Virus record (IMG/VR): IMGVR_UViG_3300045988_076685 | Location: 117,466-181,465 of that record | Length of the DNA stretch: 64,000 nt | Direction: 5' to 3' (one strand) | DNA from: a virus | Notes under the pieces: model-generated | The model's database searches: none | Seen by the model: only the letters and a program-made list of their open reading frames with translations | What the model was told of the DNA's origin: nothing | Position numbers and translations under genes: made by a program | In this document: positions 1 through 64,000 of the stretch, in pieces | Numbering within the stretch: position 1 is the stretch's first letter | How the letters are laid out: every line of letters starts with the position of its first letter

Positions 1-552
1 TCTAGGTTTTACTCTACAAATAGCATCTGCTAAAGCTTTACCTCCAGCATGAATGGCTTTTGGATTCCATTGACTAGGAGGTAATAAATCTAAATCCCCC
101 AACATCGGAGTATCGTGAGTTAAAATTATATCAGTATCTTCTGGAATATTATCATAATAACCTTTTAACCATTCTTCACTTTGCATAAATGACCAGTTAC
201 CGAACTTGTGGCAGAAAGGAGAGCCATATATTTTATAACATTTATAAGTTTCATATTCATAAGTAGTTCCTGACAAATATGTAAGTTTAAAATGAGTAGC
301 TCGCTCTAATGCATGAGCTATAAAAGAAGCTTGTTCTAAAAGTTTATCATGATTACCTGCAACCATAATTACATCTTCACAAGGAAGAGAGTTGATCCAT
401 TTTGTAAATGTATCTAAAAACCACAAAGTAGCTGCGGCATTATCAAATTGAATATTTAAAGGAACAATATCTCCTGCTATTAATACTAATTCACAAGGTT
501 CAATTTTTGGTAGATGACCATGTAAATCACTCAGTGCACAAATTTTTGTCAT
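1..552 (-). CDS. metallophosphoesterase (calcineurin-like), C-terminally truncated by window edge
   Basis: Minus-strand ORF starting at ATG 552..550 and running off the window; translation MTKICALSDLHGH...IAGDIV...VAGNHD carries metallophosphatase motifs I-III (DxH, GD, GNHD). Confidence 0.6.
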   Translation of the reverse strand, partial: MTKICALSDLHGHLPKIEPCELVLIAGDIVPLNIQFDNAAATLWFLDTFTKWINSLPCEDVIMVAGNHDKLLEQASFIAHALERATHFKLTYLSGTTYEYETYKCYKIYGSPFCHKFGNWSFMQSEEWLKGYYDNIPEDTDIILTHDTPMLGDLDLLPPSQWNPKAIHAGGKALADAICRVKPR

Positions 553-866
553 TATAATAAAGAATTTTTTATATCATTATATAAGTATTCATCATATTCA
601 CTTAATACTTCTGGATTTATTTCTTTTATAATAGGATATAGGATATACCAATAGTATTTAATATCTAAAATATCTATAAAAGCATTTATTTGTGCTCCGT
701 ATCGAGGGCAATTAAGTGAAAATAATTTATAAATACTGGGAAATCTTTGTCTATCTATTATCTGCCAATCTTCTATAAGAATTTTAGCTAATTTATGTAA
801 AGATATATTAGCATATATATAATTCCTAAGTATTGTGCCATTACTTCTGTTAGCTGTAGAACTCAT
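552..866 (-). CDS. hypothetical protein
   Basis: 104 aa ORF in the co-oriented gene train; stop overlaps the next start. Confidence 0.4.
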   Translation of the reverse strand: MSSTANRSNGTILRNYIYANISLHKLAKILIEDWQIIDRQRFPSIYKLFSLNCPRYGAQINAFIDILDIKYYWYILYPIIKEINPEVLSEYDEYLYNDIKNSLL

Positions 867-2119
867 TAATATAATTGTTTAATAGAATCATCCAAATCAT
901 CTCTTCTAGCTTTGAAACTAGGCTGTAATGGAATACCATCTTCAGAATAATAGAAGAATTTACATTCTCCAAAATGTCCTTTATATTCAGTATCAAAGTT
1001 TTCTACATAGTATTCTTTTAAAGCTCTATCTCCCCAAGGTTTAGCTTTAAAAGTTCTACCATCAGGTAATTCCATTATAAATACCATATCTTCAGAACCT
1101 CTCAGTCCTAATTCATAATCTACAATTTTAAAACAATCATCTTTATAATTTTTAAATTTAATCATTACGTTCTTTCTAGACCCAAACTCATACATACCTT
1201 CTGGATCCCTACAAACAACTCCTTCCCAGCCTTCAGCTACATATTTATCATGTAATTTCATAATATTATCATAGCCAGTAACTTTTACTTGAGGTAATAT
1301 TTGTAAATGTAATTCAGAATCACTAAAATCTTTATTAGGATTAAATCCAAGTTTAAGATATTTAGCTATTCCAATTAACATTTTTAACCTAGTTTTAAAA
1401 GGCAAATTCGGAACCATTATATCATATATAAAATACTGTAGTTCATCACAATCTACAGCATTCTTTTCCATTCTAGCAGCACTATTTATTTTAGCTAGAC
1501 TCCAACCATGTTTATAAAGCTCACCATCAAGTTTAATTGACGGATGTTCTTTAAAGAATTGAATTAGTAGTGGATGTCTTCTTATATGAGTAGTTCCAAA
1601 ATCATAATCTCCACCTCCTCTAGAAGCAGATTTTATTTCTTTATCATTCCAATAAAAAGAACATCTAAGTCCATCCACTTTTCTACTAGCATAATAGTAA
1701 GGAGTATTATCAATAGTTTTCCTAGCTACTTTACTAGCTTGTTTAGCTAACATATGTTTAGGAAAACCATTACCATCAGTATTATACTCAGGAAGAAAGT
1801 TTAAAATTATTTTCTCATCTTTATTATCAGGATCTTCTTCAACTTCTTTATAACCTTTATCCTTATATTCTTTAAGTTTAGAGTTAAACTGAAGTTGTGT
1901 TTGTTCCCTAAGAGTTCTACTGACTAATCCTTTCTTTATAGGAATATCTGGATGGTCCAGTCTTTTACCATTTAATTGCCAAGACTGTCTTTTAATAAGA
2001 TAGGCATGAGCAGAATCACTCCACTCATACCATATTCTTACACATCTAACTTTACCTTTAGCATCCTTAGACACTAAATAAGCATTTGTTTGAAATTCTT
2101 TTTCAAATAAGTCAGACAC
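866..2119 (-). CDS. ATP-dependent DNA ligase
   Basis: 417 aa; nucleotidyltransferase motif I KVDGLR (KxDGxR) in SRKVDGLRC; size and architecture like T7/T4-type phage ligases. Confidence 0.7.
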   Translation of the reverse strand: MSDLFEKEFQTNAYLVSKDAKGKVRCVRIWYEWSDSAHAYLIKRQSWQLNGKRLDHPDIPIKKGLVSRTLREQTQLQFNSKLKEYKDKGYKEVEEDPDNKDEKIILNFLPEYNTDGNGFPKHMLAKQASKVARKTIDNTPYYYASRKVDGLRCSFYWNDKEIKSASRGGGDYDFGTTHIRRHPLLIQFFKEHPSIKLDGELYKHGWSLAKINSAARMEKNAVDCDELQYFIYDIMVPNLPFKTRLKMLIGIAKYLKLGFNPNKDFSDSELHLQILPQVKVTGYDNIMKLHDKYVAEGWEGVVCRDPEGMYEFGSRKNVMIKFKNYKDDCFKIVDYELGLRGSEDMVFIMELPDGRTFKAKPWGDRALKEYYVENFDTEYKGHFGECKFFYYSEDGIPLQPSFKARRDDLDDSIKQLY

Positions 2120-2570
2120 GATTCAATTTCTTTAAAGCATCATAAAGTTGCTCTGGTGTTTCTACTTTTACAATTTCATTATCTATAGTCCACTCTTTTT
2201 CTACATCTTCATATAGCCACCATTCGATATCTTCTACGGTGTTTTCATCATCATTAGCTAGAGATCTTATTAAATCGGTTATAATAAATGTTATAGATTC
2301 TCCAATAGGGGATTCTATTAATACACAATTTAAAACATTTTCAAGTTCCTCTAATTTCTTATAGTAATTTAAAATATTACGTAAAGAATCACAAAATCTT
2401 TCTTTATCATAAATTCTGAAAGTACTATAAGCATCTTCGGCACCTTGTAAATAATCTGATATTACGGCATTCACAGCGTCTTGATGATTTTCTGAATCTA
2501 GTATTGTATTATTAGCATACTGCTTACCTAATACTCTTATTTTCTTTAAAAAAGATTCTTTACTTATCAC
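2112..2570 (-). CDS. hypothetical protein
   Basis: 152 aa ORF overlapping neighbours by 4-8 nt (coupled). Confidence 0.45.
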   Translation of the reverse strand: MISKESFLKKIRVLGKQYANNTILDSENHQDAVNAVISDYLQGAEDAYSTFRIYDKERFCDSLRNILNYYKKLEELENVLNCVLIESPIGESITFIITDLIRSLANDDENTVEDIEWWLYEDVEKEWTIDNEIVKVETPEQLYDALKKLNRV

Positions 2571-3061
2571 TTTACTCCAGATTTACCATAACCACTATCA
2601 GATCTATCTGTTTCATCCAAAGATTCTGCTTCTATAAGATTAGCCTCTTCTACTTTATTAAGCACTCCCTGTGCAATTCTATCACCTTGTTCAATTATAA
2701 AAGGCTCAGTACCATCATTCTTAAGAATAACTCCAATATTACCTCTATAAACTGCATCGATGGTTCCCGGCGTATTCAGTACAGTAATGCCATGCTTCAA
2801 AGCCAGACCACTACGAGGACGAATCTGAAGTTCATAACCTTCAGGAATTGCCATATATAAACCTGTTGGAATAAGTGCTCTACCTCCAGGGTTAAGAATT
2901 ATTGTGGTACTATCAAATTGAATAGCATTAAACAAATAATTATTATTTTCAATTTCTTCTACATTAGCTCTAAGGTCAAAACCTGCGTCACCTTTGTGTG
3001 CATACTCAGGAAGTTTATTACTAGATTTATTAATTACCGGAATATTAATAGTTGTGCTCAT
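2567..3061 (-). CDS. dut: dUTP diphosphatase (dUTPase)
   Basis: 164 aa; dUTPase motifs AGFDLRA, RSGLALKHGI, GTIDAVYRGNIGVIL, GDRIAQ. Confidence 0.8.
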   Translation of the reverse strand: MSTTINIPVINKSSNKLPEYAHKGDAGFDLRANVEEIENNNYLFNAIQFDSTTIILNPGGRALIPTGLYMAIPEGYELQIRPRSGLALKHGITVLNTPGTIDAVYRGNIGVILKNDGTEPFIIEQGDRIAQGVLNKVEEANLIEAESLDETDRSDSGYGKSGVK

Positions 3062-3314
3062 TTAAATAAGATATTAATTTAGAAATTACATTGTCTTTAT
3101 CTTCTGCATAAAAGGCTTTAATAACCTTATCATCTTTTTTTACTAATGCAAATGGAGTTTGATTACTACCCCATTCTTGCTGTATCTTATAAGCTTTACT
3201 ACGTTCTACTTTAGAACCCCTATCTAAGAATTGTAAAAAAGCTTCTCCATTATAGGAGTTTTTAAACAATTCTACTAATGCTGGATTATTATGAATTAAT
3301 AGTACATCAATCAT
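3045..3314 (-). CDS. hypothetical small protein, possibly thioredoxin-fold without CxxC
   Basis: 89 aa ORF between dUTPase and helicase; no active-site cysteine pair. Confidence 0.35.
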   Translation of the reverse strand: MIDVLLIHNNPALVELFKNSYNGEAFLQFLDRGSKVERSKAYKIQQEWGSNQTPFALVKKDDKVIKAFYAEDKDNVISKLISYLNEHNY

Positions 3315-4780
3315 AATAGCATAGTTATATCGCTTCTAGTTCTAGACATACTTACATATTGTAATTGTCTAAGAGTCTCTTTATCTTTAGCCCTAAAGAT
3401 ATCTTTCATATCTATAAATACATTATCATAAGAAGACCCTTGAGAACGATGAGTAGTAATAGCATACCCGTATTTAAAAGTAGCTTTTCTTATACATCTA
3501 CCATCAGTAAATAGATCTTTAGATGTACAAAAACTTCCCATTAAAGCATAATATATTCCCCACTTCTTTTTTCTATCGTATCCTTGAGAATTTATTGCTT
3601 CAGTTCTTATAGTTTCTATAACTATAGCTAAATCTTCATTACATTCTTCTGGAGCTAATAGTGGAATTTCAAAAGAGGCATTGTTATATTCATCATATAG
3701 TTTAACTAAGTATCCTTTACACTTAGTATAATACGGGACATCGATAATAGTAGGAGTAAATTCTTCTACTATATAATCCATAGAATTAGTTACTTCATAA
3801 CCATCTTTTTTGAAATTCTCATAAGCCATTAAAATTTCTCCTTTATGAAGAAAATTATTATCATTCCATAAAAGTTTATGAATAGCTTTATTATAGTTAC
3901 TTACACGAGCATTAGTATAAGCTAAAATTTTAGTATGTAATATATCCTTAGCTTCTATTTCGTATTTAAATTCCGAAACTGCTTTTCTACAAAAATTTTC
4001 TAATTTAGACTCTACAAAGAGACTTCCGTCCTCACCTTCACAATTATCCCACTGTTGTATTGGGGACTCTCTAAGCGTCTGTAAAATGTCTTTAAGACCA
4101 CTTTTTTCAGATTGCCTGTATATTTTAGTCAATCTAAATTGATGTTTACATCTAAAGACTTTTGATTGTTCGTCTTCTTTTACTGGATTTAACTGAGCAT
4201 AATCATCACAAAAGATAATCATAGTACCCATTAAACTACATTTCTCTACTAATAAATCATATAAGTCACTACTTACCATAGATGCTTCATCACAAATGAC
4301 AATTCCATCATATGGTATAGACATTTTTTTATCATTAGTAGCAAAGAATCTTAATTCTCTGATATCCAGTTTGAGAATATCTACTTTAGGAGACAATGCT
4401 AACATACTATGAAGAGTAGTTGCATCATAATCATTATACTTTTTAAGTACTAAAGCTGCTTTATGAGTAGGAGCACATAATTTTACAGGGAATCCTTTAG
4501 TATTTATCCACTCTAAGAGAAAGCTAGTACAAAGTGATTTACCACATCCAGCAGCTCCTCCTAAATTAATAGGATTTAAAAAGTCTCTCTGTTTAAAATT
4601 ATCTAATATGATATCAACTATATCATGCAATACTTGTAATTGCTCTTCTCCTAATGTTATTTGTTTTTCTTCTTCAATAAATCTTAGCCAATTATTTCCT
4701 TTCACAAAAGGATTATCTATCATATTAGGTCTTTCCGGAGACCCATCGAAATTGTCTATATAAATTAATTCATCACTCAT
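3311..4780 (-). CDS. SF1 DNA helicase, Dda/RecD-like
   Basis: 489 aa; Walker A GGAAGCGKS, APTHKAA, Walker B ICDEASMV, C-terminal TTHRSQGSSYDNVFI (RecD/Dda motif VI-like). Confidence 0.7.
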   Translation of the reverse strand: MSDELIYIDNFDGSPERPNMIDNPFVKGNNWLRFIEEEKQITLGEEQLQVLHDIVDIILDNFKQRDFLNPINLGGAAGCGKSLCTSFLLEWINTKGFPVKLCAPTHKAALVLKKYNDYDATTLHSMLALSPKVDILKLDIRELRFFATNDKKMSIPYDGIVICDEASMVSSDLYDLLVEKCSLMGTMIIFCDDYAQLNPVKEDEQSKVFRCKHQFRLTKIYRQSEKSGLKDILQTLRESPIQQWDNCEGEDGSLFVESKLENFCRKAVSEFKYEIEAKDILHTKILAYTNARVSNYNKAIHKLLWNDNNFLHKGEILMAYENFKKDGYEVTNSMDYIVEEFTPTIIDVPYYTKCKGYLVKLYDEYNNASFEIPLLAPEECNEDLAIVIETIRTEAINSQGYDRKKKWGIYYALMGSFCTSKDLFTDGRCIRKATFKYGYAITTHRSQGSSYDNVFIDMKDIFRAKDKETLRQLQYVSMSRTRSDITMLL

Positions 4781-5189
4781 ATAAATATACTCTATCTCCT
4801 TTAGGAGTAAGAAATCCCTCAGTAAAAGCGTTTATTTTTTCTTTATTACAATTCTCCCAAGTATTTCTATTTACAGCTTCTTTAAGAGATTTATTATAAT
4901 AAATTATATCTAAGATTGTCTCCCAATATACATCATTATTATTAGTTTGAAAAGTTAATAATAGTTGATATTTCTTAAATACTTCTAAATTTATTTGAGG
5001 GACAAATTCAAATCTAGGACTATCATATTTATCTTTCCAAGTAACGTCATAACTATGTAACTCAATCCATTTATTAGGAAGTCTATAAGGTAGCCCTGAT
5101 ATTATGGGTCCAAAATAAATGGAAGGTTTAGGAATTCTAAACCATTTCCTAACCTTCCACCATGTTCTAAGAGGATTCTCCATCAGCAC
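4773..5189 (-). CDS. hypothetical protein
   Basis: 138 aa ORF. Confidence 0.4.
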   Translation of the reverse strand: MLMENPLRTWWKVRKWFRIPKPSIYFGPIISGLPYRLPNKWIELHSYDVTWKDKYDSPRFEFVPQINLEVFKKYQLLLTFQTNNNDVYWETILDIIYYNKSLKEAVNRNTWENCNKEKINAFTEGFLTPKGDRVYLYE

Positions 5190-5436
5190 GTCTTAAATAA
5201 GGTAATAACTTTTCTTCTATTGCTCTATAAAAACGCGGACAAACTTCCTCATATACCTGAGTTCCATATAAAGCTTGAATAATTTCTTCTTTATTTAACT
5301 GCCACTCTTCCATATAAGATAGAGTGGATTTAATAGACATATCTGAATCAGTATGTAAGAATTTTATATAATCAAATATATCTTTAATACTTACATCTAA
5401 TTCATCTGTTGTGAGATATTGATATGAAATTTTCAT
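5167..5436 (-). CDS. hypothetical protein
   Basis: 89 aa ORF. Confidence 0.35.
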   Translation of the reverse strand: MKISYQYLTTDELDVSIKDIFDYIKFLHTDSDMSIKSTLSYMEEWQLNKEEIIQALYGTQVYEEVCPRFYRAIEEKLLPYLRRADGESS

Positions 5437-5681
5437 GATTCTAAAGATAATTTAGTTATATATTGTGCTATATCGTCTATAACTTCTCTTAGACCAGAAT
5501 CTGAGGGATTATTATTTTTATAACCCCGTAATTTTAAAAATCTATAGGTATAAGTGCGAGCCTCTGGCATCCATTTATTAAATACTTCTTCATTGGATAA
5601 TGTTGAAGGAAATAAACTTTTAATCCAATTCCAATATTCAGAAGTATCTATTTTTAAAGTTCCTATGAATTTAATTTCCAT
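5433..5681 (-). CDS. hypothetical protein
   Basis: 82 aa ORF. Confidence 0.35.
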   Translation of the reverse strand: MEIKFIGTLKIDTSEYWNWIKSLFPSTLSNEEVFNKWMPEARTYTYRFLKLRGYKNNNPSDSGLREVIDDIAQYITKLSLES

Positions 5682-6382
5682 TCTTTTAATTCGTTAGTTT
5701 CAGTATCTAATATAAATGGTTTGCAGCAATCTAACATAGCATATTTATCTGTAATTACAGGTTTAGTTCTGCCTCCCCAAGAGTGTCCAAATATTTGATA
5801 ATAACCTTTATATGGAGTCTGTAAGTGAGTTTGTATTTGAAAATCATTTAAATCATTCCAAATACAAGAACCATATCCAGCATAACCTCCTCTAGAAAGA
5901 GGAATTTGGTCTAATGGACTAAGATTAGTTATATCTATACTATCTAAGTCTTTTAATTCTAGATTATTATAGTCTAACCAGTCTTTAGTAATACCTGCAT
6001 GAGAGAATAAATATTTATGAGGCTCTTTAGGAGTTAAATCTTCATATATATAATATAATTGAGGATTTAAACTACTAACTAGCTCCTTTACTTCTTTTTG
6101 TTGCCAATAATCAAATCTACACTTACCATTTCCATTGAAATAGCTTAAATCGTGATTACCTAATAAGCATATAACATCAGAAATCTTACGTCTGTTTTCC
6201 ACAAAAGCAGCTAATTCTTTAAGATTAGTTAAAGATTCTGCTTTGTCTGGTTCTCCATCTACATATTCTCCGTAAGGGTCATGATAATCTCCTAAGAATA
6301 TAATTTTACCTTCCCAATTATTACATGGTTCTTTCCAAAATGTTCTTCCATGCACATCAGGTATAATTAATATTTTAGTCAC
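5663..6382 (-). CDS. Ser/Thr phosphatase-like metallophosphoesterase
   Basis: 239 aa; PDVHGR, GDYHDPYG, GNHD motifs typical of calcineurin-like/lambda-PPase-like phosphatases. Confidence 0.65.
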   Translation of the reverse strand: MTKILIIPDVHGRTFWKEPCNNWEGKIIFLGDYHDPYGEYVDGEPDKAESLTNLKELAAFVENRRKISDVICLLGNHDLSYFNGNGKCRFDYWQQKEVKELVSSLNPQLYYIYEDLTPKEPHKYLFSHAGITKDWLDYNNLELKDLDSIDITNLSPLDQIPLSRGGYAGYGSCIWNDLNDFQIQTHLQTPYKGYYQIFGHSWGGRTKPVITDKYAMLDCCKPFILDTETNELKEWKLNS

Positions 6383-6662
6383 ACAGATATTGTCTAAATT
6401 CTTTCATAAATTCTTCATCATCTAATAATTCAGTAATATTATCATTATCTATTTCTCCATCAGTATTACAGTCAAAACTTGTTTCCAAGCTTAACATAGA
6501 AAGAAACTCTTCTTTATAATCCTTTAAATTATCTTCTAACCAATCAATTATAAATTCGGAATAATCATGAGATCCCTCTGGTATATCTATACCCTCACAA
6601 TAAGTGGTACATAGATTAGCTAAAGTTTCAAAGAGATCATACTTTTCAAAAGTATATTCCAC
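6375..6662 (-). CDS. acidic hypothetical protein (paralog A)
   Basis: 95 aa, strongly acidic; shares DIx..ITELL..EFMKEF block with the next ORF. Confidence 0.4.
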   Translation of the reverse strand: MEYTFEKYDLFETLANLCTTYCEGIDIPEGSHDYSEFIIDWLEDNLKDYKEEFLSMLSLETSFDCNTDGEIDNDNITELLDDEEFMKEFRQYLCD

Positions 6663-6690
6663 ATTTAATGATCAACTTAAATCGATTTTA

Positions 6691-6921
6691 TCACTCATTT
6701 TCGTACCATTCTTTAAATTTTTTTAAGAACCCATCTTTAGTAACTAACTCTGTAATATCTTCAGTATCTATATCACCATTAGAATAATCATAAGGAGAAG
6801 CATATTCAATTAATTCTTCTATATAATTTTCTATATTGTCTTGAATGCCTTCAATAATTTCATCAATATTCTGCTCTAACTCAGTTCTACTTTCTGATTC
6901 TGTATTATTTTCTTTCATCAT
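6691..6921 (-). CDS. acidic hypothetical protein (paralog B)
   Basis: 76 aa; DIDTEDITELV..FLKKFKEW paralogous to 6375..6662. Confidence 0.4.
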   Translation of the reverse strand: MMKENNTESESRTELEQNIDEIIEGIQDNIENYIEELIEYASPYDYSNGDIDTEDITELVTKDGFLKKFKEWYENE

Positions 6922-7073
6922 TAATTGTAATATTTTTATTAACCATCCAACTTACATCGCTTAGATTAAAGTCCATATAACCTAACCAAGTCTCTATCTC
7001 ACTATCATACATATTTAATCTAGGCAAAGTATAAATATAAACTTCACCATTGGAATAATCTAATATAATTATG

Positions 7074-7283
7074 TCATCCATTATTTTTATAACGTAGTGC
7101 TAAAGTTAAATAGTTGATAGCTTCTAACTCACTATCAGATAGAGTTATTAATTTACCATTAATATCAATATCATACCCTTCTCCATTAGCCCATTCCGTT
7201 ATAGTTATATAGTCTGATTCTTTACCACTATACGTATATTTTTTAAGATTATCAGTAATCTGATTTACTTTCGTTATTTCCAT
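7074..7283 (-). CDS. hypothetical protein
   Basis: 69 aa ORF. Confidence 0.3.
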   Translation of the reverse strand: MEITKVNQITDNLKKYTYSGKESDYITITEWANGEGYDIDINGKLITLSDSELEAINYLTLALRYKNNG

Positions 7284-7653
7284 GATTTAACTTATTAAAA
7301 CCATAAATAATTAATTCTTTAAAATCTTTTTCTTCTTGTTCTGTTAAATCTAAAGGTCTTTCATCTATCCATATAAATTCATAAATTCCTTCGTGATCAT
7401 CATATTCAAACTTTGCTATAGCATAACAAGTTTCAGGATTTTTAAAACAACTCTTATGTAATTTATGCCAAGAAAAGTTAGGGTCTCTGTACCAATCATT
7501 ATCTATTTTTATAAAATCAGCTTCGTGACCATAATAACAATTAGGCATGTATCTATTTATATGATAAGCTTTAATTTCAGGAGGATTTTTTAAAAGATAG
7601 GTAGCAACCTTAAATTCTAAATTATTTATTCGTTTAGTATCTATCATCTTCAA
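7252..7653 (-). CDS. hypothetical protein
   Basis: 133 aa ORF. Confidence 0.4.
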   Translation of the reverse strand: MKMIDTKRINNLEFKVATYLLKNPPEIKAYHINRYMPNCYYGHEADFIKIDNDWYRDPNFSWHKLHKSCFKNPETCYAIAKFEYDDHEGIYEFIWIDERPLDLTEQEEKDFKELIIYGFNKLNHGNNESKSDY

Positions 7654-7823
7654 TATTAATTTTACCTTCTTTAATCATAAATTCTATTTCATCTTCTCTG
7701 TAACCAAGAACATCACATAGGTAAACTTCTACATTATTAATATCATCTGGAACTGTTACTAAATCAACACTTCCTACACCGTAATTTAAAATTGCACACT
7801 CCATAAAAACTAAAAAAGGAGGC

Positions 7824-8324
7824 TTATTCAGCCTCCTTCCAAAATATATCAGTACACCATATCATTATATGGGCATTTCTATCTATCTTATAAAATTTTT
7901 GATTAGTATTCGGATTATTTAATGGTCCAAATTGTTTCATATAAGGACCAAGTTTAATATAATCAAAATTATCAATATCTATATCATTATCAGCTAGTAA
8001 TTGTTTACCACTATACCATCCAATATGTAATTCGGGATAATTTTCTCTAACCCATTTAGCTAATTTATTTATTTCTTCTGGATCAGAATCTCCTCCCATA
8101 AATCCCACTAATGTAATCCCCTTATTAGATTCAATTAATTCTTGGAGTCGTTCCAATGATAATGTTTCTCCAATATCTTTTGACAAATAAGGCGAATGGC
8201 AACCATCACAGAAACAAGGGCAATTACTGATGTTAATACACAGAGAAACTTCATTAGGAAATTCTGCAAAAGTAACAGCTGTATCAACATATTTAAGCAT
8301 AGAACTCTTTAATTTTGTTCTCAA
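7824..8324 (-). CDS. nrdG: anaerobic ribonucleotide reductase activating protein (radical SAM)
   Basis: 166 aa; cysteine cluster NCPCFCDGCH fits CxxxCxxC radical-SAM motif; lies directly beside nrdD. Confidence 0.7.
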   Translation of the reverse strand: MRTKLKSSMLKYVDTAVTFAEFPNEVSLCINISNCPCFCDGCHSPYLSKDIGETLSLERLQELIESNKGITLVGFMGGDSDPEEINKLAKWVRENYPELHIGWYSGKQLLADNDIDIDNFDYIKLGPYMKQFGPLNNPNTNQKFYKIDRNAHIMIWCTDIFWKEAE

Positions 8325-8556
8325 GCATATCAGCAGTTAGAACTCCAGAAGTTCTTCCTACTTCTATATTATCTTTTATAAATACAAGAGTTGGAAGATT
8401 TCTAATATTATATTTAAGAGTAGTCTCTTCTTCTGTCTCTATATCTACTGTAGTTAAAGTAATATCAGTATGATTTTCTAATACTCTTTTTAAAATAGGT
8501 GCTAAAGCTTTACACTGACCACACCATTCTGCTTCAAATTTTAATATTTTTTTCAT
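8293..8556 (-). CDS. thioredoxin
   Basis: 87 aa; active site WCGQCK (CxxC) in a thioredoxin-sized protein overlapping nrdD/nrdG. Confidence 0.7.
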   Translation of the reverse strand: MKKILKFEAEWCGQCKALAPILKRVLENHTDITLTTVDIETEEETTLKYNIRNLPTLVFIKDNIEVGRTSGVLTADMLENKIKEFYA

Positions 8557-10781
8557 TGCGCTAACTCTATATTAATTTCTAATTCATTCTTTCTACTTCT
8601 AGTACTACCTTCTAGTTGTCTAGCAGCACTCCAGTTAGAAATTTTTGTAAGATAACCGATAATTCTATCCCATAGACTTACATGAGTACTGCCACATTTA
8701 GGACACTTACTGAATGGTTGTTTTGCTATAAAATGACACTCTTCACATTCACAATTAGGAATATTAAAAGTAACATATTTACAACCTACTTTAGCCATAA
8801 ATTTAAGTAAATACTCATATTGTTTCTGACTCAAATGTTCAGATAAATTAAGATGACAGGCAGAACCTCCATCTAATTCGTCAGCAGCAAATTCAGAACT
8901 ATGAAGTATGATTTTGTCAAGTATACTTATATGTGTATCATTAGGTTTAAATATATAACTAGCATACAGATTAGTATCTGTAGGAACCCAATACCCATCA
9001 GCTTTATCTCTATTATAAAGTTTTACTGAAGCAGATTCTGCTGGTACTTGTTCAGTATTAAATTGAGCTATTTTAGTTTTATGTTTCTTATTCTGCTCTT
9101 TTATAGTACTGAATATCAATCTACAGAATGTCTTATAATAAATATTATTATTACATTCCATTCCTAAGTATTCAGCAGCCTGATTTAAGCCATTAATTCC
9201 AATAGTTAAATATTGTTTATCAAGATTAATAAAACCAGCATCATAAGCAGCATATAAATGATGGTCTTTACACCAATGCATTAAGTCATTGTAAGCATAT
9301 TGATATAGATAAACTCTTTCAAGAATATTTTCTATATATTTCTTAATTCCTTCTTGGAAGTCTTTATGTGTAATCCAATCTACTGGGAAACAACATTTAT
9401 TAGTGTCAATATCAATATGGTCTTTATAATCAGACCAAGTATGCTGCCAATCCTGAATAATTCTATTTAAATCAAGGGTAATAACATTCTTACTACCAGT
9501 CATTATTCCTATCTGACCATTAGTAGTATTAAACGTATTTTCTTGTACTGCATTCTGTAAGCGACAACATGAACTTAAACTATCTACACTACGAGACATG
9601 TAAGTAAAGAAAGAATTTCCTTGAGCATATTCATTGCATATATAATGGAAAGTATCTAAATCTTTAAAATTACCTTCTTTATCGGTTAAGCAAGCATAGC
9701 TACATACAGGAAATGTTAAAATACATTTTAGTCTTTCTTGATTTAGCCAATGTAAATAACGTTTCTGTAACCAATTAGTAGAGTTCCATTCTGGCTTTGT
9801 TCCATCTGGAAATACAAATTCTCCAAACATACCTTCAAAGAAATATTTATCGAAGAATGAAAAATTTGTAAATGGAGATTGCATTCCTCTAGCTCCTGCT
9901 ATTTGATTAATGGAATAAGTCACCTGTTGGAAATACTGATCAATTTGACTACCAATAGTTTTCTGTTTTATACAATAATCTGTAGTTATTTTTACACTTG
10001 GTTTAAGATAATAATTATTTCCCCATTCTTTTCTACAGAAGTAATCCATATACATCAGAAACTCAGGAGTAGCTACTGCTCCTTTAATTTCGGAAGCTAA
10101 TGCAAAGTTTAAATTTACATAAATACCACAGAATGAATCAAGATTCTTTGGAACGGCTGATTTACCTCCTAACTTTTCTAATCCTGACAACAGGAAAGGA
10201 TACATAGAAGCTGCCATACAATATGGTTCTCCTACTTGAGAAGATGAATCATGAGGATACAAAATAGTTTTAAAGTCATTCCTCATAATCTTTATATTAA
10301 AGTTAGGATCTCTCTTCTTTACAAAACTTTCCCACCATTCTGTATTAGTAAGTTTATTATCGACTTTATGTATTTCAGCGTTTAATACTCCAATACCTTT
10401 AGTTCCAACATTACTATTGTCATCAATAGTAGCGTTAGCAGTATTATCAGATTTTACAAAATTATGAATAAATTTAATATCCCTAGTAGCATGATTTCTA
10501 ATGTCCTCACGTTCTTTACGATATAGAATATATTTTTTAGCTACGTCGTGATATCCTAAATCCATTAAGAGTTCTTCAATTTGGTCTTGAATATCCTCAA
10601 TAGATTGATCTTCAGTTTCTACTACAGAATTAGTTATCTCAGTAACTGCTCTGTAAATATCTTCATCTATTGTTTTACTAGAATTTTGGGTAACTCCAAA
10701 AGCCTTTAATACAGCATCTCTAATTTTGTTTCTGTTAAACTTTTCTTTAATTCCGTCTCTCTTTATTACCATAAATAACAT
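8553..10781 (-). CDS. nrdD: anaerobic ribonucleoside-triphosphate reductase (class III RNR)
   Basis: 742 aa; N-terminal ATP-cone (VIKRDGIKEKFNRNKI), C-terminal CxxC zinc ribbon (CPKCGSTH) and glycine-radical motif RIIGYLT. Confidence 0.8.
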   Translation of the reverse strand: MLFMVIKRDGIKEKFNRNKIRDAVLKAFGVTQNSSKTIDEDIYRAVTEITNSVVETEDQSIEDIQDQIEELLMDLGYHDVAKKYILYRKEREDIRNHATRDIKFIHNFVKSDNTANATIDDNSNVGTKGIGVLNAEIHKVDNKLTNTEWWESFVKKRDPNFNIKIMRNDFKTILYPHDSSSQVGEPYCMAASMYPFLLSGLEKLGGKSAVPKNLDSFCGIYVNLNFALASEIKGAVATPEFLMYMDYFCRKEWGNNYYLKPSVKITTDYCIKQKTIGSQIDQYFQQVTYSINQIAGARGMQSPFTNFSFFDKYFFEGMFGEFVFPDGTKPEWNSTNWLQKRYLHWLNQERLKCILTFPVCSYACLTDKEGNFKDLDTFHYICNEYAQGNSFFTYMSRSVDSLSSCCRLQNAVQENTFNTTNGQIGIMTGSKNVITLDLNRIIQDWQHTWSDYKDHIDIDTNKCCFPVDWITHKDFQEGIKKYIENILERVYLYQYAYNDLMHWCKDHHLYAAYDAGFINLDKQYLTIGINGLNQAAEYLGMECNNNIYYKTFCRLIFSTIKEQNKKHKTKIAQFNTEQVPAESASVKLYNRDKADGYWVPTDTNLYASYIFKPNDTHISILDKIILHSSEFAADELDGGSACHLNLSEHLSQKQYEYLLKFMAKVGCKYVTFNIPNCECEECHFIAKQPFSKCPKCGSTHVSLWDRIIGYLTKISNWSAARQLEGSTRSRKNELEINIELAQ

Positions 10782-10878
10782 TTATAAATTAACATTTTAA
10801 ATCATCTACGAAATAAGCACTATAATACTAGTACTGAACTAATAATATAGTGCTTATATAGTTATTTCAAAATATTAT

Positions 10879-11673
10879 TTACAAAGTTAAAATGCTGTTT
10901 ACTAGTAAAGTTTTCTCAACCTGATTCATAATATCCTTTTTCATAGAATCAGTTATAATTTGAGTGAATGCATTATATACAGTAAACATATTTGCGTTAT
11001 CATCTGATATAAGATATGGACTATCTTTTTTATCAAATAATAATTTATAAGCATCGATAGGAGTTGATGTAGCTAATTTTACTTTACCAAAACCATTATC
11101 AATAGATTCAGACATACAATTACGAACCCATCTACCCAAATGCTCATTTACAAAACTCTTATCGGTATAGTCGAAATCTGTATCGGCAAACCGTCTTAGA
11201 GTAACTCCTATCTCTGTAGTTTGCTCTACAAGTCTTGTAATTGGTTTAAAATTAATTGGAGTTTCTGGCTCTATCTCATTAACTACTAAACTATCTGGAT
11301 TAAATACACAAAGATTTGTACATGCAGAATTCAGAGCACCTGAATACATTTTTACAACAGCTTTTCTAGTGTCTAGACCATATACCATACCAATTACTTG
11401 CTGATGATTAGCATATTGATATTCATTTGGCAGTACTGCTTCCAACCATACTCTATTAAAAGTTAAGTCAGCAGTATCTATGTCACCATTTTTATTATAA
11501 GTGATTTGATCAGGTAATTTTACATGTACTCTAATATCAGAAGTTAATTTTTGAACTCTTTCTAGGAAAGGCTCAATATATCCTCTAGTAGGAAGATAAT
11601 CTTTACCCTTAATACTAGTAGCTTTTCCTTCTAACACTTCTTCTAAAGTAAACTCAGTTGGCATTCTCTCCAT
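10879..11673 (-). CDS. hypothetical protein
   Basis: 264 aa ORF. Confidence 0.45.
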   Translation of the reverse strand: MERMPTEFTLEEVLEGKATSIKGKDYLPTRGYIEPFLERVQKLTSDIRVHVKLPDQITYNKNGDIDTADLTFNRVWLEAVLPNEYQYANHQQVIGMVYGLDTRKAVVKMYSGALNSACTNLCVFNPDSLVVNEIEPETPINFKPITRLVEQTTEIGVTLRRFADTDFDYTDKSFVNEHLGRWVRNCMSESIDNGFGKVKLATSTPIDAYKLLFDKKDSPYLISDDNANMFTVYNAFTQIITDSMKKDIMNQVEKTLLVNSILTL

Positions 11674-11890
11674 TGTATGTGAAAAACATTATGTTATCAA
11701 TAATTTCTTTATCTAATAATTTTTGTACTAAGTTATGAGGAGTATCTTCCACATAATTAACTTTATTTACATCTACACTAGTAATATATACCCACTTACT
11801 CCCGTTGTATAATATTTGTCCACAGGGATATGAATCTTTATAACAGATAAGTAGTGTTTTGTTATCTTTAGTAATCTCATTAGTTACCAT
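11654..11890 (-). CDS. hypothetical protein
   Basis: 78 aa ORF. Confidence 0.35.
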   Translation of the reverse strand: MVTNEITKDNKTLLICYKDSYPCGQILYNGSKWVYITSVDVNKVNYVEDTPHNLVQKLLDKEIIDNIMFFTYNGENAN

Positions 11891-12504
11891 TTTAATGTAG
11901 CAAGAAATTCTTCATCAGATACTTCTTCAAAGTCCCCGTCTCCATAAATAACATCTGAGATATTATAGTCTACTATTTTAAATTCTGGCTTACCATGATT
12001 ATGCCAATATTCTTCAACATGTTTTGCATTACTATTAGGGCTAGGACCTAGTGCAATGCTGCAAGAAAATTGATTAGTTTCATAACAATGTCCTTTATAA
12101 AAATTTTGACATTTCTTTATATAATCAATAATAGTATTAACTTCCCCTGGACAAGTAATAACTTCTTTTAATGGAAGAACTTTTTTATAATCTCTATAAG
12201 CAGGGTTACCAGGAGTAGCTTCTTTATAGTCATCTTCTATACCTCCTTCTAAGAGTTGCTTAATTAATGTTTCAAAAGTATCATCCCAAGTATCTTTAAT
12301 GCCATATGCATACATATAAGTATCTCTTATATAATTAAAATTATCTTGAGATAAATAATGTCTAGCATATAACGGATCTTCTGTACTGTCTTTAAATCCA
12401 TTTTTAATAAGCTCATCTAAATCTATAGAAGGCTGAGCCCATTTATACATTTCTACAAAACACTTATGTAAAGCTTCTTTTAAAACGTCTCCTCTATCAA
12501 TCAT
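11884..12504 (-). CDS. hypothetical protein
   Basis: 206 aa ORF. Confidence 0.45.
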   Translation of the reverse strand: MIDRGDVLKEALHKCFVEMYKWAQPSIDLDELIKNGFKDSTEDPLYARHYLSQDNFNYIRDTYMYAYGIKDTWDDTFETLIKQLLEGGIEDDYKEATPGNPAYRDYKKVLPLKEVITCPGEVNTIIDYIKKCQNFYKGHCYETNQFSCSIALGPSPNSNAKHVEEYWHNHGKPEFKIVDYNISDVIYGDGDFEEVSDEEFLATLKW

Positions 12505-12802
12505 CGTTGTTAGTATAAAATTCTAATAATCTAAAATTATCTGCTATAACTAATTTAAAACTATCGGCGTAATTACTAGCTATTACGTTTCTTAGTAAAG
12601 CTAATAAATTTTCGTCTCGTTTGTAACTACAGTTTATGGTAATATCATCTAAGTATACCCACTCATTATTATCATCGTCATATCCAATAAATCCTATTGG
12701 TTTATTACCTTTGTATGCTAAAATAATACCTTCAGTATTTGTATCTATAGCAGAGATGTCTATAGATTTATCGGATGTTTCCGGAAGTCTTATGTCCCTC
12801 AT
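12497..12802 (-). CDS. hypothetical protein
   Basis: 101 aa ORF. Confidence 0.4.
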   Translation of the reverse strand: MRDIRLPETSDKSIDISAIDTNTEGIILAYKGNKPIGFIGYDDDNNEWVYLDDITINCSYKRDENLLALLRNVIASNYADSFKLVIADNFRLLEFYTNNDD

Positions 12803-14328
12803 TAATTATTTCCTTTAATAGTTCCCATCAAAATATCTTTATCTTTTACAATAGTATAATTAATGCTCCATTTAGTATGTCCAAAATTAGCTGTAATATA
12901 ATTACTACTACCATACATACTACCTACTGATATATAATCAAATCGTTTACCAGTAGTATAAGCATAATTATGTAAATCACCTTTTACAACATAAATATGA
13001 GGACTACATATACCTTTTTCTGCTATATAATTAGCAAAGAATAATTCAGTCTGAGGATTTAAAGTAAGAGGAAATTGTCTAGTCTGAGAATTATTATCTT
13101 TACCATGAGCATATAGGAATTGATGATCTCCAATGATAAAATTATCAATAGGATAGTTACTAATATAACTCCTAACATTATATTTAGTCAAATATGCAGC
13201 TAAGAGTTTTTGATTTAACCACTCAAAATCCCCACCATGATTAGATTCTCCTATAGAGAGATAATTAAAATCTTTACTTTTTACTTTCACTGTAAGAGTA
13301 GCAAAGAACTCCATCATACACTCTATAAATGCTTCACTAATTTCTTTATTATCAAGAATTTCAGGAAGTTCATGACCTCCTCTAGTAGTTTCTTTATTAA
13401 ATCCATCAATAGAATCTCCAAGATTAACTACATATACAGAATGATATTCTTGTCCCACAAAAGATTCCACAATTCTAGATAATCTAGATTTAATTTCTGG
13501 AACATCATAAGAAGGTAACTGTACAAAACTACTATATTTAGCATTATAGGCTCCAATATGTAAATCAGATAACCATATAATTAAATCAGGATATTCTGCT
13601 TCTTTATTATTAATGTTTACTGGAAGCTCTTTATAATCCTTTACTGTATTTTTAATAGTAGCTTCAATAAGTTCTTTATTTAAAGACTTAGAGGTTTCCT
13701 TAGTTAATTTAGTAACTAAAGCTCTTAAATCTTTCACTTCATCTTTCTCTATTCTTTTTAAGAAATCATTCTCTTTTTCTCTGAGATGCATTTCTTTTAA
13801 TTCATCCTCAGTATATTCTTCATACATATGAGGAGCAAATGGAGAAGATGCTTTAGTAATATTAAAAGCTCGTAAAATTCTTTTAAAGTCAATAAGAGAA
13901 TAGTCTGGGAAATATCTGCTGACAATCTGCTGGGTTAAACCAGAACCGTAATAAGTATACATTCTATATACACTATTCATTTCGTTTCTAGTAAAGACTC
14001 CTGTGATTGCGGGCTTATTTCTTCTGAAAATCTCAAACTTATATCCAGTAATTTTACCAGTCTCTTCGTCTCTTATTTCCCAAGTATTAGAAGCATCATC
14101 TGTGTCTTTCTTTACTTCTTTTTTCTTAGTATTCTTTAGTCTATCATATAATTCCAATATCTTCTTATCATCTTCATCCTTGTTTTCTTTCTTTCTAAGA
14201 TTTCTCATTGTCATATATACAGTGTTTACATTTCTTCCTGATATAATACATTGATCTTTTAAAGAATGATTGTAATTAATTGCGTCATTGAAGAACTTAA
14301 TATAAGAAGATTTTGTTGCTTGTTTCAT
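12802..14328 (-). CDS. metallophosphoesterase-domain protein (possibly Mre11/SbcD-like nuclease) with Lys-rich N-terminus
   Basis: 508 aa; C-terminal half has WLSDLHIG, NLGDSIDG, GESNHGGDF (phosphoesterase motifs I-III); N-terminal half is K/E-rich. Confidence 0.5.
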   Translation of the reverse strand: MKQATKSSYIKFFNDAINYNHSLKDQCIISGRNVNTVYMTMRNLRKKENKDEDDKKILELYDRLKNTKKKEVKKDTDDASNTWEIRDEETGKITGYKFEIFRRNKPAITGVFTRNEMNSVYRMYTYYGSGLTQQIVSRYFPDYSLIDFKRILRAFNITKASSPFAPHMYEEYTEDELKEMHLREKENDFLKRIEKDEVKDLRALVTKLTKETSKSLNKELIEATIKNTVKDYKELPVNINNKEAEYPDLIIWLSDLHIGAYNAKYSSFVQLPSYDVPEIKSRLSRIVESFVGQEYHSVYVVNLGDSIDGFNKETTRGGHELPEILDNKEISEAFIECMMEFFATLTVKVKSKDFNYLSIGESNHGGDFEWLNQKLLAAYLTKYNVRSYISNYPIDNFIIGDHQFLYAHGKDNNSQTRQFPLTLNPQTELFFANYIAEKGICSPHIYVVKGDLHNYAYTTGKRFDYISVGSMYGSSNYITANFGHTKWSINYTIVKDKDILMGTIKGNN

Positions 14329-14397
14329 ACTTTTTTAAAAATTAGATAGCTGTTACGCCTTTATAAATAAAAGTATCTAGTAAAATAAAAGGTATCT

Positions 14398-14436
14398 AAA
14401 TTAAAAAAGGCAGATACTCTCGCGAGCACCTGCCTT
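14398..14436 (-). terminator. intrinsic terminator
   Basis: 7-bp stem AAGGCAG/CUGCCUU around a palindromic CUCGCGAG loop, followed on the minus strand by UUUUUUAAUUU; directly after the GC-rich gene 14459..15103. Confidence 0.65.
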
Positions 14437-14458
14437 ACTTTAAAAATTATGAATAAAA

Positions 14459-15103
14459 TTAAAATTCCAAACCAAAGAACATATAGCGACCATTCTTAGT
14501 ACTCTTAGATGGAGTATAAGTTACAGTAGCTACTACTGGGTCAGAACCAATAGACTCCTTACCCTGAACGATATCGATCTGACCCTTGAAGCCCTTCTTA
14601 ATAAGTTCCTTAGCCATTTCCTTAGCTGCGGTCTTAGTAGGACGAATAACCTTTGTATCTGGCTCAACACGACCAGTATCGTTACCATCCTTATCAAGAA
14701 TTGCTTCACCAGCCTTCTCGTTCTTTACACGCTCAGACTTCAAAGTCTTCAGTACTTCCTTTGTATCGTGGTCTACCAAATCAAATTTCTTCTGAGTATC
14801 ACGCTTACCCTCAGTCTTAATATCAACAACCTTCCAAGGACGCTCACGTGTACTTACAACAGCACTAGAAAGAGTTACAATGAAACCACTACCAGGAGCA
14901 TTCTTAGTCTTTTTCTTCAAATACTCCAGCTTAAATTCCTTCTCATCATTAGAAGTTACTTTAGCATTCTTCTCATGGAACTTCTTCCATGCCTGTGTTG
15001 CATCACCATTAATATGAAAATTCTCTTTCTCTACCTGTGCTACTGCTGCTTCCTTTGTTTCTGCACTTACTTCAAAACTCTTAAAATTAAAAATTTCACT
15101 CAT
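14459..15103 (-). CDS. lysine-rich abundant protein of unknown function (start taken at internal ATG MSEIFNFKSF)
   Basis: ORF 14459..15139; local GC clearly above neighbours; strong terminator immediately downstream; likely highly expressed. Confidence 0.5.
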   Translation of the reverse strand: MSEIFNFKSFEVSAETKEAAVAQVEKENFHINGDATQAWKKFHEKNAKVTSNDEKEFKLEYLKKKTKNAPGSGFIVTLSSAVVSTRERPWKVVDIKTEGKRDTQKKFDLVDHDTKEVLKTLKSERVKNEKAGEAILDKDGNDTGRVEPDTKVIRPTKTAAKEMAKELIKKGFKGQIDIVQGKESIGSDPVVATVTYTPSKSTKNGRYMFFGLEF

Positions 15104-15231
15104 TTTCAAAAATATATTAACATTAATTCTTATTATCAAATCATCTGCGATGTTTTTTCTTTATCTTTGTAATGCTAATATAATCTATATTTTTTGCCTC
15201 CAAAAAGAAAATTATAAAAAAATTAATTTTT

Positions 15232-15591
15232 TTAGAATGGAAGAAATTTTCCCATTAATTCTCTTATTTTTGTTGGCATATCTTTTGGTTGCACACCAAA
15301 TGTTGGAAAATCGGTACATCCATATGAAAAATCCTCGGTAATGATAGCAATAGCTTGTATTGTATCCTCATCAAGACCTGTTTTTTCTGCTAATTTAGCA
15401 GTTACTTCATAATAAGTAGTTCCAGGCTTTTTCTTCTTCATAGAATTTACTACATATCCAAGTAATGATATAAGTGCAAATTTTAAATTTATACTTTCCC
15501 CTAAAGACCCTAAACTAAAGTATTTACGATATAAATCGGAAAGTTTAGTATAATCAGGTCTCTTGAGTAATTCCGAATCCCTCATAACCAT
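15232..15591 (-). CDS. hypothetical protein
   Basis: 119 aa ORF. Confidence 0.4.
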   Translation of the reverse strand: MVMRDSELLKRPDYTKLSDLYRKYFSLGSLGESINLKFALISLLGYVVNSMKKKKPGTTYYEVTAKLAEKTGLDEDTIQAIAIITEDFSYGCTDFPTFGVQPKDMPTKIRELMGKFLPF

Positions 15592-16600
15592 GCATACAAT
15601 AGAATGCTACTAATTTAAGAAGGTGAGTAAACTCTTTAAATCCTTTATTAAAAAGTTCTCTAGTCATAGGAACTACTTTAGTATTAAAATTTGGAATAGT
15701 TTCTACTACTAAGAAATTACTTCTAATTTTAGGATTTTCAATGTTATAATTCTTCTTAGCAGCCATAGTTAATAACCAACTATATAAAGCCATTTCTCTA
15801 TAATAGTGATAATCAATAAGAGCTCCTTTAGCAAAATTATTTATTAAATCTCCTGTGGTTTTTAAATCATTTACAGTGATTATTCCTTCTTCTTTATCTA
15901 TACTATAATTATCAAGTTTAGACTTAATTTTTAGTATAAAAGGTTTATGCCCTGGAGCCTCTACTAAAACATCTATAAGGAAAGCTATTTCATTACCAAT
16001 AATTGGCTGTTCTAGTAATCCTTCAGGATTTAGTAGAGATTGAATTTGTGTATCACTATTTAAAGCTTCTAAACATATTTTTAGTTTAGCGTGATTTTTA
16101 GGGTCTGTAAATATTGGTGTTCTAGTATCATTATTTTCCTCTTCAAAAGCTTTTCTATCACACCAATACTGAGCACAGTCTGCTAACACTTTTTCTATCT
16201 TTTTATCTGACATTTTATCTTTATAATAATCACACTTATCAGATGCTTCTAATATAATATCGTTAGTAACATTGATACCTTGTGTTTTCTTATAAATATA
16301 ATCTGCCATTGACCCCATTTTAGCAGTAGGTTTACTAACCTCTGTTAGAAAAAAGTCATTAGGTTGTAAAACTAAAGTATGTAACCAACTACCAAATTTT
16401 AAGCTAGCTGTATTTAATTTAGTCTTACCCCAATTATCAAAGAATTCTGTTGGAGAACCATCTTGATCTGGATTTATCTTAGATAATCTAGAGTTTGAGA
16501 TATAATTATTATACTTTTTTGAGAAATAAGTATCATCATCAATATCTTCAACTCTCAAAGTCTCTATCAGAGGTTTAATAGAAATTTGACTTAATTTCAC
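15554..16600 (-). CDS. hypothetical protein
   Basis: 348 aa ORF. Confidence 0.5.
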   Translation of the reverse strand: MKLSQISIKPLIETLRVEDIDDDTYFSKKYNNYISNSRLSKINPDQDGSPTEFFDNWGKTKLNTASLKFGSWLHTLVLQPNDFFLTEVSKPTAKMGSMADYIYKKTQGINVTNDIILEASDKCDYYKDKMSDKKIEKVLADCAQYWCDRKAFEEENNDTRTPIFTDPKNHAKLKICLEALNSDTQIQSLLNPEGLLEQPIIGNEIAFLIDVLVEAPGHKPFILKIKSKLDNYSIDKEEGIITVNDLKTTGDLINNFAKGALIDYHYYREMALYSWLLTMAAKKNYNIENPKIRSNFLVVETIPNFNTKVVPMTRELFNKGFKEFTHLLKLVAFYCMHGYEGFGITQET

Positions 16601-17111
16601 GTAAATAATTGTTAAAGTCTTCCGACTCTTTTATACATTCATACCCATATTCTATCTCTTCTTTATCTAAACTATAAATCTTACCATAAGGACCCCATTT
16701 TTCATTAGATTCAGAAGCTATTAATAAGCAAGGTAATCCTGCTAGATTCATCTGAATAAAATTACTAATAGAATCGTCAATGAAAATATCAACTCTACCT
16801 TTTATATACCGAGCTTTATTAGCACGCTGGCATAAGACTTGATAAACGGGTTTACTAGGATAACCATTATTCTTTAACCATGTTTTACTATAGTCTTTAT
16901 TGCATACTCTTTTAGTACAATATAATTCAGGTATAAAGTTTATTTTATTTTTTATTGGAAGATTTATCCACCATTCTCTGTCTTTTATTAAAACTTGTTG
17001 TACATTTTTTGTTATTTCTCCATCAGACTTAGGATACCCAAATCTTTTTAAATATGGATTCATAAACTCATTCAATGTATCATCTAAATCTAAACCAATT
17101 CTTAATTTCAT
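16575..17111 (-). CDS. HAD-superfamily 5'(3')-deoxyribonucleotidase-like
   Basis: 178 aa; N-terminal MKLRIGLDLDDTLNEF matches the DxDxT/V HAD motif I of NT5C-type deoxyribonucleotidases; FIDDS motif later. Confidence 0.55.
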   Translation of the reverse strand: MKLRIGLDLDDTLNEFMNPYLKRFGYPKSDGEITKNVQQVLIKDREWWINLPIKNKINFIPELYCTKRVCNKDYSKTWLKNNGYPSKPVYQVLCQRANKARYIKGRVDIFIDDSISNFIQMNLAGLPCLLIASESNEKWGPYGKIYSLDKEEIEYGYECIKESEDFNNYLREIKSNFY

Positions 17112-17353
17112 AGATTAAATAATTCCTCAATGTCTCTTATATATGTTACTCCAATACCTTTCTTAGCCAATTCAGCTCTGATATTTATCCAGCTATCATT
17201 GTTATCAAGAATAGCATATGTATCATCGTCTAAATTTAAGTACTTATCAACTTCTTCTTTAGCCTTTTCAACAGCTTCCTCATATGAAGATGCTGTTAAC
17301 TTATGAAGTTTATTTTTATTACTCTGACAAATTGCAAAAATATAATTATTCAT
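17108..17353 (-). CDS. hypothetical protein
   Basis: 81 aa ORF. Confidence 0.35.
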   Translation of the reverse strand: MNNYIFAICQSNKNKLHKLTASSYEEAVEKAKEEVDKYLNLDDDTYAILDNNDSWINIRAELAKKGIGVTYIRDIEELFNL

Positions 17354-17538
17354 TTGGTATTGTTATATATAATTATCATTATTAAAATAAATAATATCAT
17401 TACAGCAATTGGAAGTGATAAAAATATTACCACTACTAATGTTACCCAACTCCATAATAATACTCCAGAAATCTTAAGTAAAATTAATATTATACTTATT
17501 ATAAAATCTATTACTCCTAAGGCTAATAGTTCTCTCAT
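17350..17538 (-). CDS. small hydrophobic membrane protein
   Basis: 62 aa, almost entirely hydrophobic (two predicted TM helices). Confidence 0.35.
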   Translation of the reverse strand: MRELLALGVIDFIISIILILLKISGVLLWSWVTLVVVIFLSLPIAVMILFILIMIIIYNNTK

Positions 17539-18044
17539 ATTAAATTATTACTTTTAGAATAACATTCTAATAAAGTATAAAAGAAATCCATAGGAATCAT
17601 TGCTATTGCTCCTGGACTAACACTTCCTTCTGTTGGAGCCTTCTTCCAACATAATACGAAGGGTTTATCTTTATAGGGACAAGCATCTTCTATCTTAAAA
17701 TATGCTGGAGTATTAGCAGTATGTTTTGCTTGAATATTTACAGGTAATTTTCCTAATCTATCAATTAGATCAACTTTATTATTATCTGTAAACTTACTCT
17801 CTCCTCTAGCACTTACACACTCAGTATACCCCATATCTCTAAGATGATGAATTATATCTGCTTCCCATGCACTTCCTTTATTTCTAGACTTTTTAGCTTG
17901 ATAACTCTTTTTAGTATGGCTATCTATCCATTCATACAAAGTACCATCAGCCATTTTTCCAGACTTATTACATCTAATTTTAAGAGCTGCTTGACTTATT
18001 TTAGTTTTCTCAGAACATTCCTCTATAGATGTATAATCGTGCAC
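17535..18044 (-). CDS. putative PD-(D/E)xK nuclease / Holliday-junction resolvase-like
   Basis: 169 aa; GSAWEADIIHHLRDMGY...ARGES...DNNKVDLID resembles Hjc/VRR-NUC style E..D..K catalytic arrangement; weak. Confidence 0.3.
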   Translation of the reverse strand: MHDYTSIEECSEKTKISQAALKIRCNKSGKMADGTLYEWIDSHTKKSYQAKKSRNKGSAWEADIIHHLRDMGYTECVSARGESKFTDNNKVDLIDRLGKLPVNIQAKHTANTPAYFKIEDACPYKDKPFVLCWKKAPTEGSVSPGAIAMIPMDFFYTLLECYSKSNNLI

Positions 18045-18090
18045 ATCGCCGTTCTTATATGTTATTCTAATAGCAGTATTCAGATTCTAA

Positions 18091-19101
18091 TTACTTTTTG
18101 ACATAATTACTTAATTTTTTTATATAATACTTTATAAATTTTAAAGTATTCTGTCGACCATATTTTTTATAAAAATCACTTATATCTTTTACTTTGAATT
18201 TATGAGGTATAAAGAAATAAAGTAATTCTGGATGATTTCTTCTTATCTTAGCCATATTAAACATTCCAGGTCTATCATTATCATAAAAAGTTACTATATA
18301 AGTAAATCTTTCTTTTAGATCATTTAACATATTTTCAGATAACCATTGTGTCTCACTATTTGGAGCACAGGCTGTCACACCTAAACCTCTTAAACACATA
18401 GTATCTTTCATACTTTTAGTTATGACTAATAAATTACCTTTTTTAGGTAACTGACTATAACCCTGAACCTTTTTAGAGGGCCAATTTGTTAGAAATCTAT
18501 ACTCCTTACGTTTAGGATAATAAATTCTCCATAATTCTTTACCTTGCATTGTTCCTCCATAATATCCGAAGATAAAGTTATCTTTGGTCTTTATAGTTTG
18601 AATATTACCATTTAAAAATACAGTACGACAAGAATATACTTTATATTTATTTAGTAATTCTAAAGAAACTCCTTGCTTACCCCACCATTTTAATTCATCT
18701 TCTGAGAAGTCTTTTATTTCTACTCGTATATCTGCGGGCTCATTTGTTTTAACAAAAGAAGTGTTTGATTGTATTACAGAATGATAATTATTTTGTCCTT
18801 TTAATAAGCCAAAATCTTTAGCTATAATGTCTAATGCTTGATGGTATTTACAAGCATATTTAGTCATAACTACAGATATAAAGTTTCCATAAAAACTTCC
18901 ATTAAAATCATGGAATATAAGTTCTCCTTTAGAGTTACGAAAAAAGGAAGCCGTGGGATTTTTATCTTTACGTAAAGGATTACAAATTAATTTTTTTGAA
19001 ACTCTTACGCCAAGATAATACTCCATATAGGCTTCCTCTGTGTTATATTTAAGTAAGTAGTCCTTAGTAATATCTGGTTTATAAGAAAAATCTAATTCCA
19101 T
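18091..19101 (-). CDS. putative DNA primase (TOPRIM-like)
   Basis: 336 aa; YIVTFYDNDRPG resembles TOPRIM DxDxxG; sits upstream of DnaB-family helicase and SSB-like gene. Confidence 0.35.
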   Translation of the reverse strand: MELDFSYKPDITKDYLLKYNTEEAYMEYYLGVRVSKKLICNPLRKDKNPTASFFRNSKGELIFHDFNGSFYGNFISVVMTKYACKYHQALDIIAKDFGLLKGQNNYHSVIQSNTSFVKTNEPADIRVEIKDFSEDELKWWGKQGVSLELLNKYKVYSCRTVFLNGNIQTIKTKDNFIFGYYGGTMQGKELWRIYYPKRKEYRFLTNWPSKKVQGYSQLPKKGNLLVITKSMKDTMCLRGLGVTACAPNSETQWLSENMLNDLKERFTYIVTFYDNDRPGMFNMAKIRRNHPELLYFFIPHKFKVKDISDFYKKYGRQNTLKFIKYYIKKLSNYVKK

Positions 19102-19124
19102 AAAAACTACTTACTTTATAATTA

Positions 19125-19895
19125 CTACATATCTGCCAGCATAGCATCGAAGTCTTCATCTTGAGCCTCCTTGCCTTCAGTAGAGTCGATAGATTTAGCC
19201 TCTTCTGAATCAGCTGCTGGTACAGGAGCAGTAGGCTTACGCTTCTCCATATCCTCTTTTTGTTTAATCTCATAACTAGAGAATGACAATTTATCTTCCT
19301 CTAAGCTAGCAAAATTATCACGGATATAGAACTGTCCATCACTATTAATAGCTCCAATATCAGGAATCTTAGCAAATACATTGCCAGTTTCCTTTGAAAT
19401 TCCCTTTTCATCCTTTTTCTTTTCCTTACGACCACTAAGCTTTAAATAAAAGTTTTTATTCATACAATGCTTAGTCAATACTGCCTGGAAAAGCTGCATG
19501 AATTGGTCAGTACTTTTACAAGCAGGAGCTTTAGTTATAAACAATTCTTTAGCTTTATCACCTCCCACTACTGTTATAATATGCAGCATAAAACCCTTAA
19601 GCTGTTCAAATGCTGAAGGAAGTACATATGGGAATTCTACACCCTTAGAATCCTTTCTCTTACCCTCATATCTTTTAGCAGAACTTTCATTAGGGTAAAA
19701 CAATGATTCCTGATAAGTTCCTTGCTCTCCTTCAAAATGAAGTACCAGAGATTTCCAAGTTGTATTAGGGTCTTGCTTACCTTGACCCTCTTTAACTTCT
19801 ACACTTTTTAACTGAACGAGATAAATTCCATAAGGACGAAGACCTTTCTTACTTGTAGGATTAATATCACCAAGACCACCAAAATTCAAATTCAT
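19125..19895 (-). CDS. putative single-stranded DNA-binding protein
   Basis: 256 aa; higher GC than neighbours; acidic C-terminal tail QDEDFDAMLADM typical of phage SSBs; replication-gene context. Confidence 0.35.
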   Translation of the reverse strand: MNLNFGGLGDINPTSKKGLRPYGIYLVQLKSVEVKEGQGKQDPNTTWKSLVLHFEGEQGTYQESLFYPNESSAKRYEGKRKDSKGVEFPYVLPSAFEQLKGFMLHIITVVGGDKAKELFITKAPACKSTDQFMQLFQAVLTKHCMNKNFYLKLSGRKEKKKDEKGISKETGNVFAKIPDIGAINSDGQFYIRDNFASLEEDKLSFSSYEIKQKEDMEKRKPTAPVPAADSEEAKSIDSTEGKEAQDEDFDAMLADM

Positions 19896-19907
19896 ATTGC
19901 TATATTA

Positions 19908-20513
19908 TTAAAGATTATCGAAATTAAAATCATTATCTGAGATTTCTGTATCATCTGCGTTGCCGTCAATAAGACTAGCCATTTCGTCATCTAATTCATC
20001 TTCTGATGCAATATCCTCTGCTTCAGGAACTACATCTTCTTTAATCTCAGGCTCTCGATTACCTGTTAATATAAACAATCCATCAATTTTAGGATGTGGA
20101 GTGAAAGTAAACTCATTACCATGCTCAGCAAGGTTCTGGTTATTCTTTCCTCTATATGAAACTGCATTCTTCTGAGTTAATTTATTACCTGACTGCGTAC
20201 CAAATGTTTCAGCAGCTCCGATAACTAAGCACTCTTTCTTATTAAGTTTCTGCTGTTTAATATCTACTTTATCTCCTGGTTCTACACCAAGAGCCTCAAC
20301 AGCTGCCTTATTAAGAATATACTTATTCTCCTCAAGAATTAATAGTGGATTAGGATTTGTATCATCTACTTCTGGATCTTTCTTTTTAGAAGAAGACTTA
20401 CGAGTAGACGGCTTCTTTACAGAATCATCCTTCAATTCACGTGTGTCAGTAAAAATTTCTCCAGTCTCTTCATTAAGCCACTCGGACTTAATTGTCATTT
20501 TAATTAGCTTCAT
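19908..20513 (-). CDS. hypothetical protein with acidic C-terminal tail
   Basis: 201 aa; C-terminus DELDDEMASLIDGNADDTEISDNDFNFDNL. Confidence 0.4.
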   Translation of the reverse strand: MKLIKMTIKSEWLNEETGEIFTDTRELKDDSVKKPSTRKSSSKKKDPEVDDTNPNPLLILEENKYILNKAAVEALGVEPGDKVDIKQQKLNKKECLVIGAAETFGTQSGNKLTQKNAVSYRGKNNQNLAEHGNEFTFTPHPKIDGLFILTGNREPEIKEDVVPEAEDIASEDELDDEMASLIDGNADDTEISDNDFNFDNL

Positions 20514-21252
20514 TTAAAATATTGTCATCATTATTGGTTTCATTATGGTCATCTGCGATTTCTTCTTCCTCACCATATTCAAAGTTATGGATAGTATCTA
20601 AAACCTTCTGCATATTAGGTTCAATCAGTTTATCTTTAAAACATCCATCAACACTACGACAAGTATCGTTACCATTGGTTTTAGTTCTAAAGAAATAACT
20701 AATATTGCCCTCATCATCAACCTGGCGTTCAGTATATAAAATATAAGAAAATAAACCATCAATATTTACGGTTCTATCCAACATTTTACCACTAGAATAT
20801 AACTGCCAATGTTCATCGAGGTCAGTACCAGCATTAATAATATGACTAATGAATACTACATTGAGATCTTCACGCAATTCACTAGCTTCCATGATTAAAT
20901 CATAGTAATTTTTAGCAAACACAACGTGTTTATCCCAGCCCTTCTCAAGGGCAGAGTCCATTATATTATTTGAAAGACAATAGTTAGCATCATCTACGAC
21001 TACTGTCTTAATATCCGAACGTAATTTATCAATAATCTTCAACCACTTACCAATAGTAGTATAATCATTAGACACCAGCCAATTTCCAACTGGCTTTTTA
21101 TTTACAACTTCAGCTTTCTTGTACTTACGTCTAAATCCAGGAATTTGAAGCTGCTTGTTAGTACAACTAATAATAAATGTTGATTTATAATCCAAATAAC
21201 GTAAAGAAGTGCTTTTTCCGGTACCACTCAAACCTGCTAAACCAATAATCAT
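20500..21252 (-). CDS. P-loop NTPase (possible Sak4-like recombinase or helicase loader)
   Basis: 250 aa; Walker A GLAGLSGTGKST at N-terminus, Walker B VVVDDANY; start overlaps DnaB-family gene. Confidence 0.45.
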   Translation of the reverse strand: MIIGLAGLSGTGKSTSLRYLDYKSTFIISCTNKQLQIPGFRRKYKKAEVVNKKPVGNWLVSNDYTTIGKWLKIIDKLRSDIKTVVVDDANYCLSNNIMDSALEKGWDKHVVFAKNYYDLIMEASELREDLNVVFISHIINAGTDLDEHWQLYSSGKMLDRTVNIDGLFSYILYTERQVDDEGNISYFFRTKTNGNDTCRSVDGCFKDKLIEPNMQKVLDTIHNFEYGEEEEIADDHNETNNDDNILNEAN

Positions 21253-22322
21253 AAACTATAGTCTAATTTACTTTTCACTTTTTCATCTTCAATATTATCT
21301 GTTAAATTATTATTATTATCTGTAGCTCGATATTTAGAATAATCATAAATCTCGGAAGGAGGAGGTAGTTCTACCCATTTATTTACCATGCCATCAAAGA
21401 AACAACAATCAGCTACTTGATTTTCTCCATATCTTGATTTTAACACAAGAATACTTCTGAATCTATAACCCATTTCTTTTACTTGATATCCTCTATAAGA
21501 GGAGCGTTTATCAACTTGAGGATTATAGACAGCTAGAATCAATTCTGCTGCTTCACTTGGAGTACCAGTTTCCTTGATATCCTCAACCATTGGTTCCATG
21601 AAAGCTTCATTTTTCTTTCTTTCCATGTTAGCCACACTTCTATTAGACTGCATGATGAAAAGAACAGATAAATCAGTTTTATTTCTAATAACTACAAGTT
21701 TATTAGCACATTCGTCAATCTCTCCTTTTTTAGTGCGTCCATTAGCAGGTATTAAAAGTCCCGCATGGTCAATTACAGCTAAAACAGTTTGTTCAGGATT
21801 ATTAGGAGTATAATGACCATCTTCAAAAGTACCCTCTTCTTTAAGAACCTGCATAATTTCAGATATTACCTTATCAGAAGTATGGGCACCATCAAATATA
21901 ATTAATTTTTTATATACTTTTTCTAGCCATTCATATCCTAATTTTACATATTCATATATATCATCTGGTAAAGTATAATCTTTACCTATAGAAAGTATCT
22001 GTTTAGCAGATATTCTAATATGATAAGTATCATACAAATACGTACTTAATAGTTTAGCTATAATAAAGGATTCTTTCATCTCAAGAGCAAAGAAGATAAT
22101 CTTAATTTTATCATCTTCTAGATGCTCTTTTAATGGAATATAAACATATGAATATAATGCCGCAGAACTCTTACCAATACCTGAACTAGCAAACAACAAT
22201 GTGAAGGTACTTTTAGTAAGTCCTCCTGTTATTTCTTCTAGTTTAGGTAACCCTATACTTAATCCATGATTTCTTCCTAATCTACCGTTTTCTACTTCTT
22301 TCTTAAAACTCTCTAAACTCAC
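21249..22322 (-). CDS. DnaB-family replicative helicase (RecA-like C-terminal domain)
   Basis: 357 aa; H1 SSGIGKSSAAL, H1a FFALEM, Walker B LIIFDGAH, VIDHAGLL, H3 FIMQSNRS, H4 LVLKSRYG. Confidence 0.65.
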   Translation of the reverse strand: MSLESFKKEVENGRLGRNHGLSIGLPKLEEITGGLTKSTFTLLFASSGIGKSSAALYSYVYIPLKEHLEDDKIKIIFFALEMKESFIIAKLLSTYLYDTYHIRISAKQILSIGKDYTLPDDIYEYVKLGYEWLEKVYKKLIIFDGAHTSDKVISEIMQVLKEEGTFEDGHYTPNNPEQTVLAVIDHAGLLIPANGRTKKGEIDECANKLVVIRNKTDLSVLFIMQSNRSVANMERKKNEAFMEPMVEDIKETGTPSEAAELILAVYNPQVDKRSSYRGYQVKEMGYRFRSILVLKSRYGENQVADCCFFDGMVNKWVELPPPSEIYDYSKYRATDNNNNLTDNIEDEKVKSKLDYSL

Positions 22323-22930
22323 AGAGTTGCAACAGTATTACAATCCATTCCAGTGTCTCCATTCTTTAAAGCTTCAAGATCTTCCCATTTTTCATCCACA
22401 ATAAATGTAGCTAAGCTATAATTAATAATACCATTATCAGTATTAGCTTCCCAATCTAGTAAGTCAATAATCTTTTTATGAAGTTCTTCGTTCCAATGAA
22501 TTTTCTTTCCATAAGTTCTATAAGCATCTTCAAGACTATTAAACTTTTTAGAAACACCTAGCATACTAGTTAAGCATCCATTAATATTTCTAAATCTAGG
22601 ATAATGTTCTCTAAGTTCTTTTCCCATTTCAAAGGAGCTCTTAGCTAAACATTTTAAGAAGTTTTTATTAAATGGTATCTCTTCAGGAATTAATTTCATT
22701 CCTGGAATAATTTTATAACTTTTAAGGATAAGACCTTTATCTTGTAAAGATTTAAGTACATCTATAAAACTTCCTACATACTTTTTATCAATAGCTAAAT
22801 ACCTACGAAGATAATCTTCTGAATAATCTTCTATATAAGCATTTATAGCTTTAACAACAAATAACTCAGTAGGAGTAATATTATATTTTTCTAAAATTGT
22901 TATTTCTTCATCAATGTTTAAATCAAACAT
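22319..22930 (-). CDS. hypothetical protein
   Basis: 203 aa ORF. Confidence 0.45.
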   Translation of the reverse strand: MFDLNIDEEITILEKYNITPTELFVVKAINAYIEDYSEDYLRRYLAIDKKYVGSFIDVLKSLQDKGLILKSYKIIPGMKLIPEEIPFNKNFLKCLAKSSFEMGKELREHYPRFRNINGCLTSMLGVSKKFNSLEDAYRTYGKKIHWNEELHKKIIDLLDWEANTDNGIINYSLATFIVDEKWEDLEALKNGDTGMDCNTVATL

Positions 22931-23008
22931 ACAGTAATTCGGATAATTAAAAGTCTTCCATACTGTAATTAAGTTAATCTCTTCTCAGAGCGATATTAAT
23001 ACATAGAT

Positions 23009-24298
23009 TCAGAATCTAAAATCAAATTTAGGAACTATCTTTTCACCTGGGGTAAAGTCTTTACCTTGTAATACTTTATCCAATTCTGATTCGTCTATAG
23101 TTATAAAAGAATCTTCTTTATGAGAATCATAAAACCACTTAGTTTCTTGAGTCCTATTTAATACTATATTGAATATTTCTGCTGTCTTACCTTTTTCAAA
23201 TCGGATTGATCTTCCTCTTCGTTGACAAGCTCTAGTAGTTGAACTATCTAATCCAAATATAATAGCTACAGAAAGACCTTTTACATCAAGTCCTTCATCA
23301 GCTTTTTTTACTGTAGATAATAAAGTTATCTTTCCAGAGTTAAAATCTTCAATAGCTGTAGCGCTCCTTTTCTTAGAAGTTCTACTAGAATATACAGTAG
23401 CATTAGGAATTTTTTCTGCCATTTTAATATTATTAGCAAAAGTTATTATTTTTTTATCCTTTCTAGCTTCTATAATTTTCTTTACTATTTCAATTTTCTT
23501 TGGATGATTATTTATAAAAGCTTTTTTCTCATGCATAGTGGACCAAAATCTGATAGCATGATAATTTATATTTTGTAATACTTCAGATTTTTTGTTAGGG
23601 TCACTACACATAGAATCTCTTAGGAGTAGTTTATTTCGCCAACCCATAGGACCAACTAGTTTATTAACTAACTCCCAAGAGAATCCGAAGAATTCAAAAT
23701 GAGAAATGAATTCTTTATTTATTTTTTCATATTCTTCTAAATCATCTACATTTACTAAGACTAGGTATTCTTTATATGGGCTAACCCAACCATTTGCAAG
23801 ACAAGTATTAATATCAATAGTATCAATTACTGGACAATATTGTGCTAATATTTTATCTCTACCATCAAGACGCTCAAAAGTAGCTGTAAGACCTAAGATA
23901 AATTGGTATTTTACTACTTCAAATAATCTTACAAAGGTTTCAGCTGCATATCTATGAGCTTCATCCAGTACTAAAAGATCATATTTGGCAGGATGTTTTA
24001 TTACAGTGTTTATTATTTGTACATCACAACTTAATCCTAGTCCATTAGAATCTATATGACCACACCATTGTTTTTGTAAAGTTTCTGTTGGTACAATTAT
24101 TAGTACTCGATATTGAGGGAAGTGTTTTAGCACTGTCTTAATACAGTTTAGTCCTATTCTGCTCTTACCAAATCCAGTAGATGCAACTATTGTCCCTACA
24201 CAACGATTTTTTATCCATTTTCTACGACACTCTTCTTGTCGTTCATCTCTAGTGATTTTATGAAATAATTCTCCTTCAATCAGAGAGTTTGTAGCCAT
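23009..24298 (-). CDS. SF2 DEAD/DEAH-box DNA helicase (UvsW/Res-like)
   Basis: 429 aa; Walker A ASTGFGKS, DEAH box LVLDEAHRY, motif VI QRRGRSIR. Confidence 0.65.
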   Translation of the reverse strand: MATNSLIEGELFHKITRDERQEECRRKWIKNRCVGTIVASTGFGKSRIGLNCIKTVLKHFPQYRVLIIVPTETLQKQWCGHIDSNGLGLSCDVQIINTVIKHPAKYDLLVLDEAHRYAAETFVRLFEVVKYQFILGLTATFERLDGRDKILAQYCPVIDTIDINTCLANGWVSPYKEYLVLVNVDDLEEYEKINKEFISHFEFFGFSWELVNKLVGPMGWRNKLLLRDSMCSDPNKKSEVLQNINYHAIRFWSTMHEKKAFINNHPKKIEIVKKIIEARKDKKIITFANNIKMAEKIPNATVYSSRTSKKRSATAIEDFNSGKITLLSTVKKADEGLDVKGLSVAIIFGLDSSTTRACQRRGRSIRFEKGKTAEIFNIVLNRTQETKWFYDSHKEDSFITIDESELDKVLQGKDFTPGEKIVPKFDFRF

Positions 24299-25262
24299 TG
24301 TAATCAGCTACTGCTTTGATTTGCTTAATACGCTTCTCCCATTCTGAAGCTTGCCATCTAACCTTATTTTCGAGATGCAGTAAAACTTTATCTCTTAAGG
24401 TTTCCAATTGCACTTTAGTCAGATCATTATAACGCTTATCATATTTATCCTTACGGAATGTAAGCATTGCGCTAAACTCTTTTAGAGTTAAGCCTTTTCT
24501 ATCATCAATTTTCAAAACAAGACCCTTTCTATCTTCAGGATTCTTAGGGTCTCTCAGTTTAATATTTAGAAGTTCAGCAACTTGCTTAATTCTATCTACT
24601 AAACGACCATTCTCATCTTTCTTATTTAATTCTAGTAATTCAGAACGTGTAAACCACAATCCCAGCTCAGTAATGAATGTAAGAGTAATATGTTTACGAA
24701 CACATTTACCTAAAGCAGACAAACAAGCTTCTCTAACGATATACAATGGTAATGAAGCAAACATAGTAAATGAATCTTCATCACTATTCATAATATCATT
24801 AAGAGTCCACTCTTTAAAGAGAGTCTCTGCAATAGCACTAACATTTGTCTCGCCCTCACCACTTTCTGCATTCTCTTTAGCAAACTGTTCTGCCTGAGCA
24901 GTAATCTGCTGATTGAGCATATTAAAGAAACTAGTTCTTACAATACCTTGTCTAGTACTACCTTCACCTGGATATAATAGCCAAATTAAGAACAACTCAG
25001 CGTTGCAGCGAGTTCTTTGGTCTTCAATCTGTTCCAACAAAACTCGTCGTCCAGGATTCTCATAGTTGTCACTATAAAGCATTGATTCACAATGTTTATA
25101 CGCCTTACGTAACTCCTCTTCAGTCATATCTACCATTTTCATGGAAGACTGAATACGTTCACCATCTACAATTTTTCTGGAACCTTTCCAGAGAAATGTT
25201 TCTACATCATTATTCTTAGCTTCAAAAGCTTGATTGAGTTTATCACCTAAAACTGTTGTCAT
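24276..25262 (-). CDS. hypothetical protein
   Basis: 328 aa ORF. Confidence 0.5.
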   Translation of the reverse strand: MTTVLGDKLNQAFEAKNNDVETFLWKGSRKIVDGERIQSSMKMVDMTEEELRKAYKHCESMLYSDNYENPGRRVLLEQIEDQRTRCNAELFLIWLLYPGEGSTRQGIVRTSFFNMLNQQITAQAEQFAKENAESGEGETNVSAIAETLFKEWTLNDIMNSDEDSFTMFASLPLYIVREACLSALGKCVRKHITLTFITELGLWFTRSELLELNKKDENGRLVDRIKQVAELLNIKLRDPKNPEDRKGLVLKIDDRKGLTLKEFSAMLTFRKDKYDKRYNDLTKVQLETLRDKVLLHLENKVRWQASEWEKRIKQIKAVADYNGYKLSD

Positions 25263-25278
25263 AAATCTTAAAGATTAT

Positions 25279-25617
25279 TTATTGTATTATTATATCATCT
25301 ACGTTTTTAGGTCTTTGAGGGACAAACTTAATAAACCAGACATTATTATATCTGTATTTCTGTTGTGTGTCTCCATCGTACCATTCATCTATCCCTGCTA
25401 TTACAGGCTTCACTTCGAGATAACCAATATCCCCATAATTTATAGTAGCAGCACTCCAATTAGGAGGTTGGGTACACATAAGGTATTTAGTCTTTTCTCT
25501 AAGCTTATCCTCATTATCTAACAATTCGAATACATATATTACATAGCCTAAGCTATCATTAAATTTCTCAAGTAATTTACTATAAACAACCATTAATTGA
25601 TAAATAAATTTCCGCAA
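25279..25617 (-). CDS. hypothetical protein
   Basis: 112 aa ORF. Confidence 0.4.
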   Translation of the reverse strand: MRKFIYQLMVVYSKLLEKFNDSLGYVIYVFELLDNEDKLREKTKYLMCTQPPNWSAATINYGDIGYLEVKPVIAGIDEWYDGDTQQKYRYNNVWFIKFVPQRPKNVDDIIIQ

Positions 25618-25825
25618 TAATATGGTAATCCTTTTTCAAGGCGTAAATATTATTTATCAATTTTTAGTAATTTTAGTTATCTAGGATTATAATTTCTGCA
25701 TCCATACTTAGCAAAATTACATTTAAGCATGTCCATATTTACTAAGCATTTATATCTTTTACAATTCTTACAATCTCTATCTGGAAATTTAAATTTCTTA
25801 CCGTCAGTATCCTTTATGTAAGTAT

Positions 25826-26191
25826 CTAATGTATTAGAGCACATATTATAGATAATATACTTATACCTCCAAATAAATAATTCAGTTTTGATAATTTTTT
25901 ATTTTGTATATACAATTCATTATTTTTATCAGATTGAATCTTTATTTGGTAATCTTTATATGTTAGCGTACTATCCAATGTATTTACTAAAGATTTATAG
26001 TTATTTATTTGAATTTTTTGTAGACTATCATTTACTAGTAAATATTTATGCTCATTAAAAATAAGATTAGTTATTTTTAATTGATACGGTGTCAATAAGA
26101 AGTTTTCTCCCGACTTCTTGAATGTAGTTTGTGAAAAACTGCATGTCGCTATCAGGAGACTGCTTAATAATATTGTCCTTCTCTTTAACAT
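25826..26191 (-). CDS. putative lipoprotein (start taken at MLKRRTILLSSLLIATC)
   Basis: ORF 25826..26239; internal Met gives a signal peptide with lipobox LIATC; overlaps the 3' end of ORF 26067..26399 in another frame, so one of the two is probably mis-extended. Confidence 0.35.
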   Translation of the reverse strand: MLKRRTILLSSLLIATCSFSQTTFKKSGENFLLTPYQLKITNLIFNEHKYLLVNDSLQKIQINNYKSLVNTLDSTLTYKDYQIKIQSDKNNELYIQNKKLSKLNYLFGGISILSIICALIH

Positions 26192-26399
26192 AGATAGTTT
26201 TATTATAGTAGATAGCAGTGTCACACTTATTGATATCAACTTTAATAGAATTTTTCTTACTATTTAATGAGTCTATTTTTCTTTCTAAAGTATCTGTAGG
26301 TGTTACAGTAGTAGATTTAAATCCTCTATATAAAAAGATAGTAGCCCCTATAATAGTAATAAAAATTAATATTAAAATTAGTCTATCTAAAAGTTTCAT
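26067..26399 (-). CDS. membrane-anchored hypothetical protein
   Basis: 110 aa; N-terminal TM helix LILILIFITIIGATIFLY; overlaps 25826..26191 by about 125 nt. Confidence 0.35.
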   Translation of the reverse strand: MKLLDRLILILIFITIIGATIFLYRGFKSTTVTPTDTLERKIDSLNSKKNSIKVDINKCDTAIYYNKTIYVKEKDNIIKQSPDSDMQFFTNYIQEVGRKLLIDTVSIKNN

Positions 26400-26821
26400 T
26401 AATCTGCTACTACCTTATTATATAAAGCTGCTTTTTGAGCCAAAGCTTTAGCTTTCTCATATTTATCTTTAGCTTTCGCATAAGATACACTGTACTGCTC
26501 AGGATATTGCTTTACGTGATTGACTTCGTTATCAAGTATGTATTTCACAGTCTCAATATTAAGAAGTCCTGCTCTACCTAATAGTACATTGGTATTTCTA
26601 TCACTAACACTTTTACCATAAGCAATTTTCTTACCAAGCTCATTGTTGTGTTTGTCTACTGGATTACAGAAAGATACTCCAAAACTAAGAATTCTAGTAA
26701 CATTTTCACGTATAGTACTTTCTCTAAGAACAGCACATACTACAAAGTAGTGATCTTTACCTTCAAAGTCTACGAAACTACCTTCTCTGTAATCTACAAG
26801 TTTCTGTTTTACGTTTGTCAT
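26399..26821 (-). CDS. hypothetical protein
   Basis: 140 aa ORF. Confidence 0.45.
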   Translation of the reverse strand: MTNVKQKLVDYREGSFVDFEGKDHYFVVCAVLRESTIRENVTRILSFGVSFCNPVDKHNNELGKKIAYGKSVSDRNTNVLLGRAGLLNIETVKYILDNEVNHVKQYPEQYSVSYAKAKDKYEKAKALAQKAALYNKVVAD

Positions 26822-27087
26822 AATTTTTTAAATTTGGAATTATTAATAATATAATCTAGAGGAGCCGATACTAAATCAATGGATTTTATAATTCTATATC
26901 CAATCTTTTTAGTAACTTGCACTCTCTCTTTAAGAGGTTTACTTGAAGATATAAACTTACTACCTAGCAATTCTTCTCTATCTTTATAGTGAGCATATGC
27001 TGTAAGTTCATAGACGAACACCTTAGAAACTGTAATGTCTCTATGATGTTCGTCTCTCCAAGTAGTTATAGGAATGGACTTAATCAT
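26818..27087 (-). CDS. hypothetical protein
   Basis: 89 aa ORF. Confidence 0.4.
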   Translation of the reverse strand: MIKSIPITTWRDEHHRDITVSKVFVYELTAYAHYKDREELLGSKFISSSKPLKERVQVTKKIGYRIIKSIDLVSAPLDYIINNSKFKKL

Positions 27088-27401
27088 TCCTCCATCAAAG
27101 TAGTATTGTTAGGAGTTTCCCCCACAATATCATATAATCTATGAAGTTCTTTTGTATAGGAATCTAAATATTGTTGCATAGTTAAAGCATTTTCAGGATT
27201 AGCTTTAGCTACTCTATATCTAGCAATTGATGCCATAGCTCCGGATAAGGTTAATCCATATCCCGCTAAAGTAAGTTCCTCTCTAGCCTCTCTAGTTTTA
27301 GATTTGGCATTAATGGTCTTCATAATATATAAATCCCAATGAGGACAACTTTCATCATTTGTTGAAGATCTTAATTCAAAATCAGACTCTTTAATTATCA
27401 T
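27084..27401 (-). CDS. hypothetical protein
   Basis: 105 aa ORF. Confidence 0.4.
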   Translation of the reverse strand: MIIKESDFELRSSTNDESCPHWDLYIMKTINAKSKTREAREELTLAGYGLTLSGAMASIARYRVAKANPENALTMQQYLDSYTKELHRLYDIVGETPNNTTLMEE

Positions 27402-27404
27402 AGA

Positions 27405-27518
27405 TTACTTTGATCCAATACCACCAGGTCTTGTTGTTGCATTCTTTACTGTTTGAGGAAGCTTATCCCACCATACCTGCTTCTGACGAAGTCTTTCAAG
27501 CTTTGCCTTATACTTCAT
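27405..27518 (-). CDS. small basic protein (37 aa)
   Basis: Hand-translated MKYKAKLERLRQKQVWWDKLPQTVKNATTRPGGIGSK; GC-richer than flanks; below ORF-track threshold. Confidence 0.25.
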   Translation of the reverse strand: MKYKAKLERLRQKQVWWDKLPQTVKNATTRPGGIGSK

Positions 27519-27677
27519 TTTAACTAGAATTGAAAATTAAAAGAAATTTAATCATCTGTGTAATATTAAAATTATCTAGGTAAATACCATAATTTAGTTG
27601 TAGACACATCTAGAATAGCCTACAGACTTCTAAATTTAGAATCATGAACAATTTATCACTCTAGAAATGAAAACGTC

Positions 27678-27858
27678 TTAGAGAGACTCTGAGACATTAC
27701 CCTCAAAGTGCTCCTCAGTATACTTACGAGCATCTTTGATATCATCAAAATATCTACTTGGTTTTAATCGGTCACTACGTTTTACCGCAATTTTACCACC
27801 AGTAGTACGATAAATAGTAATAGTGTCTACCGTTGCTTTTACAATTTCTTTAGCCATA
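27678..27858 (-). CDS. small hypothetical protein (59 aa)
   Basis: Hand-translated MAKEIVKATVDTITIYRTTGGKIAVKRSDRLKPSRYFDDIKDARKYTEEHFEGNVSESL; below ORF-track threshold. Confidence 0.3.
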
Positions 27859-27859
27859 A

Positions 27860-28078
27860 TTAATTATTTTTAAAAATTTTACTTAAAGTTTCTGTTAACT
27901 CAGGGTACAGATAATATAGTGCTAATAATGTATTTATAATTGGACATAATAATATCAATATTGATACTATATTCATAGGGACGTTATTACTAGTCCACCT
28001 GTTTATAACAGCAAATGCAGATCCAATATAAATAGCTGCACCAGCAAAAACAATTATTATTGATAATACTAAATACAT
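27860..28078 (-). CDS. small membrane protein
   Basis: 72 aa with two hydrophobic segments. Confidence 0.35.
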   Translation of the reverse strand: MYLVLSIIIVFAGAAIYIGSAFAVINRWTSNNVPMNIVSILILLCPIINTLLALYYLYPELTETLSKIFKNN

Positions 28079-28491
28079 TACTCTAATAATTCTAAGCTAG
28101 CATTACTAGCTAATTCATCCGCTAAATTATTACCAAAACAATCTTGATGTCCTCTAACATGGGTAAATTTAATATTTTTTATTAAAGATTTAACTCTTTC
28201 ATATTCTTTATCTAAGATATTCCAGAGTTCTACATTCTTCTTTTTCTTCCAACCTTTAGTAAGACATCCTAATACATATTGACTATCACTTATAAATTCT
28301 ACTTCATCCATTGGAGTTTTAATAGACTTAAAAGCACATAGCATAGCAATTAATTCCATTTTATTATTAGTAGTATGTTTAAAGCCTTTGGAGTACTTTT
28401 TAAATACTTCATCATCCTTCATCCATACTATTCCAATACCTCCTTGGTCAATAGAAGATTTATAAGCACCGTCAGTATAAATCTGTAACAT
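28078..28491 (-). CDS. rnhA: ribonuclease H
   Basis: 137 aa; RNase H1 catalytic motifs YTDGAY, ELIAM, SDSQYV, HVRGHQD...NNLADELA. Confidence 0.8.
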   Translation of the reverse strand: MLQIYTDGAYKSSIDQGGIGIVWMKDDEVFKKYSKGFKHTTNNKMELIAMLCAFKSIKTPMDEVEFISDSQYVLGCLTKGWKKKKNVELWNILDKEYERVKSLIKNIKFTHVRGHQDCFGNNLADELASNASLELLE

Positions 28492-28493
28492 AG

Positions 28494-28820
28494 TTATAAA
28501 GATATGTAATCTGCATATTCAAATACTATTCCATTCTTTTCAGGATCAAAATACGTTGTAGACATACAAAAAGTATCAAAATTATGAGATTTTCTATAAC
28601 CATTCAATAAATCTCTGACGTATTCTTCAGTATCCTCTATTGTGGAAATATAACAGTGTCCCTCACCTTTAATAACAATTCGTACATCTGAAGCATCATC
28701 TAAATCTCCAGTACTAGAACTAATTTCCCAAGTTCTATTATTTGTAAATAACGCTTCTAACTCTAAATTAATGTCATGAATTAAATTAGGGTCTAATTCA
28801 TTTTTATTTATAATGATCAT
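28494..28820 (-). CDS. hypothetical protein
   Basis: 108 aa ORF. Confidence 0.4.
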   Translation of the reverse strand: MIIINKNELDPNLIHDINLELEALFTNNRTWEISSSTGDLDDASDVRIVIKGEGHCYISTIEDTEEYVRDLLNGYRKSHNFDTFCMSTTYFDPEKNGIVFEYADYISL

Positions 28821-28961
28821 TTTTATTCCAAAGTATTAAATAACAACGTTCTCCTTCGAAATTTGAATACCATAATATGCATTGGTTATCTGTAATATCT
28901 AATCTTGGATCAATTATAATTATTACCAAAATAATAGTTATAATAAGTCCTAAAACATACA

Positions 28962-29771
28962 TCAGATAACATTAAGCATTGTAACGTTCTCAGGAAGATT
29001 ATCCCAATCTTTGTAAGAATTAGTAAACCATACGTGGTTAAAGTTTTCTGACAGATTCTTTATACCATTAGGATTTACCATATGAGTAACTGCAATATTT
29101 AAACGCTCTTTAGGAATACCTAAAGCATTAAATGCTTTAGCAATACCACAGAAGGTTCCACCACCATCACATAAATCATCAAGAATTAACAGAGATTTAT
29201 CCTGTATACTTTCAGGATTATCTATTTTAATCTCTAAGATTTTCCCAGTAGTTAAATCTCGAACTTTACTACAAGTAATTCCTACGCGATTATATCTGAA
29301 TTCATTTCTCTTTACAGCTCCGGCATCTGGGAAAACTAATTGAAATTCTTTCCAAGTATTATTAGATGGATTCTTTTCACCATAGAGAGGCATAAATTTA
29401 ACTCCGAATCTAGGATCATAATAAACATCAGAATGAGGTTCTAAAATTTCAATAGTCTCTGCATTACAATTTTTTAATATATTTAAGACTATTTTTAAAG
29501 TGAATGGTCTATTGAAATCCATTACTCGGTCCATTCTCATACTCATTAAGTAATAGATATTTAACTTATATAGAACTTCATGTCTATCAAGAATATCTAA
29601 AACTTGCATAAGTATAAATAAGTCTTCAGCATTAGTAACTCTACATTTTACTAATACTTGTTCCTTATGACTGAATTCTTCTAAGGAAATTTGAACTTCC
29701 CCATCAGGAAATCTAAAGATAGAATATTTAATATCACTATTTTCTAAATGTACTAAATTTAATTGTTGCAT
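28962..29771 (-). CDS. ribose-phosphate pyrophosphokinase-like protein (candidate ADPR-pyrophosphate synthetase Adps)
   Basis: 269 aa; Prs-family motifs FPDGEV (cf. FSDGEV), FPDAGAVKR, PRPP-binding loop LILDDLCDGGGTFCGIAKA (cf. VLVDDMIDTGGTLC); shorter than canonical Prs. Confidence 0.6.
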   Translation of the reverse strand: MQQLNLVHLENSDIKYSIFRFPDGEVQISLEEFSHKEQVLVKCRVTNAEDLFILMQVLDILDRHEVLYKLNIYYLMSMRMDRVMDFNRPFTLKIVLNILKNCNAETIEILEPHSDVYYDPRFGVKFMPLYGEKNPSNNTWKEFQLVFPDAGAVKRNEFRYNRVGITCSKVRDLTTGKILEIKIDNPESIQDKSLLILDDLCDGGGTFCGIAKAFNALGIPKERLNIAVTHMVNPNGIKNLSENFNHVWFTNSYKDWDNLPENVTMLNVI

Positions 29772-30253
29772 AATTTATAAATATAAAGAGTCATTGTTGT
29801 ATCATTAGCAAAAAGTTCTTGGAGCATAGGATAAACTACTCCATCCCAATCTCCTCCTGCTAATCCACATCCTAATTTATAAGGAATACCTAGCTCTGTA
29901 ATCTCGTTATTTTCACAAAAGTCTTTTAAATTTAACAAAGCTTTTTTAAGAGCATTATAGTCAGTATGTCTATTTTCATAAGGAGCTACTGATTCAGTAA
30001 AAGAATATTCTCCAAATAAATTAGCTACGAGATTAATAGGTTCATCTCCTGTTATACATACTTGACATTTTCCTAATAATTCTTTAGAATATTTAAGAAG
30101 TTTACAAAAATTAGTATATTGTGTATATACTAAACTCCATTTGTTTTTAATAGATTTAGCTATACCTGCTCCCATTACTCCTAAACAATTAGTTTGATGA
30201 GCTATAAGAGGTAAATTTGATTGGAGTAAATCTCCATCAACAATTTTTATCAT
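29759..30253 (-). CDS. macro-domain protein (TARG1/OARD1-like ADP-ribose processing)
   Basis: 164 aa; N-terminal LIAHQTNCLGVMGAGIAKSI matches the AHC..C.MGAGIA signature of TARG1-type macro domains; overlaps both neighbours by 4-13 nt. Confidence 0.55.
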   Translation of the reverse strand: MIKIVDGDLLQSNLPLIAHQTNCLGVMGAGIAKSIKNKWSLVYTQYTNFCKLLKYSKELLGKCQVCITGDEPINLVANLFGEYSFTESVAPYENRHTDYNALKKALLNLKDFCENNEITELGIPYKLGCGLAGGDWDGVVYPMLQELFANDTTMTLYIYKLCNN

Positions 30254-31803
30254 ATTAATGTTGAATTTACACGTTCACGAATTTCAGAAAGAGAATATTC
30301 TCTTACTAATTCTCCATCTACAAAGACTGTTTTAAGACAACCTTGCAGTTCTGCATCCTTAGTCTGCTGGTCATAAGCGACATACTTGCCATTCTCTTCT
30401 TCAACTCTAATAAGACCTTTGAAAGAGTTCTTTGTTCCATCGTCAGTTTTTGGATGCTTATAGATTTCTATAAGTCTTCCATTAATTATACAAGCAGTTG
30501 CTTTAACTGCGAATCCCAAAGAATCACGAGACTTAAACTGATAAGTATAAGAACCAATACCAAGAACAAGATTACAAGCTGCCATATGAGCATTCTCTAA
30601 TCGAGCATAAATATCACGCTGACGTTCCAGAGTGATAGAATCTCCATAAAGCAATCCTACCTTGGTACTTGGATAACGATAGTCGTTTACAGTAGTATTC
30701 CAGCCAAAGATTTTACCTAGCATATAATATGCTCCATAATACTGACCTTCAGATACTTCTACATAATGACTTTCATCATCATCCATAAATGGATTAAAAT
30801 CACAGTAGTACTTACCCTCTTTCATGGCAGTATGATAGTGAGGATTTGTACGAAGACCACAAATAATATCTACTGGATCACCACTATCAGGGCGAATTAC
30901 TACTCGACCATCACGCTTCATAATATCTGCCTTAAGCTTAGGCAAAAACTTTTCAACTACCTGCCAGAAATCCCAAGTATCAGATACTATTGAGATAATA
31001 CCCGTTGGATATAAGTCATTAATAAGACGACGATATGTTTCAATCTCGTCATCCTCACCTCCTGCACACATTACACTGTGTTCAGTTGCTGGAACAGTTG
31101 CAGCTACAAGTTCTTTAGTAACATCTGCATTGTAATAATGCTCTACTGCTTCAATAGCAGGAATTGTTTCACTACCACAAAATGAAGTCATGTGAGCCAT
31201 ACCCGAAATAATAGCAGCATCAAGTCCAGCCATACCTCTCATAGAAAAATCATGGCAGGCGAAACCTAGGTTTACATCTTCTGGGAATCCAGTCTTTCTA
31301 GCATGTTCCATAAGTCTCTTCTTATAAAGACGAGCACTTGTTGCAGAAGTACAAGGAAGCCATAGAGTACAGCTAATCAAAGTCTCCAAATAATTAGTCA
31401 ACCAGAAGAAGTCCGGAAGAGTATTCTTAATAGTCATCATAGGTACTCTTATAGGACAGATGGAACCTTCAGGAAGAGCTTTAATTTCAATAGGAAGATA
31501 TCCTAAATCATAAAGTTCCTCAATATGCTTTGTTCCAACCTGATTAAGGTCTACAAAGTTACCTACACGATAAGCAAATTGCTTGATAGCTTCTTCCTTA
31601 GGAAGAGCAAACCATTTGTTAAATTCCTCTATTAAATACTTCTTTACAAAGTACTGAATACCAAATACTACAGAACCTTCTGTAGCTTCTGGGAAGTAAC
31701 GATTACTTCTAGGAGTCCAGTTACTATAGACCATTTGTGTACCCTCTGGGTACATACGATGATGACCAAGCTTGTAGCCATCAGTTGCATTAATAATTTC
31801 CAT
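30250..31803 (-). CDS. nicotinamide phosphoribosyltransferase-family protein (NadV/NAMPT-like; candidate nicotinamide-ADPR transferase Namat)
   Basis: 517 aa; N-terminal ATDGYKLGHHRMYPEGTQ aligns with NAMPT LATDSYKVTHYKQYPPNT; size typical of type II PRTases. Confidence 0.7.
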   Translation of the reverse strand: MEIINATDGYKLGHHRMYPEGTQMVYSNWTPRSNRYFPEATEGSVVFGIQYFVKKYLIEEFNKWFALPKEEAIKQFAYRVGNFVDLNQVGTKHIEELYDLGYLPIEIKALPEGSICPIRVPMMTIKNTLPDFFWLTNYLETLISCTLWLPCTSATSARLYKKRLMEHARKTGFPEDVNLGFACHDFSMRGMAGLDAAIISGMAHMTSFCGSETIPAIEAVEHYYNADVTKELVAATVPATEHSVMCAGGEDDEIETYRRLINDLYPTGIISIVSDTWDFWQVVEKFLPKLKADIMKRDGRVVIRPDSGDPVDIICGLRTNPHYHTAMKEGKYYCDFNPFMDDDESHYVEVSEGQYYGAYYMLGKIFGWNTTVNDYRYPSTKVGLLYGDSITLERQRDIYARLENAHMAACNLVLGIGSYTYQFKSRDSLGFAVKATACIINGRLIEIYKHPKTDDGTKNSFKGLIRVEEENGKYVAYDQQTKDAELQGCLKTVFVDGELVREYSLSEIRERVNSTLI

Positions 31804-32293
31804 TAATTGATTCTTTTAATGTTAAACCTATACTATATTTATAAAACACTTCAGTTATATAACTCTTAGTTTTTTTGTGGATTTTCATATGAGGCTGCTG
31901 TTTAAGCCACCATGTATATTCCCTTCTAGGGTCAGCTCCATATGTTTTAGCCGCTGCTAAATAATCACATATAAGTTCTAGAACGTATTTTCTAGGCATT
32001 TTAGCAGGAATTCCTCCATTATCTAAGGAATGTATCCAATATTCATAGTGATGAGGATTTCTTCCTCTATGATGAAGGAATGTTTGACTATATCCTAATA
32101 TTCGACACTCATTCGCTAAGGAGCTCATTTTATCATCCCAGTACTTAATAGCTCTTGAGAATTCTGTAAAACTAAATTTAGACAAATCATGAGTAATACC
32201 TTGCCAATATAATCCTATTTGAAAGCAATATTTAGCAACATAATACTTATGAGTTAAAATTCGCTTTGTTAATTTTAACCAAACTAAGTTCAT
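31790..32293 (-). CDS. HD-motif protein (putative metal-dependent phosphohydrolase)
   Basis: 167 aa; ITHDLSKF and HHRGRNPHHYEYW histidine clusters; start overlaps NAMPT-like gene by 14 nt. Confidence 0.35.
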   Translation of the reverse strand: MNLVWLKLTKRILTHKYYVAKYCFQIGLYWQGITHDLSKFSFTEFSRAIKYWDDKMSSLANECRILGYSQTFLHHRGRNPHHYEYWIHSLDNGGIPAKMPRKYVLELICDYLAAAKTYGADPRREYTWWLKQQPHMKIHKKTKSYITEVFYKYSIGLTLKESINGNY

Positions 32294-32517
32294 AACCCTG
32301 ATAATTTATTTATATAAATATCTGAATATTTCTTTCCAAGTTTCTGCATTATACCATAGAAACTTCTTCTAAAACTACTATCTTTCATACATAGTATCTT
32401 TATATTAGAAATTAAATCTTCTGGTATATGTGCTTCAGAATATTCTTTAGACACTATTTCAGAAGATTTAATTAATTCTACTAATAGAGATACTTGACTA
32501 GCTTTTTGGTAATTCAT
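32290..32517 (-). CDS. hypothetical protein
   Basis: 75 aa ORF. Confidence 0.3.
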   Translation of the reverse strand: MNYQKASQVSLLVELIKSSEIVSKEYSEAHIPEDLISNIKILCMKDSSFRRSFYGIMQKLGKKYSDIYINKLSGL

Positions 32518-32696
32518 AAGTGAGAATCTCTAATTGCTGTATAATATCCTAAGATAAAAAAGTTTTTACATTTTTCTAACTCTCTACTAGACATTAGTAG
32601 GTATGGAGATTCTGCAATTAATGATTTCCAAGCTTCATCTGCTTTTACCTCAAATATATCTATATTCATAATCCTTCTTTTTCTAAAGAATTCCAA
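32514..32696 (-). CDS. hypothetical protein
   Basis: 60 aa ORF. Confidence 0.25.
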   Translation of the reverse strand: MEFFRKRRIMNIDIFEVKADEAWKSLIAESPYLLMSSRELEKCKNFFILGYYTAIRDSHL

Positions 32697-32732
32697 TAGT
32701 CTGCTTCTAGATCATTCCAATAATCATCTAGA

Positions 32733-32957
32733 TCACTTATAATATCTGTTAGATCTTCCATCAGGTATACAATATAAAATTAGCCATATAATACAGAGTA
32801 TGATTATGAGTCCTATTCCTATTAAGAATGGGCTAAAAACAACTAACCACGAAATATCTGAATGTAAAAGAACTTTAGCTATCAATAAAATCAGGAAAGA
32901 TCCCGGAATAAGCGAAGTTCCACATCCAAAATCAATTTTTACTTTTTCATTTGACAT
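32733..32957 (-). CDS. small membrane protein
   Basis: 74 aa with two hydrophobic helices. Confidence 0.3.
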   Translation of the reverse strand: MSNEKVKIDFGCGTSLIPGSFLILLIAKVLLHSDISWLVVFSPFLIGIGLIIILCIIWLILYCIPDGRSNRYYK

Positions 32958-33129
32958 TGTCTAATAGAGATTTTATATAATCAATAGATTCCTTCACAGA
33001 TAAGCAGCCTCCACTCTTTAACATAACGTAAGAGCTTTCGCCAACTTCTTCTACTAAGGAAATATCATCTACGGCTATTAAATATCTTCTATTAATACTA
33101 TCGTTGTCTAATGTTAAATCAATAAACAC
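32947..33129 (-). CDS. hypothetical protein
   Basis: 60 aa ORF. Confidence 0.25.
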   Translation of the reverse strand: MFIDLTLDNDSINRRYLIAVDDISLVEEVGESSYVMLKSGGCLSVKESIDYIKSLLDNVK

Positions 33130-33196
33130 ATTTAATCATATTAATAATTTTTATACTAATAATCATCTGCGTTATTATAAGTAGAATAATATAATA

Positions 33197-33397
33197 CTAT
33201 AAAGATTTAATCCTAGTACAGATTGTTTCTACAGCATTATTAAACTCTTGCTTATTACTATCTAAAATAGTTTCTCTTAAAAAATCTAAATATGAAGTAC
33301 TGCGACTAGTAATAGAAGGTAATTTAAGATTTACTACAATACATTTATTACCATCTACTCTAATTCGTAATGCTCCACATTTTTTATACTTAACCAT
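33197..33397 (-). CDS. hypothetical protein
   Basis: 66 aa ORF. Confidence 0.3.
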   Translation of the reverse strand: MVKYKKCGALRIRVDGNKCIVVNLKLPSITSRSTSYLDFLRETILDSNKQEFNNAVETICTRIKSL

Positions 33398-33505
33398 TTA
33401 AATTAATAAATATTAGTAATGCTAATACAAAAATAGGGACTAATAAGATAAACTTACTAGTCCCTTTCTTCTTGCCATCAAAGGCTTCTACAATTTCTTT
33501 TAATG

Positions 33506-33922
33506 TCATCTGTTCATCATATAATTAAAAAATTCATCTTTTGGAAGAGTTCTTAATAATTTTAAAGTATCACTTGCATAGAAATATCCATCAGTATAAT
33601 AGTGACTGCCTTCAGGAATTATAAATAAACCTATAGTATTAACAGGTTCCCATATATTATAACGATTATATGAACTTCCATAACAATCATATCTCCCAGC
33701 ATAAGGACTTAATATACGTATATTATATCCAAAAGAATGGAGTCCTATAGATATAGATATACTATTTCCATCTAAGTATGATTTATAAGTCTCTCCTATA
33801 TCATATCTATAATTAAATATTGGTGAATAATAACCGTACCCGCCGTAACTTATTAAAGCTTTCCACACATATATATTAGAAGTAGCTATACGTTCTACTT
33901 TATCTCGTAAATATAAACACAT
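33506..33922 (-). CDS. Gly/Tyr-rich hypothetical protein
   Basis: 138 aa; YGGYGYYSP and many Y/G/S residues. Confidence 0.4.
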   Translation of the reverse strand: MCLYLRDKVERIATSNIYVWKALISYGGYGYYSPIFNYRYDIGETYKSYLDGNSISISIGLHSFGYNIRILSPYAGRYDCYGSSYNRYNIWEPVNTIGLFIIPEGSHYYTDGYFYASDTLKLLRTLPKDEFFNYMMNR

Positions 33923-34305
33923 TATTTAAGAATTTTAACTTTTATATGTTTAATACTAATTCGTTTAGAATCTTTTGGATGTATTAATATATCAATACGA
34001 TGTTTATGCCTTTTATTCATAACATCTTTTACTTCATATATTCCAAATCCTTCTATAAACACTTTTTTAGGTTTATTCTTTGGAAATAAATAAAGTAAAT
34101 CACGAGATATAGCACACCACTTGATTTTATTATGTTTTAAATGATGTAAATTAATTTTAGAACCATCAGCTGTAACTAATGGCTTATTATCACATTGACT
34201 CTTTACTGGCTGATAACAAGTAAGAGTTACATGAGTTACAGTTTGTGCAATACTTTTAGTGCATAAGAAACATAATAATATTAATATAAATTTAAATCTT
34301 CTCAT
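33922..34305 (-). CDS. secreted hypothetical protein
   Basis: 127 aa; N-terminal signal peptide MRRFKFILILLCFLCTKSIAQ. Confidence 0.45.
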   Translation of the reverse strand: MRRFKFILILLCFLCTKSIAQTVTHVTLTCYQPVKSQCDNKPLVTADGSKINLHHLKHNKIKWCAISRDLLYLFPKNKPKKVFIEGFGIYEVKDVMNKRHKHRIDILIHPKDSKRISIKHIKVKILK

Positions 34306-34319
34306 TATAAATAATCTTT

Positions 34320-34718
34320 TTAGTTATGGTATATATCACCACTCATAGTACTAACATTACCACCAACATTACCACAAGTAACATCGCCACTCATTGTTAA
34401 TACTCCACCTTTAACGTCTTTACAGGATACATCCCCACTAGCTGTATTAACAGTTGAAACATCTCCTGTAATTGAGACATCCCCACTATCAGTACGTACA
34501 CTAGCTACATTACCCTCTATTTTCACTTCTATAGATGGACTTTCAAGATCTTCTCTTAAATTTCCATTTACATAAATTTTACCATTATTAATACTGATGG
34601 TTTGTGCTCCTTCTATTTTAATATTGTTAATCCAAGTAGCACCATTAATACCATTTAATGTTGTTTCAATTGTGTTAACTATTCCCATAATATATAAAAT
34701 TTTTAAAAATGTATACAA
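34320..34718 (-). CDS. repeat protein (beta-helix-like SGDV/GNV repeats)
   Basis: 132 aa; C-terminal reiterated motif SGDVSITGDVSTVNTASGDVSCKDV...MSGDVTCGNVGGNVSTMSGD. Confidence 0.45.
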   Translation of the reverse strand: MYTFLKILYIMGIVNTIETTLNGINGATWINNIKIEGAQTISINNGKIYVNGNLREDLESPSIEVKIEGNVASVRTDSGDVSITGDVSTVNTASGDVSCKDVKGGVLTMSGDVTCGNVGGNVSTMSGDIYHN

Positions 34719-35152
34719 ACGAAAAAAGTCGAGCTTATTGCCCGACTCAACATCAGTAAGTACCCCTTTGGTACTTACAAATTAAATAATAAGATTAAAT
34801 CATTGGAGGCATGTATAATCTACAATACTGATTAGCATACCAAGTCCAACCCTTCTTAAATGCTTTTAAAGTTCTTTTCAAAATTTTCATCATAATAAAT
34901 CAAATTTAAAGTTTAACTTATAAAATATCTAGGAGGAGAGTTTAAAAAATTAAGAATCCCAGGTAAATTACCCCTGTTAGAGACAATCTTATGGTCTCTA
35001 TTTTTATTATTTAGGATTCTGTAGGAATGCAAAAAACGTCGAACCATTCCAGTTCGTAGGTTCTACGACACCTAATAGGCGAGTATGCATCGTTGAGAGG
35101 CACCCTATAAGTTACGTTGCTCCTGTGACTAGTATTCTAGAGCTTTGTTATA

Positions 35153-35232
35153 GTGCGAGATGTGGGAATCAAACCCACGCAAGCCTTCTGGTTGGAAGCC
35201 AGATATGCGCCTTCAGCTACACTAATCTCGCA
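35153..35232 (-). tRNA. tRNA-Gly (anticodon UCC)
   Basis: Hand-folded: acceptor GCGAGAU/AUCUCGC, anticodon arm ucugg-cuUCCaa-ccaga, T arm guggg-uuugauu-cccac; variable region slightly long. Confidence 0.6.
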
Positions 35233-35233
35233 T

Positions 35234-35572
35234 TTATTTATAAGATATCTTTCCAACGCATGAAGAATAAGAAATTTGTTTATTATTATTTTCTAATATA
35301 TAATAATAATCCTCAAATGTTTCTTGAATACCTTTAAAAACATATTCTTTATTCATATATCCATCCACGTAACAGGTTTTTCCTACATTAAGTAGTTCTT
35401 CTTTTACCCATTTTGGAGCATCCTCAGGAACATCGTCTACAGAATAATAATTTCCTATTACTTCATACATTAATTTATTTATTAATTGTTGGAAAGTCTT
35501 TATTAAAATAGGAACATCTTCAGTTTTATACTTTAATGTTTCTAAATTGTCTGTATCAATAGTTATTTTCAT
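35234..35572 (-). CDS. hypothetical protein
   Basis: 112 aa ORF between two tRNAs. Confidence 0.4.
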   Translation of the reverse strand: MKITIDTDNLETLKYKTEDVPILIKTFQQLINKLMYEVIGNYYSVDDVPEDAPKWVKEELLNVGKTCYVDGYMNKEYVFKGIQETFEDYYYILENNNKQISYSSCVGKISYK

Positions 35573-35590
35573 AAATATTTAATTTAATAG

Positions 35591-35665
35591 TGGACCACGG
35601 TGGGACTCGAACCCACGACATCTACCTTGCAGAAGTAGCGTTCTAGCCAACTGAACTACGAGCCC
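35591..35665 (-). tRNA. tRNA-like gene, possibly Ala (UGC), acceptor stem imperfect
   Basis: Canonical D arm (GGGCUCGUAGUUCAGUUGGCUAGAACG) and T arm (gugggUUCGAGUcccac); anticodon loop ucUGCaa has C33; 3' acceptor strand CGUGGUC leaves two mismatches. Confidence 0.4.
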
Positions 35666-35675
35666 AAATTGGAGA

Positions 35676-36152
35676 TTACTCTCCAGTTAATTGTTTTATT
35701 TTAAGTTTAGCTTGTGTTAATTTATAGATTAAATCAAATATAGTATTTTTATTATCCTTAAGCTGTTTTCTAAGACCTTTATTAGTTAGTTTCATACTAT
35801 TAAAGTTCTTTAGATTATTTGCTATAGATTCTAATTCTTTAAAAGACTTAGTATCATCAAACAAAGATATATTAACTTTAGCTTGCAATTCTTTAATTTT
35901 AAGTTTTTGTTTTTCAATCTTATCTTCTAAAGATTGAATCTTATTATTTAAAGAATCTATACTAAGTCCATTCTCTAATTCGTCTATATAAGATTCTAAT
36001 TCTCCGATTTTTTGTTCTAGTCCAGCATAATGCTTTTTTCTTTCAGCATCGTACTCTTTAAAACTATTTATTTTTCTTTTTAAGACTGCTATAATAAAAT
36101 CCTTTTTATCATAAAAGTTTGCATCTGATTGATAATTAAAAGTCTCTTTCAT
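35676..36152 (-). CDS. coiled-coil hypothetical protein
   Basis: 158 aa; heptad-rich (LEQKIGELESYIDELENGLSIDSLNNKIQSLEDKIEKQKLKIKELQAKV). Confidence 0.45.
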   Translation of the reverse strand: MKETFNYQSDANFYDKKDFIIAVLKRKINSFKEYDAERKKHYAGLEQKIGELESYIDELENGLSIDSLNNKIQSLEDKIEKQKLKIKELQAKVNISLFDDTKSFKELESIANNLKNFNSMKLTNKGLRKQLKDNKNTIFDLIYKLTQAKLKIKQLTGE

Positions 36153-36174
36153 ATTATTTATTTTTATTAATTAG

Positions 36175-36258
36175 TTGTCTAGGAGAGATTCGAACTCCCG
36201 AAGCTAAATAGCGGCAAATTTACAGTTTGCTGTGGTTGACCACTTCACATACTAGACA
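36175..36258 (-). tRNA. tRNA-Tyr (anticodon GUA), type II
   Basis: Acceptor UGUCUAG/CUAGACA, A73, anticodon arm gcaaa-cuGUAaa-uuugc, long variable arm with gcua-uuu-agc hairpin, T arm gggag-UUCGAAU-cucuc. Confidence 0.75.
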
Positions 36259-36265
36259 ATTTTGT

Positions 36266-36336
36266 TCGGGGTGTGGGAGTTGAACCCACTATTTTCTGCT
36301 TATGAGACAGACGTGTAAGCCGTTTCACTCACCCCA
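36266..36336 (-). tRNA. tRNA-Met (anticodon CAU)
   Basis: Acceptor UGGGGUG/CACCCCG, anticodon loop CUCAUAA, T arm gugggUUCAACUcccac. Confidence 0.6.
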
Positions 36337-36348
36337 AATATAAATAAG

Positions 36349-36421
36349 AGCTTCAAGTAGGATTCGAACCTACGACCTGCACTTTACAAGAGTGCTGCAC
36401 TACCACTGTGCTATTGAAGCT
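36349..36421 (-). tRNA. tRNA-Thr (anticodon UGU)
   Basis: Acceptor AGCUUCA/UGAAGCU, anticodon arm gcacu-cuUGUaa-agugc, T arm guaggUUCGAAUccuac. Confidence 0.75.
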
Positions 36422-36565
36422 AAAATAAAGGCGAATATGGCATTAGACGGGCGAACTATCATGACCATATTCTAATAATACATTGAGCTATCAGGCATAC
36501 TCGTGGATCGCCACCGCTACCTCTAACAACCGCCTAGTTAACAGCTAGGTCCTCTCCATTATTTG

Positions 36566-36642
36566 CGGGGTATAAGGGATTCGAACCCTTAGTTTTACTA
36601 GAGTGACAGTCTAGTTCCCTTACCAACAGGGCTTAATACTCC
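36566..36642 (-). tRNA. tRNA-Asp (anticodon GUC)
   Basis: Anticodon arm cuaga-cuGUCac-ucuag (classic Asp loop), T arm aagggUUCGAAUcccuu; one A-C mismatch in acceptor. Confidence 0.65.
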
Positions 36643-36713
36643 AGGCGCCTCTTGTGTACACATTTCTTTTCGAGAAGGTAGCTAACCTTAGAAATAAGAG
36701 GCATATATTATTG

Positions 36714-36794
36714 CGTCTAGACTGGGATTCGAACCCAGGAACCTTTCGGGGCAAGTTAACAGCTTGCTGCCGTTGACCACTTGGCTATCTAGAC
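36714..36794 (-). tRNA. tRNA with Asn anticodon (GUU) on a type-II, tRNA-Tyr-like body, G73
   Basis: Acceptor GUCUAGA/UCUAGAC, D arm gcc-aaguggucaa-ggc identical in loop to the Tyr tRNA, anticodon arm gcaag-cuGUUaa-cuugc, 12-nt variable arm, T arm cugggUUCGAAUcccag. Confidence 0.6.
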
Positions 36795-36805
36795 GAAAGT
36801 CCTGA

Positions 36806-36961
36806 TTAATCAGGGCACACAGTTGAATCAATTTCAGTAGTATCAACTACTGTGGTATCAACATTAATAGAATCATTTGAAGTTGAATTTACTGAATTAT
36901 TTGAACCAGTAGAACAACTCAAGAGTGTAAATAATACACTAAGTACAAGTAATTTCTTCAT
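36806..36961 (-). CDS. small lipoprotein (51 aa)
   Basis: Hand-translated MKKLLVLSVLFTLLSCSTGSNNS...; lipobox LLSC; opposite strand of spurious plus ORF 36852..37037. Confidence 0.4.
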   Translation of the reverse strand: MKKLLVLSVLFTLLSCSTGSNNSVNSTSNDSINVDTTVVDTTEIDSTVCPD

Positions 36962-37027
36962 TTTTTATTTTCTTTATTGTATTGACTATTATAAATCTAA
37001 ATTTTACTATTCAAAATATAATTTTAA

Positions 37028-37069
37028 TAAAATTTAAAAATGAACCGAGAACTTCCCAATTCTCGGTTC
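37028..37069 (-). terminator. intrinsic terminator
   Basis: Perfect 10-bp stem GAACCGAGAA/TTCTCGGTTC with 8-nt loop, followed on the minus strand by ATTTTTAAATTTT. Confidence 0.6.
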
Positions 37070-37240
37070 TGTGTACTAAGGTAAGTACGACCCTTCCAGT
37101 TTCATGTTGAAATTTTCAAAAAAGTCAGTATATTTATAGATATATACATCTGGGAATCAGGTTAATCATGAAATTCGTAACTATAACAGTCCTAACCCGT
37201 TTGTGATATAAATATAATTTAATTATAAAAATTATAAAAG

Positions 37241-37462
37241 TTAATTTTTGTTTACTTTATTGTTTTTAATTAAATTATTTATTTCTGTTTCTGTGAGTTC
37301 TATCTTGTAATCCCCATAACTTAAAGAATAATTAAAATCAAATAAATAGACAAATTTATTATCTATATATTGAGCACATTGTGGGAGTACACTAATATTA
37401 GTAACTGTAAATTTGATATTGTCTAAGACAATACTTTCATACAATTTAAATTTGCTAGTCAT
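37241..37462 (-). CDS. hypothetical protein
   Basis: 73 aa ORF. Confidence 0.35.
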   Translation of the reverse strand: MTSKFKLYESIVLDNIKFTVTNISVLPQCAQYIDNKFVYLFDFNYSLSYGDYKIELTETEINNLIKNNKVNKN

Positions 37463-37500
37463 AATAAACCAAAAGAGGGAACTCTAAATAGAGTCCCCTC
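37462..37500 (-). terminator. intrinsic terminator
   Basis: Hairpin GAGGGGACUCUAUUUAGAGUUCCCUC followed by UUUUGGUUUAUU on the minus strand. Confidence 0.5.
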
Positions 37501-37627
37501 AAAAGATTGAGTTTCCTTTTAATTATCACGACTATAATTCACGTTTCACAACGTTCAATAAGTATTCCTTATTACTGAGGTTATTATAGTTGTGAATTTT
37601 TTTTCTAAAAATAAAATCTTAAAAATT

Positions 37628-37996
37628 TTAATTCTTAATCATAGCACGAAGTTCTTCGATAGATTTATTCTCAAGAGCCTCGTCCTCCTTCTTTGCGATA
37701 AGCTCAGCAATACGTTTGTTACGAGCATCAACCTGTGCTTTATCAATATTGTCTTTACGAGCCTTTAATTTAATATTGATTACATCTTTTACGATGCTGA
37801 AACGAAGTTCATCATCATTTTCTTCAGCTGGAAGCTCTTCAATGAAAGACTTCTTAGGAGCCTCACTAACTTTCTTATCCAGCATAATAGCTAAAGTGTT
37901 AAGATTCTGCAGAGATAAGTCGAACAAATCTTCTGTAGTAATCATACCCTTGTTTGTCTTAAAACGTAATTTTTTCTGTAATGCTTCTTTGTACAT
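37628..37996 (-). CDS. hypothetical protein
   Basis: 122 aa ORF, GC-richer codon usage. Confidence 0.45.
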   Translation of the reverse strand: MYKEALQKKLRFKTNKGMITTEDLFDLSLQNLNTLAIMLDKKVSEAPKKSFIEELPAEENDDELRFSIVKDVINIKLKARKDNIDKAQVDARNKRIAELIAKKEDEALENKSIEELRAMIKN

Positions 37997-38008
37997 TGTT
38001 GTTAATTA

Positions 38009-40042
38009 TTAAATGTTTACTTTATAAATTTTACCTGAATCTACTCTAACCATAATTTGGTTACGAGAAGTAGCTATAAATCCTAGACCGCTCATCTGAT
38101 TATCATTGTAAGGAGTTAAAGCCTTAGATGCTAATACTTCAAATACCCTCTTATGATTCTTAGTGAGTTCATCTTTAAGATACTCATTAAAATATCCACG
38201 AACAGCATCTGGATTCTTACAATCCTTCAGCATAAAGAAATAGTGCTTAGCACCTACTTTATTATTTCCCCAATAATTTGGAGATAAGCATATAGCAGAT
38301 ACTTCAACGAAGTTCTGAGTCTTTACTCCCCAGATTTCTTTAGATGCTGTAGTACTACTCAAATGCTCCTTAGTAAAGACAACTTCACGTCCATTAGAAG
38401 TAAAGTTTAATACTGGAACATCGCTTTTGTTAGGAACATCTTTGTCATACACATAAGTATGAATAACTCCATTGAGTTCTACCTCTACTTCAAATCCTAA
38501 ATCAATATTCTCAACTTTAGTAAAGTTGTTAACAAATACTTCATATTTACCTGCTTTAGGAATTCCTGAGAAAATGATATTTTCTACAGCGTTACGAGAA
38601 AATTTCTTAGGAATACTACGTTCTGCAGAAGCGCTACCTCCACAGGCATTCATATCTACATCAAGTAAGCCATGTTTGTTATTGTAGCAGACATGTCCAT
38701 AAGGACTTATCATATGTAAATCCAAATCATCGTAATTATACCAATGAAGAGAAATTCTCATATAACCGTCTACTTTACCTCCTACTTCTTTGACACGCTG
38801 CTTAATAGCGTCAGAGATATTACCATTATATGCCCAAGCAAAACCATTAGTCCACTTAAACATAGAAGGAGCTTCCTTATTAACTGGGGCAGTGAGAGTT
38901 ACTAAATTATTATTTAACTTATTGTCAAAGAATAATTCAAGCTTACTAGCCTTAGAAACAATATTATTAAGGAACTCTTCCATAGTTGTTGGAATAGCAG
39001 CCTTCTCAAAATCTGTAGCAGCTTTGCTAGTATTAGTAGTTTCATTCATAAGAGAATCGAATCCTCCTGACATTCTCTTACGAGTTTCTCTATTTACAAA
39101 GATAACATCTTCAATAGATATATCTTCTACTTTAGCATGACGACGCTCTAAAGAATCTTCATAGCCAAGTTCTACTACAGTTTTATAAGCATTTTCTACC
39201 TGAGTTTTGGTGATAATACCCTTAGGTCTCTTATAATTATAAGGAGCAACCATAGCTTCAAACTTCTTAACTGAACTTTCAACATTATTAGTGTCAGTTA
39301 TATCTTTAAGAAGCTGACCTATAGCACTATTAAGTATATGTGTTACAGCATCAGGAAGTATACAAGAAGATATCCAAGCATAATTATCTACCTCAAAACC
39401 TTCCAAATGCTTGCTCTCTATTATATCAAAAGCAGTCTTTAAGGCACTTACTTGACGTAAATAAGTATCACCTCTATAGAGATTATCATCTGCAATTAAG
39501 TCTAATACTGTTTGTACAGAATTATAGTTAAGTTCAGATAAAGTTCTTAACCATACATCATGTGAAGATTTAGCACCTGCACGAAATGTTGGAGTCTGAG
39601 ACTTATCCATAATTAAATTACTTGTAGGAGTAGCATAAAAATGGTTCCAAGTAATTATTTCTTTAGAAGGTAGTATCTGCTGATTGCATTTACAACCCAT
39701 TGTAGTCTCTTCTGTAACAAATGCATTTCTAATTTTAGTATTTTTGAGCACTTGTAACATATTGTCTACAACTTTGGCAAACATTCCTTCAGCATGAACA
39801 TCCTCCCAGTAAGAATGTATTTTATAATTCTCATCTATAGAGACTAGTGCTCCATAGCGAGTAATGAAATGTTTACAATTTACACAGTTAAACTCTTGAC
39901 GTACGGCTCCTTCAGGAAAAGATTCCATATAAGCCATCCATAAAAACTCTTTTTGGGTGTCAAGAATAAAGAGATGTTTGTTCTCTTTAATCATCTTATT
40001 ACATGCTTCTGTAACAAGATTTCTAAAATCTAAGTATTCCAT
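38009..40042 (-). CDS. large hypothetical protein (677 aa)
   Basis: Long uninterrupted ORF; no confidently recognised domain; contains a GGKVDGYMR stretch reminiscent of nucleotidyltransferase motif I but unconfirmed. Confidence 0.55.
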   Translation of the reverse strand: MEYLDFRNLVTEACNKMIKENKHLFILDTQKEFLWMAYMESFPEGAVRQEFNCVNCKHFITRYGALVSIDENYKIHSYWEDVHAEGMFAKVVDNMLQVLKNTKIRNAFVTEETTMGCKCNQQILPSKEIITWNHFYATPTSNLIMDKSQTPTFRAGAKSSHDVWLRTLSELNYNSVQTVLDLIADDNLYRGDTYLRQVSALKTAFDIIESKHLEGFEVDNYAWISSCILPDAVTHILNSAIGQLLKDITDTNNVESSVKKFEAMVAPYNYKRPKGIITKTQVENAYKTVVELGYEDSLERRHAKVEDISIEDVIFVNRETRKRMSGGFDSLMNETTNTSKAATDFEKAAIPTTMEEFLNNIVSKASKLELFFDNKLNNNLVTLTAPVNKEAPSMFKWTNGFAWAYNGNISDAIKQRVKEVGGKVDGYMRISLHWYNYDDLDLHMISPYGHVCYNNKHGLLDVDMNACGGSASAERSIPKKFSRNAVENIIFSGIPKAGKYEVFVNNFTKVENIDLGFEVEVELNGVIHTYVYDKDVPNKSDVPVLNFTSNGREVVFTKEHLSSTTASKEIWGVKTQNFVEVSAICLSPNYWGNNKVGAKHYFFMLKDCKNPDAVRGYFNEYLKDELTKNHKRVFEVLASKALTPYNDNQMSGLGFIATSRNQIMVRVDSGKIYKVNI

Positions 40043-40051
40043 AAAATTTTT

Positions 40052-40089
40052 AAAAGTTAGAAAAGAGGGAGAGATTATTCCCTCCCTCT
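40052..40089 (-). terminator. intrinsic terminator
   Basis: Stem AGAGGGAG...CUCCCUCU (8 bp) followed by UUUUCUAACUUUU on the minus strand, directly after the flotillin gene. Confidence 0.6.
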
Positions 40090-40103
40090 GTGATACTTAA
40101 TGT

Positions 40104-41657
40104 TTACACATTTACATTGGTGTTCTCTACGTCGCCATTAACGTTAACATTCTTGTTAACCTTAGCATCAATAGTGTTAGCCTTCATAATGTCTGCCATA
40201 TCTACACCTGTGGCATCTTTTACAATGTCACGAGTCTGCTTGATAATAGCAGGTACATTACCAGAAATACCAGAAGCCTCAGAACCATTAGTTCCATAAA
40301 CTGTCATACTGCCAATCTTACTCATAGGCTCAGCAATATACTTAGCCATATCAGGAAGAACTTTCTCATTAAGTTTAGAAAGCATGTCAATTACAGCAAT
40401 AGAACCATACTTACTGTATGCTTCAGCCTTCTTCTGCATAGCTTCAGCTTCTGCAAGACCCTTAGCCTTCACACCTTCAGCTTCTGCTAAAAGTTTAGCC
40501 TTAGTACCCTCAGCTTCCGCAGTCAAGGTCTGCTGAGTAGCATATGCTTCAGCTTCACCTTTAGCACGAATACCTGCAGCCTCCTGCTCTTGAGAATAAC
40601 GACTAGCTTCAGCCTTAGCCTTTACAGCTTTAGCTACCTGCTCTGCCTTATAAGCTTCAGCTTCAGCTTCACGTTTCTGCTTCTCCAAAGCAGCCTGAGC
40701 ATCAATCTCTGTCTGATACTTATCAGCATCAGCCTTAGCATTTACATCTGCAAGATACTCATTCTGCTTAATCTTAATCTTCTCCTCAGATAAGGTTTGC
40801 TCCTTACGAGTCTTCTCAATATCAGCATCTACAGTCTTAACATTAATAGTTTTCTGCTGCTCCTGTTGCTGGATTTTATATGCAGCATCAGATTCAGCCT
40901 TCTTAATGTCAGACAATCTCTTCAGTTCAGCTCTCTTAATAGCCAATTCATTATTACGTTCAGCAATAATGGTATCAGCCTTTACTCGTGCCTCATTAGC
41001 TTCATTGTCAGCTTCAGCCTGAGCCTTAGCTACATCTCTATCAGCATTAGCACGAGTAATCTTAGCATTCTTCTGAATAGCTGCTGTATTGTCAGCACCC
41101 AAATCACGGATCAATCCCTTCTCATCAGTAATATTCTGAATATTGCAAGACAAAATCTCAAGACCTAACTTAGCCATATCAGGAGCTGCCTTCTTCTGAA
41201 TTTCATCAGAAAATGCATCTCTATCAGTATTAATTCTAATCAAGTCAAGAGAACCTACTACTTCACGCATATTACCTTCCAAAGAATCTTTTACTTGAGC
41301 AGCAATCTGAGCAGAATTCATATTCAAGAAGTTCTTAGCTGCAAGTCTAGTACCGCCTGTATCAGGTTTTACCCTAACTTTACATACGGCATCTACCATT
41401 ACATCCAAGAAATCATGAGTAGGAACTGGCTGTGAAGTCTTAACATCAACTGTTACTTGACCAAGATATACTTTATCCAATCGTTCAAGTACAGGAATTT
41501 TTACTCCACCACCACCGATAAGTACTCGTGGCTCCTTACGAAAACCTGAAAGAATGTAAGCCATCGAAGGAGGAGCCTTAACATACATTGTAGCAATAAT
41601 AACAAGCAGTACAATAATAGCAACTGCGATAACACCAATAAGAACTAAATGTTCCAT
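40104..41657 (-). CDS. flotillin-like SPFH/band-7 protein (FloT/YuaG-like)
   Basis: 517 aa; N-terminal TM helix, SPFH region (YILSGFRKEPRVLIGGGGVKIPVLERLDKV, TGGTRLAAKNFL), long Ala/Glu-rich coiled coil (AEAEGTKAKLLAEAEGVKAKGLAEAEAMQKKAEAYSKYG), C-terminus AVIDMLSKL...MTVYGTNGSEASG, co-linear with B. subtilis FloT. Confidence 0.75.
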   Translation of the reverse strand: MEHLVLIGVIAVAIIVLLVIIATMYVKAPPSMAYILSGFRKEPRVLIGGGGVKIPVLERLDKVYLGQVTVDVKTSQPVPTHDFLDVMVDAVCKVRVKPDTGGTRLAAKNFLNMNSAQIAAQVKDSLEGNMREVVGSLDLIRINTDRDAFSDEIQKKAAPDMAKLGLEILSCNIQNITDEKGLIRDLGADNTAAIQKNAKITRANADRDVAKAQAEADNEANEARVKADTIIAERNNELAIKRAELKRLSDIKKAESDAAYKIQQQEQQKTINVKTVDADIEKTRKEQTLSEEKIKIKQNEYLADVNAKADADKYQTEIDAQAALEKQKREAEAEAYKAEQVAKAVKAKAEASRYSQEQEAAGIRAKGEAEAYATQQTLTAEAEGTKAKLLAEAEGVKAKGLAEAEAMQKKAEAYSKYGSIAVIDMLSKLNEKVLPDMAKYIAEPMSKIGSMTVYGTNGSEASGISGNVPAIIKQTRDIVKDATGVDMADIMKANTIDAKVNKNVNVNGDVENTNVNV

Positions 41658-41735
41658 AAATTTGTAAATGTTTAAATAATAAAAATTAAATATCTAAGAA
41701 TTAACTGATGTTAATTCCAAGGGGGCATTTATTTT

Positions 41736-42887
41736 TTATAATTCGTAATTTACAAGACCTGTAGCTTTACTTGCAGAATAGCAACTATTAATTATATATA
41801 TTCTAATATATCCATAATCAGTCATAGTTACTACATATTTTTCTTTAATACTTACCATCAATATACGATCATCCTCAAAACGATCTCCAGGTTCCAGATA
41901 TTTTAATTCTTTATCCTCAGTAGTAGAACCGTAATCTTCACTGAACTTAACAGACCATTCGTTATAGAATTTTCTTTCTTCACGAGTGTATTTTTCCCAA
42001 TCTTTCTTTTTAATTTCTTTAAACTTATAAAAAGTTTTTAATATACTCTTTATATTTTCAGGAGTAAATTTCAAGTCACAATGTCTGACTTGTACTTCTC
42101 TATACAAATAAGTAAATCTAGAGAACTCAATATTAAAGGTTTCTTTAATATCAGGAAGAGCTTCCACTCCATGAATATTAATTTCAGTTGCTATAGCCTT
42201 AATTAAGTCTATAGTAATAATATTCATAGAATGAGTTAGCTCTATAACCTTCTCTATAGCAGTTTTATCTTTCAAGATATCGTTAAGAATTTCTCTAGTA
42301 ACTTCCTCGGAAAGATTACTGAAAGACTTTTTATATCTTATTCTAGAAGGTCTACCAAGAAGATTTGGATCTACATTTAACTCATTAGTAGTAAGTAAAA
42401 ATATCTTACGATAAATAGAGTTATAAGTACCATCCATGAAAGAAAGAACATCGGAAGAATTTTTAAATTCTTTCTCATATTCATCAAAGAAGAAAATGCA
42501 ATCAAAATTGATAGTTGTAGATAAATATTTTATTAATTTATCATTAGAATCACCCATTGATTGTACTAAGATCACAGGAAGTTGTAAGTTATTACAAAGT
42601 TCCTTTGCAGTAACTGTTTTACCAGTTCCTTTGATTCCATCTAGCAGAACACCTAAATTACCTGTAGTGTTCTCATATGTCTTTAAGACATAATCAATAA
42701 ATTTTTGGTTTAGACCATACAGTTTGTAATCAAACGTAAAAGACTCAGCGATTTTACTTAAGTAAAATCCAGTCATTGAGACTTTTACTTCATAAATACC
42801 TTTCGGTAATCCTTCAGGATGAGATACTGTTGTCGCACTACCCTGACTAAAAACGTTGCCATCTTGCAACCAAATTTGTTTACCCAT
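41736..42887 (-). CDS. AAA+ ATPase with N-terminal unknown domain
   Basis: 383 aa; Walker A GVLLDGIKGTGKTVTA and Walker B IFFFDEYEK; immediately upstream of flotillin gene. Confidence 0.55.
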   Translation of the reverse strand: MGKQIWLQDGNVFSQGSATTVSHPEGLPKGIYEVKVSMTGFYLSKIAESFTFDYKLYGLNQKFIDYVLKTYENTTGNLGVLLDGIKGTGKTVTAKELCNNLQLPVILVQSMGDSNDKLIKYLSTTINFDCIFFFDEYEKEFKNSSDVLSFMDGTYNSIYRKIFLLTTNELNVDPNLLGRPSRIRYKKSFSNLSEEVTREILNDILKDKTAIEKVIELTHSMNIITIDLIKAIATEINIHGVEALPDIKETFNIEFSRFTYLYREVQVRHCDLKFTPENIKSILKTFYKFKEIKKKDWEKYTREERKFYNEWSVKFSEDYGSTTEDKELKYLEPGDRFEDDRILMVSIKEKYVVTMTDYGYIRIYIINSCYSASKATGLVNYEL

Positions 42888-42992
42888 TTTAATAAATGTT
42901 TAACAATTACTTTAATAAATTTATAAGAATGTCTATGTTGTGTAACATATCATCAATTATTTTAATAGAGTTACTAATATGTCTTTTCATAT

Positions 42993-43850
42993 TTATTTTA
43001 TAGCTCTTAACTTTTTATACTCTTCAAATACTTTATCTTCAGCTTCTTTTCCCCACATAGTATATATCAGTACTCCATAAGGACAATATTGAAATATTAT
43101 TGGATCTACAGCATGAGAAACTATAACTTTCTTTTCTTGTAGATTTGATTTTGGACAAGCTATGAACATATCGTCTCTATGTACATAATGTACTTCTAAA
43201 TAGACTCTTTCAGCCCAGTCCTTATCCTTAAATTCATCTATATCACTCATACGATATAAATAAGCTGGATAAGAGATAATATTAAAACTATAATCAAAGT
43301 ATTCACAAATACTAGAATCACTTTTTTCACTGTGATTACGTATACGTTGGATTTCTACTGTATTATGGTTTGTATCTAATTTCACATAACCAGAGTAATG
43401 GTCCATTTTATACTTTATATCTGAAAACTCCTTTAAGTTAGCATCAGGTATAACTCCAGTAAACTGTTCAAGAAATCCTACAGATAATTTGTATTTATGA
43501 CAAAGTTTATAAAAAGAATCTCTACTAACTAATATAACAGAATCTCCCAAAAACTCATTCATAGTTTTTATGTAATTTAATAACTCACGAGCTTTTATGA
43601 TATTTCTATTATATGCATCAATATCACGTATTCTATCTTTTAAGAATTTAGCATTTGCACTATTACCTAATCCTAAATTACATAATCTGGCATATTCTCC
43701 AGACATATCATTAGACTTTAAAGGAATTAATGCTGTACCTTCTGAAACCCCTACTAAATCTACCGCTAACTTAGATAATTCTTTATCTATAGTTATTAAA
43801 GGTTTCTGTTCTTTTTTGGTTTCTTTTAAAAAATTACTAAAAATTCCCAT
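42993..43850 (-). CDS. hypothetical protein
   Basis: 285 aa ORF upstream of the AAA/flotillin pair. Confidence 0.5.
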   Translation of the reverse strand: MGIFSNFLKETKKEQKPLITIDKELSKLAVDLVGVSEGTALIPLKSNDMSGEYARLCNLGLGNSANAKFLKDRIRDIDAYNRNIIKARELLNYIKTMNEFLGDSVILVSRDSFYKLCHKYKLSVGFLEQFTGVIPDANLKEFSDIKYKMDHYSGYVKLDTNHNTVEIQRIRNHSEKSDSSICEYFDYSFNIISYPAYLYRMSDIDEFKDKDWAERVYLEVHYVHRDDMFIACPKSNLQEKKVIVSHAVDPIIFQYCPYGVLIYTMWGKEAEDKVFEEYKKLRAIK

Positions 43851-43940
43851 AATTAACAGTTAAAATTAAACAAAAATCCCTGAACTATAATAATAGTCCA
43901 GGGATTAAAAACAAATAATAAAAACAGTTCTATGAACTAG

Positions 43941-44272
43941 TGGAGATGAGGGGAGTCGAACCCCTGTCACTCCGATTTGCATCAAAACATTCTTACAGCA
44001 TAGGTTTTAAAGACTATCCTTGTCTGCTAGGGTTGACAAGATTAACATATTGTCAACTTCCACCACTCTGTTCCTAAAGTATACAGAGAACTTACAAAAG
44101 AAATGGAAAATAGTGCACCTTTCTGTTCACAAGCAAGTGCTGCTCGGCTTCTCAGGCAGCAGCCTGATAAGCAGGAGTCATATTAATAACTCTAGCGATT
44201 ATTGTTTTGTTGTCTCTCCAACTGTCTTGCTGTGTTCCTTATCTCCTCGAAGTTCAAAACCAAAACATCCCC
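43941..44272 (-). ncRNA. ssrA: tmRNA (ssrA), phage-encoded
   Basis: 5' end GGGGAUGUUUUGGUUUUGAACUUCGAGG matches conserved tmRNA 5' consensus. 3' end has T arm GGGGUUCGACUCCCC and acceptor strand CAUCUCC-A pairing with the 5' GGGGAUG. Internal frame AAUAAUC|GCU AGA GUU AUU AAU AUG ACU CCU GCU UAU CAG GCU GCU GCC UGA encodes tag ARVINMTPAYQAAA. Confidence 0.7.
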
Positions 44273-44401
44273 AATTTAAAAGAGTCCTAAGTTAGAACTC
44301 TTTTATGAATTAGTGTCTACCACGTAGATAATTGTAATTATCATACCAATCATCTGGATCTATTCTATATTCTTTATCCATAATTTAAAAATTAATTAAT
44401 G

Positions 44402-44734
44402 TTAAAAATTAAGTTGAATATTTCTATTGACATCTAATAATCCCCCATTCCAGTTAGATTGAAAATCCATACTAAACCATACTCCATTTACTGTTCTAGC
44501 AAACCAAACAAGATGATCATCATATTTAGGAATATAACAACCTATAAAATAGTCAGTATCTCCATTCCATATCCAATCATAATCAAGAGCACTATTAACT
44601 AAATGTATCTTTAGATATATATTAGCTTTATTAAAAGGAATTACTTTCTTTACATAAGCTTTATATAATCTACTTGATGAACATTTACCGTCGTCAAAGA
44701 AATTATAAATCTGTCTCTTTTTCGGAATCATCAA
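44402..44734 (-). CDS. hypothetical protein
   Basis: 110 aa ORF. Confidence 0.4.
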   Translation of the reverse strand: MMIPKKRQIYNFFDDGKCSSSRLYKAYVKKVIPFNKANIYLKIHLVNSALDYDWIWNGDTDYFIGCYIPKYDDHLVWFARTVNGVWFSMDFQSNWNGGLLDVNRNIQLNF

Positions 44735-45422
44735 TCATACATTGTCTTAATATATTTTCATTAACTGTACCATCATTTTCTCTAGTGAGATTATCTAATA
44801 GTTCCAAATTAAATTTTTCTTTTCGAAATTTAAAACATTGTCTTAATATAGCTTCATTAACTATATTTTCATTTGCTCTTGCAAGTTTATCTAACAACTC
44901 TAGATTAAATTCTTCCTTTTGAAACTTGAATTGAATCCAATTAGGTTCAAATTCTCTGTAATCTAGATGAGACAAAGGTTTATCTGTATTTAATACATAT
45001 TTAACTAATCTAGTTAAACGTTCTCCAGCTAGTTTAGATACTACAAAACCAGATAAATCATAACCTACACCTCTACTTCTCCAATATTCACCTACTTCAG
45101 GCTTAGAGTCTGGAGCCACATAGAACATTTTATAATAGTCTGAAGAACCTAAAGTTACATAAGTACCTAACTGACCACAACATATAGATAATCCTACATA
45201 AGAATATAAAGTATCATTATGATCTAGTGTAAGAAATACTGGGACTTTATCAGGATCCAAATTATTAATCTCACAATGATGCAGTGCAGTATGCACATAC
45301 TCAAGTAATTTAGATACTGATATAGTACTTAGTTTGGTATCTTCTTCACCTTTGTTCTCTTTAATGGCAGCATCAGAACATCTAGTGTGCCAATTTTTCC
45401 ATTTATCTCCTTCTAAATACAT
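44703..45422 (-). CDS. hypothetical protein with C-terminal tandem 32-aa repeats
   Basis: 239 aa; two near-identical units FKFQKEEFNLELLDKLARANENIVNEAILRQC / FKFRKEKFNLELLDNLTRENDGTVNENILRQC. Confidence 0.5.
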   Translation of the reverse strand: MYLEGDKWKNWHTRCSDAAIKENKGEEDTKLSTISVSKLLEYVHTALHHCEINNLDPDKVPVFLTLDHNDTLYSYVGLSICCGQLGTYVTLGSSDYYKMFYVAPDSKPEVGEYWRSRGVGYDLSGFVVSKLAGERLTRLVKYVLNTDKPLSHLDYREFEPNWIQFKFQKEEFNLELLDKLARANENIVNEAILRQCFKFRKEKFNLELLDNLTRENDGTVNENILRQCMIDDSEKETDL

Positions 45423-45531
45423 AGTAATTAACTTATATAATACAATAAAAAAGTCATAGAAACAATTAATATTCCTATTATAATAAAGAATAGGATTACA
45501 AATTGAATATCTGCATCCATATTATAGATAC

Positions 45532-45762
45532 TTAGTCATCATTAGGCAAACTATCCAAATACTGAGGAATAGTTACTTCCGTATTATTCTTTTCTTTCTC
45601 AAGTTGCTGAATAGCATTTGCTTGTCTATCTACAATTACTTGTAATTCCAGAATTTTTGCTTTCTGATAATAATAATTAGGAACTGACCAAGCTGAAACA
45701 ATTATAAAACAAATTGTTGGTAATATCCAAAGTTTATTCATATCTTTTATTTTTATCTCCAA
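45532..45762 (-). CDS. small membrane-anchored protein
   Basis: 76 aa; N-terminal hydrophobic helix. Confidence 0.35.
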   Translation of the reverse strand: MEIKIKDMNKLWILPTICFIIVSAWSVPNYYYQKAKILELQVIVDRQANAIQQLEKEKNNTEVTIPQYLDSLPNDD

Positions 45763-45992
45763 GTTACATAAACTCCATGATTACCTTTATAAAGAAGACT
45801 AATTCCAAATCCTAATTCTCTAAGGTAATCATAATATTTGTCAACATTAGTTGTCGGAAGTATAGAACCAATCCAAGCAGCATAATTACCTTTATTAGCT
45901 TCAGTAATTATGGCATTTTGTATTTTATCTAATACATTCCTATCTAATCCTCCAGATTTAGTTATAACTCTGGCTTCTGTTGCTTTAATCAT
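45753..45992 (-). CDS. hypothetical protein
   Basis: 79 aa ORF. Confidence 0.35.
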   Translation of the reverse strand: MIKATEARVITKSGGLDRNVLDKIQNAIITEANKGNYAAWIGSILPTTNVDKYYDYLRELGFGISLLYKGNHGVYVTWR

Positions 45993-46160
45993 TTAATATT
46001 TTTTTTAATTTATATAAATGTTTTACATACTCTAAATCGGAGATTAATGAATTTCTTAATCCAGGAGAAGCCCATTCACAATATTTATCAACTATGTCAG
46101 CTGTAGATAAATGACCTTCTTTTAAGGCATTTATCATAAGTTTTGTACATTCTTCTACTG

Positions 46161-46550
46161 TCATAACTTTTTAATTTTTAAACTTGCATCCTTAAACCAT
46201 ATATTAAGTCTATCTATGGCACTTTCCCATACAGATTGAGAGCAGATTTTATAATATTTTAAAAAGTCGATAGTATCTGCATTAAACTGATATATACCTA
46301 TACATCTACCACCAGGGGTAATTTTAGTTACAGTATATCCAGTACCATCATTGATAACTACTTTTAGATAAGATGTGTTGTCTTTATAGTAAGGATGTTC
46401 TCTAAGAGCGTGATTACTAACTTGCAGTTTTTTAGCTCTTATATTATTTATTATTTCCCCTATAGTATTCTCTATATTATCTCTTTGACTTAGGAACTTT
46501 ATTTTAAGCTTTTCTAAGTCTTCAATAGACATTTCTGAATAATCACTCAT
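46161..46550 (-). CDS. hypothetical protein
   Basis: 129 aa ORF. Confidence 0.4.
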   Translation of the reverse strand: MSDYSEMSIEDLEKLKIKFLSQRDNIENTIGEIINNIRAKKLQVSNHALREHPYYKDNTSYLKVVINDGTGYTVTKITPGGRCIGIYQFNADTIDFLKYYKICSQSVWESAIDRLNIWFKDASLKIKKL

Positions 46551-46735
46551 ATTTTCTATATTTTAATTAATTTTTTCCTCAATTATTTTTAGATAATGAA
46601 GTGTATTACCAATACATGTACGATTATGGCAAGGACTTTGATAAGTCTCATAAATTGATGTCAAATCCTTGATAAATCGTTGTAGTTTAATTTTATCCTC
46701 CATATCAAGGACTACTACTTTTCTTGTCTCTTCTT

Positions 46736-47128
46736 TCATATCTTATTTTCTTTATCGAATTTGTTTCCAATTATATGTAATTCCCAGGCATAGTCATTAA
46801 TACCTGTTATTAATGGCATACGCATATGAGTCCTAGGATTAAATGCTAAGAAGCAGCCTTTCTCAAAGATTACTTCACAAAGTTCTCTACCTTTAAATAT
46901 GGAGATAAGATCATGCTCATATATTTCATTACCTTCTTTGTTTTTTAATCCCGTAAACATACAAACTGTATCTGAGTCAACCTTGTATACTACTGGAACA
47001 TCAGGAAATGTGCTATTTGAATGATATCTACATATGCCAATATAATTTGTACTATGTACCAAGTCACCACTTATCCATTCTCCAGTATCAAGACGTTTAG
47101 CCTTAAATTTAATATCTTTTATATCCAT
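46736..47128 (-). CDS. hypothetical protein
   Basis: 130 aa ORF. Confidence 0.4.
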   Translation of the reverse strand: MDIKDIKFKAKRLDTGEWISGDLVHSTNYIGICRYHSNSTFPDVPVVYKVDSDTVCMFTGLKNKEGNEIYEHDLISIFKGRELCEVIFEKGCFLAFNPRTHMRMPLITGINDYAWELHIIGNKFDKENKI

Positions 47129-47131
47129 AAA

Positions 47132-47464
47132 CTATAATTTTTTTAATATTTTTACATTTTTAATTAATGGCTCACCATCAGTACCGGTTTCATCTAACAA
47201 ATCACCGGTTACTAGATATTTATTGCCAGTAAAGTATGCTACATGATATATAAAACCATTAAATGCTTTTTCATTTGTTGGAAATGGAAGAACGGGAGAG
47301 TATGTTCCATTTATATTTTTATGAGCTTCATAAACAGACACACCTTTTTCTTTACCTATTACTTCATTACTATTATTCCATATAGATGAACATTCATCCT
47401 CTGGAATTTCATCAAATCTGTAAAATATCATATTATTCTTTTTAAGTTTTATACTAAATACCAA
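47132..47464 (-). CDS. hypothetical protein
   Basis: 110 aa ORF. Confidence 0.4.
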   Translation of the reverse strand: MVFSIKLKKNNMIFYRFDEIPEDECSSIWNNSNEVIGKEKGVSVYEAHKNINGTYSPVLPFPTNEKAFNGFIYHVAYFTGNKYLVTGDLLDETGTDGEPLIKNVKILKKL

Positions 47465-47570
47465 AAGTATTTATCTACTAGTTGAGATATATCAGGATCT
47501 AAACTTTTTACATCTTTGAGGATTGAGTGAGTAATGGTTTCTAAGATTTCTAAGTCATTGTTATTCATGC

Positions 47571-47921
47571 TCATTTTTCTTTAATACCTAGAACATCATT
47601 GATTTTTTTCTCAATGAACTCATCAGAAGTATTCTCTTTTATTAAGGCATCAATATCAGGTAACTCTACATCAACTTTATCTTCTTGTACTTTTGAAGTA
47701 AGCATACCCATTACTAATTTCGCCCAAGGACTATTAGCCATATTTGTTAATGAATCCTTTTGGATTTCATAAGCTTTCTTCAACTCTCCATTATCATGGA
47801 AATATTTAAGAACATCTGTCAATGCAGCAACAAAGTTTTTGTCAGACATTGAGTTATTCTTTGCTTCTTCTAGTTTAATCATTAGAAAAAGTAATGATGA
47901 ATGCAAATCTGTTTTGCTCAT
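47571..47921 (-). CDS. hypothetical protein
   Basis: 116 aa ORF. Confidence 0.4.
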   Translation of the reverse strand: MSKTDLHSSLLFLMIKLEEAKNNSMSDKNFVAALTDVLKYFHDNGELKKAYEIQKDSLTNMANSPWAKLVMGMLTSKVQEDKVDVELPDIDALIKENTSDEFIEKKINDVLGIKEK

Positions 47922-47923
47922 AA

Positions 47924-48193
47924 TTAATCCTTTCTTTTATGATTCTTAATTACATAAGTTGTATCATTATTATTAACTACATAAATACTTAAAGTATCTA
48001 AATAGCAAGAACAATCTGGATCATGAATAATACTATTACGACTTCTAGAATTATCCCATACCAAATAATGGTGTCCTTTATACCACCATTCATCAGTTGG
48101 AGCTATTTGCGCCTCTCTAAGTTCCTTCATCTGTTCCTTGCTACAGGATGTAAACGAAAGAATAGATAATACTATAAAGATAATTTTTTTCAT
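47924..48193 (-). CDS. putative lipoprotein
   Basis: 89 aa; signal peptide MKKIIFIVLSILSFTSC with lipobox. Confidence 0.45.
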   Translation of the reverse strand: MKKIIFIVLSILSFTSCSKEQMKELREAQIAPTDEWWYKGHHYLVWDNSRSRNSIIHDPDCSCYLDTLSIYVVNNNDTTYVIKNHKRKD

Positions 48194-48196
48194 AGT

Positions 48197-48574
48197 TTAT
48201 TCTTCTTTTATACCAAATGGAGTTCCATCTGCAAATGTGTATTCTTTAATAGCATCTGAATAATTAATACTATCATCAACATCTGTTATAAAACTGTATT
48301 CGATTTCTCCTATCAGTTTAGTATATCCAATGGGTTGATGTTTTTGCATTTCATTCCAGCACTCTTTTGCATCTTTGAAAGGACGATATTTTGGTTCAGG
48401 TTTAATACGATATTCATAAGTATCTTGGAATTTTAGCTCTTCTGTTTCTTTCCAGGTTGTTGAATATTGCCAGCCTTTATTTAACTTCCAAGATCTGGTT
48501 CTACGTTCTATCGTTTTTCCTTCTGCAAAAGCTTGCATTATAGGATAAAATTTTTTAGCTTGATTTCTGTTCAT
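48197..48574 (-). CDS. hypothetical protein
   Basis: 125 aa ORF. Confidence 0.4.
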   Translation of the reverse strand: MNRNQAKKFYPIMQAFAEGKTIERRTRSWKLNKGWQYSTTWKETEELKFQDTYEYRIKPEPKYRPFKDAKECWNEMQKHQPIGYTKLIGEIEYSFITDVDDSINYSDAIKEYTFADGTPFGIKEE

Positions 48575-48579
48575 ATTAA

Positions 48580-48924
48580 TTATAATTTAATTGGGAAACC
48601 ATGAACATAAACTTCACGATTGTCATAAGTACCATCTTTTTTCTCCATATGGAAGAAGAGGGTCAAACTCAATGTCGCACACATAAACCTTTCCGATGGT
48701 GAACGATATGGAACTATTCTAGAAAGCCGACCTATACGCCCATCTTCATCCATAATTTTATCTCCGATTTTAACAGGCAAGGCTTTAATATAGTCTTCTT
48801 GAAATTGTTTCATTTCTCGAAGTAGTTCATCGCGTCTTACATTTAATTTGTCCTTTTTATTTATAAAAGATTTAACGATTTCTCGCCATCTTTTTGCGTT
48901 CCTTTCTATTTCTTCTTTTGTCAT
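48580..48924 (-). CDS. hypothetical protein
   Basis: 114 aa ORF. Confidence 0.4.
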   Translation of the reverse strand: MTKEEIERNAKRWREIVKSFINKKDKLNVRRDELLREMKQFQEDYIKALPVKIGDKIMDEDGRIGRLSRIVPYRSPSERFMCATLSLTLFFHMEKKDGTYDNREVYVHGFPIKL

Positions 48925-48926
48925 AA

Positions 48927-49385
48927 TTAATCCTCTAACTCTTTAAGTGCTTTTTCAAGTTCCTCAAATGCTTTTGACTTTTCTCTATATTTCTCATCAG
49001 GAGGTATCATCACACCATCAATAGCATTACGAAACCTGTTTTTAGCGCTGATTAATAATAACTTTATTTTATTTAATGCCTTTCGTTTATAAAAGTCTGG
49101 AACTCTGTGAACTTCCCACCAAGAACCTCCTTCATCACCACAAGACACTATCCATACTGGTTCTTTAGTATCTTTATCTCGGCAATAAACCATACCACGA
49201 ACTTTATCATACATAAAGATTGACTCTACCTCAAAATCTAAATCTTTTAGAGTAGCATAAAATTTACAATATTCATCAAACTTAACAAAAGATTCTTCAT
49301 CATTGTATAAGTCTATTTTGAGTATTTCTAGATTATTCTTTTCGACAATTTCTAGAATTGACTTTTTAACATTTATTTTACACAT
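48927..49385 (-). CDS. hypothetical protein
   Basis: 152 aa ORF. Confidence 0.4.
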   Translation of the reverse strand: MCKINVKKSILEIVEKNNLEILKIDLYNDEESFVKFDEYCKFYATLKDLDFEVESIFMYDKVRGMVYCRDKDTKEPVWIVSCGDEGGSWWEVHRVPDFYKRKALNKIKLLLISAKNRFRNAIDGVMIPPDEKYREKSKAFEELEKALKELED

Positions 49386-49480
49386 TATTTATCCTCCTTA
49401 TGATATTTATGAAGTTTGTCTAAGTCCAATTCCATTTGAATAACTTCTCCTGTATCTTCATCAACAAAATCTTCTTTATA

Positions 49481-49639
49481 AATATTACTCATTACTTATC
49501 CTCCTTTGTATTACACGTTGTTTGATCTCCTTCATAATAAGGAGCGCCGACTTTAGGTAATATTTGAGTGCTCCTATTACAGGAACATTGCATCACCCAA
49601 GGTGCGTTTACCTTTCCACACCTAGGGCATATCCATCCT
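49481..49639 (-). CDS. small zinc-ribbon protein (52 aa)
   Basis: Hand-translated MTQEGWICPRCGKVNAPWVMQCSCNRS...; CPRC...CSC pattern; GC-richer patch. Confidence 0.3.
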
Positions 49640-49912
49640 TCTTGTGTCATATTCTTTTATTTTTTTAAAAACTACCGCAGAATCTACTGGTATATTCCCT
49701 TCATACGTGATACGTAATTCAGTTTTACCTTTATATACATCGATTGCCCGTGGTCTGCTATTTATGTATCCAATAATAAGTGTTAAACCAAGTATAAATC
49801 CTACATAAGATATTATAACACCTATTTTTTCATCAGATTCATGTATGATTGCTATTCCTAAACAAATAGTAAGAATCACAAGAAGGATTCCTAATATTAA
49901 CCAAATTATCAT
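49622..49912 (-). CDS. small membrane protein
   Basis: 96 aa with two TM helices. Confidence 0.4.
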   Translation of the reverse strand: MIIWLILGILLVILTICLGIAIIHESDEKIGVIISYVGFILGLTLIIGYINSRPRAIDVYKGKTELRITYEGNIPVDSAVVFKKIKEYDTRRMDMP

Positions 49913-50084
49913 ATTCTTTTATTTTACCCTCTCCTTTTTACCAGAGAGAAGGTAGCAAGTTATTTTTTGAACAATGTTTTACCACACAAAAGACTCATAT
50001 CTACTATAACGGAAATTAAATTTTCGTAACATTCCTTTAATGCATGATCATTTTCTTTCTGAGAATCTTCCATATCAATGATAG

Positions 50085-50381
50085 TTACTCTGTTACTTCC
50101 TCATAAGTCTTATCAAAAATATCAGGCTTACAAGGATAGAATTCTCCGTTTACACCTTTGATAATATAGTCACCAATAGATGCTTTCATATCTCCTTCTA
50201 ATGTTGGGATATAAAACCCACCTTTATCTTTAACATCATCAATGGTTACTGCTTTTCCAATTAAAGATGTTTCCATTCCTATTTTAAAAACCCACTCAAT
50301 ACATTCTTCTATTGAATCATTGCTATTCAATAACCTAATAGCTTCAATAGTAACTGGCTTTTTTCTAAATTTCTTAATCAT
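50085..50381 (-). CDS. hypothetical protein
   Basis: 98 aa ORF. Confidence 0.4.
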   Translation of the reverse strand: MIKKFRKKPVTIEAIRLLNSNDSIEECIEWVFKIGMETSLIGKAVTIDDVKDKGGFYIPTLEGDMKASIGDYIIKGVNGEFYPCKPDIFDKTYEEVTE

Positions 50382-50419
50382 ATTATCAGCAATTTATACT
50401 CTTATAAAAAAATAATTAA

Positions 50420-50665
50420 TTATTTGTTTGGAATACAACGATTCTCAAACTTCTTATAAGCATCTAGGTAGAACTCATCTTTGACCTTATTGTAGGTCAC
50501 TTCATAGTACATACCATCTGGAAGTGTTGTTGAGAGCAGCCACTTTACATTACCAAGAATGTAGCACTGCCATACTACAAATACTTCAAACTCTTGTTTT
50601 GGATCACTCTTATCCAAGTGTTCCTCAACATACTTACGTACAAATTCACTTACTTTTTTATTCAT
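50420..50665 (-). CDS. hypothetical protein
   Basis: 81 aa ORF. Confidence 0.35.
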   Translation of the reverse strand: MNKKVSEFVRKYVEEHLDKSDPKQEFEVFVVWQCYILGNVKWLLSTTLPDGMYYEVTYNKVKDEFYLDAYKKFENRCIPNK

Positions 50666-50902
50666 ATTATTCTAATTTATGTCCTATGAAGGATAGTTAA
50701 TCTTTATAAGTATTTGCATCTAAATCAATAACTACAAATCCCATTGCAGTACTAGGAATTCCATTCCGAACCACACTTTTATTTTCGGAAAAAAGAACTA
50801 CTGCATGTTTGCGACCTTTACTATCTGGTATTTCATATCTTTCATATGAATGTTTATTACTCATAATCTATCTATTTATATCCTTTGCAGAATTGTTAGT
50901 TA

Positions 50903-51115
50903 CTAAAGCTCATCAAACTCCTTCTGAAGTCTCTGTTTTGTTTCATTCAGAAGCTGTTTGAATTTAGTTTTAAATTCCTCGTCACACTGTACTAATCCCC
51001 AAAGGGCATCAGCAGTGTTATTAGTAATATCTGAAGGTATATTTAAGAGCACATTTACTTTAGGAATTAAACTTTTTGCTAAGATATTTCCTCTTTCTAA
51101 TTTTTCTGTATTCAT
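50903..51115 (-). CDS. hypothetical protein
   Basis: 70 aa ORF. Confidence 0.3.
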   Translation of the reverse strand: MNTEKLERGNILAKSLIPKVNVLLNIPSDITNNTADALWGLVQCDEEFKTKFKQLLNETKQRLQKEFDEL

Positions 51116-51145
51116 ATTACTATCTATTTATCTTTTACAGAATAG

Positions 51146-51463
51146 TTAATCACGCTGTCCATGATATACTTCGGTGCTAGGTGGTTTTGGTAAATCATAT
51201 ATAAGATAATTATTATATCTTTGAAATGCCTCACAGAAAGCTTTCATAACCATCATATTTTTATAGTAATCATGATATTCTTCTGAATTGATATCCGGTC
51301 TAGGGAATTCAGAATTCATTTTATTACTAATAAATTCACAACATTTATCAACCAGTTTATCATGATCATATTTAGGAATATCATACCCACTAAAGAATAT
51401 GTTCCTTTCTACTTTATCTTTATTTTCTTCAATAAAAGTTTTTAGAAAATCATCATAACTCAT
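51146..51463 (-). CDS. hypothetical protein
   Basis: 105 aa ORF. Confidence 0.4.
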   Translation of the reverse strand: MSYDDFLKTFIEENKDKVERNIFFSGYDIPKYDHDKLVDKCCEFISNKMNSEFPRPDINSEEYHDYYKNMMVMKAFCEAFQRYNNYLIYDLPKPPSTEVYHGQRD

Positions 51464-52319
51464 ATTCTTTTATATTTAAAGATAATTAATTATTAATAAT
51501 GTAAGTTAGGATTGAACTGCCTATAATAGAAAATATTAGTATAAGTCCCCATATAGCACACCCTAACCCAGCATCTTCATCTAGTCTTTTAGCCTCTTCT
51601 TCTGTCATATTTTTAAATTTATACCACGAAGGCGTTAAACACTTAATGATACATAATTCTCATACAAGATATGATTACAGATATAAAACTCATAATCAGT
51701 CCTATAATAAGACATATTCCTATTATATTATTATTATCTATTTTCATATTATTATCTATTATTTTTAATAAAATAAATATTCATCACAAGGTTCTCCAAC
51801 ATATTTCCTTGCTTCATCTACAGTACTGAATGTTTTTCGTGTAATGTAGATAAATGGAATACAGCCAAATAACATATTGTCTTGAACTACATATCGTACT
51901 GGATGTAACTTTCCAATAATTCTTTTTGTCATATCTACATCTTTATTTTAAACATTTAACAATACTCTTTTGAGTTTTATTCGTAATTTTTCTTTTAACT
52001 CTTTTGCCTCATTCCAAGGTGTATACATTGTAGTATAAACATTATAATTACGTTCATCTATACAATGTAAGCCTGTTATGAGTAATTCCAATTCTTCGTC
52101 GGATAATACAATATTTTTGTCCATAATCGAAAGAAGTTAGGAATTAACTATACAAAGTTGTTCATAGACAGTAGATTTCACTACAATAGGTTCAGAACCT
52201 AAGTCGTTATCATCTATCTTGATAACAATTTCCATATCTCCTTCTTCACCATAAATGTTTTGAAGTTGTTGAATAAATTCACTTATAAGCATACTATTAT
52301 ATTTTATTGCCCAAGGCAG

Positions 52320-52538
52320 TTAAACATCTATTTGATTATCACACTTTTCTGTTTCATCAGGAACAGAAATTTCATCCCACATATCACACTTACCATTATC
52401 ATTGTAGAGACAAGGTTTATGGCAAATTCCTCTAATATCTTCTCTTAGCATACTTACACTCCTCTTAATTGTCTTATAACCATGCAAATAAAACAGAAGC
52501 CTATTATAAAAATAACTATTCCTGTTTCCATATACCAT
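52320..52538 (-). CDS. Cys-containing small hypothetical protein
   Basis: 72 aa ORF. Confidence 0.3.
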   Translation of the reverse strand: MVYGNRNSYFYNRLLFYLHGYKTIKRSVSMLREDIRGICHKPCLYNDNGKCDMWDEISVPDETEKCDNQIDV

Positions 52539-52620
52539 GAATGTATGTAAATTTTTATACCTACATACATAAGTACTATTCCTACAATTGCAATTATTAA
52601 TAACAAAATTGTCAACATAT

Positions 52621-52986
52621 TTACACTTTCATTTCATGATTAAGGTCTAGACCAAAAAGAATGTTTTGTAATTCAGACACATACTTTAAACCCTCTTTAA
52701 TAGTACTTAAAATATCGTCTTTTTTAAACCCCACTAGAATATCATAAGTATAGTCATATTTTTCAATAGCCCATACTTCTTGATGGTTATTTAAATCAAG
52801 TTTATAATATATTTTAGTCTTTCTCCAACCATTCTTTTCTAGAATTTCTGAAGTGAGAGGAATTGGCTTAATATTCTTATAATTTATAAGAGCTAAATTA
52901 AGTGCAGATAAAGACCTAATATTCCAATGACCTTCATCATCTTTTTGATAGACCAAATCTCCTGGAATGTATCTTAATTTATTCAT
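52621..52986 (-). CDS. hypothetical protein
   Basis: 121 aa ORF. Confidence 0.4.
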   Translation of the reverse strand: MNKLRYIPGDLVYQKDDEGHWNIRSLSALNLALINYKNIKPIPLTSEILEKNGWRKTKIYYKLDLNNHQEVWAIEKYDYTYDILVGFKKDDILSTIKEGLKYVSELQNILFGLDLNHEMKV

Positions 52987-53170
52987 ATACTTTACTTTTT
53001 ATGATTTAACATATAAGCCATATCGTATATTTTGAGACACATTTGACAAACATCTTCAAGACTTCTTGTGTCCCAATCATAGTACATTCTTCCGTGGTCT
53101 TCGGTTATTACTACAACTTGTCTGTCACGGAGGATTCGCCATATCATTTTTAATTTATGTTTCATACGCT

Positions 53171-53416
53171 TTATTTCACTCTTTTAAATCTAATAACTGC
53201 GTCAATATATCCAGCCGATGGCAGATAAAAATGATAAGTACCACTAGAATGCCCAATGCATGCCTGAGCATTAATATCCACATTCTTAATGGTATAAATT
53301 TCTGTTTTACCGTCAACGAAAGTAAGTTCATACATTCTTGTCTCGGTTTTAACCGGCTTACTTTTGCAAGCTATAAGTAGCAATGTTGGCAGTATAACTA
53401 AAAATATTTTTTTCAT
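53171..53416 (-). CDS. putative lipoprotein
   Basis: 81 aa; MKKIFLVILPTLLLIACKSKP signal plus lipobox. Confidence 0.45.
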   Translation of the reverse strand: MKKIFLVILPTLLLIACKSKPVKTETRMYELTFVDGKTEIYTIKNVDINAQACIGHSSGTYHFYLPSAGYIDAVIRFKRVK

Positions 53417-53749
53417 ACGCTTTACTTTTTTAATTATTATCTAATTCTGATTTAAGAGTTACTATAAACCCATGAATAGTAAGGAGTGCAAACAAACCAA
53501 TAACATTTTCTCTGAGCATAAAGTAACTATAAGCTTCTAATATTCCTATAAGTAAATAAGTAATACTTATAAGAAGTAGCCTAAATTGTTTCATATCATT
53601 GTTCATCTTTACATACGTTTAAGACATTGTATATGCTATTATAAAGGACACAATAATTAAAAGTACAATAGATATGATAATGCTATATTCATCTTTTATT
53701 GCAATTGTACTAATTGCTATTATAATAATAACTATTAAAAGTAATGTAC

Positions 53750-54196
53750 TCATTGCTCGTCTCCTTTCTCTGGCAGTATATCAGATAAGTAAGCCCATTT
53801 GATGATTTGGCATCTACTAATCGAATGTCTCCAAGATTCCGTATTCCAAAGAATGGATTCTTTAAACTGTAGATAAGCATCGTTATCAAAACCAAGGGTA
53901 ATAATATCGCTCTTGCTCTTATCTGGTTCTTCTGTATTTTGATGCCACAAGTCTTTTAAGAACTCATTGATAGCCCATTTAGCACCTAATTCAATAGCTT
54001 GTTTAATCTGATAATCTAAATATACAGGTTCTGATATATGGTCTACACATATCATTCCCTCGCTATTCTTTAAGAAGTGTTTGTTAAAGATATTATCTTT
54101 AGTTTCTTCTAATTTATTATCGTCTATCATATTTTTAAGTTTTATAATGACCTCCACGACCAGTATTGTGCTGGGGCTAAGAAGGTATATGGGCAT
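53750..54196 (-). CDS. hypothetical protein
   Basis: 148 aa ORF. Confidence 0.4.
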   Translation of the reverse strand: MPIYLLSPSTILVVEVIIKLKNMIDDNKLEETKDNIFNKHFLKNSEGMICVDHISEPVYLDYQIKQAIELGAKWAINEFLKDLWHQNTEEPDKSKSDIITLGFDNDAYLQFKESILWNTESWRHSISRCQIIKWAYLSDILPEKGDEQ

Positions 54197-54243
54197 AAAG
54201 CCTTAACTTACTTTCGCTCATTCTGTGTCGTGGAGGTTATATT

Positions 54244-55212
54244 CTACTTAGAGTCTTTTGCCGTACCTAATAAATGTTCATTACCTTCATAAGGAATACA
54301 ATAGTTCCAACTAGCATAAACACAATAGTAAGGCTCACCTATATTTTTATGACTAAACAAGTTTGCGCGCCACTTATTTGCTTTACTATCTCTAACCAAC
54401 ACTTTATCAAATGGCTTAAACTCGCACTTTGGCTTCAGATTCACAATCTGTTTCTTCTCAGCATCCCAAGCCTTGTTTTCCTTAGCTAGAGCCTCAAAGA
54501 GTTGCTGCTTCTCTGAATCAGTGGCTAGACGAAGACTTCTATTGTGACCAAATCTATACTCATTATAATGTACTTCATAATCTTCATATCTTACAATTAT
54601 AAGGGCTTTGCTGACAATAGTGTCTTTTATAGCAGCAATAAAAATTACCTTATCATAATAATTATCTTCCTCAGCTACAACTATATCCCCATTCTTGAAC
54701 TTTGGCTGCCCCTTTTCAACTTCCAAAGTTTTAAGATTTAGTTTACCCCCGATTTCTTTTTCGATATTAGATATGTAAGTCTGAATAGCATCACCTTTTT
54801 CAATATGAAATTGTTGTGTGCAGGCAGTGTAACGTCCGGAAATATAACTGTATCCTGACTTATCGTCACCATCACAGTAATATTTACCTATGAAGGTTGT
54901 ATATGTATCATTACTAAACTTTTCGAAGATAATATGTGCATTATTTTCATTAACCAAGACATCACCTTTCTTCCAGGCAAATTTACTCCAATCTTGCATT
55001 TCCTTTGAAGGGAATAGTAAACATTCTCCACCTGTATGATATACTCCATCAAAGTTAAAATAACTCACTTCATTATATGGTTTTCTTACACATATATCGC
55101 TTGACTCATCTTTTACATAGCAAAATGTGCAATTGCCAAATATTGGAGAATATAACTTAATACCCTGAGGTTTATTTCTAAGGATTTCTGCTATAATAAG
55201 TTCTTGTTCCAT
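54244..55212 (-). CDS. hypothetical protein
   Basis: 322 aa ORF. Confidence 0.5.
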   Translation of the reverse strand: MEQELIIAEILRNKPQGIKLYSPIFGNCTFCYVKDESSDICVRKPYNEVSYFNFDGVYHTGGECLLFPSKEMQDWSKFAWKKGDVLVNENNAHIIFEKFSNDTYTTFIGKYYCDGDDKSGYSYISGRYTACTQQFHIEKGDAIQTYISNIEKEIGGKLNLKTLEVEKGQPKFKNGDIVVAEEDNYYDKVIFIAAIKDTIVSKALIIVRYEDYEVHYNEYRFGHNRSLRLATDSEKQQLFEALAKENKAWDAEKKQIVNLKPKCEFKPFDKVLVRDSKANKWRANLFSHKNIGEPYYCVYASWNYCIPYEGNEHLLGTAKDSK

Positions 55213-55370
55213 AATTTATTTAATTTAACGAAATATATTATATATTATATCTTCATATTTAAGTTTATCTATTACTTTATCCAAGTAATCAATAGCTACT
55301 ACACAATCAGGTCTAAATCTTTTTATTTCAAAAACTAGTTGCTCTAAATCTGATAATCTAGTATCCATAA

Positions 55371-55769
55371 TTAGCTATTAATACTATTTATAATAGAGTT
55401 ATAAATTATACTCCAATTAGATTCTTCTTTATCTCCTAAGTCCGGATCTTGAATATCTTTTATTACAGCAAGATAAGCGTTTTTAAATTGTTCTGGTGTA
55501 ATTTTCTCCCAAACTTTGAAATCATATATATTAGATACATATCTGCTGATAGTAGCATCTTTTAAACATATAAAATATATCCAATTATTTTTTATTGAAA
55601 CAATTTTTAATAAATAATTCCATATTTTATCTATGTAACAATCACCAACAGTAAACTTTGAATAAACCTCTTTCTTTTCTAATTCTTTAATTTTACTGTA
55701 AATATTATTACTTTCTTCTTGTAATTTCTTATATTTATTCCTTAGTTCTTCTAATGTTTCCATAATCAA
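55371..55769 (-). CDS. hypothetical protein
   Basis: 132 aa ORF. Confidence 0.4.
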   Translation of the reverse strand: MIMETLEELRNKYKKLQEESNNIYSKIKELEKKEVYSKFTVGDCYIDKIWNYLLKIVSIKNNWIYFICLKDATISRYVSNIYDFKVWEKITPEQFKNAYLAVIKDIQDPDLGDKEESNWSIIYNSIINSINS

Positions 55770-56395
55770 TTTTTATAAATAGCATCAAGAATACTCCTAA
55801 AATTAGGATTAGTTATTACATATTCAGCATCATCTTTATTTTTAAACATAGGAATACCATAGTAAACACTTGTTTGTGGACTTAATGCAGTATAATGATA
55901 TACACCGTGTGTACTATAATAAATAGCATAACCCATAGTCTTATCATCATTCGCATTGTAATTCCAATCTCCATTAAAATATCTAGCAATATCCATGAGA
56001 TTAGCAATAGCAACTAATTTATTATTATGATAATCTTTAATACCACAACGATTAGTAAGATAACAATCCTCTTTAGTTGATCCATGTATTCGTTCAAGAG
56101 TTAACCATTTATCTCTAAACTTAATAATACCCTTAGCTAAATCACTATTTTCTAAATCTATCTCCATTCCTTCAGGAATATCAATAGTTAATTGATTATT
56201 CTTTATTTCCATATTATTTACTTCTTTAAATATTATATTGGTATTATCAGATCTATAACCTCTAAAACATAGACCGACAATACTAGATGTTGAAACACAG
56301 TGCCCATTAATATCACAATTTTCACATTTAGATCCTTTTACTACTTGATAGGTTTTATCTCCACAAGTAAATATTTCACCTACTTTTCTTTCCAT
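55766..56395 (-). CDS. Cys-rich hypothetical protein
   Basis: 209 aa; N-terminal CxxC..C..C cluster (CGDKTY...CENCDINGHC). Confidence 0.45.
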   Translation of the reverse strand: MERKVGEIFTCGDKTYQVVKGSKCENCDINGHCVSTSSIVGLCFRGYRSDNTNIIFKEVNNMEIKNNQLTIDIPEGMEIDLENSDLAKGIIKFRDKWLTLERIHGSTKEDCYLTNRCGIKDYHNNKLVAIANLMDIARYFNGDWNYNANDDKTMGYAIYYSTHGVYHYTALSPQTSVYYGIPMFKNKDDAEYVITNPNFRSILDAIYKN

Positions 56396-56835
56396 AATTC
56401 TTTAACATTAAAATCTTCATTTTTATTAATGTGTTTAAATTCACCTGTATAAACAAGGGTATTAGATACTACTTCATTATAACAATTAACTACATATATA
56501 CTACCTTTTGGAATAATAAATTTTCCTACATAAACATGATTATATAAAACATTTGTAATAATAAAAGGATACAAATTCCCATTAGGAAAAAAGAGCATAT
56601 CTTTTGTCCGTGAGTCACATATCCCCTGTAAAGATAATAAACTATGTAAACCTATATTAATAGAATCTCTATTAAAGTCTACATATTCACGCATAGGAGT
56701 GTTTCTACTATACATATAGGTAGTCTTAAAATAAGAATAAAACCTAACTTCATCTGCAAAGCAGCCTACTTTATAAACTGTAATATCTCTTTTTGCTATT
56801 AAGAGTTTACTTTCTTCTGTTTTATTGAAACACAT
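56380..56835 (-). CDS. MCW-family paralog 1
   Basis: 151 aa; starts MCFNK; shares ITVYKVG and FIIPKGSIYVVN...VVSNTLVYTGEF blocks with four other ORFs. Confidence 0.5.
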   Translation of the reverse strand: MCFNKTEESKLLIAKRDITVYKVGCFADEVRFYSYFKTTYMYSRNTPMREYVDFNRDSINIGLHSLLSLQGICDSRTKDMLFFPNGNLYPFIITNVLYNHVYVGKFIIPKGSIYVVNCYNEVVSNTLVYTGEFKHINKNEDFNVKELWKEK

Positions 56836-56868
56836 AAACTTAATCTTTAAAATAATTAATTATTTTAT

Positions 56869-57189
56869 CTAGAGCTTTATCATACTCTTCTTTAGTACAT
56901 TTTTTATAATATGTCTCTTTAAAAGTTTCCAATAATAGGTTTCCTTTGTAAGGCAAGGTGAATCTATAGTATTTAACTCATGTACATATATATTGCCACC
57001 TTTAATATCATAGACTTTGCAGAATAAACCATAAGTATCAGTGTAATAACATCCTTTCTTGATATTACCTTCCCTTAGTACATCTCTCAATTCCATGATT
57101 TTAAGTATTAAAACTGTGTCTTGCTCCTTTAATGAAGTTCGTTTCTTTTGTAATTCTCTAATTTGCTTAACTACTTCTTGTTCATCCAT
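56869..57189 (-). CDS. hypothetical protein
   Basis: 106 aa ORF. Confidence 0.4.
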   Translation of the reverse strand: MDEQEVVKQIRELQKKRTSLKEQDTVLILKIMELRDVLREGNIKKGCYYTDTYGLFCKVYDIKGGNIYVHELNTIDSPCLTKETYYWKLLKRHIIKNVLKKSMIKL

Positions 57190-57211
57190 AATTAATTTTG
57201 TTAATGTGTTA

Positions 57212-57254
57212 AACGTAAAAAGGAGTATACTAACTAATTAGCTAATATACTCCT
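57212..57254 (-). terminator. putative intrinsic terminator
   Basis: 9-bp stem AGGAGUAUA/UAUACUCCU followed by UUUUACGUUU on the minus strand, closing the ORF-free stretch downstream of tRNA-Leu. Confidence 0.4.
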
Positions 57255-57734
57255 ATGAAACCTGGCATTTCAGTCTGTCAAAGACTTTGGAGAAGTAATA
57301 CGAATCGAACGTACTTCAACTACTTAGATAACTAATGATAGAAAGCTTTTACCTGCAATATTATATTGTGTTATCTTTCGCCTTATCACCTGTCCTACAT
57401 ACTTGCAATTATATAGGTAACTTCTCTTTTCCCTAATTAGGTATAACGATTGAAACTTCGCAGTGGGGGACTTACGAATTAAACGTACTTCGAAACTTTC
57501 GTTCACAATTCCTAGGGAGTTACTAGAATTACCCTATTCCATTGTTTCCATTTCTTATCAATCTGCCCTATAATATTCGCGACTATATAGGTATCCCCCA
57601 AGTTGGTTGCATTTGTTTGATATATCCTTCTTAATCTAACTAATAAACAACATTAGTTAATTAATATTCTTTTACCAGTCGGGTGCAACCTATGTATCTA
57701 TATATATCTAGAATACAAACCAACCCGATTTCCG

Positions 57735-57816
57735 TCGGAATAGTGGGACTCGAACCCACACGCATTACTGCATATGCTCCTAGGGCATACGTGTCTACCA
57801 ATTCCACCATACTCCG
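57735..57816 (-). tRNA. tRNA-Leu (anticodon UAG), type II
   Basis: Acceptor CGGAGUA/UAUUCCG (one G-U), D arm GGUGGAAUUGGUAGACAC, anticodon arm uaugc-ccUAGga-gcaua (C33 unusual), variable hairpin gca-guaa-ugc, T arm guggGUUCGAGUcccac. Confidence 0.65.
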
Positions 57817-57919
57817 TAGTATCTTTTCATTTGCTATTATAAAAATAACTAACCCTAGAGAAAAGATATAAAAGACTAAGTTTTTATTGCACAGAATATT
57901 ATTATATGAATGCTTACTA

Positions 57920-64000: not shown

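Follow-up and report, generated by a model that had tools for sequence, protein, structure and literature searches.

A predicted NARP1-AP cassette for NAD+ reconstitution in a phage of the human gut

The locus described here lies in a 64-kb stretch of phage DNA, referred to as the window, which represents part of a genome of ~140-180 kb. The phage belongs to an uncultivated human-gut lineage, and TAG is recoded in its late genes. Re-checking the open reading frames of the window confirmed four genes between 28962 and 32293, all on the minus strand (Table 1), which overlap at their junctions by 13, 4 and 14 nt and are transcribed in the order DUF5662, Namat, Macro, Adps. The original prediction had described co-oriented genes overlapping at their junctions and had given motifs for the ORFs, with sizes for two of them, and every one of these sequence statements was borne out.

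The macro gene sits between the Namat homolog (4-nt overlap) and the Adps homolog (13-nt overlap). The Adps and Namat homologs share a strand and are parted solely by this 164-aa gene, the proximity expected of a NARP1 pair, and the gene between them carries PF01661, as in the operational definition of NARP1-AP (a PF01661, PF14519 or PF20016 gene no more than two genes from the NARP1 pair; bioRxiv 10.64898/2026.01.28.702374). Tight gene packing is not unique to the four genes and spans from ~33400 to ~27680. A 75-aa ORF upstream of DUF5662 overlaps it by 4 nt, and the single strong minus-strand terminator-like hairpin nearby is located at 33465-33435.

Table 1. Genes of the minus-strand array, with positions in the window
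Gene	Position	Strand	Product length (aa)
Adps-like (Prs homolog)	28962-29771	minus	269
Adpp-like macro-domain gene	29759-30253	minus	164
Namat-like (NAMPT homolog)	30250-31803	minus	517
DUF5662 gene ('HD' protein)	31790-32293	minus	167

Residue and profile comparisons of the NARP1 homologs

Based on its sequence, the Prs homolog is predicted to be an ADP-ribose pyrophosphokinase that converts ADPR and ATP to ADPR-PP and AMP. It carries FPDGEV at residues 21-26 and the PP loop DDLCDGGGTF at residues 198-207 (window 29180-29151; DDLCDGGGT at 198-206). The aligned loops of Adps proteins read DDICDGAASF in ICP1, DDISDGGASF in Gary and DDICDGGRTF in a felixounavirus, and E. coli Prs has DDMIDTGGTL at this position; the window loop has Cys215, Gly217 and Phe221 in common with Adps, where Prs has Ile, Thr and Leu. 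Residue roles in Adps have been described for the donor-site PP loop (Cys215-Ser220 region) and for the hairpin with the catalytic Lys185 (PMC13586617). The aligned counterpart of Lys185 in the window protein is K169, within the hairpin KVRDLTTGKI, and a K(V/I)R(D/N)xxTGxI hairpin is common to Adps sequences and absent from Prs. Additionally, R87, H121, D161, D212, D213 and D216 of reference Adps correspond to R79, H113, D149, D198, D199 and D202, and the N-terminal helix and C-terminal tail of Prs are missing from the window protein.

Against the Prs model TIGR01251, which has a cut-off of 113 bits, the window protein scores 69.9 bits, the Adps references 98, 100 and 125 bits, and E. coli Prs 422.7 bits; a score near the validated Adps range and far under Prs supports the Adps identity. 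In Pfam/NCBIfam-type domain calls, all Prs and PRTase matches were sub-threshold. The hallmarks of canonical Prs, namely scores above curated cut-offs, the DT(G/A)GT ribose-5-phosphate loop and the Prs terminal elements, were not found in this protein, the loop being DGGGT. At 24-29% identity to characterized Adps proteins, the enzyme is very divergent. By its loop, K169 and its Prs-model score, it falls on the Adps side of the Prs-versus-Adps comparison.

The NAMPT homolog, which contains DGYKLGHHRMYP, is a predicted nicotinamide ADP-ribose transferase that would form NAD+ from ADPR-PP and nicotinamide. Its domain matches are NAPRTase (115.8 bits), NAMPT_N (37.1 bits) and NF006629 (515.6 bits), the last of which does not discriminate Namat from NadV. 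It matches SPbetaL1 Namat (PDB 9W5X/9W5W) with 479.6 bits versus ~209 bits for human NAMPT, and it is 42% identical to Gary Namat. The Namat adenine-clamp motif is present as GSYTYQFKSRD (residues 417-427), with Y at position 3, F at position 7 and two conservative departures from the consensus (Ser in place of Thr, and a Lys occupying Phi3). R35 is the counterpart of Arg40, the clamp-loop stacking residue of SPbetaL1 Namat, whose D13 and Y15 correspond to D8 and Y10. The Nampt-like catalytic core is also retained (HDFSMRG, PATEHSV and IRPDSGDP). In the comparison of Namat with NAMPT, the scores (480 versus 209 bits), the clamp motif and the clamp Arg all place the protein with Namat.

For the macro protein, in which residues 18-32 are AHQTNCLGVMGAGIA, the predicted activity is that of an ADPR-1''-phosphate phosphatase giving ADPR. 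The protein matches PF01661 with 29.3 bits (cut-off 22) and falls, together with the validated Gary Adpp (gp137), in phrog_335 ('phosphatase'); the two are 38% identical (pairwise E 1e-27) and have the segment GCGLAGGDWDxVVxPMxxELF in common. The solved macro structures that it matches are the same set as for Gary Adpp, among them Poa1p (6lfu; E 1.5e-5, and 1e-11 with a profile). Macro-family similarity by itself does not prove phosphatase activity. The earlier label 'TARG1-type' was apt for the macro subfamily and failed at the catalytic residues: in the alignment, E82 and an Ala (in GCGLA) take the places of TARG1 K84 (and the DarG Lys) and of TARG1 D125, where the residues of Gary Adpp are Gln and Ala. 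TARG1 K84, the DarG Lys and TARG1 Asp125 are the catalytic residues for glycohydrolysis.

Related phages and the DUF5662 gene

Natural relatives of the phage carry cassette variants with deletions, middle-gene swaps and group I introns inside Namat. In sister phages, a HAD-fold phosphatase lies between Namat and Adps in place of the macro gene, and one such phage (L055) has a Namat 93% identical to that of the window. The presence of a HAD-fold phosphatase in the same slot provides independent support for a phosphatase role of the middle gene, and the macro-to-HAD replacement, involving an uncharacterized HAD-fold family, may be a new observation. Given this natural variation in deletion alleles, Namat introns and the macro-to-HAD swap, the cassette is an accessory, fast-evolving module.

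The fourth gene, whose product was originally described as an 'HD' protein and contains ITHD, belongs to PF18907 (DUF5662; 109.9 bits). Its AlphaFold model is all helical (pLDDT 89.9), with cyclic-dinucleotide phosphodiesterases as fold neighbors. The family-invariant residues are H15, H35, D36, H75, H81, E106 and D110, of which H15, H35-D36, H75, H81 and D110 are compatible with an H...HD...D(H) metal-ligand pattern; there is no Pfam HD match. This small protein has a predicted HD-like fold and is probably a metal-dependent phosphohydrolase. The gene is co-oriented and probably co-transcribed with the NARP1 genes, and it is most likely an independent neighbor rather than an obligate fourth step.

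Proposed pathway and alternative readings

We consider it likely, from sequence comparisons, that 28962-31803 on the minus strand encode NARP1-AP ('NARP1 with associated phosphatase'; Osterman et al., bioRxiv January 2026, 10.64898/2026.01.28.702374), a counter-defence that would rebuild NAD+ from the products of host NADases. The proposed steps rest on homology to proteins for which the biochemistry has been shown. The Adpp-like macro protein would strip the 1''-phosphate from ADPR-1''-phosphate, the product of NAD+ cleavage by RES-domain aRES, and thus yield ADPR. Adps would then pyrophosphorylate ADPR at its 1'' position with ATP as donor, the ADPR coming either from the first step or directly from SIR2/TIR/SEFIR-type NADases, and Namat would swap the pyrophosphate of ADPR-PP for nicotinamide to give NAD+ directly; an NMN adenylyltransferase (NMNAT) would be unnecessary on this route. 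The residue-level comparisons support the original prediction in its choice of a NARP1-type Adps/Namat system over ordinary Prs/NadV salvage, and the role it had proposed first for the macro protein, supplying Adps with ADPR made from ADPR-1''-phosphate, is precisely what experiments have demonstrated for its homolog, Gary Adpp. In these respects its mechanism was right. It had also regarded the arrangement as an undescribed elaboration, and this claim of novelty was wrong, since a three-gene Adps-Macro-Namat operon was published in 2026 as NARP1-AP (bioRxiv 10.64898/2026.01.28.702374).

Ordinary NAD+ salvage, in which Prs would make PRPP, NadV would make NMN and an NMNAT of the host or from elsewhere in the phage would finish the route (a NARP2-like or partial system), is very improbable. 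Generic family models do name the proteins ribose-phosphate pyrophosphokinase and nicotinamide/nicotinate phosphoribosyltransferase, and phrog_619, which does not discriminate Adps from Prs, gives nearly equal scores to the window protein (208 bits) and E. coli Prs (193 bits). The complete Nampt catalytic core is likewise compatible with salvage, as is the ability of purified Namat to use PRPP in vitro (PMC12774641). However, clamp motif and clamp Arg are both present in the NAMPT homolog, which matches the Namat structure far better than it matches NAMPTs, and the Prs homolog lies under every curated Prs cut-off, near validated Adps, with DGGGT in place of the ribose-5-phosphate loop. An NMNAT-like gene had been reported as missing from the window, and both family and motif screens agreed: the 61 other window ORFs with a length of 110 aa or more gave no match to the NMNAT (CTP_transf_like), Nudix, NadR or PnuC families, a screen for (H/T)xGH was empty in the 64-kb window and in the relative MT835492.1, and the extra early genes of MT835492.1 contain no NMNAT, Nudix, NadR or PnuC. 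Because the window covers 64 kb of the ~140-180 kb genome, a circumstance that favors salvage, this absence holds for the window and for MT835492.1.

The two remaining alternatives concern the macro gene and DUF5662. The macro protein could be an ADP-ribosyl hydrolase acting on DarT-type DNA or protein ADP-ribosylation, independently of the NARP1 genes, which would suit its place in the TARG1/DarG/Poa1p subfamily, its best solved match (the M. tuberculosis DarG macrodomain, 5m3i), its best NCBIfam match (the DarG N-terminus) and its closest annotated homologs, from Geobacillus virus E3 (43%) and Bacillus phage Thrax5 (40%), which are stand-alone genes outside NARP1. This is unlikely, as the DarG score of 56.6 bits is far under the cut-off of 250, Glu82 and Ala at the TARG1/DarG catalytic positions follow the pattern of the validated phosphatase Adpp, the gene overlaps both Namat and Adps, and a HAD-fold phosphatase substitutes for it in sister operons. 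Equally doubtful is a pathway of four genes in which DUF5662 would convert another defence nucleotide (for instance a signalling nucleotide, or an ADPR derivative in cyclic or phosphorylated form) to a NARP1 substrate, or would destroy the signal. DUF5662 extends 14 nt into the start of Namat and keeps its position upstream of Namat in all close relatives, lies between Namat and Adps in L020 and just upstream of NARP1 in L016 and L019, and has been lost along with Namat from MT835492.1, which carries a deletion allele; its fold neighbors, and the precedent of the accessory feeders Adpp and RyDEP within NARP1 operons, also speak for a connection. Yet the linkage is seen solely within the lineage of the window phage, and the related phages L017, L018, L021 and L022 have DUF5662 with no NARP1 gene within 8 kb. 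NARP1 operons L052-L055 are without it, independent lineages place it amid DNA and nucleotide-metabolism genes and never beside NARP1, it occurs in only 11 phage records versus 1079 with an Adps homolog, and overlapping genes are the rule across the whole region.

A broader version of the four-gene proposal is a modular front end, with a macro or HAD phosphatase in the Namat-Adps slot and DUF5662 as feeder or signal-degrader, which would go beyond NARP1-AP. We think this improbable; if true, the two slot phosphatases could each be adapted to their own phosphorylated form of ADPR among the products of host defences. The HAD-fold family and DUF5662 are two candidate new NARP1 accessory enzymes. 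On the favored NARP1-AP reading, these phages would be exposed in the gut to defences that deplete NAD+, among them aRES-like RES-domain systems with ADPR-1''-phosphate as their product.

Comparison with known systems

NARP2 (KVP40 NadV and NatV) and NARP3 (PnuC and NadR) also restore NAD+ during infection, and NARP2 likewise uses a NAMPT-family enzyme. However, NARP2 relies on a NadV that prefers PRPP together with an NMNAT/Nudix enzyme, whereas the window has no NMNAT/Nudix gene and its NAMPT homolog bears the Namat clamp; NARP3 depends on the transporter PnuC and on a NadR-like enzyme, neither of which was found in the window. TARG1/OARD1, DarG and yeast Poa1p belong by sequence profile to the same macro subfamily as the window protein. 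The Lys and Asp for glycohydrolysis of TARG1 and DarG are missing from it, and it resembles the phosphatases of the subfamily, Poa1p and Adpp.

Core NARP1 (Bas63, SPbetaL1, ICP1), for which structures of Namat (9W5X/9W5W) and Adps (PMC13586617) are available, is alike in the PP loop, hairpin and Lys of Adps, in the clamp and core of Namat and in having the two genes as neighbors. It consists of two genes and is unable to use ADPR-1''-phosphate, whereas the window array has the macro insert. In mycobacteriophage DyoEdafos, NARP1 is extended by RyDEP, a RyR-domain glycosidase acting on 2'/3'cADPR (bioRxiv 10.64898/2026.05.28.727677). As predicted for the window, an accessory enzyme within the operon makes ADPR from a defence-derived ADPR derivative; the accessory gene of the window is a macro domain, and no RyR-domain gene was seen there.

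In Vibrio phage Gary, Adps-Adpp-Namat overcomes aRES, a defence that makes ADPR-1''-phosphate, and the purified Adpp, a Poa1p-like macro protein, turns ADPR-1P into ADPR, a function lost when certain of its residues are mutated; a Macro gene is found in 15% of 859 NARP1 operons (bioRxiv 10.64898/2026.01.28.702374). The window similarly has homologs of Adps, of the Poa1p-like Macro (38%) and of Namat (42%) in one tight array, with the macro gene central and no need for an NMNAT. Its order is Namat-Macro-Adps, whereas that of Gary is Adps-Adpp-Namat, and it differs further in the adjoining DUF5662 gene and in its very divergent Adps. The host of the window phage is probably a human-gut bacterium rather than Vibrio. 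The cassette would extend the published NARP1-AP to a human-gut phage lineage, with very divergent enzymes and a reversed gene order.

Layout and setting of the cassette

The prediction of four co-oriented, overlapping genes was borne out, and all of the motifs originally listed were found in the translations. Along the DUF5662/Namat/macro/Adps junctions the open reading frames (ORFs) overlap by 14, 4 and 13 nt. Since tight gene overlaps are general across ~33400 to ~27680, overlap per se does not set the four cassette genes apart. The surroundings in the window are those of phage replication and nucleotide metabolism (NrdD, dUTPase, dCTP deaminase, helicases, DnaB, ligase and RNase H). A sigma-70 promoter scan gave no signal (41 sites versus 46 expected).

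Features of the cassette and its surroundings in the window
Feature	Coordinates	Strand	Details
Terminator-like hairpin	33465-33435	minus	sole strong one nearby on this strand; upstream of cassette
DUF5662 gene ("HD" protein)	31790-32293	minus	167 aa; PF18907 109.9 bits
Namat-like gene	30250-31803	minus	517 aa; NAPRTase + NAMPT_N; NF006629 515.6 bits
Macro gene	29759-30253	minus	164 aa; PF01661 29.3 bits, over cut-off
Adps-like gene (Prs homolog)	28962-29771	minus	269 aa; Prs and phosphoribosyltransferase matches all sub-threshold
Phage-encoded tmRNA	43938-44272	minus	ARAGORN tag peptide ARVINMTPAYQAAA; Rfam RF00023 66.1 bits (gathering score 47)
Two tRNA clusters	35153-36794 and 57734-63990	minus	17 tRNAs by ARAGORN
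Further tRNA	63068-63139		Rfam alone
tRNA-Tyr	63907-63990		unusual anticodon ATA per ARAGORN

In the late region of the 94%-identical relative MT835492.1 (L049 38300-50000; L050; 63.3-121.6 kb, outside the window) the standard code yields almost no long ORFs. Treating TAG as a sense codon fills 73-96% of this region with ORFs of 150 aa or longer, the largest reaching 1780 aa. Because the long late ORFs appear only under this reading, TAG is recoded from stop to sense in the late genes of the lineage. The window itself is standard-coded in appearance and yielded no suppressor tRNA; the tRNA detected by Rfam alone was rejected as a suppressor, its anticodon loop reading tRNA-His (GTG).

Putative enzymes for NAD+ reconstitution

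The solved Adps is UniProt F1D1Q1. A solved-structure sequence search with the Adps-like protein returned only PRPS chains at ~42 bits, the set searched being without the new Adps entries. Our alignment was made directly to the ICP1 enzyme and reproduced the published numbering, with DDICDGAASFKF as D212-F223. Lys185 corresponds to K169 in the window protein, and R87, H121 and D161 to R79, H113 and D149. The N-terminal helix and C-terminal tail of Prs are absent from the window protein, as from all Adps sequences aligned. The family phrog_619 was rejected as a discriminator between Adps and Prs, as it gives 208 bits to the window protein and still 193 to E. coli Prs.

The Adps-like protein compared with Adps references and E. 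coli Prs
Feature	Window protein	Adps references	E. coli Prs
PP loop	DDLCDGGGTF	ICP1 DDICDGAASF; Gary DDISDGGASF; felixounavirus DDICDGGRTF	DDMIDTGGTL
Position 215	Cys	Cys (Gary Ser)	Ile
Position 217	Gly	Gly	Thr
Position 221	Phe	Phe	Leu
Catalytic hairpin	KVRDLTTGKI	ICP1 KIRDVKTGDI	DKRRPRANVS
TIGR01251 score (bits)	69.9	98, 100, 125	422.7

The best solved-structure matches of the 517-aa protein are 9W5X and 9W5W, crystal structures of the SPbetaL1 Namat, at 479.6 bits; human and other NAMPTs reach ~209 bits. [quoted passage not shown] Its counterpart in the window protein is GSYTYQFKSRD (aa 417-427), and the validated Namat of Vibrio phage Gary, with 42% identity overall, has GSFTYQYVTRD at the same place. 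By alignment, the clamp-loop Arg40 corresponds to R35 and D13/Y15 to D8/Y10, and the catalytic core is intact (HDFSMRG, PATEHSV, IRPDSGDP). NF006629 was rejected as a discriminator, for this model does not separate Namat from NadV. A NARP1-type mechanism is supported through homology to validated enzymes.

The original observation that the window holds no NMNAT also stood. CTP_transf_like, Nudix, NadR and PnuC (the last two constituting NARP3) were absent from the window's 61 other ORFs of 110 aa or more. The search was extended to MT835492.1, the only fully readable relative, which covers window positions 1-48415 plus a further 70 kb. Nine extra standard-coded early ORFs of that phage were scanned against Pfam and again included none of these families; a sigma factor, PolA, a LAGLIDADG endonuclease, a PNK-type phosphatase, ThyX and a dNMP kinase are among them, and three gave no Pfam match. 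The remainder of the 70 kb is occupied by a block of very large ORFs, visible only with TAG as a sense codon. A nucleotidyltransferase motif screen was likewise empty over the window and MT835492.1. Within this scope the absence of NMNAT does not decide the question in either direction, as NARP1 is already told apart from NadV/NatV salvage by the clamp and PP-loop tests.

The macro protein and Gary Adpp, the macro phosphatase of that Vibrio phage, both belong to phrog_335, share 38% identity (E 1e-27) and have in common a long C-terminal motif, GCGLAGGDWDxVVxPMxxELF. Both match the solved macro domains of TARG1, DarG, BT1257, 5e3b and Poa1p. In profile alignments, the lysine of TARG1 (LITKKRAS) and DarG (PTKKHW) is replaced by E82 in the window protein and by Gln in Adpp, and Asp125 of TARG1 (GCGLD) by Ala in both; these lysines and Asp125 are catalytic residues. 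The earlier description as a TARG1-type macro domain therefore holds as the name of a subfamily, not of a chemistry. The closest annotated homologs belong to Geobacillus virus E3 and Bacillus phage Thrax5; both genes stand alone, with no NARP1 operon around them, and were rejected as evidence from context. Similarity alone is consequently not diagnostic, and operon position must bear part of the argument.

The cassette among its relatives

Our comparison covered 33 viral loci carrying a DUF5662 homolog, one of which (L003) is essentially the window's phage. The order DUF5662-Namat-Macro-Adps is found in all close relatives. Among L003-L014, divergence is in nearly every case greatest in the protein of the macro gene (e.g. 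L004 10042-10533), with identities of 84-94% versus 91-99% (Namat), 85-99% (Adps) and 89-100% (DUF5662); in L012 Adps is lower still, at 85%. This suggests either faster evolution of the macro gene or recombination at the middle slot.

In the more distant L016 and L019, an ORF of 143-154 aa containing GFDFDNTIF lies between Namat and Adps, at 10356-10820 in L019. It has no Pfam match, and its family numbers 625 members, in which D31, D33, T35, K110, D118 and D119 are invariant or near-invariant and fit HAD motifs I, III and IV (AlphaFold model, pLDDT 91.1). The order Namat-HAD-Adps recurs in metagenomic contigs whose HAD homologs are only 52-57% identical. In one of these operons (L055), with the HAD gene at 5001-5432, Namat is 93% identical to that of the window and Adps has the same loop, DDLCDGGGTF, which argues for a recent swap of the middle gene. 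One slot thus alternates between two unrelated folds, each with known phosphatase members, and this lends independent, inferential support to the reading that the job of the middle slot would be dephosphorylation.

DUF5662 is conserved around YWQGITHDLSKF...HHxGxNxHHxEYW...CD, with H15, H35, D36, H75, H81, E106 and D110 invariant; its predicted model is confident (pLDDT 89.9), and the literature searched does not mention it. The gene adjoins NARP1 in close relatives, lies just upstream in L016 and L019 and stands between Namat and Adps in L020. It is present without any NARP1 gene in L017, L018, L021, L022 and L025-L035, and four metagenomic NARP1 operons (L052-L055) are without it. In a Moorella phage, a podovirus and three metagenomic lineages the gene is in no case adjacent to NARP1 and is surrounded by genes for RNR, primase, dCMP deaminase, ligase, PolB and glycosyltransferases. 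Across the 33 viral loci, two GenBank phages and three metagenomic lineages, DUF5662 was rejected as a general partner of NARP1. The linkage is confined to the window's phage lineage, so we treat DUF5662 as a neighbour, not an established partner; a functional partnership with NARP1 seems improbable.

Two decay alleles were observed. A clean 1851-bp deletion in MT835492.1 (L001 8248-8433; window ~30347-32197) joins DUF5662 aa 1-32 in frame to the final 29 aa of Namat, with a short microhomology at the junction (...YWQG|CLKTV...), leaving Macro and Adps without Namat. In L034 (8001-8495), Adps aa 150-269 come immediately after DUF5662 aa 1-63, and both Namat and the macro gene are gone.

Namat is uninterrupted in the window and interrupted in several close relatives: L023 (9980-10196, 10638-11219), L024, L005, L010, L013 and L014. 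Site A lies past the PATEHSV catalytic-His region, with inserts of 257 or ~777 bp for which Rfam gave no class. Site B lies three codons past the clamp motif and holds a 222-bp insert in L024. The site B insert of L023 is a group I intron (RF00028 59.3 bits, E 5e-14) carrying an ORF of LAGLIDADG type (LIGLIDGDGSIW); a focused Rfam scan detected the intron, which a run on entire relative loci at the gathering threshold had missed.

Prevotella phage Lak-B1 (MK250020.1 417951-418760; 39% identity) provides the best match to the Adps-like protein among phages outside its own lineage, and BT1257 and BT_0820 of Bacteroides thetaiotaomicron rank among the best structural matches for the macro and HAD proteins. 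Together these matches hint at a gut Bacteroidota host.

Relation to published NARP1 pathways

NARP1, consisting of Adps and Namat, was described in bioRxiv 10.1101/2024.02.11.579819. The aRES defence converts NAD+ to nicotinamide and ADPR-1''-phosphate, a product unusable by Adps (bioRxiv 10.64898/2026.01.28.702374). A Macro-domain gene is present in 15% of 859 NARP1 operons, and the Adps-Macro-Namat operon of Vibrio phage Gary defeats aRES, its Poa1p-like Adpp converting ADPR-1''-phosphate to ADPR; the same group named this three-gene pathway NARP1-AP in January 2026 (bioRxiv 10.64898/2026.01.28.702374). The leading hypothesis of the original prediction, a macro step from ADPR-1''-phosphate to ADPR, matches the activity published for Gary Adpp. 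The idea was correct yet already described, and the claim of an undescribed elaboration is superseded by that preprint. A second published accessory enzyme, RyDEP, is a RyR-domain glycosidase converting 2'/3'cADPR to ADPR (bioRxiv 10.64898/2026.05.28.727677).

A HAD partner of NARP1 is mentioned neither in bioRxiv 10.64898/2026.01.28.702374 and its supplements nor in the literature searched. The exchange of macro for HAD in sister phages and the neighbouring DUF5662 protein, with its predicted HD-like fold, are more novel leads than the cassette itself, which, judged from its sequence, adds a new and divergent member to the known NARP1-AP pathway.

Follow-up and report, generated by a model that had tools for sequence, protein, structure and literature searches.

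Is a phage tRNA gene that carries an asparagine anticodon on the body of a tyrosine tRNA a genuine tRNA-Asn, and how might such a molecule have come about? In textbooks the type II tRNAs of bacteria are those for Leu, Ser, Tyr and Sec only, and tRNA-Asn is type I. The gene that raises the question, referred to below as tRNA(GUU), lies on the minus strand of the 64,000-nucleotide stretch of viral DNA analysed here (the window), taken from IMG/VR record IMGVR_UViG_3300045988_076685 (positions 117,466 to 181,465). A first-pass annotation had read it as a Tyr scaffold with Asn identity. Judged from sequence comparison, we consider it probable (about 0.65) that tRNA(GUU) is a functional tRNA that reads AAU and AAC, that it is charged by AsnRS, and that it goes back to an old remoulding of a tRNA-Tyr. 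The gene is one member of a widespread class, and its interest lies mainly at the level of that class.

The window, from a large gut phage of 30% GC, is the part of its genome given over to replication and nucleotide metabolism, with genes for a DNA ligase, a Dda-like helicase, NrdD, a DnaB-like helicase and a nicotinamide phosphoribosyltransferase. It is 93% identical to MT835492, an unannotated 121.6-kb human faecal phage scaffold with five tRNAs, among which the relative of tRNA(GUU) is the sole tRNA-Asn. According to ARAGORN the window contains 17 tRNA genes together with a tmRNA, every one of them on the minus strand. Its tRNA-Trp(CCA), 90 nt long and with G73, is type II-like as well. 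The earlier remark that Asn codons abound in this genome holds for AAU, which ranks third in usage (56 per 1000 codons). Stop-codon recoding was considered and rejected, the ORF content being barely altered when TAG or TGA is reassigned.

ARAGORN calls a tRNA-Asn(gtt) at 36713-36794 on the minus strand, and the Rfam tRNA model (RF00005) matches 36714-36794(-) with 56 bits (gathering score 29, E = 1e-10). The RNA parses as GUCUAGA UA GCC-AAGUGGUCAAC-GGC A GCAAG-CUGUUAA-CUUGC in its 5' half and as CCCGAAAGGUUC CUGGG-UUCGAAU-CCCAG UCUAGAC G in its 3' half. This is a cloverleaf with a 7-bp acceptor stem, D, anticodon and T arms, a standard 7/5 branch, and U8, A14, G18-G19, U33 and the T loop in place. 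CCA is not encoded, CAAUAAU coming next, and the CCA end would be added by host enzymes. The parts of the gene are as follows.

36714..36794, minus strand: whole tRNA(GUU) gene, G1 to G73, 81 nt (ARAGORN, Rfam, sequence, covariation).
36788..36794, minus strand: 5' strand of the acceptor stem, GUCUAGA, pairing with UCUAGAC at 36715-36721 (compensatory change in 6 of the 7 acceptor pairs).
36769..36785, minus strand: D arm GCC-AAGUGGUCAAC-GGC, a stem of 3 bp with an A13/C22 mismatch, as found in type II tRNAs of the Tyr type (identical D arm in the phage tRNA-Tyr L460).
36751..36767, minus strand: anticodon arm GCAAG-CUGUUAA-CUUGC, a 5-bp stem with a 7-nt loop typical of tRNA-Asn (ARAGORN, parse).
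36758-36760, minus strand: anticodon GUU, within CTGTTAA at 36756-36762(-).
36739..36750, minus strand: variable arm CCCGAAAGGUUC, 12 nt, with a CC/GG stem, a GAAA tetraloop and UUC unpaired on the 3' side (Tyr-like geometry; invariant in 13 distinct relatives).
36722..36738, minus strand: T arm CUGGG-UUCGAAU-CCCAG (compensatory change in 3 of the 5 pairs).
36714..36714, minus strand: discriminator G73, an Asn identity element (sequence; identity rules in PMC9976931).

Anticodon loop and discriminator on the one hand, and body on the other, belong to different tRNA types. As in bacterial tRNA-Asn, G34-U35-U36 sits in a CUGUUAA loop and the discriminator is G73, but the 4-5-nt variable loop and 4-bp D stem of a type I tRNA are replaced by a 12-nt variable arm and a 3-bp D stem. 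The body is instead that of a type II tRNA-Tyr, with a long variable arm on a short stem, about three unpaired 3' nucleotides and the 3-bp D stem, combined with GUU and G73 in place of the GUA and A73 of tyrosine. It differs from tRNA-Ser in its 2-bp variable stem, its three unpaired 3' nucleotides and its U2-A71 pair. The earlier hand fold, including the GUU loop, agrees with ARAGORN, Rfam and our parse, and the same is true of its 3-bp D stem, 12-nt variable region, CUGUUAA loop (CUGUAAA in Tyr) and G73 (A73 in Tyr). That the Asn and Tyr genes have a T loop in common is also correct, UUCGAAU being shared, but this loop is near-universal and carries no weight as evidence.

Which enzyme would charge such a molecule? 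Class II synthetases approach the tRNA from the side of the variable arm, and a clash between a type II arm and AsnRS is conceivable. In E. coli, GUU and G73 suffice to transplant Asn identity into tRNA-Lys, and G73 is an antideterminant for TyrRS and LeuRS (PMC9976931). We would expect the host AsnRS, reading mainly the anticodon and base 73, to charge tRNA(GUU) with Asn, and the charged tRNA to supply decoding of AAU and AAC in this AT-rich phage. The U1-A72 pair, needed only for GatCAB transamidation, is absent. The G1-C72 pair found in its place would block the GatCAB route (PMC9976931), so that a host with an AsnRS would be required.

To compare body and anticodon independently, sequence profiles for 20 isotypes were made from phage tRNAs with anticodons masked and with long-armed Asn genes and the gene's own lineage excluded. 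These are crude sequence profiles, although they classify most ordinary tRNAs of the window correctly. tRNA(GUU) scores 23.9 for Ser, 23.7 for Tyr, 18.7 for Cys and 14.7 for Lys. Since Asn is outside the top four, the mismatch between anticodon and body is real. As in a remoulded tRNA, the body is nearest to an isotype other than that of the anticodon. For close relatives of the gene the masked scores are about 26 for Tyr, 23 for Ser and 18 for Asn, and for L129 the Tyr score is 32. The individual elements point to Tyr as well. The D loop of tRNA(GUU) is AAGUGGUCAA(C), and a scan for AAGTGGTCAA followed by CTGTAAA or CTGTTAA, itself selected on that loop, returned 73 Tyr genes, nearly all with A73, vs one new Asn gene; among the genes scanned, the AAGUGGUCAA D loop is a hallmark of phage tRNA-Tyr. 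The complete D arm (GCCAAGUGGUCAACGGC) recurs in the phage tRNA-Tyr L460. In another phage tRNA-Tyr, L477 (A73-CCA), the 12 nt of the variable arm are the same, and the alignment runs without gaps over all 81 positions at 75% identity; this arm is found in the Tyr genes L483 and L497 too. Three unpaired 3' nucleotides in the variable arm are the modal Tyr geometry, Ser and Leu arms having mostly one. A Tyr-type origin of the Asn gene is well supported because D arm, variable arm and architecture all match phage Tyr genes, and the description as a Tyr scaffold with Asn identity stands, in the sense of a Tyr-type type II body with an Asn-type anticodon loop and discriminator. The origin would most likely be alloacceptor remoulding of a phage tRNA-Tyr, by A36 to U and A73 to G. 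We infer both the direction of descent, most likely from Tyr to Asn, and the reason for the arm.

Conservation of the gene bears on whether it works at all. A complete IMG/VR scan for the variable-arm motif together with the T loop gave 37 loci, 20 of which, from several metagenomes, hold the Asn sub-family of tRNA(GUU). Its 13 distinct sequences align without gaps, with compensatory changes on both sides in 12 of 22 pairs and 99.3% of cells paired (n=13). In the controls, none of 500 shuffles reaches the observed level, and slid registers fall to 19-46% paired. Invariant across the 13 are the anticodon loop, the 12 variable-arm nucleotides, the T loop, G1-C72 and G73, as is the D loop except for its two most variable positions. 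tRNA(GUU) is best regarded as a functional gene because its stems vary with compensation and its loops, variable arm and G73 are fixed; as judged from this alignment, the pattern is that of a tRNA under purifying selection and not of a pseudogene. Decay into a pseudogene, or survival as an unexpressed remnant of a duplicated Tyr gene, consequently seems extremely improbable. Such a relic would fit with the lack of an encoded CCA, with a promoter scan (uninformative in itself) that gave no convincing promoter, and with the fact that some relatives have no such gene around the array. It would not be expected to confine its substitutions to compensated stems with G73 fixed, nor to match the tRNA model with 56 bits, a score that several ordinary tRNAs of the same array fall short of. 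In the related phages L374 and L431 the gene is absent within about 7-11 kb around the array, and it may be dispensable.

A Tyr-type origin does not have to mean an origin from the tRNA-Tyr of the same array, which is the following gene.

36175..36258, minus strand: tRNA-Tyr(GUA) with A73; its variable arm is 14 nt long, one additional nucleotide follows A9, and the acceptor helix is in a U1-A72 register (ARAGORN, parse, alignment).

The first-pass annotation had called this Tyr gene adjacent and had derived tRNA(GUU) from it by duplication, through one change in the anticodon and a switch of the discriminator. The two D loops are indeed identical, and the Tyr gene is the nearest to tRNA(GUU) among the tRNAs of the window (score 32, 72% identity; next-best 19). 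The rest of the proposal does not fit the alignment. The order in the transcript is Asn, Asp, a 144-nt spacer, Thr, Met and Tyr, so that three tRNA genes and the spacer intervene and the gap between Asn and Tyr is about 455 nt. (The spacer has no match in Rfam at E <= 10 and folds no better than shuffled sequence, z = -0.35.) The variable arm of the Tyr gene is 14 nt long, not 12. Aligned with each other, the two genes are about 71-72% identical, with about 29% of aligned positions different and three indels; their D, T and variable stems differ, and the acceptor register is shifted by one (UGUCUAG/CUAGACA in Tyr vs GUCUAGA/UCUAGAC in Asn). The closest Tyr body is that of L477, on an unrelated contig from another phage (75%), vs 71% with indels for the local gene. 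A recent duplication of the local Tyr by two point changes is, on this alignment, not supported, and remoulding would be an old event followed by divergence.

The same comparison raises the possibility that the window's tRNA-Tyr descends from a long-armed Asn gene, or that the two exchanged sequence by gene conversion within the array. The best non-orthologous matches of the local Tyr are long-armed Asn genes of its own lineage, at 69%, vs at most 67% for other Tyr genes, in a pool of phage tRNAs that was drawn from loci holding long-armed Asn genes and is biased by that selection. The local Tyr is also aberrant, with its extra nucleotide between A9 and the D stem and its shifted acceptor register, and the Asn sub-family is found at 20 loci from several metagenomes. 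However, the D loop and the variable arm of tRNA(GUU) recur widely among ordinary phage Tyr genes (A73-CCA), for which reason the Tyr state is the commoner and probably the older one. We regard reverse descent or exchange as unlikely, and remoulding from Tyr to Asn as the preferred reading.

How common are such genes? A degenerate IMG/VR scan for CTGTTAA, a gap of 18-32 nt and then GGTTCGAATCC, which requires one particular T loop, gave at least 119 loci. By ARAGORN and structural parse these amount to at least 128 long-armed tRNA(GUU) genes, at least 108 of them distinct, on about 115 viral contigs. Among the 108 listed, acceptor and T stems are nearly all fully paired, variable regions span 11-22 nt, the variable-arm stem has 3-4 bp in 97, and a GNRA tetraloop caps 44. 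The discriminator is G in 86-90% of long-armed vs 89-97% of ordinary phage tRNA(GUU) genes, A73 being found in 90% of phage Tyr; U73 occurs in 10% of the long-armed genes listed. U1-A72 is present in about 57% of the long-armed vs 54% of the ordinary genes, and G1-C72, as in the window, in about 43% of ordinary phage Asn genes. With a wider gap, which lets ordinary Asn genes in, 10 of the 120 matches listed were long-armed. Asn decoders with a type II body thus make up about 8% of the phage tRNA-Asn matches listed, annotated as plain "tRNA-Asn". The same long pattern in bacterial and archaeal contigs (one genome per species) yielded about 12 genuine long-armed genes among 120 matches listed, all inside multi-tRNA clusters of the kind that phages carry, and a bacterial origin of the class was rejected on these grounds. 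Four archaeal intron-containing tRNAs were also among the matches.

Cultured phages carry the long-armed form as well. An 83-nt long-armed tRNA-Asn is present in 291 GenBank records from T5-like Salmonella and Escherichia phages, labelled "tRNA-Asn" only. In the T5-like coliphage SP15 it is the sole tRNA-Asn and occupies the Asn position of a Cys-Asn-Asp slot; T5 has an ordinary type I tRNA-Asn in that slot. The long-armed form had been expected in T5 itself, which does not carry it, and is found in relatives such as SP15. No other indirect evidence speaks as strongly for a tRNA-Asn function of the long-armed form as this swap in one and the same slot. With at least 108 distinct genes in more than 100 viral contigs, and the 291 GenBank records, the earlier description of the case as rare no longer holds. 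Full-text literature gave no description of a long-armed phage tRNA-Asn, most subscription journals lying outside the coverage and an older description being possible, and papers that use the SP15 or T5 tRNA-Asn leave the variable arm unmentioned. The class is widespread and apparently undescribed.

With regard to its origins, masked profiles of the 108 listed genes are best for Ser in 50, Tyr in 31, Asn in 16 and other isotypes in 11, and Leu-like bodies are nearly absent (1-2 of 105). Across 80-odd arrays the nearest in-array tRNA to the long-armed Asn is the local Tyr in 5 and the local ordinary Asn in 21, from which it follows that the class is not simply Tyr-derived; within arrays the long-armed Asn is also often nearest to a long-armed Cys. 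As far as these sequence similarities go, the class has several independent origins that share a Tyr-like arm geometry. One such origin could be an ordinary tRNA-Asn that received a hairpin in its variable loop, in which case the Tyr-like features of tRNA(GUU) would be convergent. The 16 genes for which the Asn profile is best would agree with this, as would the loci L041, L100, L101 and L117, where the long-armed Asn is closest to an ordinary Asn of the same array (67-72%), and the GNRA-capped hairpins of 44 of the 108 listed could be simple insertions. For tRNA(GUU) itself, however, the Asn profile is outside the top four (third in close relatives), the 3-bp type II D arm is identical to that of a Tyr gene, the 12-nt arm is as in Tyr genes, and the 81-nt architecture aligns with a Tyr gene without gaps. 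A hairpin insertion appears quite improbable here, and Tyr remoulding remains our reading of this gene.

The near-equal Ser and Tyr scores of tRNA(GUU) raise a further question, namely whether it is charged with the amino acid of its body. SerRS, LeuRS and TyrRS sort type II tRNAs by the length and orientation of the arm, and SerRS and LeuRS ignore the anticodon. The arm geometries of the relevant phage tRNAs compare as follows.

Long-armed Asn: variable-arm stem of 3-4 bp; 3-4 unpaired 3' nucleotides in 61%; G2-C71 in 41%.
Phage Ser: variable-arm stem of 4-7 bp; mostly 1 unpaired 3' nucleotide; G2-C71 in 91%.
Phage Tyr: variable-arm stem of mostly 3 bp; mostly 3 unpaired 3' nucleotides; G2-C71 in 67%.

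Charging with Ser by the anticodon-blind SerRS, which accepts G73, or with Tyr by TyrRS, would mean that AAU and AAC are partly misread. In its favour, besides the body scores, G73 is the Ser discriminator too (73-79% of phage Ser genes), and the U73 of 10% of long-armed tRNA(GUU) genes is found in some Ser tRNAs. Yet the arm of tRNA(GUU) has a stem of 2 bp vs the 4-7 of Ser, three unpaired 3' nucleotides vs one, and U2-A71 vs G2-C71. TyrRS is disfavoured by G73 and U36, misreading of the third commonest codon would harm the phage's own proteins, and in both SP15 (in the Asn slot) and MT835492 the long-armed form is the only Asn tRNA. We therefore consider mischarging very unlikely and charging with Asn the better expectation. 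The Tyr-like geometry of the arm may keep such tRNAs from the seryl and leucyl enzymes. A foreign anticodon on a type II body would be "safe" with this geometry alone, since the anticodon and G73 should then exclude TyrRS, and the geometry argues for charging according to the anticodon in long-armed tRNAs.

Among other phage tRNAs long arms are less frequent but do occur in those for Cys, Thr(UGU), Ile(UAU), Met, Val and Trp, and the scans gave none in Ala, Gly or Phe. A general rule that a type II donor lies one anticodon mutation away fits Asn (Ser/Tyr-like), Thr(UGU) (Ser-like in 11 of 15) and Trp but fails for Ile, Met, Val and Lys, which are Ser-like and not Leu-like as predicted; as a general rule it was dropped.

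This leaves the reason for the arm. By analogy with known anti-defence tRNAs, the type II body could be an adaptation in which the arm and the altered D loop hide tRNA-Asn from host nucleases while AsnRS elements are kept; this is compatible with the remoulding account and would explain why the arm is there. AriB, the nuclease of PARIS, has been proven to target host tRNA-Asn(GUU), infection under PARIS is rescued by phage tRNA variants, and the AriB dimer is predicted to span positions 40/41 of the anticodon stem and U16-U17 of the D loop (PMC12409363), the face at which the variable arm emerges. Concealment would also account for long arms on such different bodies (Ser-like 50, Tyr-like 31, Asn-like 16), for a variable-arm sequence that is fixed while stems drift, and for the restriction of the form, among the bacterial and archaeal matches listed, to phage-like multi-tRNA clusters. 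In tRNA(GUU), moreover, U39 of the UAAU motif is C. But position 39 is the same in long-armed and ordinary phage Asn tRNAs, and escape through the PARIS UAAU motif was discarded as an explanation. The T5 tRNA-Asn that rescues infection is itself of the ordinary type I, the variable arm is nowhere mentioned in the PARIS paper (PMC12409363), and long arms are found too on tRNAs for Cys, Ile(UAU) and Met, none of which is known to be a target of PARIS. We regard concealment from nucleases as possible but doubtful.

More broadly, phages may have repeatedly evolved type II Asn tRNAs (and, less so, Cys, Thr(UGU), Ile(UAU), Met and Trp) with a Tyr-like arm as a selected design that keeps AsnRS charging, avoids SerRS and LeuRS, and evades host nucleases or other factors. 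This we put forward tentatively, as a possibility that deserves attention and not as our expectation. The type II body may be a leftover of remoulding, GUA to GUU and GCU to GUU both being single steps and Ser tRNAs already having G73. It may also be selected, the two explanations not being exclusive. If the design is selected, the rule that type II is reserved for Leu, Ser, Tyr and Sec would be routinely broken by phages, for a functional reason. If AsnRS charges the long-armed tRNAs, the enzyme tolerates a long variable arm, which would be new to tRNA identity, and phage tRNA arrays would be a site of isotype change. If the arm protects against a tRNA-cutting defence, this would be a new counter-defence principle. 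Cultured coliphages of the SP15 type, with a long-armed form as their sole tRNA-Asn, make the questions of charging and defence testable in E. coli.

A comparison with known systems helps to place the gene. With bacterial tRNA-Tyr, tRNA(GUU) shares the 3-bp D stem, AAGUGGUCAA, an arm of 12-14 nt, three unpaired 3' nucleotides and a length of 81 nt (as in L477); it differs in having GUU, G73 and CUGUUAA in place of the GUA and A73 of Tyr. The nev-tRNAs of Hamashima et al. (2012) are likewise long-armed type II tRNAs with type I anticodons (Gly and Ile), and they reportedly keep Leu identity, are charged with Leu and mistranslate. Unlike them, tRNA(GUU) lacks the Tyr determinants A73 and A36, has the full Asn set, and has an arm unlike those of Ser and Leu. 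The allo-tRNAs of Mukai et al. have 8/4 or 9/3 acceptor/T branches and mostly Ser identity (PMC5389517). They too are odd architectures from metagenomes and phages in which body and anticodon disagree, but the branch of tRNA(GUU) is the standard 7/5. Among phage anti-defence tRNAs, T5 tRNA-Lys, -Thr and -Asn act against PARIS AriB (PMC12409363), and anticodon-loop variants have been described (PMC10264068). The likeness here is a phage tRNA-Asn(GUU) that differs from the host type in regions contacted by a nuclease; the T5 escape variants, in contrast, are type I and have point changes near 39-41 and 16, with no variable arm.

The closest parallel is alloacceptor remoulding. Mitochondrial tRNA remoulding is a known alloacceptor case, and Saks et al. 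are said to have found in 1998 that an Arg tRNA gene of E. coli can be recruited to Thr. Eukaryotic anticodon shifts have also been described (PMC3923123). As in those systems, the body of one isotype is combined with the anticodon, here also the discriminator, of another, and the synthetase of the new isotype reads mainly the anticodon. Two things set the phage gene apart. The event would be an old one, at 71-75% identity to Tyr, that recurs in many phage lineages, and whereas known cases keep their structural class, a type II body here appears to serve a type I isotype.

The long-armed Asn gene, a tRNA(GUU) whose variable arm has type II-like length, is not alone in the window. The same phage carries a second case of a type I isotype with a type II body, a tRNA-Trp:

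63498-63587, minus strand: tRNA-Trp(CCA), 90 nt, G73, type II-like D arm, variable arm of ~20 nt

With its anticodon masked, the body of this gene scores as Cys/Ser-like and not as Trp-like, and genes resembling it are also present in two other viral loci (L028 and L092). Another isotype also looks to have been placed on the Tyr-like scaffold of the Asn gene itself, as Tyr-like type II tRNAs called as UUC (Glu) occur at eight loci on viral contigs (L482, L484-L486, L490, L492, L494 and L499) and share the variable arm CCCGAAAGGUUC with the Asn gene; some of these UUC-called tRNAs have an odd C33.

Taking a variable arm of at least 10 nt as long, we find such arms in several other type I isotypes of phages among the pooled viral loci L014-L503: in ~22% of Ile(UAU) genes, where a CCAGAUUAGG-like motif is common to the long arms, in ~19% of Cys(GCA) genes, in ~7% of Thr(UGU) genes, and also in Met and Val tRNAs. 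No arm of this length was found in the Ala, Gly and Phe phage tRNAs of the same loci. Two further window tRNAs have variable regions of ~8-9 nt, between type I and type II:

35153-35231, minus strand: tRNA-Gly(UCC), 79 nt, enlarged variable region
36565-36642, minus strand: tRNA-Asp(GUC), 78 nt, enlarged variable region

The Asp gene is followed along the transcript by a spacer leading to tRNA-Thr, and an unusual tRNA-Tyr lies further along the array:

36421-36564, minus strand: spacer of 144 nt between tRNA-Asp and tRNA-Thr, with a hairpin at 36533-36549
36175-36258, minus strand: tRNA-Tyr with unusual features

The hairpin at 36533-36549 is a perfect copy of an Asn anticodon stem-loop (CCUAG-CUGUUAA-CUAGG), and neither ARAGORN nor Rfam calls a tRNA within the spacer. 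At its end the spacer forms a long hairpin, with a U-rich tract behind it. The entire spacer is 98% conserved across three related phage loci (L374, L428 and L431), two of which (L374 and L431) have no long-armed Asn gene in the part of the locus that was covered. The spacer may be what is left of a tRNA, or it may serve as a decoy. In the Tyr gene, three nucleotides (UAU) rather than two separate the acceptor and D stems, and the acceptor register is U1-A72, one position off that of the Asn gene.

Three more RNA genes in the window are of note:

63908-63990, minus strand: 'tRNA-Tyr(ata)' by ARAGORN, Rfam tRNA 52 bits
63068-63139, minus strand: additional tRNA, Rfam only (35.7 bits), no ARAGORN call
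43938-44272, minus strand: phage-encoded tmRNA, Rfam 66 bits

The first has a weak T stem and fits the Rfam model only if 12 nt are taken as inserted at the anticodon loop, either within it or next to it; this loop may read UAU (Ile). The anticodon loop of the second carries GUG, which is His-like, and its acceptor stem is mismatched. The tmRNA, with the tag peptide ARVINMTPAYQAAA, is conserved in the relative L012.

In T5 and its relatives, the Cys-Asn-Asp slot is occupied by tRNA-Asn genes of unlike structure:

NC_005859, 33877-34029: T5 stretch (L363)

The occupant is a type I tRNA-Asn in T5, directly adjoined by an annotated 'tRNA-like RNA3', and a long-armed tRNA-Asn in the T5-like coliphage SP15 (L481) and many Salmonella phages.

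Follow-up and report, generated by a model that had tools for sequence, protein, structure and literature searches.

The locus described here lies on the minus strand of the window, the 64,000-nucleotide stretch of viral DNA that we analyzed, and centers on a gene for a 517-aa flotillin (40104..41657) with an N-terminal anchor, an SPFH/Band 7 domain, an Ala/Glu/Lys-rich coiled coil, and a C-terminal Flot domain. In the direction of transcription, the locus begins with a phage tmRNA (43938..44272; tag ARVINMTPAYQAAA) located 2.3 kb upstream of the flotillin gene, followed by a terminator-like hairpin with a T-run (43875..43906), a 285-aa ORF that represents an accessory gene (42993..43850), a gene for a 383-aa AAA+ ATPase of the classical clade, assigned by Pfam AAA and to PHROG 2376 (41736..42887), and the flotillin gene itself. 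A second hairpin with a T-run (40061..40088) lies directly after the flotillin stop codon. Downstream of it are the genes for a 677-aa DUF8224/PHROG 1735 protein (38009..40042) and a 122-aa PHROG 2018 protein (37628..37996), which neighborhood comparison marks as a conserved DUF8224 partner and which is followed by a further terminator-like hairpin (37475..37500). The initial annotation had placed a terminator right after the flotillin gene (40052..40089) and a block of three genes between terminators, in agreement with the predicted hairpins and T-runs at 40088..40061 and 43906..43875. The region contains 10 terminator-like sites, compared with 2.5 +/- 1.5 in shuffled sequences, and in the related contig L001 the post-flotillin terminator is kept with the flotillin gene although both flanking genes are deleted. 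Because no strong terminator was found in the 78-nt spacer between the AAA+ and flotillin genes, these two genes are probably cotranscribed in this phage.

The full-length flotillin was called at exactly these coordinates in the initial annotation, and its two characteristic domains both score above the Pfam gathering cut-offs: Band_7 (PF01145) covers residues 28 to 206 (9.3e-22; 78.4 bits versus a cut-off of 23.6 bits), and the Flot domain (PF15975) covers residues 380 to 466 (8.4e-11; 42.5 bits versus a cut-off of 27 bits). The protein reaches 258.3 bits against the NCBIfam FloT equivalog model NF058507, for which the cut-off is 700 bits. Judged by these profiles, it is a member of the flotillin family and not an equivalog of B. 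subtilis FloT. Its best PDB match in phmmer searches is human flotillin-1 (E = 1.9e-43), with QmcA at 1.7e-07 and stomatin at 1e-4. Foldseek places the flotillin complex 9bq2 (9bq2_B) at the top with 6.4e-21 and HflK/C at 2e-12, and its structural matches also include the flotillin complex 9l3g as well as the HflK/C-FtsH structures 7wi3 and 9cz2. By both methods, the nearest solved structures are thus flotillins, ahead of stomatin, HflK/C, or prohibitin. The N terminus is hydrophobic at residues 4 to 22 (Kyte-Doolittle maximum of 3.59 in a 19-residue window) and forms a helix at residues 2 to 24 in an AlphaFold2 monomer model. Residues 201 to 420 consist of 22% Ala, 14% Glu, and 14% Lys, and the same model, which is of moderate confidence (pLDDT 61), predicts helices at residues 182 to 273 and 293 to 446. 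Together, the domain and fold matches establish the identity of this protein as a flotillin.

Flotillins had been described as rare in phages, and this is borne out by the 11 matches that we found among 50,697 deposited records, 5 of which extend over 80% or more of the flotillin sequence. In IMG/VR, 40 contigs of 6.6 to 413 kb, viral as classed by that database, carry a flotillin. The proteins of KIT04 and csAssE-Sib already bear a flotillin family annotation, and SPFH proteins have been reported in studies of phage genomes and virions (PMC10892097, PMC6034870). Virus-encoded proteins of the SPFH/flotillin family were known already, and the phage flotillin adds one more such member. No experimental study of a phage flotillin was found in the literature. 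The protein resembles other virus-encoded SPFH membrane proteins (PHROG 200 match at 2.9e-10), and 28 predicted viral protein structures in BFVD match it at E<=0.001. However, most of the viral SPFH examples are short (250 to 340 aa), stomatin- or HflK-like, and mostly less than 25% identical in structural alignments, whereas the phage flotillin is full-length, includes a Flot domain, and closely resembles host proteins; a single BFVD entry (473 aa) aligns to it over the full length. Its domain architecture is common to the cellular flotillins of Bacteroidales, B. subtilis (FloT/YuaG), and humans (flotillin-1/2), but in contrast to these it is phage-encoded, forms its own clade, and lies below the NCBIfam FloT cut-off (258 versus 700 bits). 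With the SPFH-NfeD operons (QmcA-YbbJ; B. subtilis yuaF-floT) it has a bacterial-type SPFH protein in common, as reflected in the QmcA match of 1.7e-07, but no Pfam match to NfeD was obtained among the immediate flotillin neighbors that were scanned. The Bacteroidales homologues likewise have no conserved neighbor (a maximum of 9 in 80 loci), and none is seen across the phage loci.

As claimed initially, the GC content of the flotillin gene (40.0%) exceeds that of the rest of the window (30.1%). The excess is found mainly at codon position 1 (56%), and GC3 is 28%, compared with 16 to 22% for most neighboring genes, 32% for the 122-aa gene, and 15% for the flotillin gene of L001. Among the tabulated bacterial homologues, GC3 ranges from 32 to 89% and is at least 43% except in two low-GC contigs. 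In 23 of 25 other viral flotillin loci, the gene is also richer in GC than its flanks, usually by 6 to 13 points. Since the excess sits at position 1 and GC3 is only 28%, the raised GC content reflects amino acid composition more than recent transfer. Within the lineage of the window, dN/dS of the flotillin gene is 0.05 to 0.11 at dS values of up to 1.1, with 0.05 at a dS of 1.1 for the related contigs L001 to L003, and these codon comparisons demonstrate strong purifying selection.

The nearest cellular relatives, at 56 to 69% identity, are found in Bacteroidales: of 463 matched segments of GTDB species genomes, the best 80 all come from Bacteroidota and nearly all from Bacteroidales, including Paludibacteraceae, Prevotella, Alloprevotella, and Alistipes. 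This supports the earlier suggestion of an acquired gene and points to a host origin. Tight nesting within host flotillins was not observed; in neighbor-joining trees, the only type constructed, the protein falls in a phage clade with 200/200 bootstrap support and members down to approximately 75% identity. Across the whole neighbor-joining tree, viral and bacterial flotillins interleave, requiring at least 7 Fitch changes and indicating at least seven exchanges between phages and hosts. Taken together, relatives, composition, and selection establish a flotillin of cellular (Bacteroidales) origin that is carried and maintained by the phage. The gene has the hallmarks of a moron, namely, nearest relatives in Bacteroidales, a patchy presence (carried by one lineage and lacking from its sister lineage), and purifying selection. 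A recent, functionless passenger from the host might also have a GC content 10 points above the phage average and reside within a variable island, as this gene does. However, its GC3 has shifted toward phage values with the excess at codon position 1, the GC excess over the flanks recurs in most of the other viral loci (23 of 25), dN/dS is low at considerable dS, the phage clade branches deeply with full bootstrap support, and the top cellular identity among the best 80 of 463 GTDB matches is just 69%. We consider the chance of such a passenger negligible and reject this reading, as the data on selection and composition refute it.

The AAA+ ATPase directly upstream had been reported with its Walker motifs, and coordinates and motifs proved exact. 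PF00004 matches residues 80 to 184 (1.6e-10), and the protein contains a Walker A motif (GIKGTGKT), a Walker B motif (FFFDEYE), a sensor-1 Asn (TTN), and the arginines of the second region of homology (GRPSR). K90, D135, E136, N168, R179, and R182 are invariant in an alignment of 7 homologues with identities down to 27%. With the family profile, the p97 D2 domain is matched at 4e-16, and NSF, Cdc48, and Rpt are matched as well. In the sequence alignment, no conserved aromatic-hydrophobic-Gly motif of a pore loop 1 is visible between Walker A and B, and Pfam finds AAA (PF00004) only and hence no peptidase domain. A total of 390 deposited phage records contain a member of the family, PHROG 2376. 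For the 285-aa ORF, the coordinates and the lack of a recognized family also stood up, with no match in Pfam, PHROGs, NCBIfam, or PADLOC. It has 516 homologues, of which the best 120 are all unannotated; its dN/dS is 0.33, and its AlphaFold2 model is unusable (pLDDT 53).

The initial annotation went further and combined the 285-aa protein, the ATPase, and the flotillin into one functional module, in which an SPFH scaffold would be coupled to a nonprotease AAA+ machine. The three genes are on the same strand between the hairpins at 43906..43875 and 40088..40061, the AAA+ and flotillin genes are adjacent in all 15 IMG/VR loci of the window lineage and in L004, and the HflK/C-FtsH complexes, with 7wi3 and 9cz2 among the structural matches, offer a precedent for an SPFH protein with an AAA partner. 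The likeness to HflK/C-FtsH extends to the SPFH fold and the adjoining AAA+ gene, but the phage ATPase has no protease domain, the phage SPFH protein is flotillin-type and not HflK/C-type, and the pairing is not conserved across lineages. Nor does the block stay together among relatives: the 285-aa gene is gained and lost between closely related phages and is full-length in just 3 of 15 lineage loci (L009, L011, and L018), a remnant in L010 and L016, and absent from the other 10. In L001 to L003, three ENA contigs of 116 to 193 kb in which the locus was read over 6 to 10 kb on either side, the AAA+ gene is a pseudogene (ATG to ATA, a stop after codon 72, and an internal deletion) and DUF8224 is also lost, while the flotillin gene is intact; the L001-type flotillin sequence is present on 16 contigs. 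Conversely, a sister lineage of 17 contigs has the AAA+ gene, with the tmRNA upstream in 16 of them, but the 8 kb downstream of it lack the flotillin, DUF8224, and 122-aa genes, and none of these contigs is among the flotillin matches. L043, the sister locus inspected closely, has a different gene directly after AAA+, and L057 to L062 also carry the ATPase without a flotillin. Among the 25 other IMG/VR flotillin loci, none has the ATPase, DUF8224, 122-aa, or 285-aa gene within 6 kb, and the ATPase is also absent near the flotillin gene in the phage-like contigs L005, L065, L147, and L148 and in phages KIT04 and csAssE-Sib. When the best 40 of the 390 ATPase records were compared with the 11 flotillin-matching records, only MT835492.1, a relative within the lineage, was found in both. 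These comparative data largely refute the module, which we regard as highly improbable. Judged by its distribution, the AAA+ gene belongs to the backbone of this phage group and is no partner of the flotillin, its adjacency to the flotillin gene is a matter of gene order and not of function, and the genomic comparisons establish that the flotillin is independent of the ATPase.

A tblastx comparison of L043 with the window delimits a variable island of approximately 7.4 kb (34313..41735, minus strand) that is absent from the sister lineage, as synteny reaches the AAA+ gene and picks up again at window positions 34312 to 33887. The island contains the flotillin gene, followed by DUF8224 as its second gene, the 122-aa and 73-aa genes, small ORFs, and seven tRNAs (35153 to 36794). 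On this comparison, the flotillin gene lies in an island inserted downstream of the backbone AAA+ gene. It is conceivable that the ATPase instead works with DUF8224 and its 122-aa partner and that the flotillin gene merely landed between them. Bacillus phage Emiliahah has DUF8224, the 122-aa homologue, and an AAA+ homologue in this order, the last matching at 4e-20 by BLASTP with the N-terminal domain included; in the window lineage the flotillin gene is flanked by the AAA+, DUF8224, and 122-aa genes; and both AAA+ and DUF8224 are destroyed in L001 to L003. We nevertheless consider this arrangement unlikely, as DUF8224 is missing within 8 kb of the ATPase gene in the sister lineage and in L057 to L062, this ATPase is missing within 5 kb of the DUF8224 and 122-aa pair in Serratia phage 3M and phiCbK, the host-genus profiles of the two families largely differ among deposited phages, and DUF8224 appears disrupted in L009, L013, and L022 while the ATPase is intact. 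The pairing of DUF8224 with the 122-aa gene is itself found in Ackermannviridae, phiCbK, and Bacillus phages.

In light of this, we think it probable that the flotillin is a stand-alone, host-mimicking membrane scaffold encoded by an auxiliary gene, or moron, of a large, approximately 180-kb phage of human gut Bacteroidales with a GC content of approximately 30%. The gene would have been captured from Bacteroidales long ago, its synonymous sites drifting most of the way to phage composition while strong purifying selection retained it. The N-terminal hydrophobic segment may anchor the protein in the inner membrane, as in cellular flotillins, and, by homology to 9bq2 and 9l3g, the coiled coil would drive oligomerization into an SPFH dome at the cytoplasmic side of the membrane, built either of phage flotillin alone or of a mixture with the 56 to 69% identical host protein. 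The phage protein might in this way supply or boost a membrane-organizing and membrane-stabilizing function of the host during infection, so that the membrane and the complexes depending on it could be kept working until programmed lysis.

Membrane remodeling and protease modulation are both possible roles for this flotillin. The SPFH proteins HflK/C enclose FtsH, genetic links connect B. subtilis flotillins with FtsH, and tmRNA tags proteins for degradation. The phage flotillin might sequester a membrane protease, FtsH or a relative of it, or enclose it in a cage, and perhaps act with the phage tmRNA encoded 2.3 kb upstream. HflK/C-FtsH structures are among its fold matches, and in another phage-like contig the flotillin gene is followed by a gene of the Bax1-I/YccA family, an FtsH substrate and modulator in E. 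coli. We judge such an effect on host proteolysis to be quite unlikely, as the sister lineage retains the tmRNA without a flotillin, terminators lie between the tmRNA and the block, the protein is closest to flotillin-1/2 and not HflK/C-type, and no protease-related neighbor is conserved across phage loci. The tmRNA is conserved upstream of the AAA+ gene in the window lineage except in L010 and L020. A role in phage-phage or defense conflict, through superinfection exclusion or protection of the membrane against abortive-infection effectors that disrupt it, would suit a variable accessory island, the typical home of conflict genes, and the repeated capture of flotillins by unrelated large gut phages; a precedent is DynA, a membrane-remodeling protein that alters the outcome of phage lysis in B. 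subtilis (PMC8844932). However, the flotillin has no PADLOC match, a dN/dS of 0.05 is unusually low for a gene engaged in conflict, and the high sequence identity with host flotillins speaks for housekeeping biochemistry having been retained; we therefore hold this role to be very improbable.

Returning to the stand-alone scaffold, a broader version of this proposal can be put forward only tentatively and is rather doubtful, namely, that large gut Bacteroidales phages have acquired flotillins convergently and that selection maintains these as a class of auxiliary proteins, which would build or stabilize a specialized inner-membrane domain in long infections. If so, this domain may counter premature lysis or membrane-targeting abortive infection, or it may instead organize a membrane-bound replication or assembly site. 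Variants in coiled-coil length would, under the same proposal, tune the size of the cage; in relatives of the flotillin described here, the coiled coil carries independent in-frame deletions of 40 to 95 residues.

Our data show that the 517-amino-acid protein encoded at window positions 40104-41657, on the minus strand, is a full-length, host-like flotillin with a predicted membrane anchor that is selectively maintained independently of its neighbors. The identification as a flotillin is solid. Both Pfam domains, Band_7 (9.3e-22) and Flot (8.4e-11), scored over their cut-offs, the match to human flotillin-1 (E = 1.9e-43) was far ahead of those to QmcA and stomatin, and the best structural match to the predicted model (pLDDT of 61, with approximately 60 to 80 over most of the SPFH domain) was a flotillin complex. 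Together with the hydrophobic N-terminal residues 4 to 22 and the Ala-, Glu-, and Lys-rich stretch of residues 201 to 420, the two domains bear out the full-length assignment made in the initial annotation. The likeness to FloT/YuaG that was also claimed there holds at the level of the flotillin family and not at that of orthology, as the protein scored 258 bits against the NCBIfam FloT model, whose equivalog cut-off is 700; it is hence a flotillin-family protein and not a FloT orthologue.

The locus lies on the minus strand of window 37.6 to 44.3 kb and begins, in order of transcription, with a tmRNA gene (43938-44272; 66 bits in Rfam versus a gathering score of 47; tag ARVINMTPAYQAAA). This is followed by a terminator-like hairpin (43906..43875), a 285-amino-acid open reading frame (ORF) (42993-43850), the gene for a 383-amino-acid AAA+ protein (41736-42887), the flotillin gene, a second hairpin with a T-run (40088..40061), a 677-amino-acid DUF8224 gene (38009-40042), a 122-amino-acid gene (37628-37996), and a third hairpin (37500..37475). 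A terminator-like hairpin is thus present downstream of the flotillin gene, where a terminator had been proposed previously, and another lies ahead of the block. Terminator-like sites were enriched in the region (10 versus 2.5 ± 1.5 in shuffled sequences); sigma-70-like promoter sites (43 versus 43.7) and the Bacteroides -7 motif TAnnTTTG (77 versus 88.9) were not, and no flotillin promoter could be assigned from these two scans. The AAA+ and flotillin genes are probably cotranscribed, and this in the window lineage only.

The 285-amino-acid, AAA+, and flotillin genes had been proposed to form a functional module, and the comparative data do not support this proposal. We mapped the proteins of the window onto 190 fetched loci, which extend 6 to 10 kb beyond the match in each direction; IMG/VR and metagenomic contigs were taken as viral based on gene content and composition. 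All 15 IMG/VR loci of the window lineage share the order AAA+, flotillin, DUF8224, 122-amino-acid, and 73-amino-acid gene, and a tmRNA match precedes the block in 13 of them (not in L010 and L020) as well as in an additional locus, L004. The 285-amino-acid gene at the head of the block is full length in 3 of the 15 loci, a remnant in 2, and absent from 10, so that the three-gene block is not conserved even among these relatives. Also informative are three ENA contigs of 116 to 193 kb (L001 to L003, here referred to as L001 type) whose flotillin is 91% identical to that of the window; the exact L001-type flotillin sequence is present on 16 contigs. Their ATPase gene is a pseudogene: the start codon reads ATA instead of ATG, codon 72 is followed by a stop, and approximately residues 100 to 360 have been deleted internally, with a C-terminal remnant still recognizable. 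DUF8224 and the start of the 122-amino-acid gene are deleted as well, and the flotillin gene and its terminator are intact. The dN/dS ratio between the window and L001-type flotillins is 0.052 at a dS of 1.09. These phages therefore amount to a natural knockout, in which flotillin is under selection without the ATPase.

The reverse situation is found in a sister lineage of 17 loci, on contigs of up to 225 kb, with an ATPase 51 to 55% identical to that of the window. Two upstream genes are recognizable in 13 of these loci (66 to 100% identity per matched segment), and the tmRNA lies ahead of the ATPase gene in 16 (not in L054). The tmRNA is thus a conserved upstream neighbor of the AAA+ gene in both lineages, at 83 to 98% identity. 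None of the flotillin, DUF8224, and 122-amino-acid genes was found within 8 kb downstream of the ATPase in any of the 17 loci, and no sister-lineage contig was among the matches of a profile-based scan that detected flotillin on 40 viral contigs. Of the sister loci, L043 was examined in detail; there, a lipoprotein-like gene, which maps to window 34312-33887, comes immediately after the stop codon of the ATPase gene. The window lineage therefore carries an island of approximately 7.4 kb between these points, containing the flotillin, DUF8224, 122-amino-acid, and 73-amino-acid genes and seven tRNAs. In the place of the island, L043 (9150-15279) has genes which, on a reading of the sequences alone, presumably encode a lipoprotein, an acyl carrier protein, two TerD-like proteins, and an 819-amino-acid P-type cation ATPase. 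Outside the lineage, the AAA+, DUF8224, 122-amino-acid, and 285-amino-acid genes were found within 6 kb of flotillin in 0 of 25 viral loci, and likewise near none of the flotillin genes in four further phage-like contigs, KIT04, and csAssE-Sib. No other conserved flotillin neighbor emerged across the phage loci or 80 Bacteroidales loci. Gene order thus indicates that the AAA+-flotillin adjacency arose by insertion and provides no evidence for functional coupling. We therefore rejected an operon of SPFH and nonprotease AAA+ genes as a new system in favor of a lineage-specific gene order, which removes a misleading lead.

The neighboring ATPase is a classical-clade AAA+ protein without a protease domain. 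Walker A and B are present, as previously noted, and together with the sensor-1 and arginine-finger residues they are invariant down to 27% identity; in a PDB profile search, the family profile matched the p97 D2 domain (4e-16). The protein belongs to PHROG 2376 (1e-50), and 390 deposited phages, which infect many different hosts, encode a homologue; all 120 homologues among the matches listed are at least 94% identical. PADLOC returned only weak IetA-like P-loop matches for it. In five relatives, the gene is interrupted just after GIKGTGK (Walker A codons GK|T, at approximately window 42618) by an insertion that the window copy lacks. It occurs in a form of 1,308 nucleotides with a LAGLIDADG homing-endonuclease ORF (L010, 5080-6387; L011 and L023, 7727-9034) and in a form of 328 to 329 nucleotides without an ORF (L013, 2636-2964; L017, 8707-9034). 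The reading frame differs between the two flanking exons, the short form has a folding z-score of -5.5, and the long form carries the LAGLIDADG ORF; hence, the insertion resembles a self-splicing intron located in the P-loop. An Rfam scan matched it to neither group I nor group II introns. The gene is also cut short by frameshifts in two sister-lineage contigs (L055, 8001-8099; L061, 8001-8612). The ATPase thus seems dispensable in some phages, too, although these frameshifts could instead be assembly errors.

The DUF8224 protein (PHROG 1735) and the following PHROG 2018 protein of approximately 125 amino acids form a conserved gene pair (window 37628-40042, minus strand) that is also present in an Ackermannviridae phage (Serratia 3M), phiCbK, and a Bacillus Herelleviridae phage (L006, L007, and L008). 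On its own, the DUF8224 protein has matches in 522 deposited phage records, with 36 to 42% identity among the best-ranked matches listed, and a PDB sequence search with it gave no match. Within the lineage, the gene looks disrupted in several members, by a nonsense codon at E299 (L009), by frameshifts (L013 and L022) that could be assembly errors, and by the deletion in L001 to L003. The model of the 285-amino-acid protein was unusable (pLDDT of 53 and pTM of 0.34, from an alignment of 23 homologues at 76 to 95% identity).

With regard to the origin of the flotillin, the best 80 of 463 matching stretches in GTDB species genomes are all from Bacteroidota, nearly all Bacteroidales, at 56 to 69% identity. 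In neighbor-joining trees with a simple distance correction, the window flotillin falls into a phage clade of its own (200 of 200 bootstraps), which includes a 76% identical flotillin from a different genomic context (L147). Other phage flotillins lie outside this clade (0 to 18 of 200 bootstraps), and viral and bacterial flotillins (31 and 80, respectively) are intermingled in a further tree, with a minimum of seven parsimony changes. The high GC content noted initially is real, at 10 points above the phage average, and we rejected recent transfer as its explanation based on codon positions. The excess is located at position 1 (56%); GC3 amounts to 28% for the window flotillin and 15% for that of L001, compared with 32 to 89% for the bacterial homologues tabulated, of which only those from two low-GC contigs are below 43%. 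In 23 of 25 other viral loci, the flotillin gene likewise exceeds its flanks in GC content, usually by 6 to 13 points. The composition hence reflects an Ala-, Glu-, and Gly-rich protein. Furthermore, the flotillin dS relative to L020 (0.61) is close to that of neighboring genes (0.51 to 0.86), which argues for vertical coinheritance under stronger constraint.

Based on the solved flotillin, HflK/C, stomatin, and prohibitin assemblies matched by the window protein, the phage flotillin would form a dome-shaped oligomer at the inner membrane, on its cytoplasmic side, and at its level of identity to the Bacteroidales proteins it may coassemble with host flotillin. In general terms, we think it likely that the gene is an auxiliary one that would supply or boost host membrane organization and stability during infection. 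A role in modulating FtsH, for which the nearby tmRNA and a Bax1-I neighbor of flotillin in another contig are circumstantial hints, seems unlikely, and a function in exclusion or counterdefense even more so; PADLOC defense models gave no flotillin match. In that phage-like contig (L148, 6001-9559), the flotillin gene is followed by genes for a Bax1-I/YccA-family membrane protein, release factor RF-1, and PTH2; in L147 (8001-10660) it is followed by one for an OmpA-domain protein. A YqeY-domain gene lies 0.2 to 4.4 kb from flotillin in L005, L147, and L166 and within 6 kb in L177. Close flotillin relatives (P0024, P0025, P0026, P0028, P0029, P0031, and P0032, the last from L004) have in-frame coiled-coil deletions of 40 to 95 residues, which differ between relatives (window residues 215 to 309, 265 to 355, 307 to 346, and 333 to 410). 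If the assembly is like that of cellular flotillins, these would change the height or size of the cage, and they offer natural variants with which to study what determines the size of SPFH cages.

Virus-encoded SPFH/Band 7 proteins have been annotated before, as PHROG 200, in 28 BFVD structures, and in Vi01-like and Erwinia jumbo phages, and KIT04 and csAssE-Sib carry the annotation "flotillin family protein." However, viral SPFH proteins are mostly short and stomatin/HflK-like, whereas the window protein is a full-length flotillin. As proposed initially, flotillins are rare in deposited phages (matches in 11 of 50,697 records), yet they recur in large gut phages. Our literature search found no experimental work on the function of any of these viral SPFH proteins, phage flotillins included, and the phrases "phage flotillin" and "viral flotillin" were absent from the papers that it listed; bacterial flotillins are themselves still poorly understood. 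The dN/dS of approximately 0.05 and the repeated capture by unrelated large gut phages suggest that membrane scaffolding is a limiting factor for the reproduction of phages in Bacteroidales. One flotillin-bearing contig of 380 kb (L065), binned as a Clostridia MAG (NCBI "MAG: Clostridia bacterium"), has flanks of 27% GC and encodes a phage lysozyme, a dCMP deaminase, and NUDIX, along with densely packed unannotated ORFs; this contig appears to be a misbinned jumbo phage.

As a whole, the window covers the part of a low-GC (approximately 30%) gut phage genome devoted to replication and auxiliary functions. Its identity to MT835492.1, which is from human feces, is 93%, and contigs of approximately 180 kb from many samples encode proteins identical or nearly identical to its own. 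It encodes a DNA ligase, a Dda-like helicase, the anaerobic ribonucleotide reductase NrdD, a DnaB-like helicase, and a NAMPT-type nicotinamide phosphoribosyltransferase, and one strand holds all listed ORFs of at least 250 amino acids, all 17 to 18 tRNAs, and the tmRNA. In the region 28962-31803 (minus strand), the NAMPT gene lies near that of a weak phosphoribosyltransferase-domain protein, which suggests a phage NAD+ salvage module; that its product has 517 amino acids, like the flotillin, is a coincidence. Among the tRNAs, all of which are on the minus strand, ARAGORN identified a tRNA-Tyr with the unusual anticodon ATA (63907-63990), which was confirmed as a tRNA by Rfam (52 bits).

Follow-up and report, generated by a model that had tools for sequence, protein, structure and literature searches.

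The stretch of viral DNA analyzed here (64,000 nucleotides; hereafter, the window) has a G+C content of ∼30% with a steady negative GC skew, and it is densely coded, almost entirely on the minus strand and in the standard code, with its ORFs of at least 100 amino acids ending in TAA (41 ORFs), TGA (23), or TAG (8). It carries about 18 to 19 tRNA genes, 17 of them called by ARAGORN and one more by Rfam (read as tRNA-His), as well as genes for (i) an anaerobic ribonucleotide reductase (NrdD), NAMPT, a Dda-like helicase, and a DNA ligase; (ii) a dUTPase, a thioredoxin, a DnaB-like helicase, and RNase H; and (iii) a macro domain, an SPFH protein, an AAA ATPase, and YopX. Members of phage PHROG families, including the widespread phrog_1735, are also present. 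On the minus strand at 43941..44272 lies a one-piece tmRNA gene of 332 nucleotides (counted up to the discriminator A), which is identified by ARAGORN, by Rfam RF00023, and from the sequence itself; a PHROG scan of the ORFs beside it gave no informative matches.

ARAGORN placed the tmRNA at 43940..44272 on the minus strand, with its coding part at RNA positions 77-121 and the tag ARVINMTPAYQAAA followed by a stop. The RF00023 match (43938..44272, minus strand) scored 66.1 bits against a gathering score of 47 (E = 1.5e-23) and spans the model from end to end (positions 1-374 of 374). The interval, which a preliminary description made without database searches had proposed as a tmRNA, was thus recognized by the covariance model over its full length, and the two tools agree; a false positive of either program was considered and rejected. 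The score is nevertheless well below the 108-141 bits that other tmRNAs in IMG/VR viral contigs reached in the same search, a comparison that covers viral-contig tmRNAs only. The minus strand begins, from 44272, with GGGGAUGUUUUGGUUUUGAACUUCGAGG, and near the 3' end it reads GGGGUUCGACUCCCC and then UCAUCUCC-A, with the last base at 43941 and the terminus ...GACAGGGGUUCGACUCCCCUCAUCUCCA; accordingly, the conserved 5' motif, the T arm, and the pairing acceptor strand of the preliminary description all hold. The CCA end is not fully encoded, as the bases after the discriminator A are C-U-A. Moreover, an unconstrained minimum free energy (MFE) fold gave the acceptor stem, the T arm, and helices H2 and H5 again, with a modest energy z-score of -2.2 relative to shuffled sequences (4 of 100 shuffles folded equally well).

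The tRNA-like domain is complete, and all of its parts, like the features described below, lie on the minus strand. The 5' strand of the acceptor stem (GGGGAUG, RNA positions 1-7; 44266..44272), which includes G3, pairs at all seven positions with the 3' strand (CAUCUCC, positions 325-331; 43942..43948), which is supported by the sequence, by its variants, and by the MFE fold and is followed by the discriminator A at 43941. This 7-bp stem contains G3:U70, the alanine identity pair. Adjacent to the 5' strand is the D-loop analogue, UUUUGGUUUUGA (positions 8-19; 44254..44265), and the two together make up a 19-mer at the 5' end of the RNA. The T arm (positions 308-324; 43949..43965) consists of an AGGGG/CCCCU stem and a 7-nucleotide T-loop, UUCGACU, of the UUCGAnU type, and it is evident from the sequence, from the Rfam alignment, and from the relatives described below. 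The T-loop in the window is uninterrupted and has no intron.

Both the long helix H2 and the stop-holding helix H5 are present. The 5' strand of H2a (ACUUCGA, positions 20-26; 44247..44253) pairs with UCGGAGU (positions 298-304; 43969..43975), a 3' strand supported by variants in relatives, by the MFE fold, and by the pair count given below. H5 (positions 102-125; 44148..44171) holds the end of the tag frame together with its stop codon and has 9 of 10 pairs in the window. At the PK1 position there is a hairpin with a GUUG/CAAC stem (positions 51-64; 44209..44222), for which stem variants occur in relatives; a second stem that would make PK1 a pseudoknot was looked for and not found. Further downstream, a candidate PK2 (AGCA/UGCU and GCAC/GUGC; 44115..44144) was drawn by hand, and a candidate PK3 (CUCUGU/ACAGAG and ACUU/AAGU; 44056..44088) overlaps a phage-specific core 19-mer; either one can be drawn as an H-type pseudoknot. 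In 25 relatives, 99-100% of the PK2 cells are paired without compensatory variation and PK3 is invariant; because of this invariance, covariation speaks neither for nor against these two candidates. The stem at the PK4 position (UGACAA/UUGUCA; 44034..44055) was recovered in the MFE fold and shows one A-U to G-C pair change in three relatives.

The tag reading frame, ARVINMTPAYQAAA, occupies 44152..44196, with the predicted resume codon GCU at 44196-44194, preceded by AAUAAUC, and the stop codon UGA at 44154-44152. The 14-codon frame was found by ARAGORN and by the Rfam alignment, in which AAUAAUC-GCU of the window sits on the RF00023 consensus AAUAAuU-GCa, so that the predicted resume codon is the canonical one. 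The context is A-rich, with U-5 and A-4, and the frame ends with GCC UGA. Both the resume-codon context and the 14-residue tag that had been read from the sequence alone are therefore confirmed by the ARAGORN frame and the consensus alignment. The C-terminal letters of the predicted tagged peptides are AARVINMTPAYQAAA.

On the downstream side, a terminator scan identified a strong intrinsic terminator with a 14-bp stem and a U-run (43875..43906), 35 nucleotides from the 3' end of the tmRNA. Between the two, in the 3' trailer, a small hairpin read by eye (AGUUC-AUA-GAACU, then GUUUUU; 43926..43938) is kept in sequence in most relatives. Upstream, a hairpin also read by eye and not flagged by the terminator scan (GAGUUC-UAACUUA-GGACUC, then UUUU; 44282..44300) stops 9 nucleotides short of the tmRNA 5' end. 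In a promoter scan of the tmRNA flanks, promoter-like sites were no commoner than in shuffled sequences, and none was positioned to start transcription at the 5' end. The gap between the upstream hairpin and the 5' end leaves no space for a promoter, and the tmRNA is therefore probably cut out of a longer early transcript, a route that is common for phage tRNAs.

To place the gene among its relatives, IMG/VR was scanned with the tmRNA 3' end plus two internal motifs, and 35 viral contigs (94-225 kb) proved to carry this RNA, almost all of them originating from a single human-gut data set. Among 50,697 GenBank phage records, the sole match at the DNA level was MT835492, an unannotated "Bacteriophage sp." from human faeces with 86.6% identity across the tmRNA gene. 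In the IMG/VR contigs as well as in MT835492, the tmRNA is at a syntenic position, and the window shares flanking DNA with most of the tmRNA-bearing contigs at 80-95% identity. In five contigs (L003, L022, L028, L064, and L071), only the tmRNA is common with the window, at 84-89% identity, which indicates that the RNA is better conserved than its surroundings. The phage core 19-mer, AGGAACAGAGTGGTGGAAG, had zero matches when 185,579 species of bacteria and archaea were searched, each represented by a single genome. Further, in BLAST comparisons with the 28 bacterial tmRNAs described below, similarity was limited to positions 1-19 and 305-332, that is, to the tRNA-like domain, and the search of bacterial species genomes yielded no nameable donor lineage for the rest of the RNA. 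The tmRNA is of a phage-specific lineage, which is conserved in at least 36 related large gut phage genomes (94-225 kb).

The 3' end of ssrA is the integration site of many temperate phages, and we therefore considered whether the locus could be a host ssrA gene or fragment captured at a prophage attachment site. The last 24 nucleotides of the tmRNA are indeed common to many bacterial tmRNAs, and they recur at the ends of ∼35-kb viral contigs that resemble prophage junctions. In the window, however, the gene is of full length, including the two strands of the acceptor stem; its 22-nucleotide 3' end occurs once even with 3 mismatches allowed, leaving no attL/attR duplication; and no Pfam integrase match was obtained among the window ORFs scanned. 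Moreover, the syntenic position shared by dozens of large phage contigs, the absence of the core 19-mer from the bacterial species genomes, and the lack of resemblance to the compared bacterial tmRNAs outside the tRNA-like domain all argue against a junction. Such a capture is thus exceedingly improbable and in practice refuted. The preliminary statement that neither an integrase nor an att-like repeat lies nearby stands, as does its reading of a phage-borne tmRNA amid phage genes, for which we find a complete and structurally constrained gene.

The constraint was evaluated from helix variants obtained by anchored extraction from 35 family members. In a MAFFT alignment, the three 5' types are misaligned with each other over the initial ∼10 columns, and acceptor pairs were therefore counted by an anchored script instead. 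Among the 35 relatives, the acceptor stem exists in three sequence variants, each with 7/7 pairs and with G3:U70 invariant; the T stem in four variants, each with 5/5 pairs and with both sides changing in 4 of the 5 pairs; and H2a in five variants, each with 7/7 pairs and with both sides changing in 5 of the 7. In addition, pair 38:286 of H2b alternates between A-U and G-C, and the hairpin at the PK1 position has two stem variants in relatives (GTTG/CAAC or ACTTG/CAAGT). Across 25 distinct sequences, 92.1% of the cells were paired, as compared with 34-45% when the 3' partners were slid by 1-3 columns; both sides changed in 14 pairs (1-2 in the slid controls), and the covariation score was 0.190 (0.02-0.05 in the slid controls). 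These compensatory changes, as read from the family's sequences, support the acceptor stem, the T arm, H2, the PK1 hairpin, and H5.

The locus could also be a decaying, non-functional relic of an ancient tmRNA acquisition. An Rfam score of 66 bits, which is low for a tmRNA, the compactness of the RNA with a PK1 that is not clearly a pseudoknot, and the non-consensus T-loop (GGCAGUA) or insertions in some relatives would each fit this. On the other hand, compensatory changes hold all of the variable helices paired around an invariant G3:U70; the three tag alleles of the family are all in frame with a stop; the RNA is 87-89% identical in phages whose flanks do not align; and the intron-bearing copies described below retain a high-scoring group I intron core and are presumably spliced. 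We consider decay very unlikely on these grounds, and a pseudogene was rejected in view of the paired helix variants, the invariant identity pair, and the in-frame tag alleles. Judged from its sequence and that of its relatives, the tmRNA gene looks functional.

The tRNA-like domain of the family exists as three main interchangeable types on a nearly invariant core. Type A, present in the window, reads GGGGAUG ... AGGGG-UUCGACU-CCCCU-CAUCUCCA; type B reads GGGGCAU ... UGGAG-UUCGACU-CUCCA-AUGCUCCA; and type C reads GGGGCUA ... GACGG-GGCAGUA-CCGUC-UAGCUCCA, in which the T-loop departs from the consensus and the D-loop analogue is altered to match. One contig, L071, has a fourth T arm. Domain types and tag alleles are found in almost every combination, which points to recombination within the population. 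In two contigs (L089 and L064), a group I intron (Rfam RF00028, 86-87 bits) splits the T-loop behind its second nucleotide, and the 867-nucleotide intron of L089 contains an antisense ORF of 209 amino acids, for which a Pfam scan gave only a sub-threshold zinc-finger match and no homing-endonuclease match. According to a 2025 tmRNA database paper (PMC11915505), T-loop introns occupy four subsites, with subsite 3 confined to the class Bacteroidia. The phage introns are likewise at subsite 3, whereas the introns of the tmRNA genes surveyed there are all under 700 bp, shorter than that of L089.

Other features also bear on the host. When bacterial genomes were scanned with the 5' pattern of the tRNA-like domain, 28 real tmRNAs were obtained, of which almost all are from Bacteroidota; they have lengths of 370-413 nucleotides and tags of the GENNYALAA or GNNNYALAA type. 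The 5' 19-mer of the window, which combines the acceptor 5' strand and the D-loop analogue and with which some Bacteroidales tmRNAs also begin, was found exactly in 4 of the 28, namely in two rumen Bacteroidales MAGs and in two short contigs binned as other taxa. Further, only 12 of 105 window ORFs are preceded by a Shine-Dalgarno-like motif. Based on this scarcity, the identity of the 5' 19-mer, a GE...YAIAA tag allele in the family, and the intron subsite in the relatives, the phage most likely infects a member of the Bacteroidales.

Three tag alleles were found in the family, namely ARVINMTPAYQAAA, ARVINMTPVSYAIAA, and GEVNNTS[A/V]SYAIAA. All of them are in frame, end with AA, and terminate at UAA or UGA but never at UAG, and, in an alignment read by eye, each can form its own version of H5. 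While the window's allele ends with QAAA, the other two end with YAIAA. The AAA terminus of the window differs from LAA or IAA endings, and its allele is the most divergent from the GENNYALAA-type tags of Bacteroidota, which the family allele GEVNNTSASYAIAA resembles.

This divergence could be taken to mean that the phage RNA acts as a competitor or re-director, which would displace host tmRNA on SmpB and ribosomes, such that QAAA-tagged chains would escape efficient degradation or take another route, or host trans-translation would be weakened. A precedent of sorts is found in a passage of PMC11915505 citing a report that a tmRNA-like RNA without a CDS from mycobacteriophage DS6A inhibits endogenous tmRNA in E. 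coli. Yet in sister phages, an otherwise identical RNA bears YAIAA tags near the canonical degron in all domain combinations, which indicates that QAAA is not essential to the role of the RNA, and the tag frame and its stop are conserved, unlike in a pure decoy. We therefore regard such interference as improbable. The same observation weakens the earlier suggestion that QAAA is an adaptation for evading proteolysis, as the YAIAA tags in sister phages make QAAA one allele of a polymorphism and not a fixed feature.

We favor instead a phage-supplied RNA that serves trans-translation itself. The steps proposed here draw on established knowledge of trans-translation, and the functional statements rest on sequence. 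The RNA would share its transcription with the tRNA genes and with the standard-code early/middle genes of the same strand; its 5' end would be cut by RNase P, and its 3' end would be trimmed and its CCA completed by a host enzyme, no CCA-adding enzyme having been found among the window ORFs scanned. Host AlaRS would then charge it with alanine through G3:U70, and host SmpB and EF-Tu would bring it to ribosomes that have stalled on mRNAs that are broken or lack a stop codon; host SmpB is assumed to be required because no SmpB was found among the ORFs scanned in the 64-kb window. The ribosome would shift to the tag frame, add (A)ARVINMTPAYQAAA, stop at UGA, and be recycled. A likely benefit to the phage is sustained translation capacity, or additional rescue while host mRNA is destroyed, and the rescue of ribosomes on AT-rich, poorly terminated messages or during host shut-off, as suggested in the preliminary description, is plausible. 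As a whole, with this mechanism included, a genuine phage-borne one-piece tmRNA (ssrA) gene is the best explanation of the locus, and we hold it with considerable confidence.

A further aspect of the lineage is its use of TAG. Beyond the segment that MT835492 has in common with the window, the standard code gives no long ORFs on the opposite strand of that record; when TAG is read through, this strand contains ORFs of 637-3,401 codons with 408 in-frame TAG codons in 10,935 codons. The 637-amino acid recoded ORF is present in 13 IMG/VR contigs, where it contains 21-24 in-frame TAG codons but neither TAA nor TGA, and 9 of these contigs are tmRNA-bearing members of the family. One of these nine, 3300045988_089718, is the closest relative of the window, with the same tag and 94% identity. 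A PHROG scan of two of the TAG-recoded late ORFs gave no informative matches, and no CUA suppressor tRNA was found in the window or in the family loci examined. We infer that, in a lineage with TAG-recoded late genes, the tmRNA resides in the early/replication region, which uses the standard code; for the genome of the window itself, the recoding is drawn from its closest relatives.

In such a lineage, the tmRNA may help during the late-phase reassignment of UAG. A role when amber suppression sets in is an attractive idea, for which recoded E. coli lacking RF1 offers an analogy, as its ribosomes at unassigned UAG codons are resolved by tmRNA (PMC6207430). In a more far-reaching reading, the tmRNA could be a component of a code-switch toolkit of the TAG-recoded phage, with the free swapping of domains and tags, as well as the homing-type intron in the T-loop, reflecting an ongoing conflict. 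The tmRNA would in that case be made from the standard-code early region along with the tRNA set; once amber suppression had begun, ribosomes would read through the UAG stops of host and early messages and reach mRNA ends, or, alternatively, ribosomes would stall at UAG while RF1 is outcompeted, and the phage tmRNA would clear them. Candidate agents of the conflict would be tRNA-directed host nucleases or intron endonucleases acting on the phage tmRNA. This toolkit proposal is speculative, and we think it rather unlikely; the literature searched held nothing relevant that links tmRNA to stop-codon-recoded phages.

Phage tmRNAs have been catalogued for two decades. Among bacterial tmRNAs, the one-piece form (RF00023) shares its architecture with the RNA of the window, namely an acceptor stem with G3:U70, a T arm, H2, a resume context, and a stop codon in H5. 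In contrast to the 28 bacterial tmRNAs compared, however, the phage RNA is ∼60 nucleotides shorter, its central ∼285 nucleotides have no detectable similarity to them, its tag has 14 residues ending with AAA instead of 9-10 residues, and its gene is located in a phage genome. As for phages, tmRNA was found in three of the first 30 mycobacteriophage genomes (PMC1475703), tmRNA and SmpB were described in huge phages (PMC7162821), and a 2022 survey, which also discusses possible roles, counted tmRNA in 402 of 18,146 phage genomes (2.3%; PMC9004378). The supply of a tmRNA by a phage is consequently less novel than the preliminary description implied. These reported phage tmRNAs (of mycobacteriophage cluster C, Streptomyces BE, huge phages, and marine myophages such as Melnitz) are likewise complete ssrA genes in large, tRNA-rich phages with no integrase nearby, and the same roles have been proposed for them, namely upkeep of the hijacked translation machinery or protein tagging (PMC9004378, PMC7162821, PMC1475703). 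By comparison, the RNA of the window belongs to a different lineage, in TAG-recoding phages, and its gene is one-piece and not permuted; no riboswitch was found, and the window differs from those huge phages that carry SmpB.

Four features appear unreported in the literature searched: (i) the compact phage-specific core, (ii) the modular polymorphism of domains and tags, (iii) the phage T-loop intron, and (iv) the association with TAG recoding. The locus adds a well-supported virus-borne ribosome-rescue RNA, which is incremental as a discovery, from an uncultured lineage that is found repeatedly in viral catalogues of the human gut and that probably infects Bacteroidales and recodes UAG in its late genes. 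Moreover, the family provides a natural allelic series within one phage population, with three tag endings, several types of tRNA-like domain, and the presence or absence of a T-loop intron, which would lend itself to testing how trans-translation benefits a phage, as well as how much variation of the tRNA-like domain is tolerated with host AlaRS and SmpB. The features that look unreported belong to the tmRNA family more than to the copy in the window.

Among the contig loci compared with the window (L-numbers, mostly viral contigs from IMG/VR), a single phage tmRNA core is combined with three interchangeable tRNA-like domains, the window itself carrying type A. Type B occurs in L062–L083, L087, and L089 (a range within which the type C loci are named separately), and type C in L001, L066, L068, L072, L074, L080–L082, L084–L086, L088, and L090. 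In type C, the T-loop is non-consensus (GGCAGUA), and the D-loop analogue, AACUAGUAUUUGA, has changed along with it, while G3:U70 is retained and the stems are fully paired; L001, a type C locus, had no Rfam tmRNA match at the gathering threshold. A further variant, L071:6900–7359 (minus strand), has a T arm distinct from all three types (GAGGG-UUCGAAU-CCCUC), as well as an insertion of ∼130 nt within the PK2/PK3 region.

In L089:9562–10761 (plus strand) and L064 (about 397–648, minus strand), the tmRNA T-loop is interrupted after its second nucleotide by a group I intron (Rfam, 86–87 bits), at a subsite reported only from the class Bacteroidia (PMC11915505). The L089 intron is 867 nt long and contains an antisense 209-aa ORF, for which a Pfam scan gave no homing-endonuclease match. 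An additional group I intron (88 bits) lies at L028:9010–9294 (plus strand), ∼9 kb away from the tmRNA of that family contig.

Directly downstream of the window tmRNA is a 285-aa ORF (42993–43850, minus strand) with no match in Pfam or PHROG. It is missing, or just 67–69% identical, in many otherwise syntenic relatives, making this a variable accessory slot beside the tmRNA.

The late region is TAG-recoded in the closest relatives, namely L211 (GenBank MT835492, 48000–97999; from about locus position 15700, minus strand) and L212–L224, with in-frame TAG at 408 of 10,935 codons in MT835492. The recoded ORFs span 637–3,401 codons, and the two scanned had no PHROG matches. The window itself uses the standard code, and no CUA suppressor tRNA was found in it, despite the recoding in its lineage. 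ARAGORN reported an odd 84-nt "tRNA-Tyr (AUA)" with weak stems (window 63907–63990, minus strand), and Rfam alone a further tRNA, read as tRNA-His (GUG) (63068–63139, minus strand). Further ARAGORN calls in family loci comprise a "tRNA-Stop (UUA)" together with tRNA-like genes whose anticodon loops are irregular (L068:7491–7576, minus strand; L067:11941–12013; L078:1170–1242).

Finally, three unrelated viral contigs carry Pistol ribozymes (58–61 bits; L010:4010–4077, L053:3260–3327, and L033:5030–5097) 2.2–2.3 kb away from high-scoring tmRNA genes.
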